Source: a virus (Duplodnaviria; Caudoviricetes). From it: a stretch of 64,000 bases of DNA. The stretch lies in IMG/VR virus record IMGVR_UViG_2511231106_000004, positions 47,356-111,355 of that record; one strand, given 5' to 3'. Shown here piece by piece: positions 1 through 64,000 of this stretch. Both the position numbers and the translations under genes were made by a program. Numbering within the stretch: the first letter of the stretch is position 1; each line of letters opens with the position of its first letter. The notes below the pieces were generated by a model that saw only the letters and a list, made by a program, of their open reading frames with translations, made no database searches and was not told where the DNA came from.

Positions 1-162
1 CCAAACCACCAGGAGGGACCCTATATCATCTACGCCGGTCACCGTGCCTTTCGTACCCAAAGACGGTGCCTGGGGATCGTCCATCCGGGTAAGGCGTACC
101 CGGGTTCCGGGAGGGTATTCCTGCTGTAGAAATTCCAGCAGCTCTTTATTGGGAAACCGCAT
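1..162 (-). CDS. DUF4314-like phage protein (3' truncated by window)
   Basis: Manual translation MRFPNKELLEFLQQEYPPGTRVRLTRMDDPQAPSLGTKGTVTGVDDIGSLLVVW; matches the C-terminal domain of 44898..45509 (GTRVRLIAMDDRQAPPRGTEGTVQFVDDAG); not in ORF track. Confidence 0.8.
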   Translation of the reverse strand, partial: MRFPNKELLEFLQQEYPPGTRVRLTRMDDPQAPSLGTKGTVTGVDDIGSLLVVW

Positions 163-952
163 CTTTTTTCCCTCCGTTCCGGAAGGCCGCTGACCCACTG
201 AGCTTTTCCAGCAGGATCTTTCGGCAGTCCTTGTATTCCTTCCCGATAAAGCCCAGGCGCAGGAGGAAACACCGGAAGGCGTATTTCTCGTTGGGGACTT
301 CATGTTCTTTGGCCGTGACCCGTTTGGCGTTCTTGGCAAACTGGCACAGGGCCTTCACCAGTCTGGAGTAGGCTTGGACCTTGGCGCCGTCCGCTTCGTG
401 GAACCAGGGGAAGTTGATTTTCCCTTCGCTGCGGATGATGGTCAGGTCATCCGTCCCCAGGGCCTTTTTGAAAAGGCCGGCTTTAGAGGCCACCAGGTTC
501 TGAAGTTTCTCGAAGTCTTCTTCCGTGAAATCGTCCGGAAAGGAAATGGTGAGGGTGTCGACTTTCTCAGGAGTTTCTTCCGGTTCCTGGGCTGTTTCAG
601 GTTCCGTCCCTTCTTCCAGTTCAGCCGTTTCCTGGGAAAGTTCTGGTTCCGGGTTTGCATCCGGTTCTGCCGTTTCCTTTACGGGTTCTTGTTCCGGAGT
701 TTCTTCCGTTGCTGCCTGTTCTGCAGCCGTTTCTTCTGGCTTGAATCCTCTGGCTTCCAGTTCTTTTACCACCTTCTGGAACAGTTCTCCGTCTTCACAT
801 TCCATGGCACCGTTTTTCCACACCATAATGCTGCCGATCCGGTAAGCCTTGGTGGGAAGAAAAAGGTACTTTGCCCTTTCTCCCGTAATGGCGCTGATGG
901 CCTGGACCAGTTCTTTTCTCGCTGCACCTTGTCTGTTGTATTCGACCTTCAT
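146..952 (-). CDS. Conserved phage protein ('virulence-related' hypothetical) with acidic linker
   Basis: 268 aa, GGAGG RBS; C-terminal NEKYAFRCFLLRLGFIG motif shared with 45586..46482 and 46596..47453. Confidence 0.75.
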   Translation of the reverse strand: MKVEYNRQGAARKELVQAISAITGERAKYLFLPTKAYRIGSIMVWKNGAMECEDGELFQKVVKELEARGFKPEETAAEQAATEETPEQEPVKETAEPDANPEPELSQETAELEEGTEPETAQEPEETPEKVDTLTISFPDDFTEEDFEKLQNLVASKAGLFKKALGTDDLTIIRSEGKINFPWFHEADGAKVQAYSRLVKALCQFAKNAKRVTAKEHEVPNEKYAFRCFLLRLGFIGKEYKDCRKILLEKLSGSAAFRNGGKKDAVSQ

Positions 953-990
953 GATTGGTACCTCCTTAGGGTATTTTGGTACTGTTATTA

Positions 991-1017
991 ATCACTCTAA
1001 AGGCGAATAATAGCAAG
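991..1017 (-). promoter_or_regulatory. 27-bp conserved promoter-like motif CTTGCTAWT-N10-AGAGKGAT, copy 1 of 5
   Basis: Same motif and spacing at 21919, 44847, 46534 and 47488, each upstream of a minus-strand gene start. Confidence 0.65.
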
Positions 1018-1040
1018 CAAAATGTAGCCCTTTTTGTTCT

Positions 1041-2297
1041 TTATTTTTCTCCGCCCACAACTTCCTGGTAGGTGTATGTTTTCCCATTTCGCAGGACGGT
1101 CACGCTGTCCTGCTCCCCTTCGTGGGAAGCCAGGTACCGCTTCACCGCCACATCCACGAACTTGGGTTCCAGCTCCACCCCATAACAGATCCGGCCCAGC
1201 TGGTCGCAGGCCATGAGGGTGGAAGCAGACCCCAGGAATCCGTCCAGCACCACCCCGTTGATCTGGCTGCTCAGCTTGATCAGATAGGCCAGCATGGGCA
1301 CCGGCTTACTGGAGGGGTGCCCGAAACCGTCCTCTTTGCTGTTCTTGATCCCGTCAAACTCAAAGACTGCTTTCTGTTTCTGGTCCCCGTACCAGTTGTG
1401 TTTTCCGTCTTTCCGCCACCCGAAGATAATGGGTTCCATGTTAAACTTCCAGTCGGTGCGCATAAAGGGGGCCTTGGGCTTTTTCCAGATCAGGCCAGCT
1501 CCCACTTTGAAACCGGCATCTTCGAAAGCGTCGTAAAAGACCCGGGCCTTCATGGTGGCGTAGAACACATAGATGGAGGCGTCCGCCGCCATGGCATCAT
1601 GGAAGCAGGTGAAGGCCTTTTTCAGGAACTCGTACCCTTCCTGGTCGTTCAGATCATCGTTCCTGATCTTCCCGGAAGTACTCCGGAGGTTGACCAGGTA
1701 CGGAGGATCCGTCAGGACCAGGTTTGGCTTTACTCCATCCATCAACTGAGCATAAGTTTCCGACTTGGTAGAATCCCCGCACAGGACCCGGTGCTTGCCC
1801 AGCTGCCAGAGGTCCCCGGCTTTGGAAAACACCGGCTTCTGCAGTTCTTCTTCCACGTTGAAGTCGTCTTCTTTGGCTTCTGTTTCTTCATCGAAGATAT
1901 GGGCGATTTCGTCATCGCTAAAGCCGGTGAGGCTCACATCAAAGTCCGCTCCCTGGAGGGATTCAATTTCCACCCGCAGCATTTCTTCGTCCCATCCGGC
2001 ATCCAGGGCCATCCGGTTGTCGGCCAGGATATAGGCTTTCTTCTGGGCTTCGGTAAGATAGTCCACCAGGACGCAGGGCACTTCTTTGATCCCTTCTTCC
2101 CGGGCTGCCATCACCCGACCGTGGCCGGCAATGATGTTCTTGTCCTTATCGATGATCACCGGGTTGATGAACCCGAATTCCCGCAGGCTGGCCCGGAGCT
2201 TGTTAATCTGTTCCGGGGAATGGGTCCGGGCGTTATTTACATAGGGAATCAGCTCATCGACGGGGAGGAGCCTCATCTCTTTGGTTGTTTTCTCCAT
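1041..2297 (-). CDS. ParB-like domain plus N6-adenine/N4-cytosine DNA methyltransferase
   Basis: NNARTH, IIAGHGR (ParB-like); DPPY; HPSSKP; VLDGFLGSAST SAM motif; start moved to MEKTTK behind AGGAG. Confidence 0.9.
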   Translation of the reverse strand: MEKTTKEMRLLPVDELIPYVNNARTHSPEQINKLRASLREFGFINPVIIDKDKNIIAGHGRVMAAREEGIKEVPCVLVDYLTEAQKKAYILADNRMALDAGWDEEMLRVEIESLQGADFDVSLTGFSDDEIAHIFDEETEAKEDDFNVEEELQKPVFSKAGDLWQLGKHRVLCGDSTKSETYAQLMDGVKPNLVLTDPPYLVNLRSTSGKIRNDDLNDQEGYEFLKKAFTCFHDAMAADASIYVFYATMKARVFYDAFEDAGFKVGAGLIWKKPKAPFMRTDWKFNMEPIIFGWRKDGKHNWYGDQKQKAVFEFDGIKNSKEDGFGHPSSKPVPMLAYLIKLSSQINGVVLDGFLGSASTLMACDQLGRICYGVELEPKFVDVAVKRYLASHEGEQDSVTVLRNGKTYTYQEVVGGEK

Positions 2298-2440
2298 GCC
2301 ATGTTTCTCCTTATAATCGCAGCAAGCCCCCTGCGGGCACCGTTCAGGTCCCCACAAAGGGCTTGTCCTCGTAATGTTTTGATCTGTTGTTTGGTGAGGG
2401 GATATCCCCTCAGCCGGGAAATGAATTCTCTTGCTGTCAT
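2273..2440 (-). CDS. Small hypothetical phage protein (55 aa)
   Basis: Manual translation MTAREFISRLRGYPLTKQQIKTLRGQALCGDLNGARRGLAAIIRRNMAWRKQPKR fills the TerS-MTase gap with coupled start and stop; below ORF-track cutoff. Confidence 0.65.
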   Translation of the reverse strand: MTAREFISRLRGYPLTKQQIKTLRGQALCGDLNGARRGLAAIIRRNMAWRKQPKR

Positions 2441-2441
2441 G

Positions 2442-2969
2442 CTATACCTTCCGCGACCGCAGCAGCCGTTCCATCACGTCATCCTGGGGCGTGTTGCCGG
2501 CAAACTCCACGGAGCAGTTTTCCTTCACCACCTGGTAGATCTGATACCAGATCTGGTTCACCTGCTTCATGTAGTTCTGGCCCATGGTCACGTATGGAGA
2601 AGCAATGGCCGCATTGGTGGTGGGGTGCTTGGCCAGAAAGCCATATTCCGAAATGGCATGTTCGCACTGGATCCACCGGGACACCGCCATGGCGTACTGG
2701 CTGATGAGCTGAGGGCTTACCAGTTTCTCGCAGTGCCGGGCTTTGAGCCACAGCCAGGTTTCCCGGTAGATTTCTTCCGCCTCCAGCTTCCCGCCGTTCC
2801 GCTGCTTTTCCTTCATGTAGGCTTTGGGTTCCGGCATATCTTCTCCAGATAGATCCGCCCCTTCCGGCAGGTCCATCACCTTAAGCGGCCGCTTCCCCGG
2901 ATTGTCCGGCAGTTTGTCCAGCAGGGCCCTGGGTTTCCGCCCCTGGCCCACCCGCAATCCCCCTCGCAT
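2442..2969 (-). CDS. terS: Terminase small subunit, P27 family
   Basis: RGGLRVGQGRKPR, NPGKRPL, YAMAVSRWIQCE, HPTTNAAIASPY; follows HNH; true start may be ATA at 2987. Confidence 0.8.
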   Translation of the reverse strand: MRGGLRVGQGRKPRALLDKLPDNPGKRPLKVMDLPEGADLSGEDMPEPKAYMKEKQRNGGKLEAEEIYRETWLWLKARHCEKLVSPQLISQYAMAVSRWIQCEHAISEYGFLAKHPTTNAAIASPYVTMGQNYMKQVNQIWYQIYQVVKENCSVEFAGNTPQDDVMERLLRSRKV

Positions 2970-3018
2970 GGTTCCGTCTTTTGCTATTTTTCACACCCCC
3001 TTTTTCACCGGGTCAATA

Positions 3019-3101
3019 CCCTTTTTGAAAACGCGTTTTTTTCGCGCGTGACCCCTCGCCCGTTCTGGCTTTCCGGGCTTCCAGAGATTCATACGCCCCC
3101 T
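3019..3101 (-). other. Candidate cos/packaging region of element A
   Basis: Between HNH and TerS; shares GGGGG..AATCTCTG..TCA..GAAAAA..CGCG..TTCA..AAGGG pattern with 49015-49101. Confidence 0.45.
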
Positions 3102-3127
3102 GGGTATATCACTTTGTTTCAGATTTA

Positions 3128-3514
3128 TCATTCTGATAGTCCACTTTTTCTTGTGACTTTTTGGTGCCATCGATCTCCTCTTTGGGCATGAATCCTTGCG
3201 TGACAGGCTTTGCACAGGGCAATCAGGTTGTTCCAGTCGTGGGTCCCGCCTTCCGCCAGGGGCTTCTTGTGGTGGACTTCTTCCGCCACCACGTACCGGC
3301 CATTCTTCAGACACAGCTCACAGAGAGGATGGCTGGCCACGTAGGCATCCCGGATCTTCTTCCAGGTCCTGCCGTACCGTTTCTTCGTACCAGAACTTCG
3401 CTCATACTTTTCGTACCGCTTGGCGATGATCTTCTGGTGCTTCTCACAGTACCGGCCGTCCGTCAGGTTCGGGCAGCCTGGGAAGGAACAGGGTCGTTTC
3501 GGTTTTCTAGGCAC
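3128..3514 (-). CDS. HNH endonuclease (terminase-associated, HK97 gp74-like)
   Basis: CxxPGC, LCELC, EVHHKKP, NLIALCKACH; GTG start behind GGAGG. Confidence 0.9.
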   Translation of the reverse strand: MPRKPKRPCSFPGCPNLTDGRYCEKHQKIIAKRYEKYERSSGTKKRYGRTWKKIRDAYVASHPLCELCLKNGRYVVAEEVHHKKPLAEGGTHDWNNLIALCKACHARIHAQRGDRWHQKVTRKSGLSE

Positions 3515-3629
3515 AGCTGCCACCTCCTTTCGGACATGAAAAAAGCCCTGCAGGATAGGTCCTGCAAGGCTTGTCTTTATTATTCCCTTTTCTCGTGATT
3601 CTATCATACCACGAAGGGCCTGTTGAATT

Positions 3630-4082
3630 CTAGTGTTTCGCTACTGCATTTTCCTGCAATGTACTGCGCTCCTCCAAAATTTTTTCAACGGCCGCCACCC
3701 CATCACTGTGGACGGCGTAGATCCACCGGATCCCTTTGCCCATGCTCCGGGCAATGTCCTCCCAGGCATCGAAGTGGATGTACCGGTCCCGGAGGACCAG
3801 CCGCTGGGCTTCGTCTTCCACCCGGTCGATGACCTGGCCAATCTCATACTTCAGGTCCACCAGCCGGTCCACTTCCCGGTTGATTTCCTGCTCCCGCTCC
3901 CAGATCTTCTCGATGGTCCGGACGAAGGGGGCTTCCGTGGGCCGGTTGGGGTTGTGGCTTTCTTCCAGCCCGGCTGCTGAGATGCCCAGGCAAAGATGCC
4001 GGAGCTCGGCCACTTCCCGAAGATTGCTCTCTATTTTCTTATCCAGGTAGAATCCCTGTTGCAAGTACTCTTTCGCGTTCAT
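3630..4082 (-). CDS. DUF1492 / RinA-ArpU-like late transcriptional activator
   Basis: AKEYLQQ N-terminus, VLRDRYI..WEDIARSM C-terminal HTH; paralog of 52215..52652; position between SNF2 and HNH. Confidence 0.75.
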   Translation of the reverse strand: MNAKEYLQQGFYLDKKIESNLREVAELRHLCLGISAAGLEESHNPNRPTEAPFVRTIEKIWEREQEINREVDRLVDLKYEIGQVIDRVEDEAQRLVLRDRYIHFDAWEDIARSMGKGIRWIYAVHSDGVAAVEKILEERSTLQENAVAKH

Positions 4083-5433
4083 GCTTTTCCCTCCAAATCC
4101 GCTTTGACGGCTTCAATGAGATCCGCCTGGGAACTGTCTTTCTTCTCCAGGGCCTTCAGGATCCGTTCGTCCATGGTGCCTTTCGTCACAATGTGCTGGA
4201 CGATCACCGTCCGGCTGGTTTGTCCCTGCCGCCAGAGCCGGGCCACCGTCTGCTGGTAGAGTTCCAAACTCCAGGTGAGCCCGAACCAGATCAGGATGGA
4301 CCCGCCCTGCTGCAGGTTGAGGCCGTGCCCGGCAGAAGCCGGATGGATCAGGGCCACCGGGATCTTCCCGGCGTTCCAGTCGGCAAAGTCCCTGCTCTCC
4401 TTCAGTTCCCTGGCTTCCATCCTCTGACAGATCCGTTCCCGGTCGTGCCGGAACCAGTAGGCCACAAGGACCGGCCGGCCATTGGCGCTTTCCACCAGGT
4501 CTTCCAGGGCATCAAGCTTTCGGTCATGGAGATGGATGGTCTTTCCGTCATCGGTGTAGATGGCTCCGTTGGCCATTTGGGTCAACTTCAGCGTAAGGGA
4601 GGCCGCATTGGCTGCCGTCACCTCGCCTCCCGGCAGTTCCAGCACGAGAGACTTTTTGAAGTCATTATACCGCTTCCGCTCCGAGTCCGAAAGATTAACC
4701 TCGGTTTTCACACGCACCAGGTCCGGCATCTGCAAATAGTCTGTGGCCTTCATGGACACGGTGATGTCCGCGATCTTTTTGTAGATGGCGTCCTCTGCTC
4801 CCGGCAAGGGCTTGTAGGAAAACACCACCATCCCGTTCCGTTTGTCCGGCTGGAAATAGGTGTTCCGGTACTGGCTGATGTATCTCCCCAGCCGCTCTCC
4901 CATGTCCAGGAGCCGGAACTCCGCCCACAGGTCCATAAGGCCGTTGCCGCTGGGAGTCCCCGTGAGGCCCACGATCCGTTTCACCTTGGGCCGCAGGGCC
5001 TTCATGGCTTTGAACCGCTGGGCCTGCTGGTTCTTGAAAGAAGACAGTTCGTCCAGGACCACCATATCAAAATCCAGCCGGCAGTTCTTGCAAAGCCACA
5101 CCAGGTTCTCCCGGTTCACGATGTAAAGGTCTGCTGGCTTCTGGAGAGCCCGCCGCCGTTCCGTCACGGACCCTACCACCACGCTGCAGGTGAGCTCCTT
5201 CAGGTGGTCCCATTTCCGGAGTTCTTCCGGCCAAGTATCTCTCGCTACTCTGAGGGGGGCCACGATCAAAACCCGGTGGACTTCAAAGGAGTCATACATC
5301 AAATCCCGAATAGCCGTCAAGGTCGTCACCGTCTTGCCGAACCTAAGCCCATATCCAGCAGGAGAGCCGTCACCGGGTGGGTCTTGATGTACTCGATGGC
5401 ATAGGTCTGGTATGCATGGGGTATGAACTTCAT
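4079..5433 (-). pseudogene. SNF2-family helicase, frameshifted in motif I
   Basis: MKFIPHAYQ..LDMGLG from 5433 stops after 35 aa (TGA 5328-5326); KTVTT, DELSS, LTGTP, GHGLNLQ continue in another frame; extra 5 nt TCGGC at 5336-5340 relative to intact paralog 52649..54022. Confidence 0.8.
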
Positions 5434-5732
5434 TGGGCATCACCTCCTTCCGCGATGGTCTGCAGCAGCCCGGGGATATCTTCCAGGGCATCCAGGACGA
5501 ACATCCGGAACCCCAGCTCCCGAAGCTTTTCGTGCCTTTTCACCTGCAGAACCCGTGGTTTCTTCCCCGGTGCCTTCACTTCCACAAAGGCCAGCTTCCC
5601 ACCAGGAAGAAGGACCAGCCGGTCCGGCATGCCGGAAAAGGAAGGGGAAACGAACTTCACAGCCAGTCCGCCTTTCTTCCTCGTTTCCGTCACCAGCTTC
5701 AGTTCTACTTGTTTCTCATTTAAAAAGGACAT
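5430..5732 (-). CDS. VRR-NUC domain nuclease
   Basis: KFVSPSFSGMPDRLVL, FVEVKAPG. Confidence 0.9.
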   Translation of the reverse strand: MSFLNEKQVELKLVTETRKKGGLAVKFVSPSFSGMPDRLVLLPGGKLAFVEVKAPGKKPRVLQVKRHEKLRELGFRMFVLDALEDIPGLLQTIAEGGDAQ

Positions 5733-6039
5733 CTGCTGCCTCCTTTGCCTTTGCCATCACTTCCGCATCCACCGGGGTTCTGGGTTCATGCTTCAGGTCT
5801 CCGTAAAACACATTCAGATAGTCATTGCTGACTTCCGGATGGTCATGGAACATATTGTCTTCCGCCCGGGACCGCACTTCATCAATCTTTTGCAGGACCC
5901 GCATGAATTTGTCCGTATCCGTAGACAAAAGGACCTGAGACATGTGGATGGCAAGATTTCCACCCAATGTCCGGAACAGCCGCATTTCGGCTCCCACCAG
6001 TTTGTACAGTTCAATCGTCCGTTCTTTCTTGTTGATCAT
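5716..6039 (-). CDS. Hypothetical protein (107 aa)
   Basis: GGAGG RBS, overlaps next gene; no counterpart in element B. Confidence 0.65.
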   Translation of the reverse strand: MINKKERTIELYKLVGAEMRLFRTLGGNLAIHMSQVLLSTDTDKFMRVLQKIDEVRSRAEDNMFHDHPEVSNDYLNVFYGDLKHEPRTPVDAEVMAKAKEAADVLFK

Positions 6040-6062
6040 CGCTTTTCCTCCTTCAGTATGGG

Positions 6063-6520
6063 AGTGACGGTGGTGACACTCTTCAACATACCCTCTCTAT
6101 AGATCCTTTTTTAAAATCTTCTTTAGGACTTTCAGGTGAGAGTGTCACTACTGTCACTTTTCATAAGGTGCAGGTGGTGAAGGTCTCCAGCATACCTTTA
6201 TATAGAACTCTTTTAAAAATTCTTCTTTAGGACTGTCAGTAGTAGACCTGCACCCACCTGCACCTTTTAGATTTTTCCATAAATCCCATGGGGTGCAGGT
6301 GGTGAAGGTCTTCAACATACCTTTATATAGAACTTCTTAAAAAATTCTTCTTTAGGACTGTCAGTAGTAGACCTGCACCCACCTGCACCTTTTAGATTTT
6401 TCCATAAATCCCATGGGGTGCAGGTGGTGAAGGTCTTCAACATACCTTTATATAGAACTTCTTAAAAAATTCTTCTTTAGGACTGTCAGTAGTAGACCTG
6501 CACCCACCTGCACCTTTTAG
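6063..6520. repeat. Origin-like tandem array: three 125-bp units (6167, 6292, 6417) plus a diverged unit (6063-6158)
   Basis: Each unit is GGTGCAGGTGGTGAAGGTCT, an AT-rich core, then AGACCTGCACCCACCTGCACC (inverted iterons); directly downstream of primase. Confidence 0.85.
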
Positions 6521-8805
6521 TCCAGAAAATCCTGTCCTTCTTTCAACCGCAGCCCGTGAACAACGATTCCTTTCTTCGTCTTGTGACGGAAGAACCCCGC
6601 CTTCTCCAGATTCCCATAGAAATCCGAAGTGCTTCTGGTGTATTCACCCGTCTGCATACAGACGATCCGGTACTGCTGGTACAAATCCCCCGACTTCTCC
6701 GTGAAGGAGGGATCCACGTCACAATGGGCGTCCAGGAATTGTCCCAGCCAATCGTTGTCCTCCCGGTATTTCTCTACCGCTTTCCGCACGGCTTCCGGTT
6801 CCTCAATCTTGAACTTCTTCCGGATGGCAGCTTCCGCGCCTTCAATGACCCACTTCAAAATGGCCGGCCCGGCTTGTTCGAACAGGTAGTCCGAATAGTT
6901 CTTGATGTCGTTTTTCCGGGTAATCCTGGCGTTGAAGGGAATGATAATCAGCCTCCGCCAGGTGCCGTCATCGTTGGCGGCCACTTTCGGCAGGTGGTTG
7001 GTGTAAAGGACCAGTGTGTGGGAGGGGACGAAATGGAAGGGAGTCTTGAACTTCTTCTCCGCTTCGATGGCGTCCACAGAACAGATCTGCTTCACCATCC
7101 CCGTATTGAGCCGCTGGCCTTCTTCCAGTTCGGAAGCGATGATCAGCCGCTTCCCTTTCAGTTCTGCAATTTCCGGTTTTACGTTTCGCCGGCAGTTCAT
7201 GGTCATGGTCTCGGCGGAAATCTTGCCGGAATACAACCCCAGCACCCTGGCGATGGTGTTCCAGAAGGTAGATTTCCCGTTGGCCCCGCCGCCATAGGCG
7301 ATAATCATCTGTTCGGCATAGACTCGGCCCACTGCGGCCATCCCCACGATCTGCTGCACGTACCGGATCAGCTCCTGGTCCTTGCAGAAAAACAGGTCCA
7401 GGCTTTCCTGCCACATGTTTCCTCCCTGGGTTCCGGGAGAGCAGGCAGTGACTTTGGTGATCATGTCATCCGGGTCATGGGGCCGTTTTCCATGCATCCC
7501 TTTGGAAAGGTCGTAGGTGGCTTCCGGGGTGTTCAAAAGTTCCGGATCATAGTCCAGCTCGGAAACATCCAGGGCCAGCATGGGGGTGGCGGCATTCTGG
7601 ACATTGAGGATGTTCTTGTAGTTCCGGTTTTTCATGACGAATTTCTTGTAAGCATCCGCGCTGAGAAGTGCCGTCAGCAAATGGCCTTTTTCCCCGGGAA
7701 TCTGGTTGGCCAGGGTCTTGCTTCTGGACTTCACGTCTTCCCGGGAGATCCCGATGGCGGTCAGGTCATCTTCTGCCTGGCGGATCTTTTCTTCTGCGTC
7801 TGCCAGCTGGTCATCCATAAAGTCCTCGATGACGCCCAGAGGCTTATGTTCATCTTCATCCCAGTGATTACCCACGTAGGCGATGTACTTCGTAGCACTG
7901 GTGTACCGAAGGCGTCCCATACAGGTCCGGGCCAGGACTTTGGCTTCCCCGATATCCGAGAAGTCATCCGGCTGGAGGGACGGATGGCCAACAGCTTTGT
8001 TGTATTCATCCGGGGGCACATACCCCTCGCTTTGCTGGATTTTGTTCCGGAAGAACTTCAGGGCACTTTTCCAGATGGTGTCCAGCTCTTTTTCCGGAAG
8101 CCGCGGTTCGCAATTCTCAGCCCGCTGCAGGTAGGCTTCGTAGGCTTTTTCCGTATCCCCATACCGCTTCAGCACCCGGCCGGCAAAGTGGGACATGGTG
8201 TTGTTCCGGTTGCCTTCCGGGATAGAACTCCCGGTATAGAAGGGAGGTTCCGTCTGGTCGGGTTCCAAAGGTCCCAGGCCGGCCAGAAAATCCGTGATGG
8301 TTTGCTTCTCTTCCTGCCATAAGATAGCTTCCGGCACCACTTCCGTGCCATACAGGAACCGGGCTGCATCCAGAGCCTGGGCGTCGAAGAAGGGAAACTC
8401 TTCCCGGATCCCCTGCTTCAGGGCCGTATAGGCTTTTTCGTCCTGCACTTCGGTGATGGGAAAATACGCATGGAACCGGGGCCGGGCTTTCCGGCCTTCC
8501 TTGGCTTTCCCGCTATTCCGGGACGGGACGATGACCACAGCCACGTTTGGCAGCATGGCAAGGAGCTTTTCTCCCGTCACCCACTCCTTCGGATTTTCCG
8601 TATGGTCGTTGTCGCAGTCCATCACCGCCACATCGGAAGCCAGGAAGTTATCCCGGCTCCGGTAGTTGTCCTTATAGGCCGCACAAACGTGGTCGAAAGC
8701 AGCAGCCGTCCCCAGTTCCCTGCTGCTTGTGATGACTGCTTTATTAGGATATATGGCATTTCGTTCGTTGCCGGTACAGTCAGCCGTGTAAATCGTAAAT
8801 CTCAT
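6517..8805 (-). CDS. Phage/plasmid primase-helicase, P4/D5 family (PriCT plus SF3 helicase)
   Basis: DCDNDH, RPRFH, EGNRNNTM, Walker A GGGANGKST, TNHLP, WRRL. Confidence 0.92.
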   Translation of the reverse strand: MRFTIYTADCTGNERNAIYPNKAVITSSRELGTAAAFDHVCAAYKDNYRSRDNFLASDVAVMDCDNDHTENPKEWVTGEKLLAMLPNVAVVIVPSRNSGKAKEGRKARPRFHAYFPITEVQDEKAYTALKQGIREEFPFFDAQALDAARFLYGTEVVPEAILWQEEKQTITDFLAGLGPLEPDQTEPPFYTGSSIPEGNRNNTMSHFAGRVLKRYGDTEKAYEAYLQRAENCEPRLPEKELDTIWKSALKFFRNKIQQSEGYVPPDEYNKAVGHPSLQPDDFSDIGEAKVLARTCMGRLRYTSATKYIAYVGNHWDEDEHKPLGVIEDFMDDQLADAEEKIRQAEDDLTAIGISREDVKSRSKTLANQIPGEKGHLLTALLSADAYKKFVMKNRNYKNILNVQNAATPMLALDVSELDYDPELLNTPEATYDLSKGMHGKRPHDPDDMITKVTACSPGTQGGNMWQESLDLFFCKDQELIRYVQQIVGMAAVGRVYAEQMIIAYGGGANGKSTFWNTIARVLGLYSGKISAETMTMNCRRNVKPEIAELKGKRLIIASELEEGQRLNTGMVKQICSVDAIEAEKKFKTPFHFVPSHTLVLYTNHLPKVAANDDGTWRRLIIIPFNARITRKNDIKNYSDYLFEQAGPAILKWVIEGAEAAIRKKFKIEEPEAVRKAVEKYREDNDWLGQFLDAHCDVDPSFTEKSGDLYQQYRIVCMQTGEYTRSTSDFYGNLEKAGFFRHKTKKGIVVHGLRLKEGQDFLD

Positions 8806-9230
8806 CTTTCTGCCTCCTCGAGGGTTTCGTTAAAGAATCTCAGCCGATAGTTCTTCCATCTGGCCCGCCGAATCTCCGCATCCATGCCAGGAGATATGGT
8901 ATCCCCGAACACCCACACTTCCCGGCAAAGGCCCATCAGGATGTTGCCGAAATGGAGCCCTGCCTCCCGTTCCTTTGGATCCCGGTCATCCAGGAACTGG
9001 GGAAAGAGGAGATGCGGAGCCAAGGGCAGGTACCCTTCTTCAAAGGCAAAGCGGCAGTACCGCCTTGCTGCCAGGATATTTTTATCCGTTGCCCCGGAAT
9101 ACGGGGAACAGATATATACGAGAGGCCGGTAAGCCCGGAGTGCCTTCCGCTGGGCTCCGACAGCACTGAGGGCTCTCTGCGGAGTCGGATCCGGATAGTG
9201 TTCCTGGTTAAATTTCTCCACTGTCGCCAC
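8802..9230 (-). CDS. Conserved phage protein (DUF4406/DUF7768-like)
   Basis: YPDPT, VYICSPY, PLAPHL, CREVWVFG; paralog of 56714..57109. Confidence 0.8.
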   Translation of the reverse strand: MATVEKFNQEHYPDPTPQRALSAVGAQRKALRAYRPLVYICSPYSGATDKNILAARRYCRFAFEEGYLPLAPHLLFPQFLDDRDPKEREAGLHFGNILMGLCREVWVFGDTISPGMDAEIRRARWKNYRLRFFNETLEEAER

Positions 9231-10005
9231 GCCCCTTTTCGATAAGCGGATAGTTGCCTTCGGACGTCATCAGCTGATAAATAAACAGTCGTCCCTTCTG
9301 GGTCCAGTACATATAAGTGCGGTTATGGGGAATGCCATAGCTATCGGGAACACTGTATGTCTTGGTGCTGGTGTACCCCATGGGAGCGTATTTCTGGTAG
9401 AGCAGCCATATTTTTCCCTGCTTGTACTGGATTCCGTGTTCATGGAGCCAGTTATTCATATGCCGGGCAGACCATCCATAATCCTTTGCAATGACCGAAG
9501 TCGGAACCAGATCTTTGCATTGAAGGACCAGATCGTAGTAGCTTGCCTTCGGCTGGAGCTCTGCGATCTGCTGCTTCTGAGCAGCTGCCAAAAGTTCCAT
9601 GGATTCACGCCGTTCCCGTTCTTCCTTGAGCTTAGTAAAGACTGCAATGGCAAGGTCCGGATTATCAAGGATAGCTTCCGTTGCATACAGACCGGATTGG
9701 CGGATAGAAGGAATGACTTTGTGTGTTACCCATCTTTTAAATGCCCTGGCTTCAGGTTTCCGGCTGCTGAGAATCAGGGTGTAGAGTCCCGGCTCATTCA
9801 CAACACGTTTTTCCGGATTGCCAGGAATACCCTCGGTTAAAACTAGGGTATTCTTTTCATCGTCATCCAGCCTCGAAAGAGCATCGCTGGGGTTGGCAAT
9901 ACCAAGGATGCGGCACACATCGGCGGCCACGAACCATGGCTCTCCGTTCACAACAGCTGTCCGCACATCCATCCCGTTATAAATGAAGTCTTTTGTTGTA
10001 GTCAT
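9208..10005 (-). CDS. Phage antirepressor, BRO-N plus KilAC/ANT
   Basis: EPWFVAADVCRIL, VNEPGLY, FKRWVT, QPKASYYD, WTQKGRLFIY. Confidence 0.9.
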   Translation of the reverse strand: MTTTKDFIYNGMDVRTAVVNGEPWFVAADVCRILGIANPSDALSRLDDDEKNTLVLTEGIPGNPEKRVVNEPGLYTLILSSRKPEARAFKRWVTHKVIPSIRQSGLYATEAILDNPDLAIAVFTKLKEERERRESMELLAAAQKQQIAELQPKASYYDLVLQCKDLVPTSVIAKDYGWSARHMNNWLHEHGIQYKQGKIWLLYQKYAPMGYTSTKTYSVPDSYGIPHNRTYMYWTQKGRLFIYQLMTSEGNYPLIEKGRGDSGEI

Positions 10006-10068
10006 TTTGATGACCTCCTTGAAAGTAAGTTTGGAATTGTTTTCCTATTCATTAGCCAGGAGAACCCG

Positions 10069-10692
10069 TCAAATCTGACGGTTTCCAAAAAATTCCTGTA
10101 ATTTTTTCTTTGCTCGCTTCAGCTTCTGGGTGATATTGTTTTCATTGGCACCTGTTCTGGCAGCATATGCCCGGACGGATTCTCCATCGATATAGACAGC
10201 AATGACAGCTTCTGCCCATTCCGTTTTCTTGGCCAATGCGATCCTGATGGTTTGCTTGGTCTCTTCATCGCTGGCTTCGCGATCCCGTTCCACTTCATCC
10301 CGGCTCACAAGACTCATATCCGGCATTGCCTTTCCATTCCGTTTGCATCCGCTCCCAGCAACTGCACAACCGCAGGTATCAGGAGCATCTTCGATGGGAT
10401 TCGCCAAGCTGATATCTTCTTCATCCCTTCCCTGATAATTCGGGAACTCACTTCTTCTGCGGTGCTCCCTGTGCCAATCATTGTAGAGGGGTTTGTTGAA
10501 GTCTTCGTTCATGATTTCCTGGGCACTGCGCCGGGTAACTTTTTCCCCTTCCTTTGCCGCCTGTTTTCTCAGTTCGTAATCCCGCTCGATCATGATCTGA
10601 CAGTCACCTTCAGGGACTTCCACTACCGTGACCACTGGTGCTTTCGATTCATCCCAACTGTAGTGTTTGACTCTGATTTTCATTTTTGGCAT
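10069..10692 (-). CDS. Sigma-70 region 4-like transcription factor
   Basis: C-terminal HTH (GESVRAYAARTGANENNITQKLKRAKKKL); first gene of early operon, same slot as 62605..63105; start at 10692 or 10683. Confidence 0.65.
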   Translation of the reverse strand: MPKMKIRVKHYSWDESKAPVVTVVEVPEGDCQIMIERDYELRKQAAKEGEKVTRRSAQEIMNEDFNKPLYNDWHREHRRRSEFPNYQGRDEEDISLANPIEDAPDTCGCAVAGSGCKRNGKAMPDMSLVSRDEVERDREASDEETKQTIRIALAKKTEWAEAVIAVYIDGESVRAYAARTGANENNITQKLKRAKKKLQEFFGNRQI

Positions 10693-10864
10693 CCTTTCCG
10701 TCCGTGCCAGAGGACGAAGGGATGCCAAAAAGACCTGCAGGGAATGTCCCCACAGGTCCCAAACGGCCAAAATGGCGCACGGAAACAAACGGTGGGGGCA
10801 TTTCCATTCCTGCCCACCGCATCACTGCGGTGATCCAGAACTGTCTATGCATCCCATCGTCCTC
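10683..10864 (-). promoter_or_regulatory. Structured 5' leader: RBS-sequestering hairpin plus competing upstream strand
   Basis: Hairpin 10683-10731 covers GAAAGG and ATG; 10849-10864 is 15/16 complementary to its 5' arm (10710-10725). Confidence 0.6.
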
Positions 10865-11241
10865 ATGCGCATCTCGGACAACAGAGATTTTTTTCGAGTG
10901 CCTGAGCACTCATATGGAAGCAGGACTGCCTGCTGCCGTATCAATGTTCAGACTATCCGTCCAGCTTTTGGAATACCCGCTTGCTGGTCGGTCATAATGA
11001 AATCGAACTTACTGATTGCAGATTATATTTCTGCATTTGCGGTATTCAGATTCACAGCCACACAGAAAATTCCACACATGCATGGTATAATGTTAGAAAA
11101 CCAGTAGTCACACTTCCTTCCACCTCCCGTCTTCAATTTCTGATTTCATCCTATTCTTGATAAGGTTACTGTCAATCCGTAGTCCGGGTGGTTAAGGTTA
11201 CTAACGATACTTAAGCTTACTTTTTTTCAGGAGGTACTGTT

Positions 11242-12633
11242 ATGCCCTCACAAAACAACTTCCACGTTCCCCATTTATGCGGTGGTATCCTGTTCAATCT
11301 TTTACTGGAAACAAGAAAAACACGCGGAAAAATCCGTGACAGGGCACATGGCGGAACAGACGGTCTTTCTGATTTGGATGTATATATAGGACTTGTAAAT
11401 GTTGTAGCTGGCAATGACTGGAAAGATGTTGACGGGACAACAAAAAATAAATGTGTATCTAACTATAAAAGGTGCGTGGACAGCACAGGTTCATATGTTC
11501 CTTTTACTGATGAGGTTTTTAGGAAAGCCTTCGATTCGGAATACAATAAAAAAAGCCCTGCCCTCCTTGAAAGGATGGCAAGGTTCATAGAACAGTATTT
11601 GAGTCTTGAAAAGTGCAAGTGGCTTGGCAAAGCATTGATTGAAATCATGCAAAAAGACCCTTCAATCAATGATGATGCCGAAATTGCTGTAGACTTTGGA
11701 CAAAATATTTCTGTAAAAAAACTGCATGAGGCAAAGAACATTCACTTTTTGCCTTTTTTCCTAAGCGTACTGCATTACGTAATCGATAATTGCCCTGACT
11801 GCGAATCCGGGCGGTCCACCTTTGAAACCTGGTATTGCCAAGTTGGTCCGAAAGCGCCATGGAAACCCAAACATGATGTACTCAGTAAACTCGGTGGCAC
11901 CATCGGCGATATGGAAGTGTCAGTGAATCTGGAAGTTCAGAAAGCCATTACGATAAAAGATGCAGAACATAGAAATTCCGAGAGTACATCTTCTGCAGAT
12001 GAATGCTCATCGGAAAAGCCAGATAAAAATAATGATATTCTTTCATCCGAATCCCCGCTTTCCAACCGTGATACCACTCTTTTACCCCGGCTGGCGAAGG
12101 GATTCAACAAAATATTGAAGTTTGCCAAAGACACGGACCTCAGTATAGAACGTATGCCTTCCGAAATTCTGAATACCTTTGAGACCCTGTATAATGAATG
12201 GAAGGATCAAGACACGGACTTTAAAGATCCGGAACTGAATAAATTGAAATATGACATTCTAAATACATTGTATTGGTATATCAACTTCTGGGGAACTCAT
12301 CTTTGGCTCAACGATGATTCTGATTGCTTTGTCCACCTAAAAAATACGTACAAAGATTCCTGGAAAAAAGAAGGAGAACTTCGTCAGCAGGCCATGAAGG
12401 ACAGAGAAGCTTTCACCCGTCTGCATGAAAGGCTTTGTCGGTATATCATAGACTTTGATATCGATCTAAACAAAACTGAACCAGTTGAAGCCAAGGTCGT
12501 AGAAGAAACGCCGCCTCTGGAAAATAATCAAGGCGGCAGCCGGACTACAATTATCGAGCACCAGACCAATATCGGCCACAGTGTGTCAAAGACATATAAC
12601 ATAAAGGACAGCACTGTCACATTTAATGATTAA
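11242..12633 (+). CDS. Uncharacterised 463 aa protein with C-terminal amyloid-like motif
   Basis: GGAGG RBS, long low-GC ORF; ends QTNIGHSVSKTYNIKDSTVTFND. Confidence 0.85.
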   Translation: MPSQNNFHVPHLCGGILFNLLLETRKTRGKIRDRAHGGTDGLSDLDVYIGLVNVVAGNDWKDVDGTTKNKCVSNYKRCVDSTGSYVPFTDEVFRKAFDSEYNKKSPALLERMARFIEQYLSLEKCKWLGKALIEIMQKDPSINDDAEIAVDFGQNISVKKLHEAKNIHFLPFFLSVLHYVIDNCPDCESGRSTFETWYCQVGPKAPWKPKHDVLSKLGGTIGDMEVSVNLEVQKAITIKDAEHRNSESTSSADECSSEKPDKNNDILSSESPLSNRDTTLLPRLAKGFNKILKFAKDTDLSIERMPSEILNTFETLYNEWKDQDTDFKDPELNKLKYDILNTLYWYINFWGTHLWLNDDSDCFVHLKNTYKDSWKKEGELRQQAMKDREAFTRLHERLCRYIIDFDIDLNKTEPVEAKVVEETPPLENNQGGSRTTIIEHQTNIGHSVSKTYNIKDSTVTFND

Positions 12634-12646
12634 GGAGAAACAATGT

Positions 12647-13297
12647 ATGAAGAATTTAACAGCTCCTGGCCCACATCAAGTGCGGCCGATAGCCCAAACG
12701 AATATAGGGAATCAGGTCATAAAGACATACAACATTCAGGACAGCAACGTTAACATCTATAATACGTTTCCACCTAACCAAGGGAATCCATATAGTGCAG
12801 CCCAAATGATTGCACTCAATAATTTCAGCAAAGAATATTATCAGCTCCTCGTTACCTGTGAAACAGATGTCTTTGAAAATAATAACGCCACATTTCCCTT
12901 AGACCGTGCGTTAAGTCAAAGGTATGTTCCGGAAGAAATATTAACCCGTTGTTCGTCTTTGTCAGAAGAAGGGATTGCCGAACTGAAGACCTTTCCGGCC
13001 ATTGTCTGTATGGAAAACACAGGGTTCAATGGAATTACAGATCCTAATCAAACCGCGATATTCGCATATATAACACGAGTAAAAATGGAAGGCTACCAAG
13101 TTAGAGTGGCGTTCCAGCCCATTGCACCATTCCATCAAAAAATACTTTGTGAACAGAAATATGCTATTTATTTCGACTTGAACATGAGTTGTGCCATTAC
13201 GGATTTGAATCGCACTGCCTGGTCTATCCATAAAGTGAATCTTTTTGAAGCTTTCAATGAGTCTGGACTGGGATATCTCCCGCACCCTTCTATTTAA
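12647..13297 (+). CDS. Uncharacterised 216 aa protein with N-terminal amyloid-like motif
   Basis: AAGGAG 9 nt before ATG 12647; residues 17-39 QTNIGNQVIKTYNIQDSNVNIYN. Confidence 0.85.
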   Translation: MKNLTAPGPHQVRPIAQTNIGNQVIKTYNIQDSNVNIYNTFPPNQGNPYSAAQMIALNNFSKEYYQLLVTCETDVFENNNATFPLDRALSQRYVPEEILTRCSSLSEEGIAELKTFPAIVCMENTGFNGITDPNQTAIFAYITRVKMEGYQVRVAFQPIAPFHQKILCEQKYAIYFDLNMSCAITDLNRTAWSIHKVNLFEAFNESGLGYLPHPSI

Positions 13298-13309
13298 AGG
13301 TGACTGTCT

Positions 13310-15661
13310 ATGAACAGAAAATATCCAAGCGAAATAACAGAAATTAGAGTGGATGATGCAACCTTTAAAAATACAGGCACTGTCATCACCCCCACCTATA
13401 TCAACTACTTTTTCGGAAACAACGGCACGGGAAAATCCACTATTGCCAAAGCAATCCAATCTGGAACTGGCATCAAGTATGCTCCAGGAAGATCTGCCAC
13501 AGACTACCAGGTATTGGTTTTCAACCAAGAATATATCAATCGAAATATGCAGAACTTCCATAACCTTCCAGGTGTTTTTACGATGGCCGAGGAGAATGCA
13601 GAAATCCAGGACAAGATTGATGAGGCTGCAGAGCAGCTGGCTGATGCACAGGAAAAAGTATCAGATGCCACGGATGAAAAAGAAAAATTAATTAAAATAA
13701 AAAAAGAAATCTGTACAAAGTTCTACGATGAAATCTGGCGGCGGACTGGAAAACTGCGTAAAACATTTCCAGGCACACAGGCTGGATACCTCAAATCAAA
13801 GGCTAATTTAGCCGACAAAGTAAAACTGTGTTCACCCAGCGAATATGATTTGGATGATCTTAAACGGATGTATGATTCTGCCTACTCTTCTACAGCACAG
13901 AGCTATCCTCGCTTTAATACAATTAGCGATACTACTGTGCTTGACAGCATTGAAGGCAGCGAAATTCTATCTGTTGCAATTGTCAATTCCTCAGATACCC
14001 AACTTGCAAAATTTTGGAAGAAAATCAAGGCTTCCGAATGGGTGCGTCAAGGCCATTCTGCATATCATGGCAAAACCGATGGGAAATGCCCTTTTTGTTC
14101 ACAGCCTTTGCCTTCAGAATTTGAAAAATTCTTGACAGACAGTTTTGATGACCAATACGAGAAGAACCTTACAAAGCTATCAGCATTCCTTGAAGATTAC
14201 AGAAACACAGCCAACGCTTTATTTATGCCTTTGTCAAAACTTCCAGAACCGCTATATCCTGTCCTTGATGAAAAACCCTACAAGGATAAACTGGAAGCCC
14301 TAAGAGGTATTATTTCTACAAACATAAACCGGATAAAAGAAAAAATAGCCGAACCTTCTAAATCTATTAAATTGGATAATACCGCACCACTACTACAAGA
14401 ACTCCAAAAAATGATTACAGATTATAATAAACTAATTTCTGATAACAACATGGTAGTTGCTGATGCCCCTAAGAAAAAAGAAGAATGCAAAGAAAAAGTC
14501 TTTTCTTTCATGTCCTTCATAACAAATGAAACAATCAAGGCTTTCAACAAAAGTATCTCTGACATTAATAAACAGCTAAACAAGCAACAGGAAATCATTG
14601 ATACTCAGACAGAGCAAGGTGCGGATATCAGAGAAGAAATCCGTGTTCTAAACAGCCAGACAAAAGAAACTGAGTCCGCCATGAACAACATAAACCTTAT
14701 GCTGAAAGATGCCGGATTCCAGGGATTTAAAGTCTGTCCCCACTGGGAAGAAAGAAGAAATCCGGATGGTTCTGTAAAACGAGTGATTCCTTCGCCGATT
14801 CGTAACTATGCTGTAGTCCGTACCGATACCGAAACAGGAGAAGAAGAAATTGCACATGACCTTAGTGAAGGAGAAAAGAATTTCATCGCCTTCCTGTATT
14901 TCCAGCAAACTGTATTCGGGAGCACTGACGCAGACAGCGATTCTCTGCAAAAAATAGTTGTTATTGATGACCCCGTTTCCAGCATGGACAGTGGTACGCT
15001 TTTTATTGTAAGTGCTCAAATCCGTAAGATGATCCATATTTGCCGAAACAATGTTGACAACCGGCAACCGGCAGCAGATGGAAATTTCATCAAGCAGATT
15101 TTCATTCTTACCCATAATGCTTATTTCCATCGAGAGGTAAGTTACCTTTATGCCCGACAGTGGAACTTTGTATCTTTTTACCTGGTCCGCAAAATCAACA
15201 ATAAATCTTCCGTCCAGTTGTTTGAAAAGCAGAACCCCGACTGCCCTACCAAAATGATGAATGTCAATCCCGTCAAGAACTCCTACGCTGCCCTTTGGGA
15301 ATCTTATAAGGAAGTCCGGAGCGGTATCCCGTTAAAGAGCACCATCCGCAGGATTTTAGAATATTATTTCCTGCAATTATGCGGCTATGAAGGAGACGAT
15401 TTGAGAAAACGTATCCTGGAAGACCATAAGAACAACTTTCTATATGACGAAAATGGCCATGAAACTCCAGAACGATACGAGATGGCTAAGGTCCTTCTGT
15501 CTTACATCATCTCCGATAATTCCAGCGTGAATGATGGAATCAACTACACGGACGATTTCCTCGATGAACAGCTTTACAGGGATACATTTAAAATGATTTT
15601 CAAATACATGAATCAGGAACAGCACTTCAATATGATGATGGGTAACGAACAAGGAGAATAA
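13310..15661 (+). CDS. RloC-like (AAA_13) ABC/SMC-type ATPase with zinc hook
   Basis: Walker A GNNGTGKS, coiled coils, CPFC, signature LSEGEK, Walker B IVVIDDPVSSMD, H-loop LTHN, IRRILEYYF. Confidence 0.85.
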   Translation: MNRKYPSEITEIRVDDATFKNTGTVITPTYINYFFGNNGTGKSTIAKAIQSGTGIKYAPGRSATDYQVLVFNQEYINRNMQNFHNLPGVFTMAEENAEIQDKIDEAAEQLADAQEKVSDATDEKEKLIKIKKEICTKFYDEIWRRTGKLRKTFPGTQAGYLKSKANLADKVKLCSPSEYDLDDLKRMYDSAYSSTAQSYPRFNTISDTTVLDSIEGSEILSVAIVNSSDTQLAKFWKKIKASEWVRQGHSAYHGKTDGKCPFCSQPLPSEFEKFLTDSFDDQYEKNLTKLSAFLEDYRNTANALFMPLSKLPEPLYPVLDEKPYKDKLEALRGIISTNINRIKEKIAEPSKSIKLDNTAPLLQELQKMITDYNKLISDNNMVVADAPKKKEECKEKVFSFMSFITNETIKAFNKSISDINKQLNKQQEIIDTQTEQGADIREEIRVLNSQTKETESAMNNINLMLKDAGFQGFKVCPHWEERRNPDGSVKRVIPSPIRNYAVVRTDTETGEEEIAHDLSEGEKNFIAFLYFQQTVFGSTDADSDSLQKIVVIDDPVSSMDSGTLFIVSAQIRKMIHICRNNVDNRQPAADGNFIKQIFILTHNAYFHREVSYLYARQWNFVSFYLVRKINNKSSVQLFEKQNPDCPTKMMNVNPVKNSYAALWESYKEVRSGIPLKSTIRRILEYYFLQLCGYEGDDLRKRILEDHKNNFLYDENGHETPERYEMAKVLLSYIISDNSSVNDGINYTDDFLDEQLYRDTFKMIFKYMNQEQHFNMMMGNEQGE

Positions 15662-15665
15662 TGAA

Positions 15666-15869
15666 ATGCGTATCAGCTACAATAAACTATGGAAGTTGTT
15701 GATTGACAAAAATATGACCAAGATGGAATTAAAGGAAGCAGCCGGAGTAAGTTCCGCTTCGATTGCAAAGCTCGGCAAAGGTGCCAATATTACAACCGAT
15801 GTCCTGCTTAAAATCTGCGAGGCCCTTCATTGCCGTGTAGAAGATATTATCGAAACGATCAATGATTAA
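15666..15869 (+). CDS. Xre/Cro-C1 HTH protein (67 aa)
   Basis: ISYNKLWKLLIDK, GVSSASIAKL, ICEALHC. Confidence 0.9.
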   Translation: MRISYNKLWKLLIDKNMTKMELKEAAGVSSASIAKLGKGANITTDVLLKICEALHCRVEDIIETIND

Positions 15870-15870
15870 A

Positions 15871-15915
15871 AAAAGGACTCCATGTAAACTGATATAGTCT
15901 GCATGGAGTCCTTTT
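15871..15915. terminator. Bidirectional intrinsic terminator
   Basis: AAAAGGACTCCATG..CATGGAGTCCTTTT between convergent genes. Confidence 0.85.
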
Positions 15916-15935
15916 CTCACATAAACCATGAACGA

Positions 15936-18605
15936 TTACCAAACTATTGAACGGTGGTCTTTTATCCTATCGTTCAGATGTTGTGCATTTATGACTTTAG
16001 AAAGAATATTCCTGAATACACAGATATTCTTTTTAGGGGAAAATAAAAAATGAGCCTTCGAAGGAAAATCCTTCAGAAGCCCATATATCAAGCCGCTTTT
16101 ACTGTTTGGGGTGCGGAAAATTTTTTTATCAATACGGAAAGGCTTATTTTTATCATCTTTATCATTTATCCGTACACGTTCTACCTTATGCCGGTCATTA
16201 TCCTTGCCAGAAATACGGTCCACACGGAACCGATCAGCAGATGCCACTTTTTCAACTTCAGGAGCAAATTCGCTCAAAGAACGTCCCATATCTGCATCTA
16301 CAGGAGCCCCGTTTTGTAACGCACGATAGACAATAGCTGCATATTCATAACGAGTCATTGCTCGATCGCCTTTAAACTCACCATCTGTATATCCATTTAA
16401 ATAGCCTCTATCGGCCAAACTCTTAACATACTGATAGGCCCAATGGTCTTTTGGAACGTCCGAGAAATTAACATTTCTCATAGGAGAAACTGTGCCAGCT
16501 TTCATCATGTTTTTCAATTCATCAAGTTCTTGGCGCATTTCCAAATTATCATTACGTAAGGCAATAATTTCTTTTGCCATAGATACCTTAGACCGGCTAA
16601 CAGTACTCTTCTGTCCCAGTTTAAAAGTCACGCCGGCATTAACCATGTTTTCTCCACCACCGAAGCTCCCTCCGACAGAAAACATAGTATCTTCGTTAGG
16701 TCTATAGAAAGCTCCTACAGCTACAGCATGGGCATCTTTGTAGTTACCATAACCTGTTGCAAAGTCCCACTTATTATCGGGATCAAAATCTTGGGGATGA
16801 AGAGCTGATAAAGCTGCTGCACCAGCACCGACTCTGTTTATACGGGTATCCATTTTATCTAATCTGCCAGTTAAAGAGCCTCCCGGAAGCTGTATATCAT
16901 TGAAATAGCCTACACCCGCATGAACATCTCCTTTAATATTTGCATCACCATCTACTTGGAGATTTTGTTGAATATGAGTATCACCAGCGATGGTTGTATT
17001 CCCACCAATATTGGTATTGCCGTCTACCTGGAGATCCTGTTTCAGGTGGGTGTCACCACCTACCGTTGTATTGCCGTCAATATTGGTATTGCCGTCTACC
17101 TGAAGATCCTGTTTCAGGTGGGTGTCACCGCCTACCGCTGCATTACCGTCAATATTGGTATTGCCGTCTACCTGAAGATCCTGTTTCAGGTGGGTGTCAC
17201 CACCTACCGTTGTATTGCCGTCAATATTGGTATTGCCGTCTACCTGAAGATCCTGTTTCAGGTGGGTGTCACCACCTACCGTTGCATTGCCATCAATATT
17301 GGCAGCACCTCCGATGTGGGCATCGCCAATGGTAGTAATAGAATCAAACGTTGGGTTCTTGTCCATCTTGACTGTGATGGTCGTATTGCCTGCTCCGTCT
17401 TGGCTCACAACGGTTTTGAGGTTATCCCCGGAGTATTCGGTGTCCGCTTTTGCGCCTTCACCTACTACGTTAACTGTACTCCCCAGTTTGGCCGTAGCCG
17501 GATTTGCCGCACCGCTTGCAGAATTGGCACCAAACTTCAGGCCGTTATTGATGAGTGTCTGCCCGTACTGATATACGCCATTGCTGGTAGCGAGATCTGA
17601 ATTCCCAGCTGCAATCGTGTCTGTGCCATTTACGCTGATAGTATAATTAGTACTTCCGCCAGCACCTGTATTAGATGATACCGAAACGTGGCTTCCACCT
17701 GTAATAGTGGTTCGAGCAGCAGCTGCAGCCTGTGCTACAGCAAAGAGCTGTGAACCATTTACTGCGTCTGTAGACCCTGCATCCACACGTCCAGCAGCCA
17801 GATGCGTCAACGTACGTTGTGTAGTGCCGTTGCCTATGGAAACCGTTCCATTGACATTGGTTCCTGCGAAGTTATAATTCTGGCTTCCAATGGTCATTCC
17901 TGCAGTTGAGACGGCTCCTTCTGCAGACGAACCCGCACCTAAGGCAACAACATTTGAAAGTCCGTCTATATTAATTCCTGCCCCTAACGCAACATTATTA
18001 TTTCCGTTTGAGATATTATTACCTGTCCCCAAGGAGACACTATCAAAAGAATTACTACTTGTACTGCCAGTACCTATGGAAATCCCATTACCAACGCTAT
18101 TTTCGATTTTTACGCCCTGTCCTATCCCGATAGTTGTTGTGCCCAATGCATATCCTGATAATCCTGTAGTGGTAGGTACTGAATCAATATTGCCGATCAT
18201 AATAGATGCATAGTCAGCTCTAGCACCAGTTCCGATTGCAATGGCTCCGGTATTGACGTCTTGGCTTAACGGATTGCCAACAGATGCTTTAGAATTGGCG
18301 CCGATAGCAATAGCTGTATTACCACTATGTCCATTTGAAGCAGTACTATCTACTGCAGCTGCATTGTCGCCAATCGCGATACCCTGTTGGTACTTATGGG
18401 CTCCATCACCCGATGTTACACCCTCGGCAAATGCGGTTCCCAAACTAAGGCTTGATCCTAACAGTACAGCAAGTGCGCCGGCTACTACTCTGCCAGTGAC
18501 TCCAAGCTTGTTCCCATTATTCCTTCCGTAACTTTTTGCCAGTTCAGAAGTAACCACATAGCAGTTACGCACCCGATTCCAAACCAACTTATAAATTCTG
18601 TTCAT
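15936..18605 (-). CDS. YadA-like trimeric autotransporter adhesin with ESPR signal, beta-helix repeats, anchor and SLH domain
   Basis: MNRIYKLVWN..VTSELA; AIAIG head repeats; TDAVNGSQL neck; GAGAAALSALHP..GVTFKLG anchor; FSDVPKDHWAY..TRYEYA SLH. Confidence 0.92.
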   Translation of the reverse strand: MNRIYKLVWNRVRNCYVVTSELAKSYGRNNGNKLGVTGRVVAGALAVLLGSSLSLGTAFAEGVTSGDGAHKYQQGIAIGDNAAAVDSTASNGHSGNTAIAIGANSKASVGNPLSQDVNTGAIAIGTGARADYASIMIGNIDSVPTTTGLSGYALGTTTIGIGQGVKIENSVGNGISIGTGSTSSNSFDSVSLGTGNNISNGNNNVALGAGINIDGLSNVVALGAGSSAEGAVSTAGMTIGSQNYNFAGTNVNGTVSIGNGTTQRTLTHLAAGRVDAGSTDAVNGSQLFAVAQAAAAARTTITGGSHVSVSSNTGAGGSTNYTISVNGTDTIAAGNSDLATSNGVYQYGQTLINNGLKFGANSASGAANPATAKLGSTVNVVGEGAKADTEYSGDNLKTVVSQDGAGNTTITVKMDKNPTFDSITTIGDAHIGGAANIDGNATVGGDTHLKQDLQVDGNTNIDGNTTVGGDTHLKQDLQVDGNTNIDGNAAVGGDTHLKQDLQVDGNTNIDGNTTVGGDTHLKQDLQVDGNTNIGGNTTIAGDTHIQQNLQVDGDANIKGDVHAGVGYFNDIQLPGGSLTGRLDKMDTRINRVGAGAAALSALHPQDFDPDNKWDFATGYGNYKDAHAVAVGAFYRPNEDTMFSVGGSFGGGENMVNAGVTFKLGQKSTVSRSKVSMAKEIIALRNDNLEMRQELDELKNMMKAGTVSPMRNVNFSDVPKDHWAYQYVKSLADRGYLNGYTDGEFKGDRAMTRYEYAAIVYRALQNGAPVDADMGRSLSEFAPEVEKVASADRFRVDRISGKDNDRHKVERVRINDKDDKNKPFRIDKKIFRTPNSKSGLIYGLLKDFPSKAHFLFSPKKNICVFRNILSKVINAQHLNDRIKDHRSIVW
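16925..17330 (-). repeat. Intragenic 72-bp (24 aa) tandem repeats
   Basis: GGDTHLKQDLQVDGNTNIDGNTTV four times near-identical, plus degenerate flanking units. Confidence 0.9.
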
Positions 18606-18643
18606 AATACCACTCCTTGTTCCAAAAATTTTTAACCATTTAC

Positions 18644-18669
18644 AGTATACCCCCCCCGTATCATGTCAA
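18644..18669 (-). promoter_or_regulatory. Sigma-A promoter of the adhesin with G8 tract in the spacer
   Basis: TTGACA (18669-18664), 14 nt including G8, TATACT (18649-18644). Confidence 0.8.
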
Positions 18670-18686
18670 TAGATTTTATATTCCAT

Positions 18687-20258
18687 TCACATTCCCACAT
18701 GTATTTTCGTACCATTCTTAAAAACTATTTGAATTTTTACTTTACTGTATACTATAATGAAGTCTACCAAACTGCACCACAGCCTTTCGTCAAACTCATA
18801 TACAAGATTTTGTTTCTGCAGATTTTTCATAAAGTTATCCAGCTTCCAGTATCTGTCCACACACTGCTGTATGGCATCACAGACCTGATCATACTTCTTC
18901 TTCGTTTCTTCATACCGGCTGACCAGCCCGTTGTACTTCCTGCCATATTCATCCTGGTCCTGTGCCACCTGGGCATTCTCAGCAATGAGCTGTTGCACCT
19001 GGTCGGTCAACATGTTCAGGTCTAATTCCAGCGCATCACGTTCCTTTTCCAAAGATGCGGTATCTGTAAGACGCTTTTTCAGCATCGTGATATTGCTCAG
19101 AATATCTTCCTTATTTTCAATAAGCTGATTGACTGCTCGGATAAAAGCACCTTTAATTTCATTCTCCGTCAGGTGCGGCGTCTGACAGTGATTCTTGAAT
19201 TTGTCATTGCAGCGGTAGATGGTTCTCCGGTACTTATCAGTCGAATGCCAGACCTTGGCCCCGTACCAGCCGCCGCACTGGCCGCATTTGATTTTACTGG
19301 AGAAGATGGATACGCCGCTGTAACGTTTTTTCCTTTTACGCCGCCTCTTGATTTCCTCCTGTACCCAATCGAATACCTGCGGGCTGATGATAGCTTCATG
19401 GTTATGTTCCACATAATACTGTGGCACTTCCCCTTCATTTTTCTTTGTCTCTTTTGTCAGAAAATCAACCGTGATTTTTTTCTGAAGCAGGGCATCCCCT
19501 TTATACTTTTCATTCATGAGAATACTTCGGATCGTGTTAGCTCTCCAGATTTTGCAACCAGCTGGAGTGGGAATCTTGCGTTCCGTCAGTTCTTTTGCAA
19601 TAGAATGAAACGTGTATCCGTTAAGATACAAACGGTAAATCAACTTTACGATTTCTGCCTGCTTTTTATTCACTACCAGGTTGCCATCCATTCCCTTATC
19701 ATACCCAAGAAAATGAGTGAATGCCAGACTGACCTTCCCATCAGCAAACCGTTTCCGGTGTCCCCAAGTCACATTCTCAGAGATGCTGCGGCTCTCTTCC
19801 TGTGCCAGAGAACTCATAATCGTAATGAGGAGTTCCCCTTTTGCGTCCAGTGTCCAGATATTTTCCTTTTCAAAATAGATTTCAATCCCTTTATCTTTCA
19901 GTTTTCGCACGGTGGTCAAGCTGTCCACCGTATTCCTGGCAAACCGGCTGACAGATTTTGTGATGATAAGGTCAATTTTGCCGGCTATAGCATCCGCTAT
20001 CATTCGCTTAAATCCTTCCCGGTGTTTGGTATTCGTAGCTGAAATGCCTTCATCCGTGTATATCCCGACAAATTCCCAATCATTTCTGCTCTGGATATAA
20101 CGCGTATAATAATCCACCTGTGCTTCATAGCTAGTAAGTTGCTCATCGTGATCCGTTGAAACCCGTGCATAGCCTGCCACCCTTCTCTTTTTTTGACTGT
20201 TCATCGGCTTTTTCGTATAACTCCGCAGTGTAGCTGGAATTACCTGCACTTTTTTCAT
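18687..20258 (-). CDS. Large serine recombinase
   Basis: VAGYARVST, ITKSVSRFARN, recombinase domain, CGQCG zinc ribbon, coiled coil. Confidence 0.95.
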   Translation of the reverse strand: MKKVQVIPATLRSYTKKPMNSQKKRRVAGYARVSTDHDEQLTSYEAQVDYYTRYIQSRNDWEFVGIYTDEGISATNTKHREGFKRMIADAIAGKIDLIITKSVSRFARNTVDSLTTVRKLKDKGIEIYFEKENIWTLDAKGELLITIMSSLAQEESRSISENVTWGHRKRFADGKVSLAFTHFLGYDKGMDGNLVVNKKQAEIVKLIYRLYLNGYTFHSIAKELTERKIPTPAGCKIWRANTIRSILMNEKYKGDALLQKKITVDFLTKETKKNEGEVPQYYVEHNHEAIISPQVFDWVQEEIKRRRKRKKRYSGVSIFSSKIKCGQCGGWYGAKVWHSTDKYRRTIYRCNDKFKNHCQTPHLTENEIKGAFIRAVNQLIENKEDILSNITMLKKRLTDTASLEKERDALELDLNMLTDQVQQLIAENAQVAQDQDEYGRKYNGLVSRYEETKKKYDQVCDAIQQCVDRYWKLDNFMKNLQKQNLVYEFDERLWCSLVDFIIVYSKVKIQIVFKNGTKIHVGM

Positions 20259-21892
20259 GACAACTTCACCTCCTTCGTATGACCATCGTTAAATTGAAAC
20301 AGCAATGTTTCGTTATCCTGTACTTCAATACGCTGCACTTGTGCTCTAAATGCTGTATCATCAAATTCCAATTTCCCCATTGTTTCTGCTGCCATACGCT
20401 GCAGCCATTCTTCTTTGATGCTTCTTACATGGATGCATCTATGTTCTCCCCGGCACCGCCAATAAGCCACTTTTCCATTCTTACGTTTCTCTAGACAACG
20501 TATGAATTTTGTCTGGCACGCAGGACATACAATGCGTTCCGAAAAAGCGGTATAACGGCCGGACGTATCACGCTGATGATACGTTTCCATCCATTGCCTC
20601 TGCTTTTTCTTCTGCTCATCCGTCCACATATCCTTTAAGGCTGTCGATTTCCATTCCTGTGTGATAACGTTTCCATCTTTGAAATGAAATACCAGCGTGT
20701 GATAAGAAGGAACAACAATCTTCTTTACCCGCTGAACAAACAGTTCTTCATCAAATTCATCTGTACCCAGAACGGCTGCGCATGCTTTTTTCAAAGCGGG
20801 CTGCGGGATGGAGCCATAGGCCCCGCAGTTTGTCCCCTTGCCCTTATGCGAATCACAGGTCCAGTATTCCCGTATTCTTCCCTTGTATTTCCGAACAACA
20901 TGGACATAGCTTTTCCCGCAGATGCCACATTTGATGATCCCCGTAAAGCAAGAGGTGTTCAAAAAATCCCTGGCATATCCGCCCCGCTGCATTCCCATTT
21001 CCTTGCGATTCTTTAATTCCTGCTGAACCCGTTCAAACATATCAGAAGAAATTATGGCTTCATGATGCCATTCCACTACATACCTATTCCTTTCTCCATG
21101 ATTAACGGCCTGGCGTTTGGTAATAGGGTCCGTCACAAAGGTTTTCTGAATCTCAAGAACGCCCGTATAAATCCGATTCGTAAGAATCTGCCTGATACTG
21201 GCATCTTTGAAATAGTTCCCATACATGGTGCGAATCTCCCGCCGCTTTAGTTCCCGTAATATATCTTTTCTGGTTCTGCCCTGCAGATAGGCATCAAAAA
21301 TTTCTCTGACAATCGCGGCCTCTTCTGGTTGGATGACCAGATTATCTTTCTCCCAGCAATAGCCGTAAACGAAGAACTTTGCATGAGGAATCCCCTGTTC
21401 AAACTTTTTACGAAACCGCCACTTGATATTATCACTGATGGATCGGCTTTCTTCCTGGGCAAAAGAGGCAAGGATGGTCAGCATCAACTCTCCATCTCCG
21501 CTCATGGTATGGATATTTTCTTTCTCAAACCAGACTTCAATACCCAGTTCTTTCAGGTGACGTACCGTCTGCAGAAGGTCAACCGTGTTTCGGGCAAACC
21601 GCTGGATGGATTTGGTCAGGATGATGTCTATCTTCCCGGCTTCGGCATCTTCCAGCATCCGCCGGAATTCCTGCCTCTTCTTTATCCCCGTCCCAGAGAT
21701 GCCGTAGTCCGCATAGACCCCGGCGTATTCCCAATTCGGATTTTTCTGTATCAGCTTGCTATAATAACTGACCTGTGCCGAAAGGGAATGGTGCATCCGC
21801 TCCGATTCCATGGAGACACGGGCATAGGCTGCCACTTTCTTTCGTTGTTTCAGTCCGGATATTTTTTGTTCGATTTTACGGATAGTCCGCAT
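20255..21892 (-). CDS. Large serine recombinase (two zinc ribbons)
   Basis: VAAYARVS, LTKSIQRFARN, CGICG, CPAC; start MRTIRK behind AAGGAG. Confidence 0.93.
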   Translation of the reverse strand: MRTIRKIEQKISGLKQRKKVAAYARVSMESERMHHSLSAQVSYYSKLIQKNPNWEYAGVYADYGISGTGIKKRQEFRRMLEDAEAGKIDIILTKSIQRFARNTVDLLQTVRHLKELGIEVWFEKENIHTMSGDGELMLTILASFAQEESRSISDNIKWRFRKKFEQGIPHAKFFVYGYCWEKDNLVIQPEEAAIVREIFDAYLQGRTRKDILRELKRREIRTMYGNYFKDASIRQILTNRIYTGVLEIQKTFVTDPITKRQAVNHGERNRYVVEWHHEAIISSDMFERVQQELKNRKEMGMQRGGYARDFLNTSCFTGIIKCGICGKSYVHVVRKYKGRIREYWTCDSHKGKGTNCGAYGSIPQPALKKACAAVLGTDEFDEELFVQRVKKIVVPSYHTLVFHFKDGNVITQEWKSTALKDMWTDEQKKKQRQWMETYHQRDTSGRYTAFSERIVCPACQTKFIRCLEKRKNGKVAYWRCRGEHRCIHVRSIKEEWLQRMAAETMGKLEFDDTAFRAQVQRIEVQDNETLLFQFNDGHTKEVKLS

Positions 21893-21918
21893 AGAATCAG
21901 CTCCTTTCAACACTATAT

Positions 21919-21945
21919 ATCCCTCTTTTTTAACCAATTAGCAAG
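21919..21945 (-). promoter_or_regulatory. 27-bp CTTGCTA motif, copy 2
   Basis: CTTGCTAAT-N10-AGAGGGAT upstream of the first recombinase. Confidence 0.55.
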
Positions 21946-22102
21946 TATATAAATCGCCAGAAAAGGTCTGATATTTTCGTAGCATCTCCTGCTCGAAAGC
22001 CCGGTACTCCTTCTTGGTGATAAGCTTTTCCGCCAGCATCACTCTCGCCAGATACATCGTCACCTGGAAGGTTGCTTCATTACGAAATAACCTTTTATCC
22101 AT
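21938..22102 (-). CDS. Small SHOCT-like protein preceding recombinases
   Basis: MDKRLFRNE..MLAEKLITKKEY; coupled to upstream gene. Confidence 0.65.
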   Translation of the reverse strand: MDKRLFRNEATFQVTMYLARVMLAEKLITKKEYRAFEQEMLRKYQTFSGDLYTC

Positions 22103-22487
22103 GGCGGACACCCCCGAACCTATAGGAAATATAACAGGCATGGGAGCAGAACTTCCGATGGCTGTTGCCATAGACGCTGAACTTCTTGCCGCAGTTCGGG
22201 CAGGTAAAGGTATAGACAGTCTTCCGCTTCACCAGCTCCAGATGTGTGTTCCACCACTTGTTCCGGCAGCCATCGCAGCAGAACCGTTTCCGCTTGCGTC
22301 CCGGATTCTGGACTACGGGTTTCCCGCACTGCTCGCATACTGCCCCATCTGTTCTGGCCGCCAGACTGTGCCGCCGGCAGAACGACTTCACCGTATTGAT
22401 GGAAATCTGGAGCTGCATCGCTATCCTACCATACCCTGCCCCAGCTCGGCGCAGAGCAATAATCTGTTGTTTCTGTTCGTCCGTCAT
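22095..22487 (-). CDS. HTH plus zinc-finger protein (candidate recombination directionality or regulatory factor)
   Basis: GYGRIA..SINTVKSFCRR HTH; CEQCG, FCCDGC, CPNCG, FCSHAC. Confidence 0.75.
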   Translation of the reverse strand: MTDEQKQQIIALRRAGAGYGRIAMQLQISINTVKSFCRRHSLAARTDGAVCEQCGKPVVQNPGRKRKRFCCDGCRNKWWNTHLELVKRKTVYTFTCPNCGKKFSVYGNSHRKFCSHACYISYRFGGVRHG

Positions 22488-22519
22488 GATGGATACCTCC
22501 TGAATTTTTGGTCTTCAGG

Positions 22520-22551
22520 AGTAACAGGACAGAACGGCTATTACTAAGTAC
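22520..22551 (-). promoter_or_regulatory. Bipartite motif GTACTTA-N13-TGTCCTRYTACT, copy 1 of 3
   Basis: Identical spacing at 58026-58057 and 62523-62554. Confidence 0.75.
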
Positions 22552-22563
22552 TATAAAAACAAA

Positions 22564-22609
22564 AAAAGCCGATACGGAACATCCTTCCCGATGTTCCGTA
22601 TCGGCTTTT
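22564..22609 (-). terminator. Late operon intrinsic terminator
   Basis: 20-bp perfect stem AAAAGCCGATACGGAACATC/GATGTTCCGTATCGGCTTTT with T tract. Confidence 0.9.
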
Positions 22610-22610
22610 C

Positions 22611-22883
22611 TCATGCAATCTTCTGCTTTGCATCAGCCACAATAGCCTTGACCGCTTGCTGCAGCAAAGTAATATACAGCCTGTTCCGAATCTTCACCCA
22701 CCAGCTGGTGGTGGTCTGGATTTCTGCTTCCAACGGATCTGTGAGGTTCTTCATCTGCGCTTCCACCAGCTTCTGGATGTCCTCCAGGTCGATGGACTTG
22801 ATGGCCGCTTCGGCTTCGCTTCTGGCAAAGTCTACGACGGCATTGGCGACGGCTTTCTTGATTTCTTCACGGTTCATAGTCAT
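22611..22883 (-). CDS. Hypothetical lysis-cassette protein (90 aa, helical)
   Basis: Coupled to endolysin; GGAGG RBS. Confidence 0.7.
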   Translation of the reverse strand: MTMNREEIKKAVANAVVDFARSEAEAAIKSIDLEDIQKLVEAQMKNLTDPLEAEIQTTTSWWVKIRNRLYITLLQQAVKAIVADAKQKIA

Positions 22884-23437
22884 TTACCTCCTAGAATCAG
22901 TTGTTCATAATCTGTCACTCCCCTGGCAACTGCTCTGGCCATGGCATCCTGGGCGTTTGCAAGGATTTCTTCATCGCCAGGATTGGTGATAAAGGCCAGC
23001 TCGACCAGGACGGCGGGCATATCCGTGTTTGTGAGAACATACAGGCCGTTGACGCCGGGCGTAGCGATTTTCACGCCACGGTCGGTGATATCAAGGGCAT
23101 CTACCAACTGGCTCTGGATGCAGCTGGCCAGCACGCTGCCACGGTAACTGCCGGCACAGGCCCAGGTTTCTGTGCCGTTGGCTTCTTCGGCTTCAGCGGC
23201 ATTGCAGTGGATGGATACGAAGATGTCGGCGTCACTGCTGTTCGCCGCTTCGCAGATATCGTACAGGCTGTCGGACTGGAGCAGTTCGGTTTCAACACCA
23301 GCGGCATTCAGATAGCTTTCCGCAGATTCACCTACAGCCAGTGCCACATCACATTCGCGCAGCCCCGTTTCTCCGTTCACGGCACCGGGGTCAGGATTGC
23401 CGTTCAGCGCATGGCCGGGATTCAGGAATACTTTCAT
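22880..23437 (-). CDS. Endolysin, N-acetylmuramoyl-L-alanine amidase (Amidase_3)
   Basis: FLNPGH, FVSIHCNA, PAVLVELAFITN. Confidence 0.93.
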   Translation of the reverse strand: MKVFLNPGHALNGNPDPGAVNGETGLRECDVALAVGESAESYLNAAGVETELLQSDSLYDICEAANSSDADIFVSIHCNAAEAEEANGTETWACAGSYRGSVLASCIQSQLVDALDITDRGVKIATPGVNGLYVLTNTDMPAVLVELAFITNPGDEEILANAQDAMARAVARGVTDYEQLILGGK

Positions 23438-23619
23438 GATTTATCTTCTCCTTTCTGGTTGGCGGCGGACTTTACGGTACCGCCGATATAGCCAAGCAGG
23501 CCGGATGCGATGGACATGGCCAGCTCGTTGAGATTATAAAAAATGGCCATGATCAGGGCTGTGACCAGCCCAATGATGACCAAACAATCGGGGATATTCA
23601 CTTTTTCAAACAAACTCAT
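23434..23619 (-). CDS. Putative holin
   Basis: 61 aa, two hydrophobic segments, charged C-terminus, directly before amidase. Confidence 0.65.
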   Translation of the reverse strand: MSLFEKVNIPDCLVIIGLVTALIMAIFYNLNELAMSIASGLLGYIGGTVKSAANQKGEDKS

Positions 23620-24473
23620 CCCACCACCTTAATGGTTAATACCACTTCTGCCTTTGTTGCTGAGGCTTCTGCCAGATAGGAATACAAAGCATCCGATATT
23701 TCCCCAATCATTATGACCCCCAGATCATCATCTTTCTCATAGAACAATTCTGTGGTATCCGATATTCCTGTCCCTGTCGTAAGTTCAACTTTGCAACCTG
23801 CATATCGTTTTTCTTCATCCAACAGGAACAGCAGCCCTTTACGGCTTCCATTTTCCAGAGCCCCCACGCCGACTATCTTAGGGCTTTCCGGGGATTGCTT
23901 CGTCGTCATAAGCATATGGCCAGTCAGCCACTGCGTGCCCTGTCCCGTCATCGTAAGGCTTACATCTGTAAAAGGAACAGTGGGAATCGGGGCGGCGTCG
24001 GTTGCACTGACAATCATGCCATTACTGATGGGTGCCGATATATAAGCAAGTTGAGGATTGGTACTGCTGCTTTCCTGCTCTTCCCCGTTGATAGTGATTT
24101 TCCCCGCATAATAATCGGTATCTGCTTTCAAGTTGATGCTCAAGGTATCCTGATACGTTGTAGCATATACGGTATTTCCATCTGAGTCTGTTTGTGAGGA
24201 TAACTCCGGATGGTTGCAGGTAAGCGTAATGGTCTGATGCTCTTTTTGAATCAGGGTTATCGTCTTTCGTGCATCTGCCTGTGACAGGTCAGCCGTCCCC
24301 GTCACCAGTTCACCCTCTGAGGTATAAAACTTTTTCCCCTTAGCCACATCGGCGGCTTTCGCCGTTGTGTCAGACACTTCGCAGAACCGTGCCCTGCCGC
24401 CGTTTTTTAGGGGAATCAGGATGGATGGCACTTCGCTGTAACTGGCTCCGGCTATCGTCACATTTACCTTCAT
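23616..24473 (-). CDS. Tail fibre / receptor-binding-associated protein
   Basis: N-terminus paralogous to 24486..24992; position in distal tail module. Confidence 0.55.
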   Translation of the reverse strand: MKVNVTIAGASYSEVPSILIPLKNGGRARFCEVSDTTAKAADVAKGKKFYTSEGELVTGTADLSQADARKTITLIQKEHQTITLTCNHPELSSQTDSDGNTVYATTYQDTLSINLKADTDYYAGKITINGEEQESSSTNPQLAYISAPISNGMIVSATDAAPIPTVPFTDVSLTMTGQGTQWLTGHMLMTTKQSPESPKIVGVGALENGSRKGLLFLLDEEKRYAGCKVELTTGTGISDTTELFYEKDDDLGVIMIGEISDALYSYLAEASATKAEVVLTIKVVG

Positions 24474-24485
24474 GGCCTTCCCTCC

Positions 24486-24992
24486 TTACTCGACAGTCAG
24501 GATTTTCGTCAGGCTGTCCTGGGAAACGGAAACGGTCGTCAGACTGCCCGTCACCTTGGTACCATTGATGTAGGCCGTCTTACCGCTGACAATCGTCCCC
24601 GCGGCGGCGGTGGCATCACTGGTATCGACTACGCTGGACTTGCCGCTGATGCCGAGGACCGTCACCCCGGACTTGATGTTGCCGCTGACGAGCTTGGCCT
24701 GTTCTTCTTTGCTGATACGCACAGAGCCGCTGCCATTATGAAAGCCGGCCGGGATGGTATAGGCGCCATCAGCTTTGGCAATGCTGCCGCTGACCGCACC
24801 GTTGTCAGTCATCGTCCCGATAACAGACCCGCTGCCCAGGAAAACTGACTTGCCGTTCAGGATATCGCCGGAAGAGGCCGTAGCGCCAGAGGTATCATAA
24901 AAGACCGCGCTGCCCTCCCCTTCTGCCAGGGGAATCGATACCTGCGGCACTTCTGCATAGATAACGGAATTGATTTTTACGTTCTTCGCCAT
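24486..24992 (-). CDS. Tail fibre-associated protein
   Basis: G/S/T-rich; repeated DTSxATAxxGxIxxGK; IPAGFHNGSG; NIKSGVTVLGI. Confidence 0.6.
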   Translation of the reverse strand: MAKNVKINSVIYAEVPQVSIPLAEGEGSAVFYDTSGATASSGDILNGKSVFLGSGSVIGTMTDNGAVSGSIAKADGAYTIPAGFHNGSGSVRISKEEQAKLVSGNIKSGVTVLGISGKSSVVDTSDATAAAGTIVSGKTAYINGTKVTGSLTTVSVSQDSLTKILTVE

Positions 24993-25005
24993 GTTGATTG
25001 CTCCT

Positions 25006-25257
25006 TTACTCGACTTTTAATTCATAGCCATTGAAACTGATCCTGCCATAATTCGACGGAATGGCAGCCACCGTCACTTTGGAAAGAGCAGTATACCCGC
25101 CGTCTGCGGTGATGACCTGCTCCTGAGCCGTTGGAGTGACTCGCTTTCCCTGGTACGCTTCGGACGGCGCCTGCGGCATAGAAAGAATGCCGACCAGAGA
25201 ATTTCTTTTAAGAGGTAGGGAAACAAAGCCTGCTAAATTACTTTCATTCTGTGCCAC
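25006..25257 (-). CDS. Hypothetical tail protein
   Basis: 83 aa, VTPT..QVITAD..LSKVTVAAIP; in operon. Confidence 0.6.
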   Translation of the reverse strand: MAQNESNLAGFVSLPLKRNSLVGILSMPQAPSEAYQGKRVTPTAQEQVITADGGYTALSKVTVAAIPSNYGRISFNGYELKVE

Positions 25258-25612
25258 GCTCCATCACGCTCCTTTCCAGGAAAAAATCCCTGGCCGGGAT
25301 GATGGTATCGGTATAGCCAGTTCCCCGCACGAGCTTCACTTCATAGATATACCGGCCACAGGATAAATGCCGTGTATCTTCCGGCAGGAATACCAGAACA
25401 CAGCTGTCCTGCTCCTGACGGATGCCCTGGCCCAGCGTTTTCGTGAGGACAGGGTCCTTATCCGTAATGAAGCGTTTCAGTGTAAAGGTCAGGCGGTCGC
25501 CGTCCCCCGGGATAAAGACACTGCCCGTTACCCGGTCGCGGATGGTCAGGTCGAATTCTGCTGAATCGCCCCGCGTCAGATGGATCCGGTTCTTCACTAC
25601 AAAAAAGCTCAT
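25244..25612 (-). CDS. BppU N-terminal-like baseplate protein
   Basis: IHLTRGDS, FLPEDT..L..GRYIYEVKL. Confidence 0.6.
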   Translation of the reverse strand: MSFFVVKNRIHLTRGDSAEFDLTIRDRVTGSVFIPGDGDRLTFTLKRFITDKDPVLTKTLGQGIRQEQDSCVLVFLPEDTRHLSCGRYIYEVKLVRGTGYTDTIIPARDFFLERSVMERGTE

Positions 25613-25624
25613 CTCCCTCACCTC

Positions 25625-25882
25625 CTACTCATTCTGCCGTTGCTCAATCACATCCAGGCGATGCTGCACGTGCCCCGTAGCTTCTTCCACCCGGGACAAC
25701 CGCTCTGCCATCTGCTGTCGTTTGGATTCCGTATCGGATAGTTGCCTGCGCAGATGATCAATGCACTCCTGCAGGCTCCGTACTGATTGATTTAAGGGTT
25801 TGATGACGCTGAAATTGAAGATAACGCCGCAGAGCATCAGGACCGATACCAGAGATGCGGCCATCTGTAACCATTCAGCCAT
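25625..25882 (-). CDS. Membrane-anchored coiled-coil protein
   Basis: One N-terminal hydrophobic helix, then RLSRVEE..HRLD coiled coil. Confidence 0.65.
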   Translation of the reverse strand: MAEWLQMAASLVSVLMLCGVIFNFSVIKPLNQSVRSLQECIDHLRRQLSDTESKRQQMAERLSRVEEATGHVQHRLDVIEQRQNE

Positions 25883-25894
25883 ATTTCTCACCTC

Positions 25895-26878
25895 CTATCC
25901 CGTCCGCTGAAACATGTACACGACGATGGACGGCTGCATGTTGTTGTGCGGCTGGCCGCCACCCGTCCGGGAAAGGCTGTGGGAATGATTTCCATCCCAG
26001 GACGTATGCCCGTCTACCTGATTGCCATGCCAGCAGCCGTCGCCATAGCCTACGGCCACAGGTGCATCATTGCCTTCACAGGCATCCCACTGGAAGTTGC
26101 GCGGCAATGCCCCGCAGGACCAGTGACGATGATTTCCGCTGTCTCCGACTGTATGGCCATGAGCCGGAGTTTCTGGAATCGTAAGATTGTGCTTCTCTTC
26201 GCCCAGTTTGTCCCCGGCCTTGTACATGGTCCCGCTGTCTGCCGCCCCGGCCCCGATCAGGCACCTCCCCATGGCAAAGGCCACCCAGGTCGTACCCGGC
26301 CAGTACGTTGCCGGATTCTTCCCGTCCGCAGAAATGTAGATGGCATTGACAGGGAACGGACAGGCCTGGATTTTGGCCACGGCTTCCTCGTCCATATCGG
26401 CGTAGGTGACCTTGCCCCAGCTGCCGTTGCTGTGCAGGACCGTATTCAGCTTCCCCGCAGCCGGTGACGGGACCATGCCGCTCTGGCCTGCTGTCTTTTC
26501 GCCGCAGCCGCTGAAATCCGGCAGGGTGATATCCCTCGTGCCGTCAAACAGCACCCGGTGAATCTTCCGTCCCGTCTGCAGCTTCGACGCACTGGCTGCA
26601 TTGCCGCTGATGCCGCTGGCATGGGCCTTGGCATCGGTCAGATGAGCATTGATGTCGGCTGCCGTAGCAGAAATTCGCTCATAGAGCCGGGCATCATTAC
26701 TGACCAGCTGGGACACGGTCCTGTTCTGCTGATTGAAGACGACCGGGTCTTCCGAAAGATACTGAGGGAAAAGCACATCATAATCCAGCGTATTTTCTAC
26801 GGCTTCTGTCGGCCGGACTTCCTGCCCGGCCCGGTCCGGAAAATCTGCTGACCACTTCTCCTTGATATACTCAGCCAC
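25895..26878 (-). CDS. Tail fibre / baseplate protein with collar-like C-terminal domain
   Basis: ISGNAASASKL, FDGTRDI, PFPVNAIY, GRCLIGAG, HNNMQPSIVVY. Confidence 0.75.
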   Translation of the reverse strand: MAEYIKEKWSADFPDRAGQEVRPTEAVENTLDYDVLFPQYLSEDPVVFNQQNRTVSQLVSNDARLYERISATAADINAHLTDAKAHASGISGNAASASKLQTGRKIHRVLFDGTRDITLPDFSGCGEKTAGQSGMVPSPAAGKLNTVLHSNGSWGKVTYADMDEEAVAKIQACPFPVNAIYISADGKNPATYWPGTTWVAFAMGRCLIGAGAADSGTMYKAGDKLGEEKHNLTIPETPAHGHTVGDSGNHRHWSCGALPRNFQWDACEGNDAPVAVGYGDGCWHGNQVDGHTSWDGNHSHSLSRTGGGQPHNNMQPSIVVYMFQRTG

Positions 26879-27437
26879 TTGCCGTCACTCCTTTCCCGGA
26901 TACGATAGTCGCTGTCGAGAACGTCGCCTCGCCATCCCAGTGGATCTTCCCGTTCCAAGAATAGCCCAGATAGATGGCATAGCCCAGATGGGCCGGCTTG
27001 TAGATGTTGAGCTGCGTGATGAGCTTCTGCAGGGTCGTGGTATCTTTGTCGTTCATGATGCAGTAGACCTTGAAGTAGTACTCCTCATTGACTTCCTCGA
27101 TATGGCCGACACTGTAAAGATTGATGATGGAGTTCATGAAATCTTTCGTAGACACATCCACGTGCTGCAGCTTGAAGAGAATCCGCTGTCTGCGGAATTC
27201 GTCACTATCTCCGTCACCGGGCTTGATGCCCAGGAACGATTCATAAAGCGGCAGCGCCCAGGTGGCGGTGTTCACGAAGAAGTTGTCCGACAGGTCCTGC
27301 AGAGCCAGGCGCAGGCGGTTATGCTCCGTGCTGCAGGTATCTGCTGTCTTATTGAACATCGGGTCTTTCCCCAGGAATTTCGGCAGATAGTCCAGCACAT
27401 CAATGGGGTGCTGCCTCATCCACTCATTCGCTGACAA
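26871..27437 (-). CDS. Baseplate wedge protein, DUF2313/XkdU-like
   Basis: YLPKFL, FVNTATWAL, YKPAHLGY; after baseplate J. Confidence 0.8.
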   Translation of the reverse strand: MSANEWMRQHPIDVLDYLPKFLGKDPMFNKTADTCSTEHNRLRLALQDLSDNFFVNTATWALPLYESFLGIKPGDGDSDEFRRQRILFKLQHVDVSTKDFMNSIINLYSVGHIEEVNEEYYFKVYCIMNDKDTTTLQKLITQLNIYKPAHLGYAIYLGYSWNGKIHWDGEATFSTATIVSGKGVTASG

Positions 27438-28491
27438 GGTTCAGCACCACCTTTCCGACTACCGGGATCTGCTCATTGGTCAGGCGGATGTTCTCCGCCT
27501 TGCCGCTAAGTTTCAGGTTCCGGTAGTCTGTAATCCCGTTCACGCCCAGAATGAGCCGCCCAATCTGTGCCAGGCTGACATAGGACAGGCTGAAACCTGT
27601 ATTCTTGAAATAGGCAGACACAGCATCTGTCACCGCATCGGCATTGACGGTGCCGTACACTTCTGCCGTAATATCCACAGATACGGGTGCCGGAGATACC
27701 ACAGTCACGGTGGCCCCGATGGGCCGCTGGGATTCGATGTACCGGGACACTTTCTGGATCAGCTCCTTGGAAGCAGATTCATTCTCTGCCGTCACAATGA
27801 TGACTTTCACCGTACCGTTCCCGTTCCAGAGCGGGATGACCTTGCAGTTGCCCACCCCGTCCACGGACATGGCCCAGGAGCGGTAGTGGTTGGCATTGCC
27901 GGATGTGATGGGCTGGCGGACCCGGAACAGGAGCCGTGCCAGAAGGGCCGCATCGGTTTCCTCATCAGCCCCGTCCGTGCATTTCTCCGGATTGGTCACG
28001 CTGTATACATTGGGGATGGAATAAGGGATTTCCGTAATCGTCCCCGGTGCCACATTCCCTTTCACCCCTGTATCTGCGGCCTGGACAGCAATGTCTGCTT
28101 CCGTTCCGTCAGATGGAATCGTAGCGGATTCTGTCGTATAGAAGCGCAGCCCGTCTTTCGTCTGGAACAGGCTGCCACGTATGATGTAAGCCCCGGACTG
28201 CCCGGTAACCGTCACTTGACCATTGGCCTTCACTGCCTGTTTTCGCTGGATACCGAATTCCTCAGCCCGGAGCGTCAGATATTCGCCCCAGGCAGTTTCA
28301 GCAAATGCCGCGTCCCGCAGCATGGCCATCTCAGCATAGCTGTTCTCGAATTCCACGGCATTGGCATCAATCATATCCCGGGCAAAAGAGCCTTCGATAG
28401 CCGTCTTGTCCGTATCGGTCAGCGTGTGCAGGGTCTGCACCATGCGGCTCTCAATCTGGTCTTTTGTCTGGGCATCGAACAAATCGCTCAT
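27424..28491 (-). CDS. Baseplate J/gp47 (XkdT-like)
   Basis: TAWGEYL, GADEETD, GNANHYRSWA, WNGNGTVKV, RPIGA. Confidence 0.92.
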   Translation of the reverse strand: MSDLFDAQTKDQIESRMVQTLHTLTDTDKTAIEGSFARDMIDANAVEFENSYAEMAMLRDAAFAETAWGEYLTLRAEEFGIQRKQAVKANGQVTVTGQSGAYIIRGSLFQTKDGLRFYTTESATIPSDGTEADIAVQAADTGVKGNVAPGTITEIPYSIPNVYSVTNPEKCTDGADEETDAALLARLLFRVRQPITSGNANHYRSWAMSVDGVGNCKVIPLWNGNGTVKVIIVTAENESASKELIQKVSRYIESQRPIGATVTVVSPAPVSVDITAEVYGTVNADAVTDAVSAYFKNTGFSLSYVSLAQIGRLILGVNGITDYRNLKLSGKAENIRLTNEQIPVVGKVVLNLVSE

Positions 28492-28937
28492 GCAAGACTC
28501 CTTTCTGCGGCAACCGTAATGCTTTCATCGCTGTAAATGGATGTCACATCCACCAGAATGAACAATTCATCTTTCTCCCGCTTTTCCACATCCACCCGGT
28601 TGATCCGTGCAATATAGGGATTAACGGCCAGCCCCTCCCGGATATTCTGGCAGATCTGGTCTGCTGTATAGACGCTGTTGGGCATCGCCCCCTGATAGGG
28701 TTCAATGGTAATGCCGTATTCATCATGGTAGGCCAGATACCGATATCGTTCCGTCATCAGGGCTTTATAAATCCACACTTTGAGAGCTTCATCTTCTGTC
28801 ACGGTGATGTTGTTCCCGTTCTCGTCATAGCGGAACCGATGCTTCTCAAAGTCATAGCCGTATTCCGAAAGGAGCGGCAATGTTTCTCTGGCACTGGTAT
28901 CCGCTCCGGATGCCAAGGCCACAAAAGGATCAGCCAT
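28488..28937 (-). CDS. DUF2634/XkdS-like baseplate protein
   Basis: EALKVWIYKALMTERYRY..YG. Confidence 0.82.
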   Translation of the reverse strand: MADPFVALASGADTSARETLPLLSEYGYDFEKHRFRYDENGNNITVTEDEALKVWIYKALMTERYRYLAYHDEYGITIEPYQGAMPNSVYTADQICQNIREGLAVNPYIARINRVDVEKREKDELFILVDVTSIYSDESITVAAERSLA

Positions 28938-29349
28938 ATCCGTCCAACCTCACAATCTCATCTAAAATCACATACTGCTGGATTTTCCCGTTCACCAGCA
29001 TGGGCATGATGGCGACTTTCATGCCCGGCTTCAAGGTATCCGTGGTAATCACCGAATCAGTGTAGTCGTTATGGATGTCGTGGTTATGCGACTGATACGC
29101 CGCATCCCCGCTGCCGCCTTCCCGGTTCTGGGTAGCCGATACCAGATGGCCCCGGGCCGTCCTGCCGTAGCCTGCCAGAAGGTAATGGGAAATCCACAGT
29201 TCCTCTTTGGTCAGGACGATGCCGTTGTATTTCACCTGGATGTCCGGCGGAGATTGGAGTATCTCGCCAATCTGGATGGACGGGCTGTTGCTGCTCCGCG
29301 ATACCTGCTCCATGAGGTTCAGCAGACTGATGTATGGATTTTTCTGCAT
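28930..29349 (-). CDS. DUF2577/XkdR-like spike protein
   Basis: IGEILQSPPDIQV, LKPGMKVA; synteny. Confidence 0.75.
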   Translation of the reverse strand: MQKNPYISLLNLMEQVSRSSNSPSIQIGEILQSPPDIQVKYNGIVLTKEELWISHYLLAGYGRTARGHLVSATQNREGGSGDAAYQSHNHDIHNDYTDSVITTDTLKPGMKVAIMPMLVNGKIQQYVILDEIVRLDGYG

Positions 29350-29355
29350 CTCCCG

Positions 29356-30870
29356 TCACCCCCTCGATGTCTTGATGATGGTCGCCGGATAGTAGTCGCT
29401 CCCCATGTCGATGCTCCCTTCATAATGATGGAAGCAGCCGTACACGCTGGAACTGTTGCCCCAGCAGCCGCCATTTCCGTCATAGACCACGACATGCCAG
29501 TTCGGATCTGGCTTGCTGTAGCGGTTGTACATGATGATGTCGCCTTTCTCCAGCCGTGCCGGGTCGTAGGGGATCGCCAGTCCCTGGGCTTCGGCATCGG
29601 CCCGGAGCTGGTCGCATCCTTTGACGTTGTTGTTGTATTCCTGCGCGGCAAAGGGCGAATACCCGGCAGCGGCAACTGTTGCCCGGTCCACGCAGCCATT
29701 GGAGCCATAAGGCGAAACGGTACCATCGAAATTCTCCATGCACGAATCCACCACATCGCCTCCGGCGGCATTTCCGCTCATGGACGCCCCGCTCCGGCTG
29801 CCCGAAGCGGCCGCTATAGGCGGCACGTAATCCGGGTTCGCATTATAGGACGCACTGTCGAGTTCCTGCTTCTGCTCATCCAGCAGTTTATGGAAGACCA
29901 GATGCAGTTCCATGGTGTGCCTGTTCCCCTCAATCCGATGGCTGTCCGACTTGATGAAGAACCGCCCCTTGAGCTGTTCTTCCTGGATGTCCACGGAAAA
30001 ACCGGCGATGCACCAGATATGGCCGAGCGCCTTGACGGACATGTCATGGGCAACGGTCTTCAGCATGGCCCGGGCCTGCGAGGCATCGTCCTGCTTGGGG
30101 TCGGCCTTGCAGATGGCCTGGATGGTGCCGAATCGTTCGATATCGGTGCTATTCGGCATCTCGCCTTTCGTCTGGCCCGCACTGTCCACGACCATCACCT
30201 TGGATACCAGGTCCTCGATAGACTCCGATACAGATGCCCCGGTAAGATTCGCTTCATCGCTGATGAGGAAGTTCTCCACCACCTGGTCATTGGTACAGAC
30301 CACATTCAGCTTCCTGTCCGTCATGTAGATGTGATACCCTTTGCCATCCTGTGCCGACTGGTAAGACAGCGCCTGCTTGATGGCATCGGTCGCTGAGATG
30401 TCATCGGCGATGAAACTGCACACCACGGAAAGGTCCGGCATCGTCCCGGCTTCGATGGAAAAGTCATGGATGGTCTGCCGGATGGCATCAGCCACGGTCA
30501 CATTGGCGTATTTCCGGGTAATGCGTGACTTGGCCAGATAGATGATGTTGTCGAAGGCCACAAAGCGCATGGCATAGGACTCGCTGTCCCGGCTCCGGGA
30601 GAAGATGCGCCCCTGGAAAACGGGGTACGTCTCCTGCGTGACCTCATCGGTATAGGAAAAACACACTTCATCCCCCAGCTCCAGGACGGCATTCGTCCAG
30701 TCCTTGTCTTTCGTGGTGTAGGCGATATCAAATTCCAGCTTTCTCCCGGCCTGCTCCACATCGCCCGACCAGGTATAGGAAAGGACATAGGCAGACAAGT
30801 CCGTGTTCTGCGGCTTGTCTGCCTGCTGGCTTTCCGTATCTGCCTTATTTATCTTTGCCAACTGGAACAT
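29356..30870 (-). CDS. XkdQ-like baseplate hub fused to NlpC/P60-CHAP-like hydrolase
   Basis: WSGD..GRKLEF hub; C-terminal GCVD..KGDIIMY..HVVVY. Confidence 0.8.
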   Translation of the reverse strand: MFQLAKINKADTESQQADKPQNTDLSAYVLSYTWSGDVEQAGRKLEFDIAYTTKDKDWTNAVLELGDEVCFSYTDEVTQETYPVFQGRIFSRSRDSESYAMRFVAFDNIIYLAKSRITRKYANVTVADAIRQTIHDFSIEAGTMPDLSVVCSFIADDISATDAIKQALSYQSAQDGKGYHIYMTDRKLNVVCTNDQVVENFLISDEANLTGASVSESIEDLVSKVMVVDSAGQTKGEMPNSTDIERFGTIQAICKADPKQDDASQARAMLKTVAHDMSVKALGHIWCIAGFSVDIQEEQLKGRFFIKSDSHRIEGNRHTMELHLVFHKLLDEQKQELDSASYNANPDYVPPIAAASGSRSGASMSGNAAGGDVVDSCMENFDGTVSPYGSNGCVDRATVAAAGYSPFAAQEYNNNVKGCDQLRADAEAQGLAIPYDPARLEKGDIIMYNRYSKPDPNWHVVVYDGNGGCWGNSSSVYGCFHHYEGSIDMGSDYYPATIIKTSRG

Positions 30871-31579
30871 TTTCATCATTCCTTTTCAGGTTCATGGTCG
30901 TCAGCCGGATGATGTCCCCCGGCGAGAGGCCGCCGCTGCGGATGATGCTGCGGTAGACCTGGAACTTGGAGAACTGCTCCTTATTGAGCGTGACCGATTT
31001 CCCGATGGCCCGGCCCACGACGTTGCCGATGCTGTCGCCCGGATAATAGGTGATGTTCTTCTTCATCTTCTGCCAGAACGACTCAGGGCGTTTCTTCAGC
31101 CCCGTTGCCGGGTCCGTTTTCCCTGGTTCCGCCGCCGTGACATAGCGGTATTCCGTCAACGCCAGTTCATAATACACATCGCCGCTGCCGTCCTTTTCCC
31201 CGAACTTGAAAGAGCTGATCAGGCAGGGCATGGAGATGGGCGTGTCCGATACCGTGAGCTGGCAGACCTCGCCGCCTGTACGCATGGCTTCCAGTTCGGC
31301 GATATAGGTATAAGGCGACAGCGTCATCATGGCAAAGGGATAATCCTGGGCCGGGAAAAAGCCCGCCAGCGTCAGGGACTTCAGCCCGGTCCTGCCTTTC
31401 ATGAGATACTCCCCGTAGTTGTTGATGTTCACCGTGCCATGGTTCGTATTGACGGAAACCATCAGTTCCGAAGGCAGCACGGGAAAGGTCACAACAGAGC
31501 TGCCCGCAGCCAGGGAAATCGTCAGATCCTGTGACGCCTGCCCGATGGCATTCAGGATGGATTCTAAGAATGAGGCCAT
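30845..31579 (-). CDS. XkdP-like tail tube initiator
   Basis: FPVLPSEL, GFFPAQDYPF, GDVYYELALTEYR. Confidence 0.75.
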   Translation of the reverse strand: MASFLESILNAIGQASQDLTISLAAGSSVVTFPVLPSELMVSVNTNHGTVNINNYGEYLMKGRTGLKSLTLAGFFPAQDYPFAMMTLSPYTYIAELEAMRTGGEVCQLTVSDTPISMPCLISSFKFGEKDGSGDVYYELALTEYRYVTAAEPGKTDPATGLKKRPESFWQKMKKNITYYPGDSIGNVVGRAIGKSVTLNKEQFSKFQVYRSIIRSGGLSPGDIIRLTTMNLKRNDENVPVGKDK

Positions 31580-33699
31580 CAGATGGTCGCTCCTTTCATG
31601 CGGTTCATGCCGTACAGCCGGATCTTTTCCACCAGCTTGTCGGCTACGGCATCGATGTCCTGCTCGCTGCGGACGTTCATCGTATCGATGCGAATGGTGA
31701 TGGAGCGGCTGCCTGCGTTCATGGCCTGCCGGATGCTTTCATCATGCGGGACCACGGTACTGCCGTTTGGCAGGTGGACCAGCTCGCCCCGGCGGTCTTC
31801 GTTGATGACCGCAAAGCCGCCGCCAAAGTTCTCGACGCCTCCGGCAAAATGACTGATAGGTTCCATATTGAATCCCACATGAGTCGGCGCCCCGCCGGTC
31901 AGAGACGGGATATCGATGGACAGGCCGTTGACGCTGGCAATGAGTCCGTTCACCTGGTCAATGACCCAGTTCACACCATTCCGGAAGGTATCCTTGATGC
32001 TCTCCCAGATGCTGGAAGCCGTCTCACTGATGCCGTTCATTGCTCCGTCCCAGGCCGAAGCAATCCATTGCATCCCGGCATCCACAGCATCCGACACCGC
32101 CTGGATGGCCTGTTCGATATACTGTGAAACCGTATCCCAGTTGCTCCAGAGGAGATACAGCCCTGCGATGACGGCAGCTATGACAATCAGGATTGGATTG
32201 TCCATCGCTGCTGCACCAACTGCCCGGATGACCGTAATCATCATCCTGCCCACGGTCAGGAACGTACTGCCCATGCCTTTGGCAACGATGGCGATGCCTC
32301 TTGCCACCGTGATGAGGCCCTTGAACTGGGCAGCCAGATACTTCGATACGCTCCCGGCCTTGCTGATGCCCGCGGCGATGGAGCTGAACGTCCCAAAGGC
32401 CCGTCCGCCTATCGTCAGCACCCGTCCCAGGGTGGAACCGAAGATCTGGAAGGTCACGATGCCGAAAGCCACCTGGCCGATCAGCGTCTTCTGCTCCGGC
32501 GTCAGCGACCGGAACCAGGCCGCCAGTTCCTTCACCCGCAGGGACATGGTCTTGAAATAAGGGGTAAAGGAAACAGCCAGGTCCATCCCGGCATTCTTCA
32601 GCTGGTTCATAGCAATCTGCATCTGCTCCGACGGGGTCAGCATCTTCTCATAGGCTTCCCGGGTCATGCCGGCAGACTGGGCCATCTGGTCCATGACCTT
32701 ATCGAAATCCCCGGCTCCCTTGCCCGTCAGGACCAGGATGCTGTTCAGGCCCTCGACAGAACCAAAGAGCTGGGCCATCTGTTCGACATCACCGCCCGTG
32801 GCCCGCTTCACTTCGCCCAGGAACTTCACCCATCCTACGCTCTGCAAATGAGCCGCGTTGAACTCAAGACCAAGGGACTGAGCCAGTTTCGCCGCTTCAG
32901 CAGACGGCTTCAGGATGTTGCTGTAAGCCGCCTTGAGTCCTGTGATGGCTTCACTGGTCCGGATGCCGTTCTTGGTCAGGACGGCAATGGAACCGAATAG
33001 TTCCTGGGTGCTGACATTAAGCTGTGCCGCAATGGGGATGACGTTTCCCATGGACTGGGCCATCTCGCCAAAGGATGTCTTGCCGAAGTTCTGTGCCAGG
33101 AGCATCTGGTCCGTCACCGCCGTGGCTTCCTCTGCCGATTTCCCATAGGCATTGAGGACGGTCGTGACGCCATTCACGGCTGTCGTCGTATCCGTGAACC
33201 CGGCCTTGGCGGCGATGGTCATATCCTTGACAAAACCTACGGCATGGCCGGCATCGACACCTGCCGAGATGGCCTGGTAGACCGATTCGGAAAGGTCGGC
33301 AACGCCCGCCCCGGTTTCATCGCTGACAGCACGGATTTCATCACTAACCTTCTGCATGGAAACGACCGTCGTATCCACCAGGGTCGAAATCTTGGCGATG
33401 CCATTGGCAAAGTCGCTGTGCAGCTTGAAGCCTGCCGTCGCAGCCGCCAGGATAGGTGCCGACAGCAGGGCCATCTTGTCTGACAAACCGGAAATCTTGC
33501 TTCCCGTCTGCTCGATGCTCTTTGCCGTCCGTTTCTGGATGTGCTCATGCTCCGTCAGCTTGTCTGACAGGCCACTGACCGATTGTTTCGCCGCCGCCAT
33601 CTGGGCCTTCATGGTTCCCAGACTAGCATTGACGCTCCGCACGGTCGGCGTGAACAAATCCCGCAAACGGATAGCAGCATCGATGACGTTATTGGCCAA
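31579..33699 (-). CDS. Tail tape measure protein
   Basis: 706 aa Ala-rich; GKTSFGEM, W-spaced repeats, GELVHLPNGSTV. Confidence 0.92.
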   Translation of the reverse strand: MANNVIDAAIRLRDLFTPTVRSVNASLGTMKAQMAAAKQSVSGLSDKLTEHEHIQKRTAKSIEQTGSKISGLSDKMALLSAPILAAATAGFKLHSDFANGIAKISTLVDTTVVSMQKVSDEIRAVSDETGAGVADLSESVYQAISAGVDAGHAVGFVKDMTIAAKAGFTDTTTAVNGVTTVLNAYGKSAEEATAVTDQMLLAQNFGKTSFGEMAQSMGNVIPIAAQLNVSTQELFGSIAVLTKNGIRTSEAITGLKAAYSNILKPSAEAAKLAQSLGLEFNAAHLQSVGWVKFLGEVKRATGGDVEQMAQLFGSVEGLNSILVLTGKGAGDFDKVMDQMAQSAGMTREAYEKMLTPSEQMQIAMNQLKNAGMDLAVSFTPYFKTMSLRVKELAAWFRSLTPEQKTLIGQVAFGIVTFQIFGSTLGRVLTIGGRAFGTFSSIAAGISKAGSVSKYLAAQFKGLITVARGIAIVAKGMGSTFLTVGRMMITVIRAVGAAAMDNPILIVIAAVIAGLYLLWSNWDTVSQYIEQAIQAVSDAVDAGMQWIASAWDGAMNGISETASSIWESIKDTFRNGVNWVIDQVNGLIASVNGLSIDIPSLTGGAPTHVGFNMEPISHFAGGVENFGGGFAVINEDRRGELVHLPNGSTVVPHDESIRQAMNAGSRSITIRIDTMNVRSEQDIDAVADKLVEKIRLYGMNRMKGATI

Positions 33700-33778
33700 T
33701 AGGTATCACCTCTCAATGTTGTTACAGCTATAAAAATATAGTAAGATAAAAGAAATCTATCTTTACGGAGGAATTCCA

Positions 33779-34474
33779 ATGCGCTATTTCAATGAAACAG
33801 AAAAAAGATTAGCTGAACGATATCACCATATGGAGCTTGGAACTTGCAAAATCTGTGAAGAATGTCATAAGAAAGAGCGTTTATCCTTGCCGATTGGCTG
33901 TTGGTGCGTAGGTTCCGATTTTAATAAAACTTCCAAGAGAATTCTATTTGTCGGTAAAAATGCCAGAAACAATCCCGGCACGATTGAAGACGGCTTCCGC
34001 AATCCCTTTCAATATACCCGTGAATCTCTGTGGAACAAAAGCTGGCCATACTGGAGCTATACTCGTGCTATCACTCTGAGAATATTCGGTGACGATTCCA
34101 TAGAACACATCGCATTTACCAATATTGTCAAATGCAACAATTCCGGAGGAAAGGATACTACCTCAGATTTTGTAAAATCCAACTGTATCCTAAACCTAAA
34201 AGTCCTTCAGCAGGAATTAAAGGTAATACATCCTACTCATGTCATTTTTTATACATCTTGGTATTATGACGATTACATCCCTAACGTCTTTGACCGTTAT
34301 AATATTCATTACAACGGTTTTAAAAATATTGGGAAAAGAAAAATGCCCTGGCAGGAAGCCATTTCCACGCTGGGCAATCAAACCTTTCATGTACTACGTG
34401 TCGGCCACCCACAATGCAAGAAAAAAAGCGACTTCGTCTATGAAATATCTAAGTGGATTGAGCCTACCTTATGA
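33779..34474 (+). CDS. Uracil-DNA glycosylase superfamily-like moron
   Basis: CKICEEC, ILFVGKN, AFTNIVKC, ELKVIHPTHVIF, VGHP; AT-rich, antisense in tail operon, own RBS. Confidence 0.6.
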   Translation: MRYFNETEKRLAERYHHMELGTCKICEECHKKERLSLPIGCWCVGSDFNKTSKRILFVGKNARNNPGTIEDGFRNPFQYTRESLWNKSWPYWSYTRAITLRIFGDDSIEHIAFTNIVKCNNSGGKDTTSDFVKSNCILNLKVLQQELKVIHPTHVIFYTSWYYDDYIPNVFDRYNIHYNGFKNIGKRKMPWQEAISTLGNQTFHVLRVGHPQCKKKSDFVYEISKWIEPTL

Positions 34475-34504
34475 CTTTATGCCAGATAGCCGTATTTTCA
34501 GCAG

Positions 34505-34678
34505 TTAATCCGATAATGCTGAAGATACTTTTTTATTGCGTTCTTCCATCTCATAGCGGATGAAGGCATACAGCACCTGCCGTTCACCGTATCCCAGTTT
34601 CATGACCGCTGACGGCAGCAGGTGATGCTCCCGGAATAGGAGATACATCGCCTGCACTTCGCCATCGGTCCGGATCAG
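34505..34678 (-). CDS. Tail assembly chaperone -1 frameshift extension (gpT-like)
   Basis: Slippery A AAA AAC at 34684-34678 before the stop; -1 frame open for 57 codons LIRTDGEVQAMYLLFREHHLLPS.. Confidence 0.75.
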   Translation of the reverse strand: MIRTDGEVQAMYLLFREHHLLPSAVMKLGYGERQVLYAFIRYEMEERNKKVSSALSD

Positions 34679-35091
34679 TTTTTTACGGCTTTGTCCGCCT
34701 TTTCCTGGGTCGTATAACCGTTGAGTTCCGTAATCTGTGCCGTAAGGTCGGCGATTTCGCCCGCTAGGAAGAGCTTGCGGATGATGTCACCAGGGAGTAC
34801 AACTCCGAATTTTTCCAGCAGGTCCTTGTTCTTGAGGTCGGGGTCGGCAATCCCTGCCAAGAGCGTCTGGGTCTGCATCTGATAAATGTCGATGTTATCG
34901 GCGCTGCCGTTGGTGAAGTCCACGGCCATCTTCTGGATATCTGCATAGCGTTCCGGGTCGATGGCCCGGAGCGTGATGACAAAATCGAACCCGAACAGCT
35001 TCGAGAGCCGTTCCATCTTCACTTTCTTTTCAGGCCGTTCGGCCAGCTTGTTCACTACATCTGCTTTCAGTAGCCGGTCTACCATATTCAT
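34675..35091 (-). CDS. Tail assembly chaperone, XkdN-like
   Basis: DPDLKNKDL, FLAGEI; after tail tube. Confidence 0.85.
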   Translation of the reverse strand: MNMVDRLLKADVVNKLAERPEKKVKMERLSKLFGFDFVITLRAIDPERYADIQKMAVDFTNGSADNIDIYQMQTQTLLAGIADPDLKNKDLLEKFGVVLPGDIIRKLFLAGEIADLTAQITELNGYTTQEKADKAVKN

Positions 35092-35104
35092 GTGCTTGTT
35101 CTCC

Positions 35105-35533
35105 TTATGCTAAATCCAAGAGGTCCCAGTCCGAGAAGGTGAAGCTGTAGCTTTCCTCGCCCATCTTGTCCACTTCCCAGTCGGCCAGAATCAGGCTGTC
35201 AAAGGTCGCATCCTTGATGACGATGCGCTCGCTGCCGATAGCATCCTTGTCATCCAGGACGGAGACGATGGTCACGACAGTCTGCCTGCCCGCCTTGATG
35301 TTGTCGTTCATCTTCCGGATCATGTAGCTCGACACCTTATGCAGCTTCAGCTGACCTTTGCAGTCGTAGCCTGTGACCTTGTAGCCTTTGCCCACATGGC
35401 GGAGCATCTTTACTTCTTCCTTGGTCAGCGTGACCTCGGCCTTGAATGCCGTTGCTTCGGCCATGAGGTCGCCGTCGATATACAAATCGGCGTACTTGCC
35501 GTTCATGACCCGTTTGGCTTCCATACTGTTCAT
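35105..35533 (-). CDS. Tail tube protein, XkdM-like
   Basis: MNGKYADLYIDG, GSERIV, FTFSDW. Confidence 0.9.
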   Translation of the reverse strand: MNSMEAKRVMNGKYADLYIDGDLMAEATAFKAEVTLTKEEVKMLRHVGKGYKVTGYDCKGQLKLHKVSSYMIRKMNDNIKAGRQTVVTIVSVLDDKDAIGSERIVIKDATFDSLILADWEVDKMGEESYSFTFSDWDLLDLA

Positions 35534-35547
35534 CCGGCTTCACCCCC

Positions 35548-36630
35548 TCAGATATTGATGGTAATCGTGACATCTTCCATGGCATCCAGCAGCGATGCCT
35601 TGACGGCGATGAACACATTACTGCCGATATTGGCCAGCTTTATATCCATATCGGACATGTCTGCCAGTTCCGCCTTGGTGTATTTGCCGTTGGATTCCAG
35701 CCATATCTTCGTGGATTCCACATCGATATAGGCTGTGTTCTGGTCCTGTTCCAGCAGCCCTTCCTGGGCCAGCTGGTCAAGATACCCCTGGATGGCCGTC
35801 ACCAGAAGGCAGCGGTTCGCATAGCTGTTGGCGTACTTCCCGAGGTAATGGTCCTGGGCCGTCGTGCGGATGTCATCGTGCATCATGTCCATCAGGTCCA
35901 CAAGCTTGATTTTCTGGAAGCTCGTCCCCTTGTCCTGGACGGTGGTCACCAGGGAGTTGATGCCCCGGGCCAGTTTCACCTTTTCGCCGTCAAAGAAGAA
36001 GAACAGCTTCCCCGCTCCGGCCATGGTGTCCATTTCCTCTTTCGTCCACACATCGCAGCCGATGACTTCCGGCAGCGGCGCGTAGGTGCAGGAAATCGTC
36101 ATGAGCGTCCCGGCGATGATGCCGGCAATGCGGCTGCAGTACTGGGCCGTCGTATAGGTCCTGCTCTTCGTGCGGATGGTCTTGTTGACGAAGTTGATGA
36201 CGCCTTCCGTATCTGCCGTACAATCCGGCAGGACGGCCTTGATCATCTTGTCTTTATTGGTACGCATCCCCTTGACCCAGGTGGCGATAGTATCGATGTG
36301 CGACGTCCCGATGTCCGGGATGACCAGGTAGTCGAAGCGCTTGTTCTCGATAACCTTCAGGATATCCGTATAGTCCTCGGCTTCACTGCTGATGATTTCG
36401 GCGATGACTTTCTTCGGGCTGTTCACATAGCCCCGGAGCGCCAGTTCCAGCTGCTCCCGGTTGCTGTCAGACAGCTCCTTGGGAATGTCATCTGCCGTGT
36501 ACAGGTTCACTTCCGTCACCGAAGGCAGGGTCTCTTCCTTCAGGATCATGAGGACAATGCCGCGCTCGCTGCGCTCGATGGCGCTGATGCCTTTTTCCTT
36601 GAACACGACATTAATGGATGGCATTTTCAT
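35548..36630 (-). CDS. Tail sheath protein, XkdK-like
   Basis: RSERGIV, RIAGIIAG, ARGINSL, KIKLVD, DAMED. Confidence 0.9.
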   Translation of the reverse strand: MKMPSINVVFKEKGISAIERSERGIVLMILKEETLPSVTEVNLYTADDIPKELSDSNREQLELALRGYVNSPKKVIAEIISSEAEDYTDILKVIENKRFDYLVIPDIGTSHIDTIATWVKGMRTNKDKMIKAVLPDCTADTEGVINFVNKTIRTKSRTYTTAQYCSRIAGIIAGTLMTISCTYAPLPEVIGCDVWTKEEMDTMAGAGKLFFFFDGEKVKLARGINSLVTTVQDKGTSFQKIKLVDLMDMMHDDIRTTAQDHYLGKYANSYANRCLLVTAIQGYLDQLAQEGLLEQDQNTAYIDVESTKIWLESNGKYTKAELADMSDMDIKLANIGSNVFIAVKASLLDAMEDVTITINI

Positions 36631-37075
36631 ATTTCGTTGTCTCCTTTCCCCGATACCGCTGATGCATCACTTTCATCCGTTCGGCTGCTTCCGTTTCATC
36701 TGCGGAATCGTAGTACTGGACGGTCAGCGTCAGCCGGCCGCCGTCGTTATCCGCCCCGATGAGTTCCTCGTTCATCGAGCGGACAGCAAAAAACCTGTCC
36801 TGGACGGCAATCCCGTCACGGAACAGGTCTTCTGCAGCAGCCAGCACTTCATAGATAGATGCGCTGGCCGTCTGCTTCTGCGGTATATAGGTGATGTACA
36901 TATCTGTATCCCGGTACACTTCCCTGCGGCCCTGGGGCGAAGCCACCGTCATCGTCTTCAGGAAAAACGCTGGCGGACGGAACCCTTCCTTCACTTCCTG
37001 CAGGTACACGGGATACGGGAACTGTTCCTTCAGCTTCTGCTGTATGGCCTGCAGGATGTCGATGTCATGGATCAT
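36611..37075 (-). CDS. Tail terminator/completion protein
   Basis: VKEGFRPPAFF; synteny. Confidence 0.7.
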   Translation of the reverse strand: MIHDIDILQAIQQKLKEQFPYPVYLQEVKEGFRPPAFFLKTMTVASPQGRREVYRDTDMYITYIPQKQTASASIYEVLAAAEDLFRDGIAVQDRFFAVRSMNEELIGADNDGGRLTLTVQYYDSADETEAAERMKVMHQRYRGKETTKYENAIH

Positions 37076-37491
37076 GTGCCGCCTGCTTTCTTCAGGAGCT
37101 TCTTCGCCAGTTTCTCCAGGCCCGGCTGCAATTCCCGGGCTTCGAAGGCCTTGACGGATTTCTCCGTATAATGCTGGCCTTCATAATAGCCAACGGTCCT
37201 GCCGCCCGGCGTTTTCTTGACATGGCCGTTATTGAGCAGGTGATGGACCGGGTGCCGGTTGACCAGTTCATAGGTCAGCTCCGAGCCGTTATAGCCTTCT
37301 ACCTTGTGCTTCCAGCCTTTCTTCAGCTTGCCCGTGCTGCCTTCCGGCGTGTTCTTCACGCATTCCTTCCTGAGCTTGTTGCCAATTGTTACCAGGCCCT
37401 TTTCGGCAGTGCCGGGAAAATCTTCAATGGCAGAAAGCAGTTTTTCTGAAAAATCATCCAATCCTTTGACCTCAAAGTCACTTCCGCTCAT
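37072..37491 (-). CDS. HK97 gp10-like neck protein
   Basis: TP..TGKLKKGW, HLLNNGH. Confidence 0.8.
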   Translation of the reverse strand: MSGSDFEVKGLDDFSEKLLSAIEDFPGTAEKGLVTIGNKLRKECVKNTPEGSTGKLKKGWKHKVEGYNGSELTYELVNRHPVHHLLNNGHVKKTPGGRTVGYYEGQHYTEKSVKAFEARELQPGLEKLAKKLLKKAGGT

Positions 37492-37819
37492 TGTCCGTCC
37501 CCCTCACTTCTTCCATGCAGTACAGTTCCAGGGCTTCATGGCGCATGTACGGGTCCACGATGGTGTCGATGTCGTACAGGTGATTCTGGTACTTCACCTT
37601 CATGTCATGAGTAACGCCCGGCCGCCAGCGGATAGTGATCTTGCTGTACTCCGTGTCCGCCTTGCGTTCCATCTCATAGAACACTTTTCCCCGGGCGGGC
37701 TCGATGGATGCCCAGCAGCGGTACACCACGACGTCGGTCTGGGTGTCGAAGCCGTATGCATCCGTTGCCGCCTGCTTCCCCAGGATTTCAATCCGTTTGT
37801 TCAAAAGCCCGGTCTTCAT
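37478..37819 (-). CDS. Head closure / head-tail adaptor
   Basis: GLLNKRIEI, WASIEP, ITIRWR. Confidence 0.85.
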   Translation of the reverse strand: MKTGLLNKRIEILGKQAATDAYGFDTQTDVVVYRCWASIEPARGKVFYEMERKADTEYSKITIRWRPGVTHDMKVKYQNHLYDIDTIVDPYMRHEALELYCMEEVRGTDNERK

Positions 37820-37832
37820 GGGCATCCCCCTT

Positions 37833-38114
37833 TCAAAAACAGCTCCGCCGCACCCCGAACAGCAGCCACCGCAGCCGCTTCAGCAGGCCGGAATAATCGG
37901 CTTCTTCCCGATGCTCGTACAAAAAGGCGGCGGCATAGAGGATGGCTTCATGGAACACGACGGGATTCTCTTCGGCATCCGCTTCCTCGCAGCGGGCCAG
38001 GTCCAGGCACAAGGCCTGGGCCGTTTCCAGGGAAGACAGGATGACGTCATCATTGGACGTATCACCCTCATCAATCCGCAGATATTCCCTGGCTTCTTCC
38101 AGGCTGACCAGCAT
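37833..38114 (-). CDS. Head-tail connector (HK97 gp6-like)
   Basis: VSLEEAREYLRID, AILY..LYEHRE. Confidence 0.9.
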   Translation of the reverse strand: MLVSLEEAREYLRIDEGDTSNDDVILSSLETAQALCLDLARCEEADAEENPVVFHEAILYAAAFLYEHREEADYSGLLKRLRWLLFGVRRSCF

Positions 38115-38117
38115 GGC

Positions 38118-39308
38118 TTATCCCTTCGCCTTCATCTCCAGGGCCTTGACCGCTTCCTTCAGCATCAGCATGCCATCGACGCGCTGGCTTGCGAGGAAGC
38201 CGATCTGGCCGTTGGCGGCATACAGTTCGTTGAGCCGCTTGAAGGAGCGGTATTCCCGGTCGGCAATCCAATAGTAGCTGAAATCGCCGAAGAGCATGGG
38301 ACGGTTGCCGGCCGCCAGTTCCGGGGCAAAGGATGTGCTGTAGCAGGGACGGTTCAGGATGGTATCCGGTGTCCCGGCCGTGACAGACGGCTGCCAGATG
38401 TAGTTGCCGTTGTTGTCTTTGATTTTGCGCAGGGCCTTGATCGTAGCATCGTTCAGGAGCCATACGGCCTTGCGGCGGTACGGGATACGCAGGGAATGAT
38501 ACAGGTCGATGACATCATCAAAGGTGATGGATGCGCCATTGGCCGTCACGCCCAGTTCCGCAGACGGGAACACGCCAGTCGGCTTGTTCTTCCCGTCGCC
38601 CGTGAGGAAAGCTTCTTCTTCCTTCGTGCCGATACGGCGGGCAAATTCGCCGGCGATATAGCTTTCCAGGTCGAAGACGCTGTCATTCAGAAGTTCTTCC
38701 GATACACGGATAGCCGTACCCAGCTTGTACGCCCCGATGGACTGCTGGCCGAAAGTATCCTGGCTGTCCGGATAGAGTCCGTTCTCTTCCATCCAGGACG
38801 CTTCGCCATGTCCCGTCACGACAGGAATCTTGCGGTCGCCGCTGGTATGGATGACCGTTGCCAGGCCGCGGAAGAAGTTCTCTTCCTGGAGCTTGTCGAT
38901 GAGCTGATGCTCGAATTCATCCGGCACCAGATAGCCGCCATCGGCATCTGTGCCCACGCTCAGGGCGTTCTGTACATCGATGAAGTTTTTATGGCGGATG
39001 CTGTCCCAGAAGGCTTTTCGGTAAGCCAGAGATGCACGGCCTTTCTTTTCCGGGGCCTGGTTCCCAGCACCGGGCTGTTCCGTGATGGGAGAAGATGTCG
39101 GCTGGGCCAGCTGGGCATCGAGCTGCTGCTGGCGTTCCAGGCGGTCGATTTCCTTGCCCAGATTCACCACATCCGCTTCCATCTTGTCATACCGGGATGC
39201 ATCTTCTGCCGATACCATGCCGTTCTCATCGCGGGCCGTATCCAGGAAGGCTTTCGCCGCATCCCAGAGGTTCTTGCGCTTCTCGCGCAGTGCTAAACTC
39301 GTATCCAT
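38118..39308 (-). CDS. Major capsid protein, HK97 family
   Basis: DGGYLVPDEF, VSEELLNDS, FLTGDG..KPTG, FGDFSYY. Confidence 0.95.
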   Translation of the reverse strand: MDTSLALREKRKNLWDAAKAFLDTARDENGMVSAEDASRYDKMEADVVNLGKEIDRLERQQQLDAQLAQPTSSPITEQPGAGNQAPEKKGRASLAYRKAFWDSIRHKNFIDVQNALSVGTDADGGYLVPDEFEHQLIDKLQEENFFRGLATVIHTSGDRKIPVVTGHGEASWMEENGLYPDSQDTFGQQSIGAYKLGTAIRVSEELLNDSVFDLESYIAGEFARRIGTKEEEAFLTGDGKNKPTGVFPSAELGVTANGASITFDDVIDLYHSLRIPYRRKAVWLLNDATIKALRKIKDNNGNYIWQPSVTAGTPDTILNRPCYSTSFAPELAAGNRPMLFGDFSYYWIADREYRSFKRLNELYAANGQIGFLASQRVDGMLMLKEAVKALEMKAKG

Positions 39309-39324
39309 TGTATTTGTCCTCCTG

Positions 39325-40029
39325 TCAATGAATGAGCAATGCCAGCCGTTTCTCTAAGGAAGCGGCTGGCACTTTCTGCAAGGGTTTCTTTGGTTTCAGT
39401 TTCTGTACAAAGGAATTCGTCACCGTGACCGGGCTGTACAGCATGGCTTCCGGCTGCTGTTCTCCGTCTTCCTGGTCAAAAAGGATCTCATCGGCAAAGC
39501 CCAGTTCCACGGCCTTCCGGGCATTGAGCCAGGTCTCGTCATCCATCATGTGCGAAATCTTCGTGCGGGCCAGGCCGCTCTTGATTTCATAGGCATTGAT
39601 GATGCTCTCCTTGACTTCGCTCAGCATGCCGATGGTCTTTTCCATCTCGGCTTTATCCCCATAAGCCAGGGTCGCCGGATTGTGGATCATCAGGATAGCC
39701 ACCGGCGACATGCAGACCTTCGTCCCGGCCATGGCGATGACGGAGGCAGCCGAAGCCGCCAGGCCGTCGATCTTGACGGTAACGTTCCCGGGATAATCCA
39801 TGAGCATGTTATAAATTTGGGCAGCGGCAAAACAGTCCCCGCCCGGGCTGTTGATCCAGAGGGTGATGTCGCCGCTGCCCGCATTCAGTTCTTCCTTGAA
39901 AGCCTTCGGGGTCACTTCATCGCCCCACCAGGTCTCGTCCGAAATCTGGCCGTCCAGGTACAGCGTCCGTTCACTGCCGAAGGCATCGGGAACCGCATTG
40001 GTCACCCACTTCCAAAATTTATGTTTCAT
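39325..40029 (-). CDS. Head maturation protease, ClpP-like
   Basis: INSPGGD, GLAASAAS, MIHNP, ETWLNA. Confidence 0.93.
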   Translation of the reverse strand: MKHKFWKWVTNAVPDAFGSERTLYLDGQISDETWWGDEVTPKAFKEELNAGSGDITLWINSPGGDCFAAAQIYNMLMDYPGNVTVKIDGLAASAASVIAMAGTKVCMSPVAILMIHNPATLAYGDKAEMEKTIGMLSEVKESIINAYEIKSGLARTKISHMMDDETWLNARKAVELGFADEILFDQEDGEQQPEAMLYSPVTVTNSFVQKLKPKKPLQKVPAASLEKRLALLIH

Positions 40030-41275
40030 TCGTTTCTCCCTTCTGGGCAAAGGCCCCGGCATCCTTGAGCTTGGTCATGCTGCCGTTCACCAGGTACAGA
40101 TTGCCGCCTTCCTCATCGGGTACGGGATTCATGTCTTCCATCTCCCGGATATCGTTGGCGGACAGCCAGCCGTTCTGCCGGCCGATGCTGTACCCGGTCA
40201 TGCGGCTCTCGTAATCGCCGCGCATGAGGCCGTTCACGTTGAACTTCAGGAAATACTGCTTCTTCTCTTCCGGCAGGAACAGGGCTTTCTGCATGGCCTG
40301 CTCCCAGCGGATGACCCATGGGTCCAGAGTGTATTTCACAAATTCCATGGACTGCTGCTCGATGTTATTGAAGGAACTTTTCTCCAGGTCACCGATCATG
40401 TGCGGCGGGATGCGGTAAAGCCGGGCAATCTCATCGAGCTGGAACTTCCGCGTCTCCAGGAACTGTGCTTCTTCCGGCGGGATGCCGATCTGCTGGTACT
40501 TCATGCCTTCTTCCAGCACAGCTACCTTGTGGGCATTGCCCGTCCCCCGGTAGACAGCATTCCACGAATCCCGGACTTTGGCCGGGTCCTTCAGAACGCC
40601 GGGATGTTCCAGCACCCCGCTGGGACTGGCTCCGTTGGCAAAGAAAGACGCACCGTATTCCTCGCAGGCCATGGTCATGCCCACGGCATTGCGGGCCATG
40701 GCAATGGGCGAATAGCCGACCAGGCCGTCAAAACCAAGGCCGGGGATATGCAGCACTTCTTCCTTCTGCAGGACCACCTGCCCGTATGGTTTGACATTCG
40801 GATTCTCATCACCCGTCTTGGTATACAGATAGAAAATCTGTCCCCGGTCATCCCGGCAGACGGTCATCTTGTCTGGACGCAGCGGATAGAGTCCCTGCAC
40901 CCGTCCCAGGCGGTCCCGGATGATCTGGGCGTAAGCATTGCCCCAGATGAGCAGGTGGCTCATGAGCGTTTCCCGGAAGATGAACGAGGTCATCTCCGGG
41001 TTCGGTTCATCATGGAGCAGATGATACAGCGGATGGTCATAGACCCGCTCCTTACCGCCCGGCGTGTACCGGTACAGCTGTAGCGGCAGAGCTGCCAAGG
41101 TTTCCGCCAGGATGCGGACACAGGCATACACCGCCGTTGTCTGCATGGCCGTGAACTCGTTCACCATCTTGCCGCTGGTGGAAGGGCCGAACAGATAACG
41201 GAAATCCGTGCCGATGTAATAGTTCTGAGGCTTGTCCCGAGTATGGAACAGGCTGGATAAAAATGGGATATGCAT
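40019..41275 (-). CDS. Portal protein, HK97 family
   Basis: AVYACVRILAE, WGNAYA, GFDGLVGYSPI, SSFNNIEQQ. Confidence 0.95.
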   Translation of the reverse strand: MHIPFLSSLFHTRDKPQNYYIGTDFRYLFGPSTSGKMVNEFTAMQTTAVYACVRILAETLAALPLQLYRYTPGGKERVYDHPLYHLLHDEPNPEMTSFIFRETLMSHLLIWGNAYAQIIRDRLGRVQGLYPLRPDKMTVCRDDRGQIFYLYTKTGDENPNVKPYGQVVLQKEEVLHIPGLGFDGLVGYSPIAMARNAVGMTMACEEYGASFFANGASPSGVLEHPGVLKDPAKVRDSWNAVYRGTGNAHKVAVLEEGMKYQQIGIPPEEAQFLETRKFQLDEIARLYRIPPHMIGDLEKSSFNNIEQQSMEFVKYTLDPWVIRWEQAMQKALFLPEEKKQYFLKFNVNGLMRGDYESRMTGYSIGRQNGWLSANDIREMEDMNPVPDEEGGNLYLVNGSMTKLKDAGAFAQKGETNET

Positions 41276-41387
41276 GAAAACCTCCTGAAAAGGGATACTT
41301 AACCTAGTAATTGATAGTTTACAAACACGTTTTATTATTGGTAAACTATTTTCATAATAGTAAATCTCAGAAAGGAAATGAGCACTC

Positions 41388-42218
41388 ATGGGCAGAATAA
41401 CTATTGAAAAAAATACGGTGCAAGAAACATTAATCATTCCCCTCTATGCCAGGAAACTTGGCAATGAGCTCTTCCCTCACATTCTCCTAGACCCTTATGC
41501 GGATGACGTAATCAGACATCTGAATTACGATTTTTCTACGCTTGATAAAAAGAAAGGTTCTTTTGTTTGGAAGTTTGGTGCCTTAGAAGGTATTCTTCGA
41601 AGCAAAGCTATTCTTTATGAGATGCAAGACTATCTATCTTCCCATCCAGATGCGGCTGTTGTGAATATGGGATGCGGATTAGATCAGACCCCTCGCTTAG
41701 GAGATAACGGAAGAATGAATCTATACAATATCGACAGGAAAGACATTATTTCCATACGAAATTCTCTTCTTCCCCCTATTGGCCGAGAAATCAATATCGC
41801 GGCTGATTTAAATGATGATACTTGGACTCAATACATTCATGTATTTCAAGGAGTTTTCCTGTTTGCAGCCGGAGTGTTTATGTATCTCAGAGAAAAAGAG
41901 GTACATCAACTTATTCTGAGGCTAAAGGGTGCCTTTCCCCACGGTTGCCTCGTATTTGATACCATCGGCAGCTTCGGTATAAAGGTACTGATGAAGAGAA
42001 CATTGAAAACACTGGGAATACATGGCATAAAGGGAATGTTCTACTGCAATAACCCACTTCATGACCTAAGATTGGACGACGACATTAAGGTATCTGTACG
42101 AAAATACCTGACAGGCTATGTAGACCTGAAAAAGGAAGGCATCTCTCCACTTTTAAGGGGAATGGCGTATCTTTTCGATTGGGTGTTCAGAATGAACATC
42201 TGCCAAATTACCTGGTAA
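41388..42218 (+). CDS. Class I SAM-dependent methyltransferase (LCM/TcmP-like) moron
   Basis: ETLIIPLYAR, VVNMGCGLD, AAGVFMYL; antisense, lower GC. Confidence 0.85.
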   Translation: MGRITIEKNTVQETLIIPLYARKLGNELFPHILLDPYADDVIRHLNYDFSTLDKKKGSFVWKFGALEGILRSKAILYEMQDYLSSHPDAAVVNMGCGLDQTPRLGDNGRMNLYNIDRKDIISIRNSLLPPIGREINIAADLNDDTWTQYIHVFQGVFLFAAGVFMYLREKEVHQLILRLKGAFPHGCLVFDTIGSFGIKVLMKRTLKTLGIHGIKGMFYCNNPLHDLRLDDDIKVSVRKYLTGYVDLKKEGISPLLRGMAYLFDWVFRMNICQITW

Positions 42219-42224
42219 TAAAAA

Positions 42225-43826
42225 TCAAAAAGCAATAACACCCCGTTCGTCATAGACACTGCCGCTGCCTATCCCGTTGCGGATGCAGCGGTCCAGTGCC
42301 ATGATAGACGCCACGATTCCGTCGATTTTTTCGACGGATTTTTCTTTGTCCGGCTTGATGTTCCCCGCCGGGTCCTGCCGCATGACAACATTGCCCGCCA
42401 TCCATTTGAGGACGGGATTGCCGCCATGGAGAATGTTCCCTTCCATCAGAAGCTTGAACAGCTCCTTCGACGGCGGCGACATATCCTTGAACCCCTGGCC
42501 GAACGGCACCATGGTAAAGCCCATGTCTTCCAGGTTCTGCACCATCTGGGTGGCGTTCCACCTGTCGTAAGCGATTTCCCGGATATTATAGGTTTCTCCT
42601 AAACGTTCGATGAACTTCTCGATGAAACCATAATGGATGACGTTCCCTTCCGTCGTCTGGATGAAGCCCTGCTTCTGCCAGACGTCGTATAGGACATGGT
42701 CCCGGCGGCACCGCAGTTCCAGCGTGTCTTCCGGCAGCCAGAAGAAAGGAAGCAGGATGTATTTCTCGTCATCGCTCCGTGGCGTGAAAGCCAGAACCAG
42801 GGCCGTGATATCCGACGTACTGGACAAGTCCAGCCCGCCGTAGCACATCCGTCCCCGCAGGAAGTCCCGGTCAATGGGAAGATTCCCCTTGTCGTAGACC
42901 TGTTCCGGTATCCAGCGGATGCTGGCCGAAGTCCAGATATTGAGCCGGAGCTGCTTGAACACGTTCTCTTCCGCCGGATTTTCGACGGCATTCCGATAGG
43001 CTTCCCGGACGCGGTCAATCTGTATGGTATGACCCAGAGACGGGTTCGCCTTGTACCAGTTCGCTTCATCCGTCCAGTCTTCCTCATGTTCCAGGCCATA
43101 GACCACGGGGTAAAAGGTGGCATCCTTCTTCCGGCCCGCCATCAGGTCCAGGGCCTTGGTATGCAGTTCGTAGCAGATGCTGTTCTTGTCATTGCCCGCT
43201 GTGGTGATGATGAAAAAGAGCGGCTGCTCCCTTGCATCACCGGAGCCTTTGGTCAGGACATCGTAGAGCTTCCGGTTCGGCTGGGCGTGGATTTCATCAA
43301 AGACCAGGCCGGACACATTGAGCCCGTGCTTGGTTCCTGTTTCTGCCGACAGCACCTGGTAGAACCCGGCGTTGCGGTAATTGATGATTCGCTTCCCGGC
43401 CGACCGTATCTTGGAACGGCGCATCAGGGCCGGACTCATCTCGACCATCTGCCGTGCCACATCAAAGACAATGGAAGCCTGGTTGCGGTCACAGGCCGCA
43501 CCATACACTTCGGCACTCGGCTCGTTATCGGCATAAAGAAGGTACAGGGCGATGGCTGCAGCCAGCTCGCTTTTCCCGTTCTTCTTTGGAATTTCTATAT
43601 AGGCCGTCAGGAACTGCCGCTTCCCGTTTTTCTTGACGATGCCGAACAGGTCACGCACAATTTGTTCCTGCCAGGGCAATAAAAGGAAAGGCTTCCCGGC
43701 CCATTTTCCTTTGGTATGACAGAGATGCTCGATGAAAGCGACGGCACGGTCAGCCTTTTCTTCATCATAACGGGAATCCGGCAGCATGAACGCTGACGGC
43801 TTATATACAAACGCCAAACTTGTCAC
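42225..43826 (-). CDS. terL: Terminase large subunit
   Basis: IPKKNGKS, VFDEIH, ITTAG, GLDLS, KIDGIVA. Confidence 0.96.
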   Translation of the reverse strand: MTSLAFVYKPSAFMLPDSRYDEEKADRAVAFIEHLCHTKGKWAGKPFLLLPWQEQIVRDLFGIVKKNGKRQFLTAYIEIPKKNGKSELAAAIALYLLYADNEPSAEVYGAACDRNQASIVFDVARQMVEMSPALMRRSKIRSAGKRIINYRNAGFYQVLSAETGTKHGLNVSGLVFDEIHAQPNRKLYDVLTKGSGDAREQPLFFIITTAGNDKNSICYELHTKALDLMAGRKKDATFYPVVYGLEHEEDWTDEANWYKANPSLGHTIQIDRVREAYRNAVENPAEENVFKQLRLNIWTSASIRWIPEQVYDKGNLPIDRDFLRGRMCYGGLDLSSTSDITALVLAFTPRSDDEKYILLPFFWLPEDTLELRCRRDHVLYDVWQKQGFIQTTEGNVIHYGFIEKFIERLGETYNIREIAYDRWNATQMVQNLEDMGFTMVPFGQGFKDMSPPSKELFKLLMEGNILHGGNPVLKWMAGNVVMRQDPAGNIKPDKEKSVEKIDGIVASIMALDRCIRNGIGSGSVYDERGVIAF

Positions 43827-44293
43827 CCCCTTAGCAGCAGTTCCATTTCATCCGTTTCTGTTTCTGCCCCGTTTTCTTCCCCGATCTTGCGGCTCCGGGC
43901 AGACGGGGTCAGACCGAACTGCTCACAGAACTTCAGCATAATCTTGAGGTTCGTCTGAGCAATGGATACCTGCGGCACCTGCTGCAGGTACCCGTTCGGC
44001 GTCCGCACCATATCCCCATGCTGGGTGATGAACTCTTCGGCCCCTTTCCACCGGGCATACGCCTGGCAGTATCCGGCAAAGGCCATCATATCCAGATGGG
44101 TCAGCATCCCCATCTCAGCGAGGACTTTCCCCAGCCGCTTCCATTCTTTCTTGGCATCATCCTCCAGCCAGTCCGGGCAGCGAGGGAGCCGTCCCTTTGG
44201 CATGGGTTCCTTCTTATTGAGGGGACGATGGCCGGGATTGCCTTCCAGCACCTTGAGCGCCGTCGGCTTCGGTTTTCTTCCTCGTACAGCCAA
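43823..44293 (-). CDS. terS: Terminase small subunit, P27 family
   Basis: GRKPKPT..GNPG, YCQAYARW, FGLTPSAR. Confidence 0.92.
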   Translation of the reverse strand: MAVRGRKPKPTALKVLEGNPGHRPLNKKEPMPKGRLPRCPDWLEDDAKKEWKRLGKVLAEMGMLTHLDMMAFAGYCQAYARWKGAEEFITQHGDMVRTPNGYLQQVPQVSIAQTNLKIMLKFCEQFGLTPSARSRKIGEENGAETETDEMELLLRG

Positions 44294-44454
44294 TGGCGCT
44301 CACCTCCCAATAAAAAAAGCCCTTGCGGGCTGTACGGCAGAGAAGGCCGCGGCTGCAGCCTTCTCCGATTTTCTTTTACCATTTCTAAAGAAAATTTATG
44401 CATTTTATTTTATGGCAAAGGACAGGGCCTTGCGGCCCCGTCTTCAGGATTCCC

Positions 44455-44784
44455 TTACTTCGTGCTTTTCAGGACATCGACCAGCCATCCGGCGCTTGGA
44501 TGGGTTTCCCCGGTTGCTTTTTCAAGCACCTGGCGGTCTTCCTCGATATAATGAAGCCCCTTGCCGACTTTGATGAACCGGACATCTTCGTAGCCTTTTA
44601 TATCGGTCCGGTAAACCCTTGCCGTGCGGCTTTCACCATCGTAGCTTTTGCCATCCCATCCGCCAAAAGTGAAGGTCACTTTTTCCTTGGCAGCCTTGAA
44701 ATGGGCTTCAAAATCATTCCTTGTTATGGCTGTTTGGTATTCGCGAAGTTCGAAATGGTTGCGGAGTGCATCGATGTTTGTCAT
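44455..44784 (-). CDS. Hypothetical protein
   Basis: 109 aa behind GAGG RBS and the 27-bp motif at 44847. Confidence 0.65.
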   Translation of the reverse strand: MTNIDALRNHFELREYQTAITRNDFEAHFKAAKEKVTFTFGGWDGKSYDGESRTARVYRTDIKGYEDVRFIKVGKGLHYIEEDRQVLEKATGETHPSAGWLVDVLKSTK

Positions 44785-44846
44785 GGTAAAATCCTCGCTT
44801 TCGTGTGCTTTTCCTCTGGGGCTTGTCCCCTTTGTCATGTATATAT

Positions 44847-44873
44847 ATCACTCTGAACGCACATAATAGCAAG
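44847..44873 (-). promoter_or_regulatory. 27-bp CTTGCTA motif, copy 3
   Basis: CTTGCTATTATGTGCGTTCAGAGTGAT. Confidence 0.65.
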
Positions 44874-44897
44874 TCATTTATCCGATATTTATGCATC

Positions 44898-45509
44898 TTA
44901 TTCGATGACTTCCCATTCATCGGCTCCGGGTACCAGCCCAAGACTGCTACCCGTATCCCACTGTACATGGATGGTTCCGGCATCATCGACGAACTGGACA
45001 GTGCCTTCAGTTCCCCTGGGCGGTGCCTGCCTGTCATCCATGGCGATAAGTCGCACCCGCGTCCCTTCCATCCGTTCCCGGCTGTGCCGCAGACCGGCCC
45101 GCAGGACGGACAGGTCGAAACCGAATTTGCGGTACTCCTGCTCCATGTTCTGGTAGTACCAGTCTTCCGGGATGCCGAACCGCCGGTCTTCGCGCATGAT
45201 GTACACCAGACCGCAGACTGTACCGTCATCGGTTTCCATTTCCACTTCTTTTTTGTAGTAGAACCGCGGGAAGCCTTCATAGGCATCGAGCCGCCGTTCA
45301 TCCGCCGAAGAAATGCGCCAGAAAACAACCGGCACGAAGGCATCTGCCTTTTTCTCGATAGTGGCGTAACATCCTGTCAGGGAACCTTTGAAGAGAAGTT
45401 CATATCCCCGGATCCGGCCCGTTCCCGCAAGAACGGCATCAGGACACCGTCTTGCCATCTGTATTTTACTCATGTTGCTGCCGTAGGCAATGTAGATTCT
45501 TTGTTTCAT
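44898..45509 (-). CDS. Gamma-glutamylcyclotransferase-like protein fused to DUF4314-like domain
   Basis: YIAYGSNM, LDAYEG..Y; C-terminal GTRVRL..VDDAGTIHVQWD. Confidence 0.85.
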   Translation of the reverse strand: MKQRIYIAYGSNMSKIQMARRCPDAVLAGTGRIRGYELLFKGSLTGCYATIEKKADAFVPVVFWRISSADERRLDAYEGFPRFYYKKEVEMETDDGTVCGLVYIMREDRRFGIPEDWYYQNMEQEYRKFGFDLSVLRAGLRHSRERMEGTRVRLIAMDDRQAPPRGTEGTVQFVDDAGTIHVQWDTGSSLGLVPGADEWEVIE

Positions 45510-45585
45510 CGCTCTCATCCTTTCTGAAGGGAATGCCCTTCTACCACCCCAAGGGCAGCCGAAGCTGCCCGGAAGGCTATCCCCT

Positions 45586-46482
45586 TCAAGCGGCGGCATT
45601 GCGCCATGCGGAATTGCCTGTGAGGTGTTTGAGGAAGTGGAGCCGGCAGGTCTTGAATTCGTCGCCGATGAGCCCGAGACGGAGCATCCAGCACCGGAAA
45701 GCGTATTTCTCATTATCCGTTTCAGTCTTCCGGGCCGAGGCCTTCTTCTGCGTGAGGGCCTGATGGGCGACGGCTAGGCAGAACTGGATGTATGCCTTGA
45801 TTTCCCCGGAGTGGAGCGTCCCGTTAAAAAGCCGGAACTCGACGGTCCCTTTGGTGAAGGTGGCATGCAGGTTCAGCCCGTGGTAGCGGGTGCTGTTGTA
45901 ATGATGGTTCCGTCCGTAAGGTGCTTCCTGATACCAGAGGTCGGCGATGCCTTCCAGCGTATCCGGCTTTCTCCGATTGATGTCCTTCAGGAAGGTCGTG
46001 TTTGTCTTCCGGCAGTACCGGCTTTCCCGCGAAGGATTGATCTGGAGGGCGCGGTAAATCATGTCTTCCTTGCTCGCCATGATGTTCACCAGGTTCCGCA
46101 GGGTCTTTGCCGTGAACCGTTCGGCCCCGACATGGATGTGGATGCCGCAGGACTTGTTGGCAAAGGCCCCGGCCTTGCGGAGCGTCCGCACCAGCTCCTG
46201 CAGCTTCGTGATGTCTTCGTAGGAAAGAATGGGGCTGACCACTTCCGTGCGGTAGAAGCTGGAAGCATCCGTAATGTTTCCGTTCACCTTCTTCTGGGGA
46301 ACCAGACTGGAATCGTTCATGGCTTTCCATTTCCGTCCCTGTTCATCCCTTGCGGTGTAGGTATCGTAGGCTCCGCCTTCGTGCCGGCTTTCCGTCCCGA
46401 AGAAGCTGGCCATGAGGCTGGCGGCCCGGCTTCTCGTGATCCCGGTCATTTCCATTTCGATGCCAAAGTGCAATGTTTTCAT
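45586..46482 (-). CDS. Amidoligase family protein (COOH-NH2 ligase)
   Basis: FGIEME, DSSL, EVVSP, SCGIHIHV, RYHGLN, TVEFRLF. Confidence 0.9.
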   Translation of the reverse strand: MKTLHFGIEMEMTGITRSRAASLMASFFGTESRHEGGAYDTYTARDEQGRKWKAMNDSSLVPQKKVNGNITDASSFYRTEVVSPILSYEDITKLQELVRTLRKAGAFANKSCGIHIHVGAERFTAKTLRNLVNIMASKEDMIYRALQINPSRESRYCRKTNTTFLKDINRRKPDTLEGIADLWYQEAPYGRNHHYNSTRYHGLNLHATFTKGTVEFRLFNGTLHSGEIKAYIQFCLAVAHQALTQKKASARKTETDNEKYAFRCWMLRLGLIGDEFKTCRLHFLKHLTGNSAWRNAAA

Positions 46483-46533
46483 AATCATCTCTGTCCTTTT
46501 TATGTGTGCGTGTGTTCTTTCGGTACACTATAT

Positions 46534-46560
46534 ATCACTCTAAAGGCACACAATAGCAAG
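46534..46560 (-). promoter_or_regulatory. 27-bp CTTGCTA motif, copy 4
   Basis: CTTGCTATTGTGTGCCTTTAGAGTGAT. Confidence 0.65.
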
Positions 46561-46595
46561 TTATTTTGAGAATAATTATGAATTAAATTGAAGGT

Positions 46596-47453
46596 TTATA
46601 GGTTCTGATGCCGGCGTTCCTTCTGCTTTCTGGCATGGGCCATGGCCTCTTCTTCCGTGCGGAAAGCACTCCATCCGTTCAGGTCTTTCAGCAGGGCCAT
46701 GCGCGATTCGTGGCTGGCCCTGGTTCCCATGCCGATGCGCAGGAGCCACATCCGCAGGTAGTATTTCTCGTTTTCCGGCTTCCGTGTGGCAGGCTGGACC
46801 CGTTTCGCCTTTTTCGCCGCACTGACAATGAAAGCCGCCAGTTCAATCAGGGCGCGGTTCTTTACGGCATTGCCGGTCGCGGAGAAGTAGAATGTCACCG
46901 TGTCTGCGGCAATCAGGAACCCCCGCCCTTCTTTTCCGTAGTTCTGATAGATGGCAAAGAAGGAAGTCCGGTCTGTACCGGGTTCTTCTTTCAGGTCTTC
47001 CACCAGCCTGTCCGGCACATGGATGTTTTCATGTCCTGCGGCCCGGTTGAGCAGGTACTGCTGAGCATGGAGCATGAAGACCAGGTTGCGGAGCTGCGCC
47101 CCATCCATGCCATCATTGGGAACCTTGATTTCCATCTTGTCCGGCTCCGTCTGCGGCAGTGCTTCCGATTCTGGCGTTTCATCCTGCTGTGTCGGTTCTT
47201 GCGTTACTTCGGTTTCTGTTCCTTCTTCCGGTTTCGGCTGCGGAAGGATTCCTGCTTCCTGCAGGAAATCCGTGATGGCGGCTTCTGTCTTTTCATCATC
47301 GCATTCGATATCGCCGCTGCGAAGGATGCGGAATCCCTGCCCTTCGTAGGCAAAGGCCGGGGTCCCGGTGTAATGAAGCTTTTCGTTACGGTTGAAGGGA
47401 ATCATCCTTCTGGCCAGTTCCTTGCGGTCGTTCAGGTTCGTCTGGATTGTCAT
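46596..47453 (-). CDS. Conserved phage protein ('virulence-related' hypothetical)
   Basis: YTGTPAFAY, acidic linker, ENEKYYLRMWLLRIG; paralog of 146..952. Confidence 0.75.
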   Translation of the reverse strand: MTIQTNLNDRKELARRMIPFNRNEKLHYTGTPAFAYEGQGFRILRSGDIECDDEKTEAAITDFLQEAGILPQPKPEEGTETEVTQEPTQQDETPESEALPQTEPDKMEIKVPNDGMDGAQLRNLVFMLHAQQYLLNRAAGHENIHVPDRLVEDLKEEPGTDRTSFFAIYQNYGKEGRGFLIAADTVTFYFSATGNAVKNRALIELAAFIVSAAKKAKRVQPATRKPENEKYYLRMWLLRIGMGTRASHESRMALLKDLNGWSAFRTEEEAMAHARKQKERRHQNL

Positions 47454-47487
47454 GGTCTATGTACCTCCTTGTTTTGCTAGTACATAT

Positions 47488-47514
47488 ATCACTCTGAACG
47501 CCGATAATAGCAAG
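47488..47514 (-). promoter_or_regulatory. 27-bp CTTGCTA motif, copy 5
   Basis: CTTGCTATTATCGGCGTTCAGAGTGAT. Confidence 0.65.
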
Positions 47515-48753
47515 TTATTTCTGCACTTTATCATAAGGAATTTTCTCATTTTTACGCAGTACAAACACGCCTTCATCCCCGCACTCGCTGATATACCGCT
47601 TCACGATGACATCGACGAACTTCTCGTCCAGCTCAATGCCATAACAGATGCGGTCCGTCTGCTGGCAGGCCATGAGCGTGGAACCGGATCCGAGGAACGG
47701 GTCCAGGACGATGCAGTGGCTCATGGACGAATTCTCTATGGGGTAGGCCATAAGAACCACAGGCTTCATGGTCGGATGTTCCTTGCTGGCTTTCGGACGG
47801 TCATATTCCCAGATGGTCGTCTGCTTGCGGTCGGAATACCACTGGTGCTTCCCGTTCAGCTTCCAGCCGAACAGGCACGGCTCGTGCTGCCACTGGTACG
47901 GGCTGCGGCCCAGGACCAGGGCGTTCTTCTTCCAGATGCAGCAGCCGGACAGGTAGAAGCCTGCGTCCTTGAAGGCCTTGCGGAAGTTCAGCCCCTGCGT
48001 ATCGGCGTGGAACACATAGATGGATGCATCCCGTTCCATGTTCTGCTCCATGTTGACGAAGGCGCTGAACAGGAACTGGTAGAATTTATCGTCCGGCATA
48101 TTGTCGTTCTTGATTTTTCCGGCCGTTTCTTCCACATCCACATTGTACGGAGGATCCGTCAGCACCAGGTTGGCTTTCTTGCCGTCCATCAATCGTATAT
48201 AGGTTTCCGGCAGCGTGGCATCGCCGCAGATGACGCGGTGCTCCCCCAGGAGCCAGATATCCCCTACCTTGGCCATAGCCGGCTGTTCCAGTTCTCCGTC
48301 CACATCGAAGTCATCTTCTCTCACCTTCTTGTTGTGGACTTTGGAAAAGAGCTGCTCCACTTCTGGTGCCTCGAAACCCGTCAAGTCTACATTGAAATCG
48401 ACGCTCTGCAAATCCACGATGAGGTCGGCCAGGAGCTGTTCGTTCCAGGTGCCGGTGATTTTATTGAGCGCGATATTGAGGGCCTTGACCTTGTGTTCGT
48501 CCTCGATATGGACAACCACGCACTGGACTTCTTCATAACCCAGTTCTTTCAGCACTGTCAGGCGCTGATGCCCGCCGATGACGGTCATGTCGTAGTTGAC
48601 AATGACGGGTTCCACATAGCCGAACTCCTGGATGGAGTTCTTGATCTTCTCATATTCCTTGTCACCGGGTTTCAGCTGCTTCCTGGGGTTATATGCCGCA
48701 GGCTTCAGCTGGCCGATGGGCAGGACTTTCCATTCCATATCCGATGTCTTCAT
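47515..48753 (-). CDS. ParB-like domain plus N6-adenine/N4-cytosine DNA methyltransferase
   Basis: YNPRK, IGGHQR, DPPY, HPTMKP, LDPFLGSGST. Confidence 0.92.
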   Translation of the reverse strand: MKTSDMEWKVLPIGQLKPAAYNPRKQLKPGDKEYEKIKNSIQEFGYVEPVIVNYDMTVIGGHQRLTVLKELGYEEVQCVVVHIEDEHKVKALNIALNKITGTWNEQLLADLIVDLQSVDFNVDLTGFEAPEVEQLFSKVHNKKVREDDFDVDGELEQPAMAKVGDIWLLGEHRVICGDATLPETYIRLMDGKKANLVLTDPPYNVDVEETAGKIKNDNMPDDKFYQFLFSAFVNMEQNMERDASIYVFHADTQGLNFRKAFKDAGFYLSGCCIWKKNALVLGRSPYQWQHEPCLFGWKLNGKHQWYSDRKQTTIWEYDRPKASKEHPTMKPVVLMAYPIENSSMSHCIVLDPFLGSGSTLMACQQTDRICYGIELDEKFVDVIVKRYISECGDEGVFVLRKNEKIPYDKVQK

Positions 48754-48928
48754 ACACTGTTTCCTTTCTGGATGCCGCGGCGATGGCGGCTCCGTATCCG
48801 TTCAGATGATGCCAGCGGCAATAATTCCGCACGCTGTCCCGTGACAGCTTCGTTTCCCGGGCGATAGCCTTGTACCCCATCCCCTGTCTCCGCATGGTTT
48901 CAATCTGCCTGCGCTGGCAGTCATTCAT
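48689..48928 (-). CDS. Small HTH protein
   Basis: RQGMGYKAIARETKLSRDSVRNYCR, similar to N-terminus of 22095..22487. Confidence 0.65.
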   Translation of the reverse strand: MNDCQRRQIETMRRQGMGYKAIARETKLSRDSVRNYCRWHHLNGYGAAIAAASRKETVYEDIGYGMESPAHRPAEACGI

Positions 48929-49014
48929 GAAAGCTCCCTTCTTCCTGGCAATAAAAAAGCCCCGGGCCAGAAGCCTGGAGCTGCCTGATATTCGGTTGAA
49001 GACCGTCCTTATAT

Positions 49015-49101
49015 CCCCCCTTATGAATTTCGCGGTTTTTCCCATTTGAGGGGGCGGCGGTCATGGACGGAAGAGCTACAGAGATTGACATCCCCCCGCC
49101 C
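49015..49101 (-). other. Candidate cos/packaging region of prophage B
   Basis: GC-rich ACCGCCGCCCC within a pattern shared with 3019-3101; downstream of HNH. Confidence 0.5.
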
Positions 49102-49168
49102 ATTATTATTCTATTCATTTCCCATTTCCAATGTTATAATAAAAAGAAAACGGGAGAGGTCAGTATTC

Positions 49169-50140
49169 ATGCTCACTATAAGACAAATGATGCGTTACTT
49201 ACGTAATAATCATAACATGTCCATAAAAAGCAACCAGGCTCATGCTTTACGAAACCTTGGCTATTACCACGGATATAAAGGATATCGTTTCATCCGCACT
49301 CCTCAAAATCGAATATCCTTCCGCACCTTCGATGAACTACTCGCCATTAATAATTTTGATATGCATTTAAAATCATTGCTGTATTCAAAAGTCATGTTCA
49401 TCGAAACAGCGCTCAAAAGCTATGTCATTGAGGCTGTCCTTGCTGATAGCAAATCCGAAAACATTAATGACATCTTTAATCGTTCTCTGACTTATTATAA
49501 AACATTTGGAGCTGGTAGTCATGAATATAAACGTTTTTTCACTAAGCGAATGACATTACGCGGTTCCATTAACAATACGCTTAAACGTGACTATGGTCAA
49601 CATAATCAAATTGTTAATCACTTCTTCAATCAAGATCGTGAAATTCCTATCTGGGCTATATTTGAATCCATGACACTTGGAGATTTTGGCACCTTCTTTT
49701 GGTGTTGTAATAAAAGTGTAAAACTCTATACCTCTAAGTTGTTAGGACTACCTTCAAATCTGGACGCCGACGGTGAATTGACTAAAGATATTATCTTTAC
49801 AATTAAGGATCTACGTAATGCAATCGCTCATAACAATGTAATTTTTGATGCTCGCTTCCGTACCAATAAAATTAGTCCACGCCTTGTCAGCCTCTTGCAG
49901 AAAGAAACATCTGTTCAACAAATTGATTTTCAATATATTGATGCTTACATCATATTAATCATTTATGTGCTAAGAAAAATGCAAGTAACAAAAACAGAAT
50001 GTAAACAACTCATTTCTGGTTATAATAATAGCAAAGAACTATTACGCCAACAAATTTCAACTCCTATTTGGAATCAAATTCTTGGTTCAGGAACAAGGCA
50101 GAATATGGAATCACTAAAAGCATTCCTCACAAGGTCATAA
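49169..50140 (+). CDS. AbiD/AbiF-like (Abi_2) HEPN protein
   Basis: LGYY, IETALK, IPIWAIFE..TLG, HEPN RNAIAH; extended -10 TGTTATAAT at 49132-49140. Confidence 0.88.
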   Translation: MLTIRQMMRYLRNNHNMSIKSNQAHALRNLGYYHGYKGYRFIRTPQNRISFRTFDELLAINNFDMHLKSLLYSKVMFIETALKSYVIEAVLADSKSENINDIFNRSLTYYKTFGAGSHEYKRFFTKRMTLRGSINNTLKRDYGQHNQIVNHFFNQDREIPIWAIFESMTLGDFGTFFWCCNKSVKLYTSKLLGLPSNLDADGELTKDIIFTIKDLRNAIAHNNVIFDARFRTNKISPRLVSLLQKETSVQQIDFQYIDAYIILIIYVLRKMQVTKTECKQLISGYNNSKELLRQQISTPIWNQILGSGTRQNMESLKAFLTRS

Positions 50141-50151
50141 TTATAATTTTC

Positions 50152-50252
50152 TTGCTTTTGGGGAATTTATTTGCTATAATAACTTTGAAGAAAGTGGCTG
50201 ACGTCTTCGGACTAGGCCCTAAAGAGACTCGATGCGTCGAGTCTCTTTTTTT
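50152..50252 (+). ncRNA. Candidate small RNA (about 65 nt) with own promoter and terminator, downstream of abi gene
   Basis: TTGCTT-17-TATAAT (50152-50180, with TG), GTC-TTCG-GAC hairpin, 12-bp terminator stem plus T tract; no ORF. Confidence 0.65.
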
Positions 50253-50254
50253 GA

Positions 50255-50614
50255 CTAATATTGATATCTTATTTCCCGGTCTTCGGTCATCGTCTTATGG
50301 TCATGGCAGCTCTTGCACAAAGTCTGCCAGTTCTTTTCGTCCCAGAACAAGTCCGGGTCGCCGCGATGCGGCTTGATATGATCCACGACCGTTGCCGGGA
50401 CGAGCCGTCCTTTCTTTTTGCATCGGACACACCATGGATGACGATTCAGAAAGAACTTCCTGGCTTTCTGCCACTCTCTCCCGTAGCCGCGCAGCACCGC
50501 GTTCTTCCGTTCGCCCTGGCACTGCTGTTCATGTTCGTCACAATATTTTCTCCCATACGGCACCAGCCTTGGGCATCCCGGATACTTGCACGGTGTCTGT
50601 GGTCTTCTTGGCAT
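50255..50614 (-). CDS. HNH endonuclease (terminase-associated)
   Basis: CKYPGC, CVRC, VDHIKPH, NWQTLCKSCH. Confidence 0.92.
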   Translation of the reverse strand: MPRRPQTPCKYPGCPRLVPYGRKYCDEHEQQCQGERKNAVLRGYGREWQKARKFFLNRHPWCVRCKKKGRLVPATVVDHIKPHRGDPDLFWDEKNWQTLCKSCHDHKTMTEDREIRYQY

Positions 50615-51122
50615 TCGTATCATCTCCGGCATCAAAAAAGGACCGATGGCTTTTAAACCACGGTCCCTCATTCTTTTCTTGCTGATTATACTATACCACG
50701 CAGATAGTACTGACATCTAGTGCTGTTTACGTGACACTTACTGACAATTACTGGGAATTTCTATAAGGAGCCTCTAAAAACTCTGTTTTAGAAGCCCAAT
50801 TTTCTTATTAAATGCCCCCTTCTGCCATCAAAGCCATATACAAAGGAGATCTAGCTTCGTAAAGCCAAGGAGATTAGCAAACTGAACACTCCCCACAGCG
50901 ACATGAAAGATATATTGCCAAATTTTCAGCTAACATCTCTCGAGAAGTCACTTTGCCGCAAGAAAAATATCGATGTTTTGAGAATTCTGCTCGAGTTTCT
51001 TTCGCTCAAGCGTCAGACGGGAATTAATTTGCTCAGGAATATCACATCCATATCTACGGTTCAGGCCTTCAGTAATATATTCCTTCAGTATTTCCTTTTT
51101 AGATAAAAACGCATTGCCCAGA

Positions 51123-52175
51123 TCAAAGTCCAAGCTCGACATCATAACGAACCAGCAAATTGGCGAATTGATATCCATTCAGCAAAATAATATTTGCTTT
51201 TCCTGCTTTTTCCTTAGCATCATTTGAAAACTCTTTTTCAGAATTAATGACAATAAAGATAGAGTTCTGATATTCTTCCTTATCCTTCATAAGGATTAAC
51301 TGTTTCACACCATGCAGATCATCTGCATCTGTTCCTTCTTTCTTTTTCGCCTGGATACAGATTCTGGGGAAGATTGCATTCCCTGTATTGATATTGCTGA
51401 TAGCATCCAGCAAAGAGTTGTTCTGAACCGCAGATAGGACAATATCAATATCGCCCCCATCTTCATGCTGATTCTTGGCGATAACAGCATAACCATTTTT
51501 CTCAAACAGCTTTGCAATGATATCTTCAAAGGTATGGGAATCCCACTTCACCATTTGTTTGACTATATCATTTAAATATTCATCTCTTGTCTTTTTTGTT
51601 GCAGTATTAAGATGATCAATCAATGAAGTGTTGGGATTAGCAATTGCATCAGGATCTTTTTTAAATAAGCTGATCAAAACGCCCACTGCTTCAATAAAAT
51701 CATTATTCCAAACATGATTAATGGGCGATTGATAGGCCTTAAATTTTGTAGAAATAATTCTTGCCTCGTTATTTGCATTATATGGACAGCTGAAAAGCGG
51801 TCTCACTGTAATGAAATTCCCGAAATCATCCCAACCGTCAGGAATTTTAAAATCATATGGCTTTACACACTTTAAGATGGAAAAGCTACGGCACGGATTA
51901 TTTTTTTCCTTACGCAGACTGACTTTTGGCACGATAATCAAATCATCAGGTTTGATTTCCAGCATAATACGAAGGTTTCTATAGCGCCTGCTTTTTTCTG
52001 AATCTGAACCGTCATTTGTCCAGACCTTGTTCCATGCCTGCAAAAAATCCTTTTCTTCCACATCAATTCGCATGCCATCGGCCCCCCAGCCCTGGTGGAG
52101 GCGTCCCTGCAGAATTTCCTGACGCACTTTTTGAAAATCCTCATCATAATTGATTCGAAAAACAAATACACTCAT
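51123..52175 (-). CDS. Mrr-like restriction endonuclease with N-terminal putative modified-base reader
   Basis: FEDIIAKLFEKNGY, DGGDIDI, IQAK, LLNGYQFANL; AT-rich insert. Confidence 0.8.
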   Translation of the reverse strand: MSVFVFRINYDEDFQKVRQEILQGRLHQGWGADGMRIDVEEKDFLQAWNKVWTNDGSDSEKSRRYRNLRIMLEIKPDDLIIVPKVSLRKEKNNPCRSFSILKCVKPYDFKIPDGWDDFGNFITVRPLFSCPYNANNEARIISTKFKAYQSPINHVWNNDFIEAVGVLISLFKKDPDAIANPNTSLIDHLNTATKKTRDEYLNDIVKQMVKWDSHTFEDIIAKLFEKNGYAVIAKNQHEDGGDIDIVLSAVQNNSLLDAISNINTGNAIFPRICIQAKKKEGTDADDLHGVKQLILMKDKEEYQNSIFIVINSEKEFSNDAKEKAGKANIILLNGYQFANLLVRYDVELGL

Positions 52176-52214
52176 GATAGTTTCTCCTTATCCTCAATCC
52201 ATATTATCACGATT

Positions 52215-52652
52215 TTAGAAATGGCCTATATTTTTTAACGCTTCTTCGTGCATCCGGTATACCTGCCGTACATTCAGTTTCAATGTTCCTGCAATCGACG
52301 CCCAATCTTTAAAGGCCAAGTAACGTAGCTCCAACACCACCCTTTCCCGATCATTCGGCACCTGACCGATTGTTTTCATAATTTCGGCCTTTAAATCCAC
52401 TAACCTGTCAATCTCTTCATCCACTTCACGTTCCAGATCCATCATCCGGATAATCGTATCTTCCAAGCGGTGCGGATTGGGAGTACCACTTGGTGGTACC
52501 AAGCTTAAGGTAGATGTTGCTTTTCTCGCCAGTTGCCGTAGTGCTGATACCTGTTCCAGCTTGCTGTCGATCTGGATATTGATATTCCTTGCCTGTTCCA
52601 GGTAGGCTTTCACTTGCATATAATCCATTTCCCCTTTGATTTCTTCGCTCAT
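52215..52652 (-). CDS. DUF1492 / RinA-ArpU-like late activator
   Basis: KAYLEQ, VLELRYL..WASIA..VYRMH. Confidence 0.78.
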   Translation of the reverse strand: MSEEIKGEMDYMQVKAYLEQARNINIQIDSKLEQVSALRQLARKATSTLSLVPPSGTPNPHRLEDTIIRMMDLEREVDEEIDRLVDLKAEIMKTIGQVPNDRERVVLELRYLAFKDWASIAGTLKLNVRQVYRMHEEALKNIGHF

Positions 52653-54022
52653 TTTATTATACCATCCTTTCCCGTATCCGTTATCCCCAGGTCAGCTTTC
52701 ACCGCCTCGATCAGTGCAGACTGGGTTCCGTCTTTGTGTTCCAAGACTTTCAGGATGCGCTCATCAATCGTGCTCTTGGCTACGATGTGCTGTATGATGA
52801 CCGTCTTGTCCGTCTGCCCCTGCCGCCAGAGCCGGGCGTTAGTCTGCTGGTACAGCTCCATGCTCCAGGTCAGGCCGAACCAGACCAGGATGGAACCGCC
52901 CTGCTGAAGGTTCAGCCCGTGTCCGGCAGAAGCCGGATGGATAAGAGCCACGGGTATCTTTCCCTCGTTCCAGTCGGCGAAATCCTGCGATTCCTTCAAC
53001 TCCCTGGCTTCCATCCGCTTACGGATGCGGTCTTTATCGTGCTTGAACCAATAGGCCACCAGGACCGGTTTCCCGTTGGCGCTTTCCACCAGGTCTTCCA
53101 AGGCATCCAGCTTCCGGTCATGGATGGTCACCACATCCTTGTCATCTGTATAAATGGCGCCGTTCGCCATCTGCGAAAGTTTCAAGGTAAGCGACGCGGC
53201 ATTAGCGGCTGTAACCTCGCCGCCTGGAAGTTCCAGCACCAGGTATTTCTTCAGTTCATCATACCGTTCCTTTTCTTTCTCGCTCAGGCTGACTTCCTTC
53301 GCTACGCTCACCAGCTCCGGCATTTTCAAGTAATCGGTCGCCTTCATGGACACGGTGATGTCGGCAATCTGGTGATAGATGGCTTCTTCCGCTCCCGGCA
53401 GGGGTTTGTAGGAATACACCACCATGCCATTGCGCTTATCCGGCTGGAAATACAGGTTCCGGTACTGGCTGATATATCTCCCCAGCCGCTTTCCCATATC
53501 CAGGATGCGGAACTCGGCCCAAAGGTCCATCAACCCATTGCCGCTGGGCGTTCCCGTAAGGCCGACGATGCGTTTCACTCTGGGGCGCAAGGCCTTCATG
53601 GCCCGGAACCGCTTCGACTGGTGGTTCTTGAAACTCGACAGCTCGTCCAGGACGACCATATCGAAATCAAGGCGGCTGTTCTCATAGAGCCAAACCAGGT
53701 TCTCGCGGTTCACAATATAGATATCCGCATCCTGCTGCAAGGCTCTTCTCCGTTCTGGCACGCTGCCGACCACGACGGAACAGGCAAGACATTTCAGGTG
53801 GTCCCACTTCTTGATTTCATCCGGCCAGGTGTCTCTCGCCACCCGCAGCGGAGCGACAACCAGCACCCGCTGTACTTCAAAGGTGTCATACATCAGGTCC
53901 CGGATGGCCGTCAGCGTTGTCACCGTCTTGCCAAGGCCCATGTCCAGGAACAGGGCCGTGACGGGATGGGACTTGATATATTCGATGGCGTATTTCTGAT
54001 ATTCATGCGGCATAAACTTCAT
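52649..54022 (-). CDS. SNF2-family helicase (intact)
   Basis: LDMGLGKT, DELSS, LTGTP, GHGLNLQ, RLWRQGQ. Confidence 0.93.
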   Translation of the reverse strand: MKFMPHEYQKYAIEYIKSHPVTALFLDMGLGKTVTTLTAIRDLMYDTFEVQRVLVVAPLRVARDTWPDEIKKWDHLKCLACSVVVGSVPERRRALQQDADIYIVNRENLVWLYENSRLDFDMVVLDELSSFKNHQSKRFRAMKALRPRVKRIVGLTGTPSGNGLMDLWAEFRILDMGKRLGRYISQYRNLYFQPDKRNGMVVYSYKPLPGAEEAIYHQIADITVSMKATDYLKMPELVSVAKEVSLSEKEKERYDELKKYLVLELPGGEVTAANAASLTLKLSQMANGAIYTDDKDVVTIHDRKLDALEDLVESANGKPVLVAYWFKHDKDRIRKRMEARELKESQDFADWNEGKIPVALIHPASAGHGLNLQQGGSILVWFGLTWSMELYQQTNARLWRQGQTDKTVIIQHIVAKSTIDERILKVLEHKDGTQSALIEAVKADLGITDTGKDGIIK

Positions 54023-54327
54023 GCATCTCCGCCCCCTTTCCCATCGGGCGTGTGGGCAATGGCCTTTAGGACAGCAGGGATGTCCTCCATGGCATCCAGG
54101 ACGAAGACCTGGTAGCCCAGCCTCCGCAGCATGGCATGCCGCTTCAGCTGCAGCGGCCTCGGCTTCTGCCCCGGCGCCTTCACTTCCACGAAGCCTATCT
54201 TCCCATCACCCAATAGGACCAAGCGGTCCGGCATGCCGGAAAACGATGGCGAAACAAACTTCACTGCCATACCGCCTGCCTTCCTGGTTTCCATCACCAG
54301 GTTATGTTCTATCTCTTTTTCCCGCAT
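54019..54327 (-). CDS. VRR-NUC domain nuclease
   Basis: GMPDRL, FVEVKAPG. Confidence 0.9.
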   Translation of the reverse strand: MREKEIEHNLVMETRKAGGMAVKFVSPSFSGMPDRLVLLGDGKIGFVEVKAPGQKPRPLQLKRHAMLRRLGYQVFVLDAMEDIPAVLKAIAHTPDGKGGGDA

Positions 54328-54348
54328 CGGTATCACCTCTTTTTTACT

Positions 54349-54455
54349 GGGGTGCAGGTCGTTGAAGGTCGTTCCGCAAACTTTCCTTAAAGGCATTTTT
54401 TCTATTTTTCAGCCCTAAAGGGAGTTTATGGATAGACCTGCACCGACCTGCACCC
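54349..54455. repeat. Single origin-like unit: inverted GGTGCAGGTC iterons around an AT-rich core
   Basis: GGGTGCAGGTCGTTGAAGGTC..GACCTGCACCGACCTGCACCC right after primase stop; homologous to 6167-6520 units. Confidence 0.75.
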
Positions 54456-54465
54456 TTCCCTTTTC

Positions 54466-56709
54466 TCACAAGAAATCTGTGACTTTCAGTTTCAATCCGT
54501 AAATGAAATACCCTGCTTTCCGCTTGCGCCTGTCGAACCCGGCTTTCTCCAGTGCTCCATAGAAATCCGTCGTGCTGCGGGTATACTCGTTCATCTGCTG
54601 GCAGTACAAGCGGTAGGCCGTATAAAGCGCCCCGGACTTTTCCTGGCATGATGGATCCACATCGCAGCAGTCTTCCAGGAAATGGCGGAGCCAGTCATTC
54701 TGCCCGCGGTATTCCTGGATAGCATCCCGCACACATTTCGGCATGGTCAGATGGTACTCGCTGGCAATGACCTTCTCCGCCCCTTCGATGATCCAGCGCA
54801 GGATAGCAGGACCGGCTGCTTCCACCAGATAATCCGCATAGTTCTTGATTTCGCCATGGCCTTCAAACTGTGCCTTGAAGGGGATGACGATAAGCCGGCG
54901 CCATGTCCCTTCATCACTGGCTCCGACGCGGGGCAGATGGTTGGTATACAGGACCAGCGTATGGGTCGGCACAAAGGTAAACGGCGTCTTGTATTTCTTT
55001 TCGCCGCCGACTTCATCCGTAGAGCAGAGCTGCTTCAGGACGGAAGTAGAAAGCCGGACACCTTCTTCCATCTCGGCCGCGATGACCATGCGCTTGCCCT
55101 TGAGTTCCGCCATTTCCGGCTTGATGTTCCGCTTGCAGTTCGCCGTCAGGGCATCCGCAGAAATACCGCCGCAATAGCTCCCCAGCACCCGGGCAATGGA
55201 ATTCCAGTACGTAGATTTCCCGTTCCGTCCATCGCCATAGGCAATGACCAGGGCTTCCACGTACACTTTGCCAATAGCCATAAGCCCGCAGATTTCCTGG
55301 GCGTAATCAATCAGCTCCTGGTCGCCCGTGAAAAACTCGTCCAGGGCCTGCTGCCAGACCGTCTCCCCTTCCTCTCCTGGATCGACAGCGGTACATTTGG
55401 TAATATAATCTTCCGGACGGTGATTCCGCCTACCCGCCATCCCCTGCCGCAGGTCATACGTAAACGAAGGCGTGTTGAGCAGGAACTCATCCGCATCCAG
55501 GGCCTGGATGGGAATGAGCAGCATCGGCTTCAGGGCCTGCAGGGCCGAAATGATGTAGCGCATATCCCGCCGCTTCATGACAAAGGCATAATATGCCAAA
55601 GCCGCCTGGTAGGACTGGAAGGCTTTCTGCTGACTGCCTTCGATGACTTTTTCCAGCATCCGGCCACCCTTATCGATGAGTTCTGCTGCAACGCCCATTT
55701 CCTGCAGTGCCTTCCTGCCAGCTTCCATCTGGTCCCTGGCATCTGCCAGCTGCAGTTCCAGGAATTCCTCCGCTGCGCCGATGGCTTCCTGATGGGATTC
55801 AGCCCAATAGATACCGTTGTACCGCAGGAAATCGGTATTTTCCGTATACCGCAGCTCATCACCATATTCCCGCTTCAGCACTTTGGCCTGACCGATATCC
55901 GAGTAGTCTTCCGGCTTCAGGCTGCCCTGACGGGCAAAATCGTTATTGTACTGGTCCGGGCTGATGTACCCATCCTGCCTGGCAATCTTTTCACCAAAAC
56001 GCACAGCGCTCTGCCAGATTTTATTGAGTTCTGCATCAGCAAGCGGAGGGTCGCATTTTTCGGCCTCTTCAAGGAAAATGGAGTAGGCCCGCTCTGTTGC
56101 TCCGTACCGTTTGATGACCCGGCCGGCAAAGCGGCTCATGGTATTATTGCGCTGTCCCTGGGGAATGCTGTGTATCCCGGCTTCCCGGGCCTTCAGCACC
56201 TGGTCGATTGTCATTTTCCCATTCTGCCACAGCACCTTCTCAGCCGGACATCCGTAGATGAAACGGGCTGCATCAAGAGCCGCTTCGTCGAAAAAAGGAT
56301 ATGCGTGATAAACAGCCCGCTTCAGCTCCGTATAGCACGGTTCATCTGTAATCTCGGGAATCTCAAAATAGACGTGAAAGCGCGGCCTGGCACACTTCCC
56401 GTCTTTAGGCTTCATGTGATTCCGTGATGGGACGATAGCCATGGCAACCTCCGGCATCATGGCCAAGAATTTCTCCATGGTCTTCCATTCAGCAGGATTT
56501 TCCGTATGCGAATTATCGCAGTCCATGACTAGGACATCCGATGAGAGAAAATTCTCCCGTTTCCGGTAATCATTTTTGAATGCTACACAGACATGGTCAA
56601 ACGCAACCGCAGCTTCAAGATCTTCGGCACAGCTGATTTTCCGTCGCTCTGGATAACGGCAATTAGCTTCTGCTCCCGTAAGAGCTGCCGTATAAAGGGT
56701 AAATTCCAT
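54466..56709 (-). CDS. Phage/plasmid primase-helicase, P4/D5 family
   Basis: DCDNSH, QGQRNNTM, GDGRNGKST, TNHLP, WRRL. Confidence 0.92.
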   Translation of the reverse strand: MEFTLYTAALTGAEANCRYPERRKISCAEDLEAAVAFDHVCVAFKNDYRKRENFLSSDVLVMDCDNSHTENPAEWKTMEKFLAMMPEVAMAIVPSRNHMKPKDGKCARPRFHVYFEIPEITDEPCYTELKRAVYHAYPFFDEAALDAARFIYGCPAEKVLWQNGKMTIDQVLKAREAGIHSIPQGQRNNTMSRFAGRVIKRYGATERAYSIFLEEAEKCDPPLADAELNKIWQSAVRFGEKIARQDGYISPDQYNNDFARQGSLKPEDYSDIGQAKVLKREYGDELRYTENTDFLRYNGIYWAESHQEAIGAAEEFLELQLADARDQMEAGRKALQEMGVAAELIDKGGRMLEKVIEGSQQKAFQSYQAALAYYAFVMKRRDMRYIISALQALKPMLLIPIQALDADEFLLNTPSFTYDLRQGMAGRRNHRPEDYITKCTAVDPGEEGETVWQQALDEFFTGDQELIDYAQEICGLMAIGKVYVEALVIAYGDGRNGKSTYWNSIARVLGSYCGGISADALTANCKRNIKPEMAELKGKRMVIAAEMEEGVRLSTSVLKQLCSTDEVGGEKKYKTPFTFVPTHTLVLYTNHLPRVGASDEGTWRRLIVIPFKAQFEGHGEIKNYADYLVEAAGPAILRWIIEGAEKVIASEYHLTMPKCVRDAIQEYRGQNDWLRHFLEDCCDVDPSCQEKSGALYTAYRLYCQQMNEYTRSTTDFYGALEKAGFDRRKRKAGYFIYGLKLKVTDFL

Positions 56710-56713
56710 GTTC

Positions 56714-57109
56714 TTAAACCTCCTCAATATACCGGACAGGCTTTCTTTTGCGCCGGGCGTACTCGATTTCTTTCTGCATCCCGTCCGAGATGGCATCGCC
56801 AAATACCCATAGTTCCGCGCACTTGGACAAAAGGGCGATATCCATGAAAAGGGCCAGGTCCCGCTCCGTCTTTTCATCCAGGAACTGGGGCAGGTACAGA
56901 TGCGGGGCCAGCGGGATGCCTCCCTGATTTGTCACATAGCGGCAGTACCTCCTCGCCCTGGCCGTATTGGCCTCCACATCCCCGGCATAGGGCGAACACA
57001 CGTATACCACTGGCCGGAACGGGAACCTTGCCGGTTCCGCATTCCGGATGGCCTGATAGGCTGTGGGGTCGGGATAATGTTCGGCGTTACGCTTCGGGTT
57101 CATCTCCAT
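56714..57109 (-). CDS. Conserved phage protein (DUF4406/DUF7768-like)
   Basis: YPDPT, VYVCSPY, PLAPHL. Confidence 0.8.
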   Translation of the reverse strand: MEMNPKRNAEHYPDPTAYQAIRNAEPARFPFRPVVYVCSPYAGDVEANTARARRYCRYVTNQGGIPLAPHLYLPQFLDEKTERDLALFMDIALLSKCAELWVFGDAISDGMQKEIEYARRKRKPVRYIEEV

Positions 57110-57311
57110 CGCGCACCTCCATCAGTTCCCGGGCACAGTCTTCACACAGGACCGCTGTCCCGAACAGGTCGCCCTTCCCATCGCCCAGAACTTCCTCCAG
57201 ATCCACCAGGATTTCTCTGCCACAAACCGGGCAGCGGCAGAATACATTCTCATCGTTGATTTCGATTGTGACTTCCATGGCATCATGAATCGGTTCCTTG
57301 ACGTAAAACAT
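57087..57311 (-). CDS. Small zinc-binding protein
   Basis: CPVCG, CEDC. Confidence 0.7.
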   Translation of the reverse strand: MFYVKEPIHDAMEVTIEINDENVFCRCPVCGREILVDLEEVLGDGKGDLFGTAVLCEDCARELMEVRDGDEPEA

Positions 57312-57314
57312 GCT

Positions 57315-57989
57315 TCATCCCTCCAGTTCTGTCTTGTAATAGGTCATGAGCATCTGTTTGCGCTGCTGGAAACCCGGACAGGAATACAGCAGACCGTAAT
57401 CCAGGTGCTGCAGCCGGTCCAGGGCATGGATCTGCCGCGCGGTCAGATAAGGCCGGATGCTCTGCCCTTTTTCGATGCCGTTTGCCAGCCGGAACTGCTT
57501 GGCAGACATGCCCAGCACGATACGGTTCAGCATGTCACATTCGTTGCTGAAGTGGTACGGCTTCGGGCTTTCATGCAGGCGGCAGATCATATCCGTCAGC
57601 ATTGGGAATTCCTGCCGGGCAGACAGAAGCGACCGGATGCACTGCTCCATCTCATTGAAGCGATGGATATAGAGTTCTTTGAAGCGCATTGCTTTTGCTC
57701 CGGTGTACCCCATGACCAGTATGGTAAAGCCATCTCGGGTCAACAGGTAACGCGGCAGTTTGCGGCCCCTGGCATCCCGATAGGCATTGCACTCAAAATT
57801 GAGGGCAATGAATTCTGGACTCAACCCGGAAGCAGGTGCAGTGATACGTTCGATATCACGCAGCACATTATAATGCTGCTTTTCAAAGACCGCTGCCACA
57901 AACAGGCTATCGACCCTGGCTACTCCTTTCTGGTCAGCGAACATACCGTAATCATCTTCAGGAATCAAATTTTTCATAGCGGATTCCAC
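57315..57989 (-). CDS. Rha family phage regulator
   Basis: DSLFVA..FEKQHYNVLRDI, LTRDGFTILVMGYTG..A..FK..YI..FNEME. Confidence 0.9.
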   Translation of the reverse strand: MESAMKNLIPEDDYGMFADQKGVARVDSLFVAAVFEKQHYNVLRDIERITAPASGLSPEFIALNFECNAYRDARGRKLPRYLLTRDGFTILVMGYTGAKAMRFKELYIHRFNEMEQCIRSLLSARQEFPMLTDMICRLHESPKPYHFSNECDMLNRIVLGMSAKQFRLANGIEKGQSIRPYLTARQIHALDRLQHLDYGLLYSCPGFQQRKQMLMTYYKTELEG

Positions 57990-58025
57990 CTTTCGTTAAA
58001 ATTTCCGAGGAACTCGTCCTCTATC

Positions 58026-58057
58026 AGTAGCAGGACAGAATCCGATGCTTTAAGTAC
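58026..58057 (-). promoter_or_regulatory. GTACTTA-N13-TGTCCTRYTACT motif, copy 2
   Basis: Between polymerase stop and rha start. Confidence 0.75.
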
Positions 58058-58064
58058 CCCCATT

Positions 58065-60053
58065 TCAATCTTTCTGATAAAATTCACATTCGTATCCGTC
58101 TGCCCGGAGCAACAATCCCTCGGCCCACGGAGGTGTACGTCCCATCTGCTCACAGATGGCATCGACACTGGCATCCCGGCTGCATTCGATGATCAGTTCA
58201 TCATGGACATGGCCGACGATGGCACAGCACCGCAAGGTCTGCATGGCATAGCAGAGGATATCCCGGCTGATGCCCTGGACGATGTTTTCCACGAACTTCG
58301 GGCCGTAGCTCTCCAGCCGTTCCCACTTTTTCGTTGCGCCGATGCCTTCATAGGTGACGGATTCCCCGCCGAAGCGGTTCTCGCCTATCCGGGGCTTCAC
58401 ATAGGAAAGCCGCCGTCCGCTTGGGAGCTGGATGAACAGCATGCCGCTCTGGCAGAGGAAGCGGATGCAGCCGGCCCGCATGGGGATCTGTTCCTTGATG
58501 GCTGTCTTCACGGTGGCATCCACCTGCCACCAGAAATCGACGATATGCGGATTGGCCGACCGCCAGGACTGCACCAAAGGATACAGCTCGTTTTCCGTAA
58601 GTCCCATGTCCAGGGCGCCCATGGCCTTCAGCGCACCTGTAGAGCCGCCATAGCCAAGGGCCAGTTCTGCGATTTTCCCTTTCTGCCGGAGATGTCCATT
58701 GACGCCATGTTTTTCCACCGGAACGCCGAACATGGAGCTGGCCGAAGCACAGTAGATATCCCCATTCCTGGCAAAGACATCCAAACGCCATGTTTCTCCT
58801 GCCAGCCACGACAGCACCCTGGCTTCAATCGCCGAAAAGTCCGATACGACAAACTTCATCCCTTTCCGTGGCACAAAGGCCGTGCGAATCAGCTGGGAAA
58901 GGACATCGGGGATGGAATCATACAGGAGTTCCAAGGCTTCATAATTTCCCTGGCGTACCAATTCCCGAGCTTCTGCGAGATCCGGCAGATGGTTCTGGGG
59001 CAGATTCTGCAGCTGGATGTGCCGGCCGGCAAATCGCCCGGTCCGGTTGGCCCCATAGAATTGGAACATGCCTCTGGCCCGACTATCCTCGCAGGCAGTC
59101 ATTTCCATGGCCTGGTATTTTTTGACCGAGGATTTGGCCAGCTTCTGCCGGAGCAGCAGTACACTGCGCAGCGGTTCTTCTGCCGTCTTCAGCAGTTCCT
59201 GCACCTGCTTCTTTCCCAAAGAATCGGTCTTCATCCCATGCTGTTCCAGCCAGCCGATCATCTGGATAACGGAGTTCGGATTCTCCAGGCCCGTCTTTCC
59301 CTTCAGTACAGCCATCAGGCTGTCCCGGCTGCGGGCATCGATGACGATGGCATTTTCAGCCAGCGTCCGGTCAATGGCGATGCCCCGATCGTTGATTTCC
59401 TGGTCGAGATGATATTCATCCCATATCGGTTCCGGGACAGGATACTTCTTCAGCCGCTCCTGGATGACCATTTCCACTTCCACATCCCGTTTGTTGTAGG
59501 ACTTGAACAGCGTCCATTTATCGGGTGCATGCCGAGGTAGATTCCTCGTTCTGCCGCCATTCAATTTGGTTTCCTTACAGGGAACGCAGAAATAGCGGAT
59601 CAGGTCTTTGCCTTCCTTCATCTTTTGGCTGTCCAGTTTCAGCACGGCCCCTGCGCCTTCCAGGGAAAGGGGCAGGCCCATATAGGCCGACCAGATCATG
59701 GAGCATTTCCATCCTGCCGGATTGAGGAACCTGGCACAGTCCCGGGAAAGCGGATGATGGTCATGGAACGGATCCAGGCTAATTCTCAGGTCACGCAGGT
59801 ATCGCGACAGGCAGACCCGTTCAAAACTGGCATTGAACGCCCACTTGGTGACAGATTCATCGGTCAGGGCATCTAGGATATCATCCGGGATGCGTTCTCC
59901 CCGCGCCAGGTCAACGACCTGCACCTTGCCGCCATCTATGGCATATCCGAAGAGGAGAATTTCAAAGGCCGGCGATTCAGCATATTTGTACACGCCGCAT
60001 TTGGCCAAGTTAACATCGCTGAATGTTTCAATATCGATACTGATGGTTTTCAT
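58065..60053 (-). CDS. Phage DNA polymerase, family A
   Basis: DIET exonuclease motif, RTGRFAG, DFSAIEAR, RQKGKIAELALGYG, HVHDE. Confidence 0.93.
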   Translation of the reverse strand: MKTISIDIETFSDVNLAKCGVYKYAESPAFEILLFGYAIDGGKVQVVDLARGERIPDDILDALTDESVTKWAFNASFERVCLSRYLRDLRISLDPFHDHHPLSRDCARFLNPAGWKCSMIWSAYMGLPLSLEGAGAVLKLDSQKMKEGKDLIRYFCVPCKETKLNGGRTRNLPRHAPDKWTLFKSYNKRDVEVEMVIQERLKKYPVPEPIWDEYHLDQEINDRGIAIDRTLAENAIVIDARSRDSLMAVLKGKTGLENPNSVIQMIGWLEQHGMKTDSLGKKQVQELLKTAEEPLRSVLLLRQKLAKSSVKKYQAMEMTACEDSRARGMFQFYGANRTGRFAGRHIQLQNLPQNHLPDLAEARELVRQGNYEALELLYDSIPDVLSQLIRTAFVPRKGMKFVVSDFSAIEARVLSWLAGETWRLDVFARNGDIYCASASSMFGVPVEKHGVNGHLRQKGKIAELALGYGGSTGALKAMGALDMGLTENELYPLVQSWRSANPHIVDFWWQVDATVKTAIKEQIPMRAGCIRFLCQSGMLFIQLPSGRRLSYVKPRIGENRFGGESVTYEGIGATKKWERLESYGPKFVENIVQGISRDILCYAMQTLRCCAIVGHVHDELIIECSRDASVDAICEQMGRTPPWAEGLLLRADGYECEFYQKD

Positions 60054-60108
60054 ACTCTTCACCTCGAAAAAACGGCGAGGCACAAGGCCCCGCCGCCGCT
60101 ATTCACTA

Positions 60109-60300
60109 CTACTTGTTCCGGAAGGATTCCATCTGCTTGCGATGATATTCTTCTTCCCGTTCTTCCCGGTGCCGGGCCATTTCTTCATCCCGCTGGTCTT
60201 TTTTGATATCCGTATAAATCATGGCCACGAAGAACCCGCCGGCGCACAGTGCGACCAGGCAGTACAGGCCGTCCAGAATCAGTCTCATCATAGTTTCCAT
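60109..60300 (-). CDS. Small membrane protein
   Basis: One hydrophobic helix then charged tail; GGAGG RBS. Confidence 0.65.
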   Translation of the reverse strand: METMMRLILDGLYCLVALCAGGFFVAMIYTDIKKDQRDEEMARHREEREEEYHRKQMESFRNK

Positions 60301-60312
60301 AATCGCGCCTCC

Positions 60313-60879
60313 TTATGCCAGGAAATCATCATCGTCAGCTGTAGCAAAATCATCTTCTGCACGGGGCTTGCCACCGAGGGGTTCGCCATCACGGATTTTC
60401 TGCAGATTGTTCAGTCCGCAGGCAATGCCTTTATTGCCGTTGCTGTTAAAGGCATAGAAGTTGATGGACGCACGGCCATAGACGCCGGAGTAGACTTCAG
60501 AGCGTTCTAGGATATGCTGGCAGTCGGCATCGACGATGCCCGGCTTGGTAGCCGAGTTGGCATTGATGAAGAAGCTGTCTTTATAAGCGTCATCGTCCGG
60601 GCGTTCCAGGTCGCCGTCACGGAGCGGTGTCTTGATGGCTTCGAGAGCCGGTACAGCGCGGCCATTGCCCTTGAGCTTGCTTTCGCCTTCTTCGTAGGCA
60701 GCCTTGATGGCGGCGCGGATCTTTTCTACGGTCTTCGTATCCGACTTGGGGATGATCAGGCTGACGCTGTACTTCGGCGTACCGCCATTGATGGACTTCG
60801 GTTCCCAGACGTTGGCATAAGACCATCTGGTATTGACTCCGGTAATCACTTTGCACGGATTGACATAATTCTTGGACAT
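60313..60879 (-). CDS. DUF2815 single-stranded DNA-binding protein (gp2.5-like)
   Basis: RWSYANVWEP, KYSVSLII, VYSGVY, acidic DDDDFLA tail. Confidence 0.9.
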   Translation of the reverse strand: MSKNYVNPCKVITGVNTRWSYANVWEPKSINGGTPKYSVSLIIPKSDTKTVEKIRAAIKAAYEEGESKLKGNGRAVPALEAIKTPLRDGDLERPDDDAYKDSFFINANSATKPGIVDADCQHILERSEVYSGVYGRASINFYAFNSNGNKGIACGLNNLQKIRDGEPLGGKPRAEDDFATADDDDFLA

Positions 60880-60892
60880 AACAAGTTCCTCC

Positions 60893-62020
60893 TTATTTTT
60901 CATCATTGAAATCATCTGCCGCGGTATGCATGGTCGGACGCTTATCCGATTCCGGCACCAAGACCGGCTTGCCCTGCGGCTTTTCCACTAAATCTGACAG
61001 CAGTTCTTCGAACCGCTTCTTGCCGAGCTGTTTCGTCATCGCCGTGATGCCGAGCAGCTTCCTTTCATATGGGTCGAAGCCCGCATCTTCCACTTTGGCG
61101 GCGACTGCTTCTTCACTTACGTAGCGGCGGTTCGACCGGCCTTCGACCAGTTTCCATCCGTCCCAATGCTTGCCGGACAGGGCCTGTTGCAAAGCGTATT
61201 CTTTGACATCCCCGGCCCAGTTCACCAGTTCATCGGCCTTGGCCAGGACGGCTTCGATTTCTTCATCCTGCAGCGTGGATGGGACGGCGAAATCATACTG
61301 AGCCAGTTCCAGGTTATATTCAGCCCGCTTGCGGCATGTCGCCTTGATTTTGCAAAAGCGGCAATGGTCGCCAGCCTTGTACTCCCCTTCGCCTTTGGCC
61401 GCCAGTTCCGCTGCGGGCTTCAGCACCGTTTCGGCCCACTGGAGCAACTCTTCCTTGCTCATGGTGCAGGTACTGACGTTGTCACGGCGGGGCTGGAAGA
61501 TGGTCATGGATACCTGGCGTATATCATAGATGCCATCGAACAGTTTTAGCGCACCGAGAGCATAACACATCATCTGCGGATTCTTCTCGGCATCCACCAG
61601 GACTCCCAGACCGTGCTTGTAATCGATGACCGTCAAAGTATCGTCGGCCACGATGAGACAGTCGCCTGTTCCGAATCCGCCGGGTACCCACTTGGAAAAG
61701 TCCAACCTTTGTTCAATCATGATCAGCGGATCCTTGCAGGATGCTTTGGCGGTGGCCAGGCATTCCATGACGAACTGCGCGTATTCATCGGTGCACTCCG
61801 CCATTTCCTCATCAAAGAATGTGAGTTCCTTCGTCGGGTCTTCCAGCTTTTGGCCCAGAGCCGTCTTTACCTTGAATTCGCAGAGCGTATGGGCATCCGT
61901 TCCCTGACGGGCGAATTCACTGGAGGTATCCGGCAGCTTGGCACATTCCTTCGCAGACGGAGGGCAGGCCAGCCAACGATAACAGGAAGATGCGGACAAC
62001 ACCGCGTGTTTATCCGGCAT
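60893..62020 (-). CDS. DUF2800 PD-(D/E)XK (Cas4-like) nuclease
   Basis: HAVLSASS..RWL.CP, GTGD, IDYKHG, NPQM..YALG, CRFC..C. Confidence 0.9.
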   Translation of the reverse strand: MPDKHAVLSASSCYRWLACPPSAKECAKLPDTSSEFARQGTDAHTLCEFKVKTALGQKLEDPTKELTFFDEEMAECTDEYAQFVMECLATAKASCKDPLIMIEQRLDFSKWVPGGFGTGDCLIVADDTLTVIDYKHGLGVLVDAEKNPQMMCYALGALKLFDGIYDIRQVSMTIFQPRRDNVSTCTMSKEELLQWAETVLKPAAELAAKGEGEYKAGDHCRFCKIKATCRKRAEYNLELAQYDFAVPSTLQDEEIEAVLAKADELVNWAGDVKEYALQQALSGKHWDGWKLVEGRSNRRYVSEEAVAAKVEDAGFDPYERKLLGITAMTKQLGKKRFEELLSDLVEKPQGKPVLVPESDKRPTMHTAADDFNDEK

Positions 62021-62321
62021 GGCCAATCACCTCCAGTTCCTTCAGGAATGCTTTGTACTGCGCCGTATCAATGCCGGACAGCTTGTCCGCCCCGTACTTC
62101 TGGATGAGGCTGCGGACTTCTTCTGTGAATCCCTTGCGAGCCTTGTCGGCAGCAACTTTGCGGACATCTTCCAGGGTCAGCGGCTTTTCTGCCTTCTCTG
62201 ACTTTGCTTCTGAAGCTGGCGGATTGCCTTCTTTCACCGCCATGGCTTCGGAAATCTTCAGCAGCGCCTTGCCGCAATCGGTCAGGGCTGCTGCCAGTTT
62301 CTGCAGTTCATCGTTTGTCAT
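62010..62321 (-). CDS. Conserved phage early protein
   Basis: LTLEDVR..KYGADKLS; precedes DUF2800. Confidence 0.75.
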   Translation of the reverse strand: MTNDELQKLAAALTDCGKALLKISEAMAVKEGNPPASEAKSEKAEKPLTLEDVRKVAADKARKGFTEEVRSLIQKYGADKLSGIDTAQYKAFLKELEVIGHAG

Positions 62322-62478
62322 ACGGATTGACTCCTTTCACATGTCTTTGCATTGATAAGAGATGGATGTTCCTGGCGATACTGCGGGTCGTGACGCTGAT
62401 GGCCATTAGCACCGCCGCCAGTTCCCGGTCCAGCTTTTGCTGCTGAGCCAGTTTCTCAGGTGTCTGTGTGTGAATCAT
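62308..62478 (-). CDS. Small hypothetical protein (56 aa)
   Basis: Manual translation MIHTQTPEKL..AVLMAISVTTRSIARNI.. behind AGGAGG; not in ORF track. Confidence 0.6.
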   Translation of the reverse strand: MIHTQTPEKLAQQQKLDRELAAVLMAISVTTRSIARNIHLLSMQRHVKGVNPYDKR

Positions 62479-62522
62479 CTGTCTGCCTCCTTTCTGAAAA
62501 GCTTCTTCGTTCGCCCTTCACT

Positions 62523-62554
62523 AGTAATAGGACAACCGCATCATCGTTAAGTAC
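62523..62554 (-). promoter_or_regulatory. GTACTTA-N13-TGTCCTRYTACT motif, copy 3
   Basis: Immediately after the sigma-gene terminator, before the early operon. Confidence 0.75.
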
Positions 62555-62561
62555 CGATTTC

Positions 62562-62598
62562 AAAAAATCCGGCCACCTTTTTTGGCAGCCGGATTTTT
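62562..62598 (-). terminator. Intrinsic terminator after sigma-like gene
   Basis: AAAAATCCGGC..GCCGGATTTTTT. Confidence 0.8.
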
Positions 62599-62604
62599 CC
62601 CCAT

Positions 62605-63105
62605 TTAACGGAAGTCTTCGAGGTGTTCCTTCAGGATTGCATAGAGCTTGTGTTTGCGCATGTTCACCGCTTTCTGGCTCAAGCTGACGGCCTTCCCGGT
62701 TGCCGCTTCGCTAGCACCGTCGGCAATCATCATCAGGATGGTCCGGTCGATATCCTGCAGAGTTGCCAGTTCATGGCGCAGCGCTGCCAGCAACTCTTCC
62801 TTCACGACTTCTTCCTCTAAGTTGAAGTCGTCAGGCACCTCCAGCTCGTAGTCATCCTGCGCCTTGTCTGCCGATATCTCATCGGCACCATGCCGCTGCT
62901 GGCGTTTATCTTCCCGCCAGAGCGGACGCATGAATTCATAGTACTGCTCTTTGGTTGCTGGAATCAGAATCGTACGCACCCTGCGGTTGCCGATTTTTGA
63001 CCAGTGGACTTCACAATCCTTGTACTCCTCTGTGATGACGGTTTCTGGAGTGAGTTCCAGAGGAATGTAATACTGCTTCTGTTTGTTTGTCTGTAGATTG
63101 GCCAT
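62605..63105 (-). CDS. Sigma-70 region 4-like (ECF-type) factor
   Basis: MRPLWREDKR, LEEEV..ELL..L..L..DR.I, SE..SQKAVN.RK HTH. Confidence 0.75.
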   Translation of the reverse strand: MANLQTNKQKQYYIPLELTPETVITEEYKDCEVHWSKIGNRRVRTILIPATKEQYYEFMRPLWREDKRQQRHGADEISADKAQDDYELEVPDDFNLEEEVVKEELLAALRHELATLQDIDRTILMMIADGASEAATGKAVSLSQKAVNMRKHKLYAILKEHLEDFR

Positions 63106-63282
63106 GCGCGATCTCCTTCGCATAATGCGAAGCGAGAATCCACGCAGGCAGCCTGTCGAAATTGACCATAAGATGCATCCTCGCTTCTATGGCCAACCAT
63201 CCCAGTAGGCTGACGTGATTAACTTTCCAGACCGTCTCTCAGCTCTGGGCACACCCGCGTCCGGGAGTGAACGTTGAGACGG
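63098..63282 (-). promoter_or_regulatory. Structured 5' leader: RBS-sequestering hairpin plus competing upstream strand
   Basis: Hairpin 63105-63146 covers AAGGAG; 63177-63187 can pair with its 5' arm; upstream stem CCGTCTC/GAGACGG. Confidence 0.55.
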
Positions 63283-63487
63283 AAATTTCATTCAAATGTC
63301 TTTATAAGCTCATCTATTTCCCCAAGGTATGATAAAATATAAGTAATTCATGGGGTTTCCTTGGTTGTCCAGATGCTTGCTCATTGGTTCTGTCTTAATT
63401 CTAGCAATTCCCTCTTGTCAAAAATCGGACTGGACGGACAGCCTCGGACAATTTCGGACTGGACTCCTTTAAAAGGTGGTGTAGCAT

Positions 63488-64000
63488 TTGGAATTTTCAG
63501 AGTTTGCTTCTGGCTTACTTCCTTTTTGCATCGGACAGATGAAGAAAGAGCAATATTTCAATGAGATTGTCGGGAATTTCATCCAGGATGCCGCTATGGA
63601 CTCATGCCCTGTCCTGCATAAGAAAGCCGATACAAAATATAGATTTTTAAAAGGTACTCGTAAAATCCAACCCGCAGATGCGAGTTATCTTTACGCCAAT
63701 CGTGACAAGAAAAAGTTCTCTCATTGGATTGCCAATAGAACCGAAGAATGTGATTCCTATGATGCTGTAGCAGGATGGCTACACGATAACGGAATAAAAA
63801 ATCCTTGCGTTGATGACGCTTGTGCTGATTTACTTGAAAAAATCATCTTGTCGCTTATGGACGGCTCAACAGCAACTAGTGAGATTTCCAATGATTCCTG
63901 CGGCCTTACTTGTGATATATCTTTAATTGAAGATATCGAGGAAAAAAATAAAGTTGCTTCCTCGCCCGAATTCTATGCCGGTCCCGAAAGAAGCAACTGA
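63488..64000 (+). CDS. Divergent accessory gene, probably longer with a frameshift at A7 (63942-63948)
   Basis: TTG start behind AAGGTGG; MEFSEFAS; same slot as 11242 ORF of element A. Confidence 0.6.
   Translation: MEFSEFASGLLPFCIGQMKKEQYFNEIVGNFIQDAAMDSCPVLHKKADTKYRFLKGTRKIQPADASYLYANRDKKKFSHWIANRTEECDSYDAVAGWLHDNGIKNPCVDDACADLLEKIILSLMDGSTATSEISNDSCGLTCDISLIEDIEEKNKVASSPEFYAGPERSN

Follow-up and report, generated by a model that had tools for sequence, protein, structure and literature searches.

Upstream of the first gene of the lytic operon of a prophage we find an RNA leader of about 215 nt with four strands, here called X, Y, Z and W. Strand Z can pair either with X or with W, the two pairings exclude each other, and the strands are conserved and covary in related prophages. 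We consider it likely that the leader is a cis-acting switch with two alternative folds that controls the gene behind it; judging from the sequence, it would act on translation and probably also on termination. The window, that is, the whole stretch of 64,000 nt that we analysed, is part of an Acidaminococcus fermentans provirus, and the leader is kept in more than 150 Firmicutes (Bacillota) prophages.

Anatomy and folding of the leader

The leader RNA extends from about 10890 to 10684 on the minus strand, and the start ATG of the gene follows at 10683-10681 (-). The positions of its parts are collected in Table 1. Starting from the 5' side, a short conserved block lies between a palindromic hairpin and the 5' strand of helix P1, which closes a rod-like domain containing X, the hairpin P3 and Y. 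In our alignment of 91 leaders, 67-87% of the P1 cells are paired over three segments. Hairpin T, which is G+C-rich and has five U after its stem in the window, lies between Y and Z and inside the X:Z span. Z and W, separated by a loop of 8 nt, form the hairpin over the ribosome binding site (RBS).

Table 1. Features of the leader and of the gene that it precedes. All leader coordinates are given for the sense strand of the gene 10683..10069, the minus strand.
Feature	Position	Strand	Basis
Palindromic hairpin	10896..10911	-	columns 15-29 of alignment A2
P1, 5' strand	10866..10879	-	in MFE fold; little covariation
P1, 3' strand	10765..10779	-	in MFE fold; little covariation
Strand X, putative anti-sequestor; partner Y (OFF) or Z (ON)	10849..10864	-	repeat search, covariation, column scan, RNAalifold
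14-codon ORF overlapping X	10822..10866	-	exists in window; ATG in 5/91 leaders
P3, hairpin between X and Y, variable sequence	10807..10840	-	covariation
Strand Y, local partner of X in the OFF fold	10789..10802	-	pairing; divergent classes read by hand
Hairpin T with U tract, terminator-like	10727..10760	-	covariation, fold energy
Strand Z, anti-SD, 5' arm of RBS hairpin; partner W (OFF) or X (ON)	10710..10726	-	folding, repeats, covariation
Strand W, 3' arm of RBS hairpin, holds the SD (10692-10699)	10688..10703	-	covariation, local folds
Gene behind the leader, putatively regulated by it, 204 aa, C-terminal sigma-70 region-4-like HTH	10069..10683	-	Pfam, TIGR02937, AlphaFold

The initial annotation of this region had claimed that the RBS and the AUG are buried in a hairpin of the mRNA, and that a strand upstream is complementary to the 5' arm of this hairpin at 15 of 16 positions. 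Both claims are confirmed. An inverted-repeat search of the window gave the arms of the hairpin as 10683-10698 and 10716-10731, with the Shine-Dalgarno sequence (SD) and the A of the ATG (10683) inside the stem. In a context of 76 nt the hairpin folds with -28.3 kcal/mol (z = -4.7), and none of 200 shuffled sequences folds as well. Strand X matches 10710-10725 over 16 nt with 94% complementarity (15/16) and a spacing of 123 nt. By hand arithmetic, a fixed 16-mer is matched at 15 of 16 positions by chance with a probability of about 1e-8 per position and about 3e-6 over 250 nt. When a leader of 251 nt is folded as a whole (-107.7 kcal/mol, z = -5.6), X is paired with Y, T is formed and Z is paired with W. 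What the initial annotation had observed holds and, by the recurrence and covariation of its three strands in related leaders, lies beyond chance; what it had made of the observation is borne out in part, as described below.

Two further elements were seen. The palindromic hairpin adjoins the 5' side of the conserved leader; its sequence varies between elements, and its self-complementarity is always kept. It may serve as an operator whose specificity varies, or as a protective stem-loop at the 5' end. In the clade of the window, the segment 10776-10785, which lies between Y and the P1 3' strand, is complementary to W (10695-10704) at 9 of 10 positions. This segment could be a third partner of W that re-sequesters the SD, a point against the proposed switch.

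Conservation across prophages

Protein searches of IMG/VR and of GTDB genomes gave about 155 loci. They span Negativicutes, many Clostridia, Erysipelotrichia and Bacilli, the last represented by Enterococcus, Heyndrickxia, Lacticigenium and Streptococcus. We searched for the leader upstream of the homologues with an nhmmer profile made from five leaders. At most loci the full leader is found directly upstream of the homologue with 100-250 bits, although protein identity to the window's product is only about 36%. The alignment used below, A2, holds 91 non-redundant leaders. Divergent classes, which are loci missed by the nucleotide profile and whose proteins have a different N-terminus, were examined apart from it.

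We also scanned IMG/VR with the X motif alone. The scan hit 59 sites; the whole leader is present at 56 of them, and at 41 a homologue of the gene follows 170-190 nt downstream. At 13 of the 59 sites other small proteins follow, and Sigma70_r4 was found in 3 of the 5 that were tested. The leader thus seems to be a portable module which is exchanged between regulators with a region 4 and is more strongly conserved than the proteins behind it. The loci with such other proteins include L203:7839-8354, L208:10382-10984, L209:2555-3082, L179:8508-9230 and L204:2888-3382 (three of these five with Sigma70_r4), and none of the five proteins has a BLAST relation to that of the window. On the viral contig IMGVR_UViG_3300028634_000502 (101 kb) there are two copies of the leader (L198 and L225), which suggests tandem or nested related elements.

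Comparative evidence for the helices

When all pairs of columns were scanned without bias, the longest conserved helix free of gaps was X:Z (12 bp), followed by T (11 bp), and Z:W was recovered as well (7 bp). The consensus that RNAalifold gives unaided contains X:Z, P3 and T. The 14 pairs of X:Z have 96.3% of their cells paired, and 4 of them show changes on both sides (n = 91), with compensation in columns 79-238 (GC 66, AU 12), 80-237 (CG 63, UA 17, AU 2) and 86-232 (UA 78, CG 5). The X:Z scores were reached by none of 500 shuffles, and pairing of X:Z falls to 33-46% if the partner strands are slid out of register; over all helices counted (X:Z, P3, T and Z:W), the shuffles likewise stay short of the real values, and sliding leaves 31-46%.

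Z:W is paired in about 95% of the cells, and compensation occurs at 231-269 (UA 54, CG 24) and 232-268 (AU 71, GC 12). Since X:Z and Z:W use the same Z columns (230-242), the two helices cannot coexist. Where Z varies, W tracks it with Watson-Crick changes and X mostly stays paired via G-U. Among the other helices, P3 has changes on both sides at 11 of its 12 pairs, and the stem of T (10 pairs, 96.4% paired) at 5 of 10. The idea of a two-state RNA switch over the start of the gene, put forward in the initial annotation, is strengthened by these results: two exclusive helices both carry compensatory changes, and the same three strands recur and covary in the homologous leaders, the divergent classes included.

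The pairing of X with Y looks different. It is 95.8% paired and nearly invariant within A2, and it is imperfect, with one conserved mismatch and one bulge. Where X varies in A2, one of two neighbouring X:Y pairs is always lost, so that mismatch and bulge persist. Because of this near-invariance, the support for X:Y comes from the divergent classes, whose sequences we read by hand: there Y changes along with X, and again one mismatch is left. In most relatives X:Z can be extended beyond X: the nucleotides on the 3' side of X are complementary to the U tract and to the base of T (95% paired, barely covarying). This extension is only about 4 bp long in the window, and in the related locus L162 there is a continuous helix from the base of T to Z with 23 of 24 positions paired.

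The divergent classes retain a strand, located 125-150 nt upstream, with which the anti-SD region forms 10-14 bp in quite different sequences. The duplex energies are 3-6 sd below those of shuffles in most of these loci; on long windows RNAduplex gave over-extended duplexes, and a gapless search chose other helices in six divergent loci. No X:Z signal appeared in the duplex analysis of the related loci L076 and L166. One divergent class (L010, L087, L133 and L146) is without a clear terminator and U tract; in these loci the bases just 5' of X show a long-range pairing of 12-13 bp with the equivalent of the T 5' arm.

Four related motif copies in both orientations beside a promoter region might also be read as DNA repeats, where X, W and the complements of Y and Z serve as operator half-sites of a DNA-binding protein. 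We regard this as hardly credible. The count of G-U over A-C cells is strand specific (181 vs 24 in X:Z, 157 vs 20 in T), which places the structure in the RNA of the sense strand and argues against operator repeats. Furthermore, when X changes, it is Z that changes to match it and not Y or W. The arms have a length of 14-24 nt, and the SD and the terminator are integral parts of the arrangement.

Some other pairings were considered and rejected. A kissing pair between bases 5' of Y and the loop of T, a pairing of the U tract with the SD, and a pairing of the conserved 5' block with X are all highly complementary with essentially no covariation. If Y or P3 paired as an antiterminator with the 5' arm of T, only 4-6 bp would form, and these are not conserved (column scan and hand check). 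The leader is not an N-terminal coding extension of the gene either, as the frame is open for at least 190 nt in only 12 of the 91 leaders.

Energetics of the two folds and the terminator-like hairpin

With a nested-only model, which ignores pseudoknots and ribosome binding, the fold with X:Y, T and Z:W (the OFF fold) is the MFE structure in 69 of the 91 full leaders, and the best fold that contains X:Z (the ON fold) lies on average 7.8 kcal/mol above it. If the RNA ends just after Z and W is missing, the mean ON/OFF difference is -1.1 kcal/mol, and X:Z is better in 55 of 91, often with T opened. Such near-equal energies before W is made are as expected of a switch whose outcome depends on kinetics or on a modest additional input. 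In local folds the GGA of the SD is paired in 88 of 91 leaders.

These numbers bear on a simpler explanation, in which the leader senses no signal and X:Z is the native fold of full-length early transcripts. Z:W would then silence only RNAs that lack X, such as read-in transcripts, processed fragments or internal starts, and transcripts from the proper early promoter would be translated. This agrees with X:Z having the strongest covariation and being at least as stable as X:Y in 55 of 91 leaders before W. However, with W present the OFF fold is the MFE structure in 69 of 91, and it is difficult to see why a competitor Y should be conserved, and kept imperfect in each class, if there were no switching. 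On balance we find such a constitutive activator unlikely.

Hairpin T has a mean folding energy of -15 kcal/mol, and in 89 of 91 leaders 5-6 of the next 8 nt are U. With a G+C-rich, covarying stem and a U tract it has the features of an intrinsic (Rho-independent) terminator, except in one divergent class. A simple scan did not pick it up. We infer from these features that T may terminate transcription.

Short open reading frames in the leader

The upstream strand had been noted to lie in an ORF of 14 codons, and control by translational attenuation had been considered. The ORF is present in the window (10866..10822), but its ATG is found in only 5 of the 91 homologous leaders, and the others have ATA, ATT or ATC. 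It is specific to the clade of the window and probably non-functional, and control through this ORF or its peptide is not supported.

A second candidate for a leader peptide lies in Y, where an AUG is present in 91 of 91 leaders (A2 columns 139-150, window 10800-10789), followed by nearly invariant Pro-Pro codons. In 46 of 91 this ORF of 4-6 codons stops right after Pro-Pro. A ribosome stalled on either ORF would free X. On the other hand, the mini-ORF in Y has a variable length and no good SD or fixed stop, the OFF fold engages its AUG and SD-like bases in pairs, and an AUG in Y is missing from divergent classes that retain the switch. The invariance of AUG and Pro-Pro is explained by the pairing of Y with X. 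Together with the absence of the ATG over X from most leaders, this makes attenuation by a leader peptide very improbable.

The gene behind the leader and its genomic context

The gene had been described as sigma-like, and this description is valid for region 4 only. Its product of 204 aa matches Pfam Sigma70_r4_2 (E 9e-5) and TIGR02937 (E 5e-7), both below the curated cut-offs. In the AlphaFold model the C-terminal domain has a pLDDT of 86-90 and the N-terminal half a low pLDDT. The best fold matches are all region 4 of ECF sigma factors (TM to target up to 0.76-0.78 over 57-59 columns, with weak E of about 0.1-0.5). By domain and structure searches we were not able to recognise region 2 in the N-terminal half.

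The gene stands at the head of a long lytic operon on one strand. Downstream on the same strand we find a Bro-N/KilAC antirepressor, DUF7768, a D5_N/P4-type primase, an SNF2 helicase, HNH, the small terminase and a ParB-methylase. The Streptococcus phage Javan630 has the same layout, with a divergent ATPase module, the leader, the homologue, the antirepressor and the primase, then about 40 kb of genes on one strand and serine recombinases at the far end. No CI-type repressor is found beside the leader of Javan630. The annotated start of its homologue (L169, MK448997, 3977-4519) is at 4067, which is 90 nt inside the ORF; the start at 3977 follows the RBS hairpin. An ORF of 47 aa, very rich in lysine and serine, lies just upstream of the leader in this phage (L169 3531-3674) and also in L006, and is absent from the window. 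Its product could be an RNA-binding peptide.

The gene content agrees with the Phi1207.3 family (PMC4260502). A term search of the text of this article gave no mention of a repressor, a sigma factor or lysogeny control. We found nothing in a literature search for a described leader or regulator of Phi1207.3/Javan-like phages.

Promoter scans of the window and its relatives did not give a sigma-70 promoter at a consistent position for the leader. Weak -10-like words are found directly ahead of the conserved block, or else some 35 nt higher up and ahead of the variable hairpin; about one third of the relatives have a -10-like word immediately upstream of the palindromic hairpin. In the intergenic region of 560 nt there are also an extended -10-like word at 11083-11092 (+), facing the divergent defence-like operon, and a promoter-like TTGACA / 16 nt / TAGGAT at 11175-11148 (-), about 250 nt upstream of the conserved leader.

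Discussion

We propose the following mechanism for a switch with two folds. In the OFF state X would pair with Y in the rod that is closed by P1 and capped by P3, hairpin T would form, and Z:W would bury the Shine-Dalgarno sequence and the AUG. In the ON state X would pair with Z across a distance of about 125 nt and W would become free for the ribosome. In most relatives the few bases that follow X would in this state take up the U tract and the base of T as well, so the ON fold should also weaken the terminator. OFF is presumably the default, because it is the fold of lowest energy and because X:Y is transcribed first. An input that keeps X away from Y would then switch on expression; a small ligand, a host factor that acts on the X:Y rod and the kinetics of transcription are candidates for it. 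Since the strands are nearly identical although the proteins differ and the hosts span a phylum, we favour either kinetic control or a host-derived signal, be it a small molecule or some general factor that acts on the X:Y rod.

In the window region 9500-12000, cmscan of Rfam gave neither C4 nor any other family at E <= 1, and in 12 related loci it gave nothing at E <= 0.01. A hit to mir-204 was below the threshold and was discarded as spurious. The T-box leader model likewise had no match in the window region and the 12 related loci. As far as sequence comparison goes, the leader is a new RNA family, a structured regulatory RNA absent from Rfam.

The initial annotation had been reminded of the RNA-based immunity of P1 and P4. 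In P1/P7 c4 and P4 CI a processed small RNA represses by pairing with targets in the early transcript. The likeness consists of an early phage leader with complementary repeats near the RBS, upstream of an antirepressor, and of a possible short terminated RNA. Unlike these RNAs, however, our leader has no match to them in sequence or structure, and the predicted pairing opens the RBS instead of blocking it. The suggested kinship with the c4 family thus finds no support in Rfam, in the window region or in the related loci.

A trans-acting immunity RNA of this type can be imagined nevertheless: an RNA of about 185 nt that ends at T and acts through X or Y on other copies of the leader, either in its own read-through transcripts or in those of a superinfecting relative. 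The rod followed by a terminator does resemble a self-contained small RNA, no CI-type repressor adjoins the leader in Javan630, and an antirepressor gene follows downstream, as in P1 immI. We still judge it decidedly improbable. Apart from the missing Rfam c4 match, pairing of X with Z would activate rather than repress, and X is already paired with Y in the short RNA. In addition, no second target site was found in the provirus: a search for another copy of the gene or of the X motif gave nothing beyond chance.

In translational riboswitch platforms of the thiM TPP and SAM-II type (anti-anti-SD/anti-SD/SD), as here, three competing strands decide on the access to the SD, a structured domain upstream contains the anti-anti-SD strand, and the alternative folds are nearly isoenergetic. 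In contrast to them, the anti-sequestor of our leader would reach its partner about 125 nt away, beyond a terminator-like hairpin; conservation is found mainly in the four strands and not in junctions, and there is no Rfam family. In the leader of rpoS an RBS hairpin is opened by DsrA, RprA or ArcZ, an anti-antisense activation of the mRNA of a sigma factor. Here, too, the RBS hairpin of a sigma-type regulator would be opened by a strand that pairs with its 5' arm, but this strand belongs to the mRNA itself, an sRNA of the Hfq type is not implied, and the leader occurs in Gram-positive hosts.

The leaders of trp and ermC are the classical attenuators with four strands, in which the 3:4 pair is a terminator or an RBS hairpin. 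Our leader shares the four strands, the mutually exclusive folds and the terminator or RBS hairpin as 3:4 pair. It differs in that the alternative pair is 1:3 and not 2:3, and it has no conserved leader peptide. The tac/fbi/ucb switches of the hok mRNA depend on 3' processing and are part of a toxin-antitoxin system. They resemble the leader insofar as the long-range pairing of an upstream element decides on the opening of a downstream RBS; nothing at our leader points to 3' processing or to a toxin-antitoxin system.

The gene may be under riboswitch-like control, which the initial annotation had mentioned as well. Mutually exclusive, conserved helices in the expression platform, one feature of riboswitches, are present here as X:Z and Z:W. 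The rod formed by P1, X:Y and P3 is conserved, and no known Rfam aptamer matches it. That the leader is better conserved than its protein and is attached to several unrelated region-4 proteins points to a signal common to many hosts. A tentative further reading, to which we give a small though real chance, is that the rod serves as the aptamer for a class of riboswitches not yet described, or that a universal host factor binds to it; Phi1207.3/Javan-like prophages of many Bacillota could in this way directly read a signal of the host.

The leader heads an operon of about 40 kb on one strand, in a phage family that is common in gut and pathogenic Firmicutes, often with resistance genes (Phi1207.3, Phim46.1 and Javan prophages; PMC4260502). 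With it, a large and clean candidate family joins the known structured regulatory RNAs. A switch in the RNA of the first regulator would offer a concrete, testable handle on the question of why such prophages stay silent or fire. If the rod is indeed an aptamer or the site of a host factor, the whole lytic operon would be gated at both termination and translation, and the decision between lysis and lysogeny would be based on RNA, without a CI-type repressor next to the early promoter.

Follow-up and report, generated by a model that had tools for sequence, protein, structure and literature searches.

A provirus-borne candidate abortive-infection module with matched amyloid-like tags and an RloC-like ATPase

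Two neighbouring genes of the window (the whole stretch of 64,000 nucleotides of viral DNA analysed here) encode proteins, A and B, that share a short tag, at the C-terminus of A and at the N-terminus of B. They are followed by genes for an RloC-like ABC ATPase (C) and a small HTH protein (D). Judging from sequence and predicted structure, we consider it fairly probable that A-B-C(-D) is an abortive-infection-type defence module in which homotypic, amyloid-like coupling would link an adaptor to an effector. The module would be built like an NLR/effector amyloid-signalling pair, with the ATPase acting as motor or sensor. The four genes are:

11242..12633, plus strand: gene A (ORF), 463 aa, modular protein of effector type, tagged at its C-terminus
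12647..13297, plus strand: gene B (ORF), 216 aa, putative adaptor or sensor
13310..15661, plus strand: gene C, 783 aa, AAA_13/RloC-like ABC ATPase with a coiled-coil insert
15666..15869, plus strand: gene D, 67 aa, HTH_26/XRE protein (Pfam HTH_26, E = 4e-18)

Gene B starts at the ATG at 12647, with AAGGAG 10 nt 5' of the start as read from the DNA, and the gaps along A-B-C-D measure -8/+13, 12 and 4 nt. This spacing is compatible with an operon, as the initial annotation had proposed. A promoter and terminator scan of the locus gave signals not above those of shuffled sequence. The A-B-C module spans about 4.4 kb and is low-GC cargo (GC 0.40 vs. 0.54) of its host element, a complete provirus, where it lies between early genes and the recombinase. 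Related modules occur in many unrelated proviruses and in chromosomes, often with R-M genes adjacent. The hosts of the module are gut Bacillota (Firmicutes). Gene D is probably a regulator; it was ruled out as a core component, since among 85 more distant loci just 3 have a homologue, in two cases after a gene that fuses the A domain with NACHT.

The two tags of the window were delimited as follows:

12544..12630, plus strand: C-terminal tag of A, TTIIEHQTNIGHSVSKTYNIKDSTVTFND ('NS' type), from BLASTP against B, reading of the DNA and the family alignment
12695..12763, plus strand: N-terminal tag of B, QTNIGNQVIKTYNIQDSNVNIYN, residues 17-39, from BLASTP against A and reading of the DNA

Protein A ends in QTNIGHSVSKTYNIKDSTVTFND (12562-12630), and BLASTP of A against B gave a single significant segment with 14 of 19 residues identical (E = 2e-5 with composition adjustment). 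No further significant similarity was found by BLASTP beyond the tag. The ORFs and this search thus bear out the shared motif of the initial annotation, and also its description of the remaining domains as unrelated. In family alignments the conserved motif of A begins 6 residues earlier, with TTIIEH.., from 12544. The A tag is 23-29 aa long with three strand-like segments, and T436, Q441 and N453 are invariant in alignment A2. Linkers containing P/G, described before at both motifs, flank the tags, with ..ETPPLENNQGGSR.. preceding that of A and ..TFPPNQGNP.. following that of B. At 8 of the 14 identical residues the window DNA uses a different synonymous codon, the same count as before.

Synteny of A-tag, tag-B and AAA_13 was found at 32 genome loci, at 80 metagenome loci and at most of 80 IMG/VR loci, the latter scanned with the narrower alignment A5. 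The survey also covered a phylum-level sample of 401 genomes. Co-variation of the two motifs within homologous operons, which the initial annotation had put forward as a check on its reading, was apparent in 68 of 68 non-redundant close loci: 57 combined GG with GG, 11 combined NS with NS, and none was discordant. Within each class (GG, NS), cognate A-B tags also scored higher than shuffled ones. When 17 tag types were compared, the cognate tag scored highest in 13/17 rows and also in 13/17 columns, and the mean score was 55.1 for cognate pairs vs. 30.9 (permutation P < 1e-5, without phylogenetic correction). These types provide many independent contrasts for co-variation. The tag match is far above chance; about 100 related loci show it again, and it co-varies among them.

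The same codon was used at 43.3% of 1,230 shared residues, with 41.8% expected. Codon identity at the random level indicates that selection on the tags acts on the protein, in line with what had been concluded from the window. Recent duplication or gene conversion was ruled out, as codons are shared at the level of random expectation, and so was a gene-fission relic, because the matching is maintained in 17 diverged tag types. We attach practically no probability to chance low-complexity similarity or a functionless recent local copy as the source of the tags: they are N/Q-rich and separated by only about 60 nt in the window, as such an origin might suggest, but the composition-adjusted E-value, the recurrence across loci and tag types and the codon statistics all speak against it.

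For amyloid motifs of the BASS type, an excess of N/Q/G/V/I and a shortage of P/K/L have been reported (Dyrka et al. 2020, 10.1101/2020.01.06.895854). The tag pair has this composition together with flexible flanks. Across the family, A-type tags contain 27.5% N and 10% Q, with P at 0 of 1,876 motif residues, extending to the family the Q/N-rich, proline-free character seen in the window; B-type tags contain 26% N, 12% G and 0.3% P. The linker of A has 30% D+E and 4.4% P across the family, and the sequence on either side of the tags is rich in P or D/E. A motif of about 20-30 aa is common to one C-terminus and the next-encoded N-terminus, both in the window and at about 100 related loci. Both tags are disordered in AF2 monomer models, that of B within disordered residues 1-41. 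A Pfam search of A and B matched the tags to no curated amyloid-motif family significantly; among 42 A-type proteins, faint matches were obtained to Ses_B (E = 0.026, 2/42) and RHIM (E = 0.26, 1/42), in libraries without BASS models. As far as sequence can tell, the tag is placed, sized and composed like an amyloid signalling motif.

Protein A was modelled with a mean pLDDT of 84 (AF2) and divides into three parts ahead of its tag:

11242..11970, plus strand: N-terminal helical domain, presumed effector, residues ~4-243, signature P.LCGG.lF.LLL..RK.R, pLDDT >90
12064..12453, plus strand: optional middle helical-bundle domain, residues ~275-404, with confident helices at 275-404 in the AF2 model
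12454..12543, plus strand: acidic/Pro-Gly linker before the tag, pLDDT ~42

The representative library holds 671 relatives of A, and the middle domain is present in some A proteins only (L013, L014, L021). A matched nothing in Pfam, PHROG, PADLOC or NCBIfam, and a search of the ESM Atlas gave no usable match. With A as one query, Foldseek returned nothing better than E > 0.08, and fold searches revealed nothing in the N-domain that could be recognised as a toxic fold or an enzyme site; VIA gave generic four-helix-bundle matches only (residues 275-405, Z < 8). The N-domain does head other proteins, namely an NB-ARC+TPR protein (P0125) and the NACHT proteins P0136, P0139, P0185, P0201 and P0233, mostly with SNaCT14. 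It also occurs joined directly to B-like domains. The N-terminal position in bacterial NLRs is the effector position (10.1101/2022.07.19.500537). As the same domain is thus also fused to the N-terminus of NLRs, we presume that the N-domain of A is an NLR-type effector domain.

The initial annotation had also considered that A might be the missing repressor of the prophage, controlling induction. This is unsupported, because no DNA-binding domain was found in a search of A and its N-domain takes the effector position. More broadly, it is very improbable that the module serves the prophage itself as a regulatory, lysis-timing or toxin-antitoxin-like addiction cassette, with A as repressor or induction factor. 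Its place beside the early genes and the HTH gene that comes next would suit such a role, but D is missing from most loci, and the N-domain is shared with NLR effector positions. The match of C to a candidate defence family in PADLOC and the low-GC cargo character of the locus count for the defence reading, and the RloC-like nature of C and the spread of the module over many unrelated proviruses and chromosomes, often near R-M genes, stand against the prophage-regulatory one.

An NLR is absent from the window locus, as had been noted before; the tag sits on the PUA-like 216-aa protein beside an AAA_13 ATPase. NLR receptors carry it only in the sister loci L125, L141, L144 and L147, where the same effector family is paired with a NACHT protein via a matching tag. 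Three of these (L125, L144, L147) have the tag pair without AAA_13 or B, and a third protein, DUF6650, is also tagged there. In addition, natural A-B fusions contain one tag or none (P0127 and P0271-P0275, with P0127 lacking the tag). Therefore, A and B act together.

Homologues of B number 205, with a length of about 215 aa, and their genes lie between A-type and AAA_13 genes. The globular part of B is:

12794..13294, plus strand: globular alpha/beta domain of B, residues 50-216, pLDDT mostly >88, PUA-like (YTH/EVE/ASCH/Lon-N type)

B matched no entry in Pfam, PHROGs, PADLOC or NCBIfam. In Foldseek the best matches of the domain were to Lon-N and YTH (best E = 3.7e-3, probability 0.97). VIA aligned 107-125 residues with VcaM4I N-domain, PH1033, YTH, McrB-N, THYN1 and ASCH at Z 6.6-5.0; nearly all of the top 17 rows were PUA-like, although Z < 8 can reflect a common arrangement. 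We assign the domain to the PUA-like fold with moderate confidence, on the basis of the predicted structure. A few A-B pairs have no adjacent AAA_13 gene (L124, L127, L128, L131, L132), and therefore the ATPase may be dispensable to the module.

Domains with the PUA-like Lon-N fold are able to bind peptides, which bears on the idea that the tail of A and the N-terminus of B are competing ligands of one groove, on the ATPase or on the PUA-like domain of B, with one displacing the other on activation and the two never pairing. Similar peptides for one site would also co-vary, and the tags are disordered alone, as linear motifs are. We nevertheless judge this quite improbable: the tag pair occurs without AAA_13 and B in the NACHT loci, A-B fusions keep one tag or none, and 23-29 residues with three strand-like segments are long for a linear motif.

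The ATPase itself shows the following features:

13415..13441, plus strand: Walker A of C, GNNGTGKST, residues 36-44, conserved in 55 family ATPases
14087..14098, plus strand: zinc-hook-like CxxC of C (CPFC), residues 260-263, C[PA]xC in 55/55 family members
15347..15505, plus strand: nuclease-triad remnant of C, R680-x3-E684 kept, S731-Y732 where RloC has S-H

C belongs to Pfam AAA_13 (E = 5e-111) and to phrog_2801, and the PADLOC model PDLC04890 of PDC-S06 covers it in full length (E = 1.8e-199, residues 9-781). Other PADLOC models matched less well, LmuB weakly (2.6e-17) and PrrC at 8e-7. A PDB sequence search of C gave no match. Walker A, signature, Walker B and H-loop are conserved in the family, and the coil region matches SbcC/Rad50 profiles. 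RloC carries a CXXC zinc hook in its coiled-coil insert and a C-terminal catalytic triad of Arg-X3-Glu-X36-52-His (PMC2610378). The RloC-like ATPase of the initial annotation is borne out; C agrees with RloC in its AAA_13 family, the zinc-hook CxxC and the R-x3-E. By spacing, not structural alignment, a His at +36 to +52 after the Glu is absent in C of the window and in 50/54 relatives, and is kept in 4/54. C thus probably lacks a nuclease His of its own, and relatives that lack it (50/54) while retaining ATPase motifs and CxxC fit an outsourced effector.

The gene architecture, the matching and co-varying tags, the selection on them at the protein level, the fusions and the homology to effector positions are established by these observations. 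From them we infer a defence role, contact between B and C, clustering, templating and an effect of A on the cell, which could unfold as follows. The sensing unit would consist of C, a Rad50/RloC-like ATPase that has a zinc hook and whose nuclease site is degenerate, and of B with its PUA-like domain and disordered tag. In the model of the initial annotation, the ATPase would sense DNA breaks or phage and the adaptor would nucleate. Before infection A, the putative executioner, would be kept inactive as a soluble monomer whose C-terminal tag is disordered. Infection would lead to ATPase-driven clustering of B, bringing its tags together into a beta-rich, amyloid-like stack. This stack could then recruit and template the near-identical tag of A, and the templated A would oligomerise, switching on its N-domain.

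The likeness of the two tags would also be expected from a pseudo-symmetric, stable beta-dimer. In such an arrangement the tags would zip into a fixed inter-chain beta structure that permanently docks A on B-C, and activation would be a release or conformational change without templated growth. Lamassu sequesters its effector LmuA, and the order of effector, middle and ATPase genes mirrors Lamassu/ABC-3C, with the weak match of C to LmuB pointing the same way; A and B, however, have no PADLOC match to LmuA or LmuC. Replacement of the tag pair by a covalent link, as in P0127, is what a tether predicts, and co-variation would follow just as well from any direct contact. Heteromeric interfaces, however, need complementarity rather than likeness, and the partners share the same sequence in 17 types. 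Moreover, N at 27%, absence of Pro, Gly turns and monomer disorder are typical of an amyloid signalling motif, and the tags couple the same effector family to NACHT NLRs, a classical templating context. We therefore hold permanent docking to be rather unlikely.

So far, amyloid signalling has been linked with NLR receptors of fungi and filamentous bacteria and with a single TGP-type sensor from E. coli. If templated coupling is confirmed here, its reach would extend to ABC/SMC-like ATPases and prophages of gut Firmicutes, and an effector domain and a PUA-like adaptor, both new, would be added. The matched tag variants, at least 17 in number, would also form a natural panel for studying how the specificity of templating is encoded, and the single-gene candidate PDC-S06 would become a three-gene system whose ATPase has no nuclease of its own. 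More tentatively, and with somewhat less than even confidence, we suggest a large, undescribed phage-borne immune class in Bacillota in which prion-like templating runs from a PUA-like adaptor to a new cell-killing domain, a Rad50/RloC-like ATPase replaces the NLR, and at least 17 matched tag 'dialects' insulate co-resident systems against cross-talk. If true, amyloid signalling would be a general, modular way of wiring immunity in prokaryotes that does not depend on STAND NTPases. The initial annotation knew of no description of this combination, and in literature on amyloid motifs with AAA_13, RloC, PDC-S06 or ABC ATPases, the ABC-3C survey lying outside its coverage, we found none either; the principle, however, is already published (BASS motifs, Bab/Agp).

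Bab/Agp (BASS11) of E. coli ECOR25 is an antiphage abortive-infection pair with a shared amyloid motif and a non-NLR sensor (10.1101/2024.11.07.622273). An NLR is therefore not obligatory for such pairs. The module resembles Bab/Agp in its neighbouring genes within a prophage defence setting, in the motif at the effector C-terminus and sensor N-terminus, in a sensor that is not an NLR, and in a small helical effector with a conserved N-terminal hydrophobic segment. No relation of its effector domain (~240 aa) to Bell is detectable. The tags also differ in sequence, and, unlike Bab/Agp, the present module belongs to gut Bacillota and is known from sequence and predicted structure.

With the BASS1-10 Bell/NLR pairs and the fungal HET-S/NWD2, sigma and PP motifs, the tags share a length of about 25 aa and an N/Q/G/V/I-rich, P-poor composition. 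Common to them are also the C-terminal position on the effector and N-terminal position on the receptor, effector domains alternatively fused to the NLR N-terminus, and motif families that diversify while partners stay matched. The receptors of those pairs are NB-ARC or NACHT proteins of filamentous Actinobacteria, Cyanobacteria and fungi, whereas most loci here use B and an ABC ATPase and a minority (L125, L144, L147) use NACHT. For Firmicutes, such pairs were reported to be rare or missing (Dyrka et al. 2020, 10.1101/2020.01.06.895854).

C shares with RloC/PrrC the ABC ATPase motifs, the CxxC coiled-coil insert, the length, the R-x3-E and Pfam AAA_13 (PMC2610378). It differs in the missing catalytic His (S-Y instead of S-H in C; missing, by spacing, in C and 50/54 relatives), and unlike RloC, which acts alone, ATPases of the C family are always preceded by A and B genes. 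The order of effector (LmuA), small middle protein (LmuC) and long coiled-coil ABC ATPase (LmuB) recalls Lamassu/ABC-3C/DdmABC, as does a constant sensor combined with effector modules that vary. C is, however, only remotely similar to the models of LmuB, at E = 3e-17 where PDC-S06 gives 2e-199, and A and B have no Pfam or PADLOC Lamassu match, so that the likeness to Lamassu is one of gene order only; coupling by a short shared tag is not among the Lamassu features described in the literature examined. Another close system is the PADLOC candidate PDC-S06, whose model PDLC04890 C matches end to end (E = 2e-199). Unlike this catalogued single-gene candidate, the ATPase described here comes with conserved A and B partners that carry the tags.

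Four closely packed genes on the plus strand of the window (ORF map) carry the system that the initial annotation had proposed to be an amyloid-signalling operon:

11242-12633, + strand: A, putative effector, 463 aa
start ATG at 12647, + strand: B, tagged adaptor, 216 aa, with AAGGAG 10 nt upstream of the ATG
13310-15661, + strand: C, AAA_13 ATPase, 783 aa
15666-15869, + strand: D, HTH_26/XRE protein, 67 aa

A second in-frame ATG for B lies at 12626 and overlaps the stop of A. The C-terminus of A (QTNIGHSVSKTYNIKDSTVTFND) and residues 17-39 of B (QTNIGNQVIKTYNIQDSNVNIYN) share a short N-rich tag. Composition-adjusted BLASTP of A against B returned a single significant segment (14/19 identical, E 2e-5) and no further similarity outside it, and the DNA, read directly, uses differing codons at 8 of the 14 identical residues. 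The ORF map, this alignment and these codons bear out all descriptive statements of the initial annotation on the window.

Co-variation of the two tags across homologous operons, which the same annotation had suggested as a check, also held. The 205 B homologues (~215 aa) are 50-70% identical in their globular part, while their first ~45 residues come in differing tag variants. The loci compared came from species genomes (32) and metagenomes (80): practically every intact upstream gene encodes a C-terminal tag similar to the one at the N-terminus of the B homologue, and a 750-800-aa AAA_13-type ORF follows next. The window's subfamily has two tag classes. In the ‘GG’ class, A ends in ..TVIQQQTNVIQNGENNFNLTNNGTMNFNF and B carries ..QQTGtNNFNVTNqeGGtVNFNi; in the ‘NS’ class, to which the window belongs, A ends in ..QTNIaHSESKTYNIKDSnVTFN and B carries ..TYIENQ..YNInhSxVTFN. 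All 68 non-redundant loci are class-concordant (57:0 and 11:0, 0 discordant cases). Cognate scores also exceeded shuffled ones within the GG class (56.2 versus 53.2 +/- 0.5, p<1e-4) and within the NS class (64.5 versus 60.4 +/- 1.6, p 0.004). Fine-scale matches were seen at locus L031 (A QNGDHNVNITNNGTMNLNL, B QNGDHNVNITNNQGGTVNLNF) and locus L105 (A ..ITINF, B ..VTINY), and further matched tag types occur in neighbouring genes (..IPNYGTVNLTLGK with ..IPNYGTVNLTVQQ; ..NQYAHKIYNIEHVENLN with ..QQSAEKIYNIEHADNVN; ..NQSGSGVNIGQVTNV with ..EQTGEGTNIGLAQNV).

Clustering of all A-B pairs at <50% similarity gave 17 tag types, with the cognate as top-scoring partner in 13/17 rows and 13/17 columns. 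Mean scores were 55.1 for cognate and 30.9 for non-cognate pairs, and 0/100,000 permutations reached the observed mean; these statistics carry no phylogenetic correction, although with 17 diverged types many of the contrasts are independent. Of the 1230 residues that cognate tags have in common, 43.3% are encoded by identical codons, versus 41.8% expected from codon usage, so gene conversion or recent duplication was rejected as the cause of the likeness, which is therefore kept by selection on the peptides. In many diverged tag types both partners have converged on one sequence, a pattern that argues for same-fold stacking of the tags over a complementary interface. A stable, pseudo-symmetric tag-tag tether with Lamassu-like sequestration is nonetheless a serious rival, though a less likely one.

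The composition of the tags is that of bacterial amyloid signalling motifs, for which the same bias has been described (Dyrka et al., 10.1101/2020.01.06.895854). In the window's subfamily, the last 28 residues of A contain 27.5% Asn, 10% Gln, 11% Thr, 18% Val+Ile and 7.5% Gly, with proline at 0 of 1876 residues; the 30 residues preceding the tag hold 30% Asp+Glu and 4.4% Pro. The B tag is similar in composition and is flanked by stretches with 6-12% Pro. In monomer models both tags are unstructured and of low confidence (B residues 1-41, pLDDT ~40; A residues 419-463, pLDDT 42-62), as would be expected of amyloid signalling motifs before conversion. Neither tag significantly matched a curated motif family in Pfam. 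Tails of A-type proteins in family alignment A3 gave faint matches to Ses_B, a fungal sigma-motif family (E 0.026, 2/42 proteins), and to RHIM (E 0.26, 1 protein); no other Pfam family showed a link to the tags, and both matches, far below significance, are hints only.

Neither A nor B matched Pfam, PHROGs, PADLOC or NCBIfam. The AF2 model of A (mean pLDDT 84) has a confident all-helical N-domain (4-243), a helical bundle (275-404) that is optional within the family, and a disordered tail; searches with the whole model matched no known fold. The same N-domain stands at the head of NACHT+SNaCT14 and NB-ARC+TPR proteins, a position that the effector module occupies in NLR-related antiphage proteins of bacteria (10.1101/2022.07.19.500537). 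Two unrelated N-domains occur on the same tag (alignment A2, loci L003-L030 versus the window), MKFxEFAqLLHPIIGG.. (~120 aa) and P.LCGG.. (~240 aa), and the middle helical domain may follow either. The A proteins of the window's subfamily are a modular repertoire of putative effectors. The alternative in the initial annotation, that A is a missing prophage repressor or induction factor, finds no support.

In-frame natural A-B fusions (P0127 without a tag; P0175, P0176 and P0271-P0275 with a single tag), which represent as many as 25 member sequences from several contigs, provide Rosetta-stone evidence for a joint complex of A and B. One such fusion lies at L007:1511-2747; the fusions occur for GG and NS types and both N-domain types, and resemble the product of a deletion between two tag-coding repeats. 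At four loci (L125, L141, L144, L147) the gene of a stand-alone A-type protein precedes that of a NACHT protein with a matching N-terminal tag, and a tag-bearing DUF6650 protein comes next; this is the classical effector/NLR layout of amyloid signalling. In three of them (L125, on G353:C1; L144:8683-9204; L147:8168-8692) this third protein has ~173 aa (DUF6650, E 2e-23) with the tag at its start, and one locus-specific tag stands at the effector C-terminus and the NACHT and DUF6650 N-termini. The NACHT loci and the fusions make it unlikely that A and B tags compete for one binding site.

The globular domain of B was modelled with high confidence, and its top matches in Foldseek and, independently, VIA are PUA-like (YTH, Lon-N, EVE/THYN1, ASCH, McrB-N, VcaM4I-N), at moderate scores (E 3.7e-3; Z 6.6-5.0). 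Many PUA-like domains read modified nucleic acids, and a sensing role for B is possible. C belongs to Pfam AAA_13 (E 5e-111) and matches PDC-S06, a single-gene candidate in the PADLOC catalogue, over its full length (E 2e-199), with weak matches to LmuB and PrrC models. All ABC motifs are retained in C, and so are a CxxC within the coiled-coil insert (55/55 relatives) and the R-x3-E of the PrrC/RloC nuclease triad. The triad His of RloC, expected 36-52 residues past R-x3-E (PMC2610378), was not found at that position in C (S-Y for S-H) or in 50/54 relatives, and C is therefore RloC-like but probably no anticodon nuclease, which fits a system with its killing function in A. His772 near the C-terminus (..NQEQH..) is conserved in 98% of family ATPases.

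A profile-free scan of 1.8 billion representatives yielded 671 A matches, all through the N-terminal ~230 residues (P.LCGG.lF.LLL..RK.R) and most in ~290-aa proteins with many different N/Q/G-rich C-terminal tags. Scanning IMG/VR with one sub-alignment gave 150 stretches, so the module is common in proviruses; among 401 sampled Bacillota genomes, only 7 carry it. The 80 IMG/VR loci kept mostly read A (~300 aa), B-like (~210 aa), AAA_13 (~760 aa); AAA_13 membership was confirmed for two of these ATPases (E 1e-112 and 1e-121), and tblastn with the window proteins found B-like genes in 64/85 and C-like genes in 58/85 such loci. At L124, L127, L128, L131 and L132 the A-B pair is followed by restriction-modification-type genes instead of an AAA_13 gene, namely HsdM or a 1077-aa SNF2/ResIII helicase and, beyond it, a methylase; either A-B can do without the ATPase or these genes are defence-island neighbours.

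The source record, a 111,355-bp IMG/VR provirus, is rated complete by CheckV. The module (G+C 0.40 versus ~0.54 around it) is flanked by early-type phage genes (primase, Bro-N/ANT, sigma-like gene) on one side and by a serine recombinase on the other. Copies nearly identical to it are present in an Acidaminococcus genome and a Firmicutes MAG. Adjoining the recombinase (18687-20258), inside the provirus, is the gene of an 889-aa trimeric autotransporter adhesin (15936-18605, - strand; ESPR signal, YadA stalk and anchor, C-terminal SLH domain), which points to a Negativicutes host and may be prophage cargo. D is missing from most A-B-AAA_13 loci, with relatives in only 3/85 distant loci, two of them behind A-domain-NACHT fusion genes. 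On unrelated IMG/VR contigs, homologues 70-79% identical to D (L199:5790-5990, L200:7629-7829, L198:6819-7016) stand directly behind such fusion genes (885 aa). D is at most an accessory regulator, and may be a mobile one travelling with the A effector family.

We propose, as the best-supported reading, that A-B-C is an abortive-infection-type module with putative amyloid-like tag coupling, in which a B-C sensor would switch on the effector A when the two tags pair homotypically in a beta-rich, amyloid-like manner. The motif principle has been published for BASS1-10 in 2020 (10.1101/2020.01.06.895854), where BASS pairs were reported to be rare or absent in Firmicutes, and for BASS11 Bab/Agp in 2024 (10.1101/2024.11.07.622273). 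None of the papers reached by our search connects motifs of this kind with AAA_13, RloC, PDC-S06 or ABC ATPases; the gene triad may have been mentioned before, as in the ABC-3C paper, which lay outside that search. The proposed signalling logic is that of HET-S/NWD2, the BASS pairs and Bab/Agp, with an ABC ATPase replacing the NLR; what appears to be new is the effector and adaptor domains, the receptor class and the tag families.
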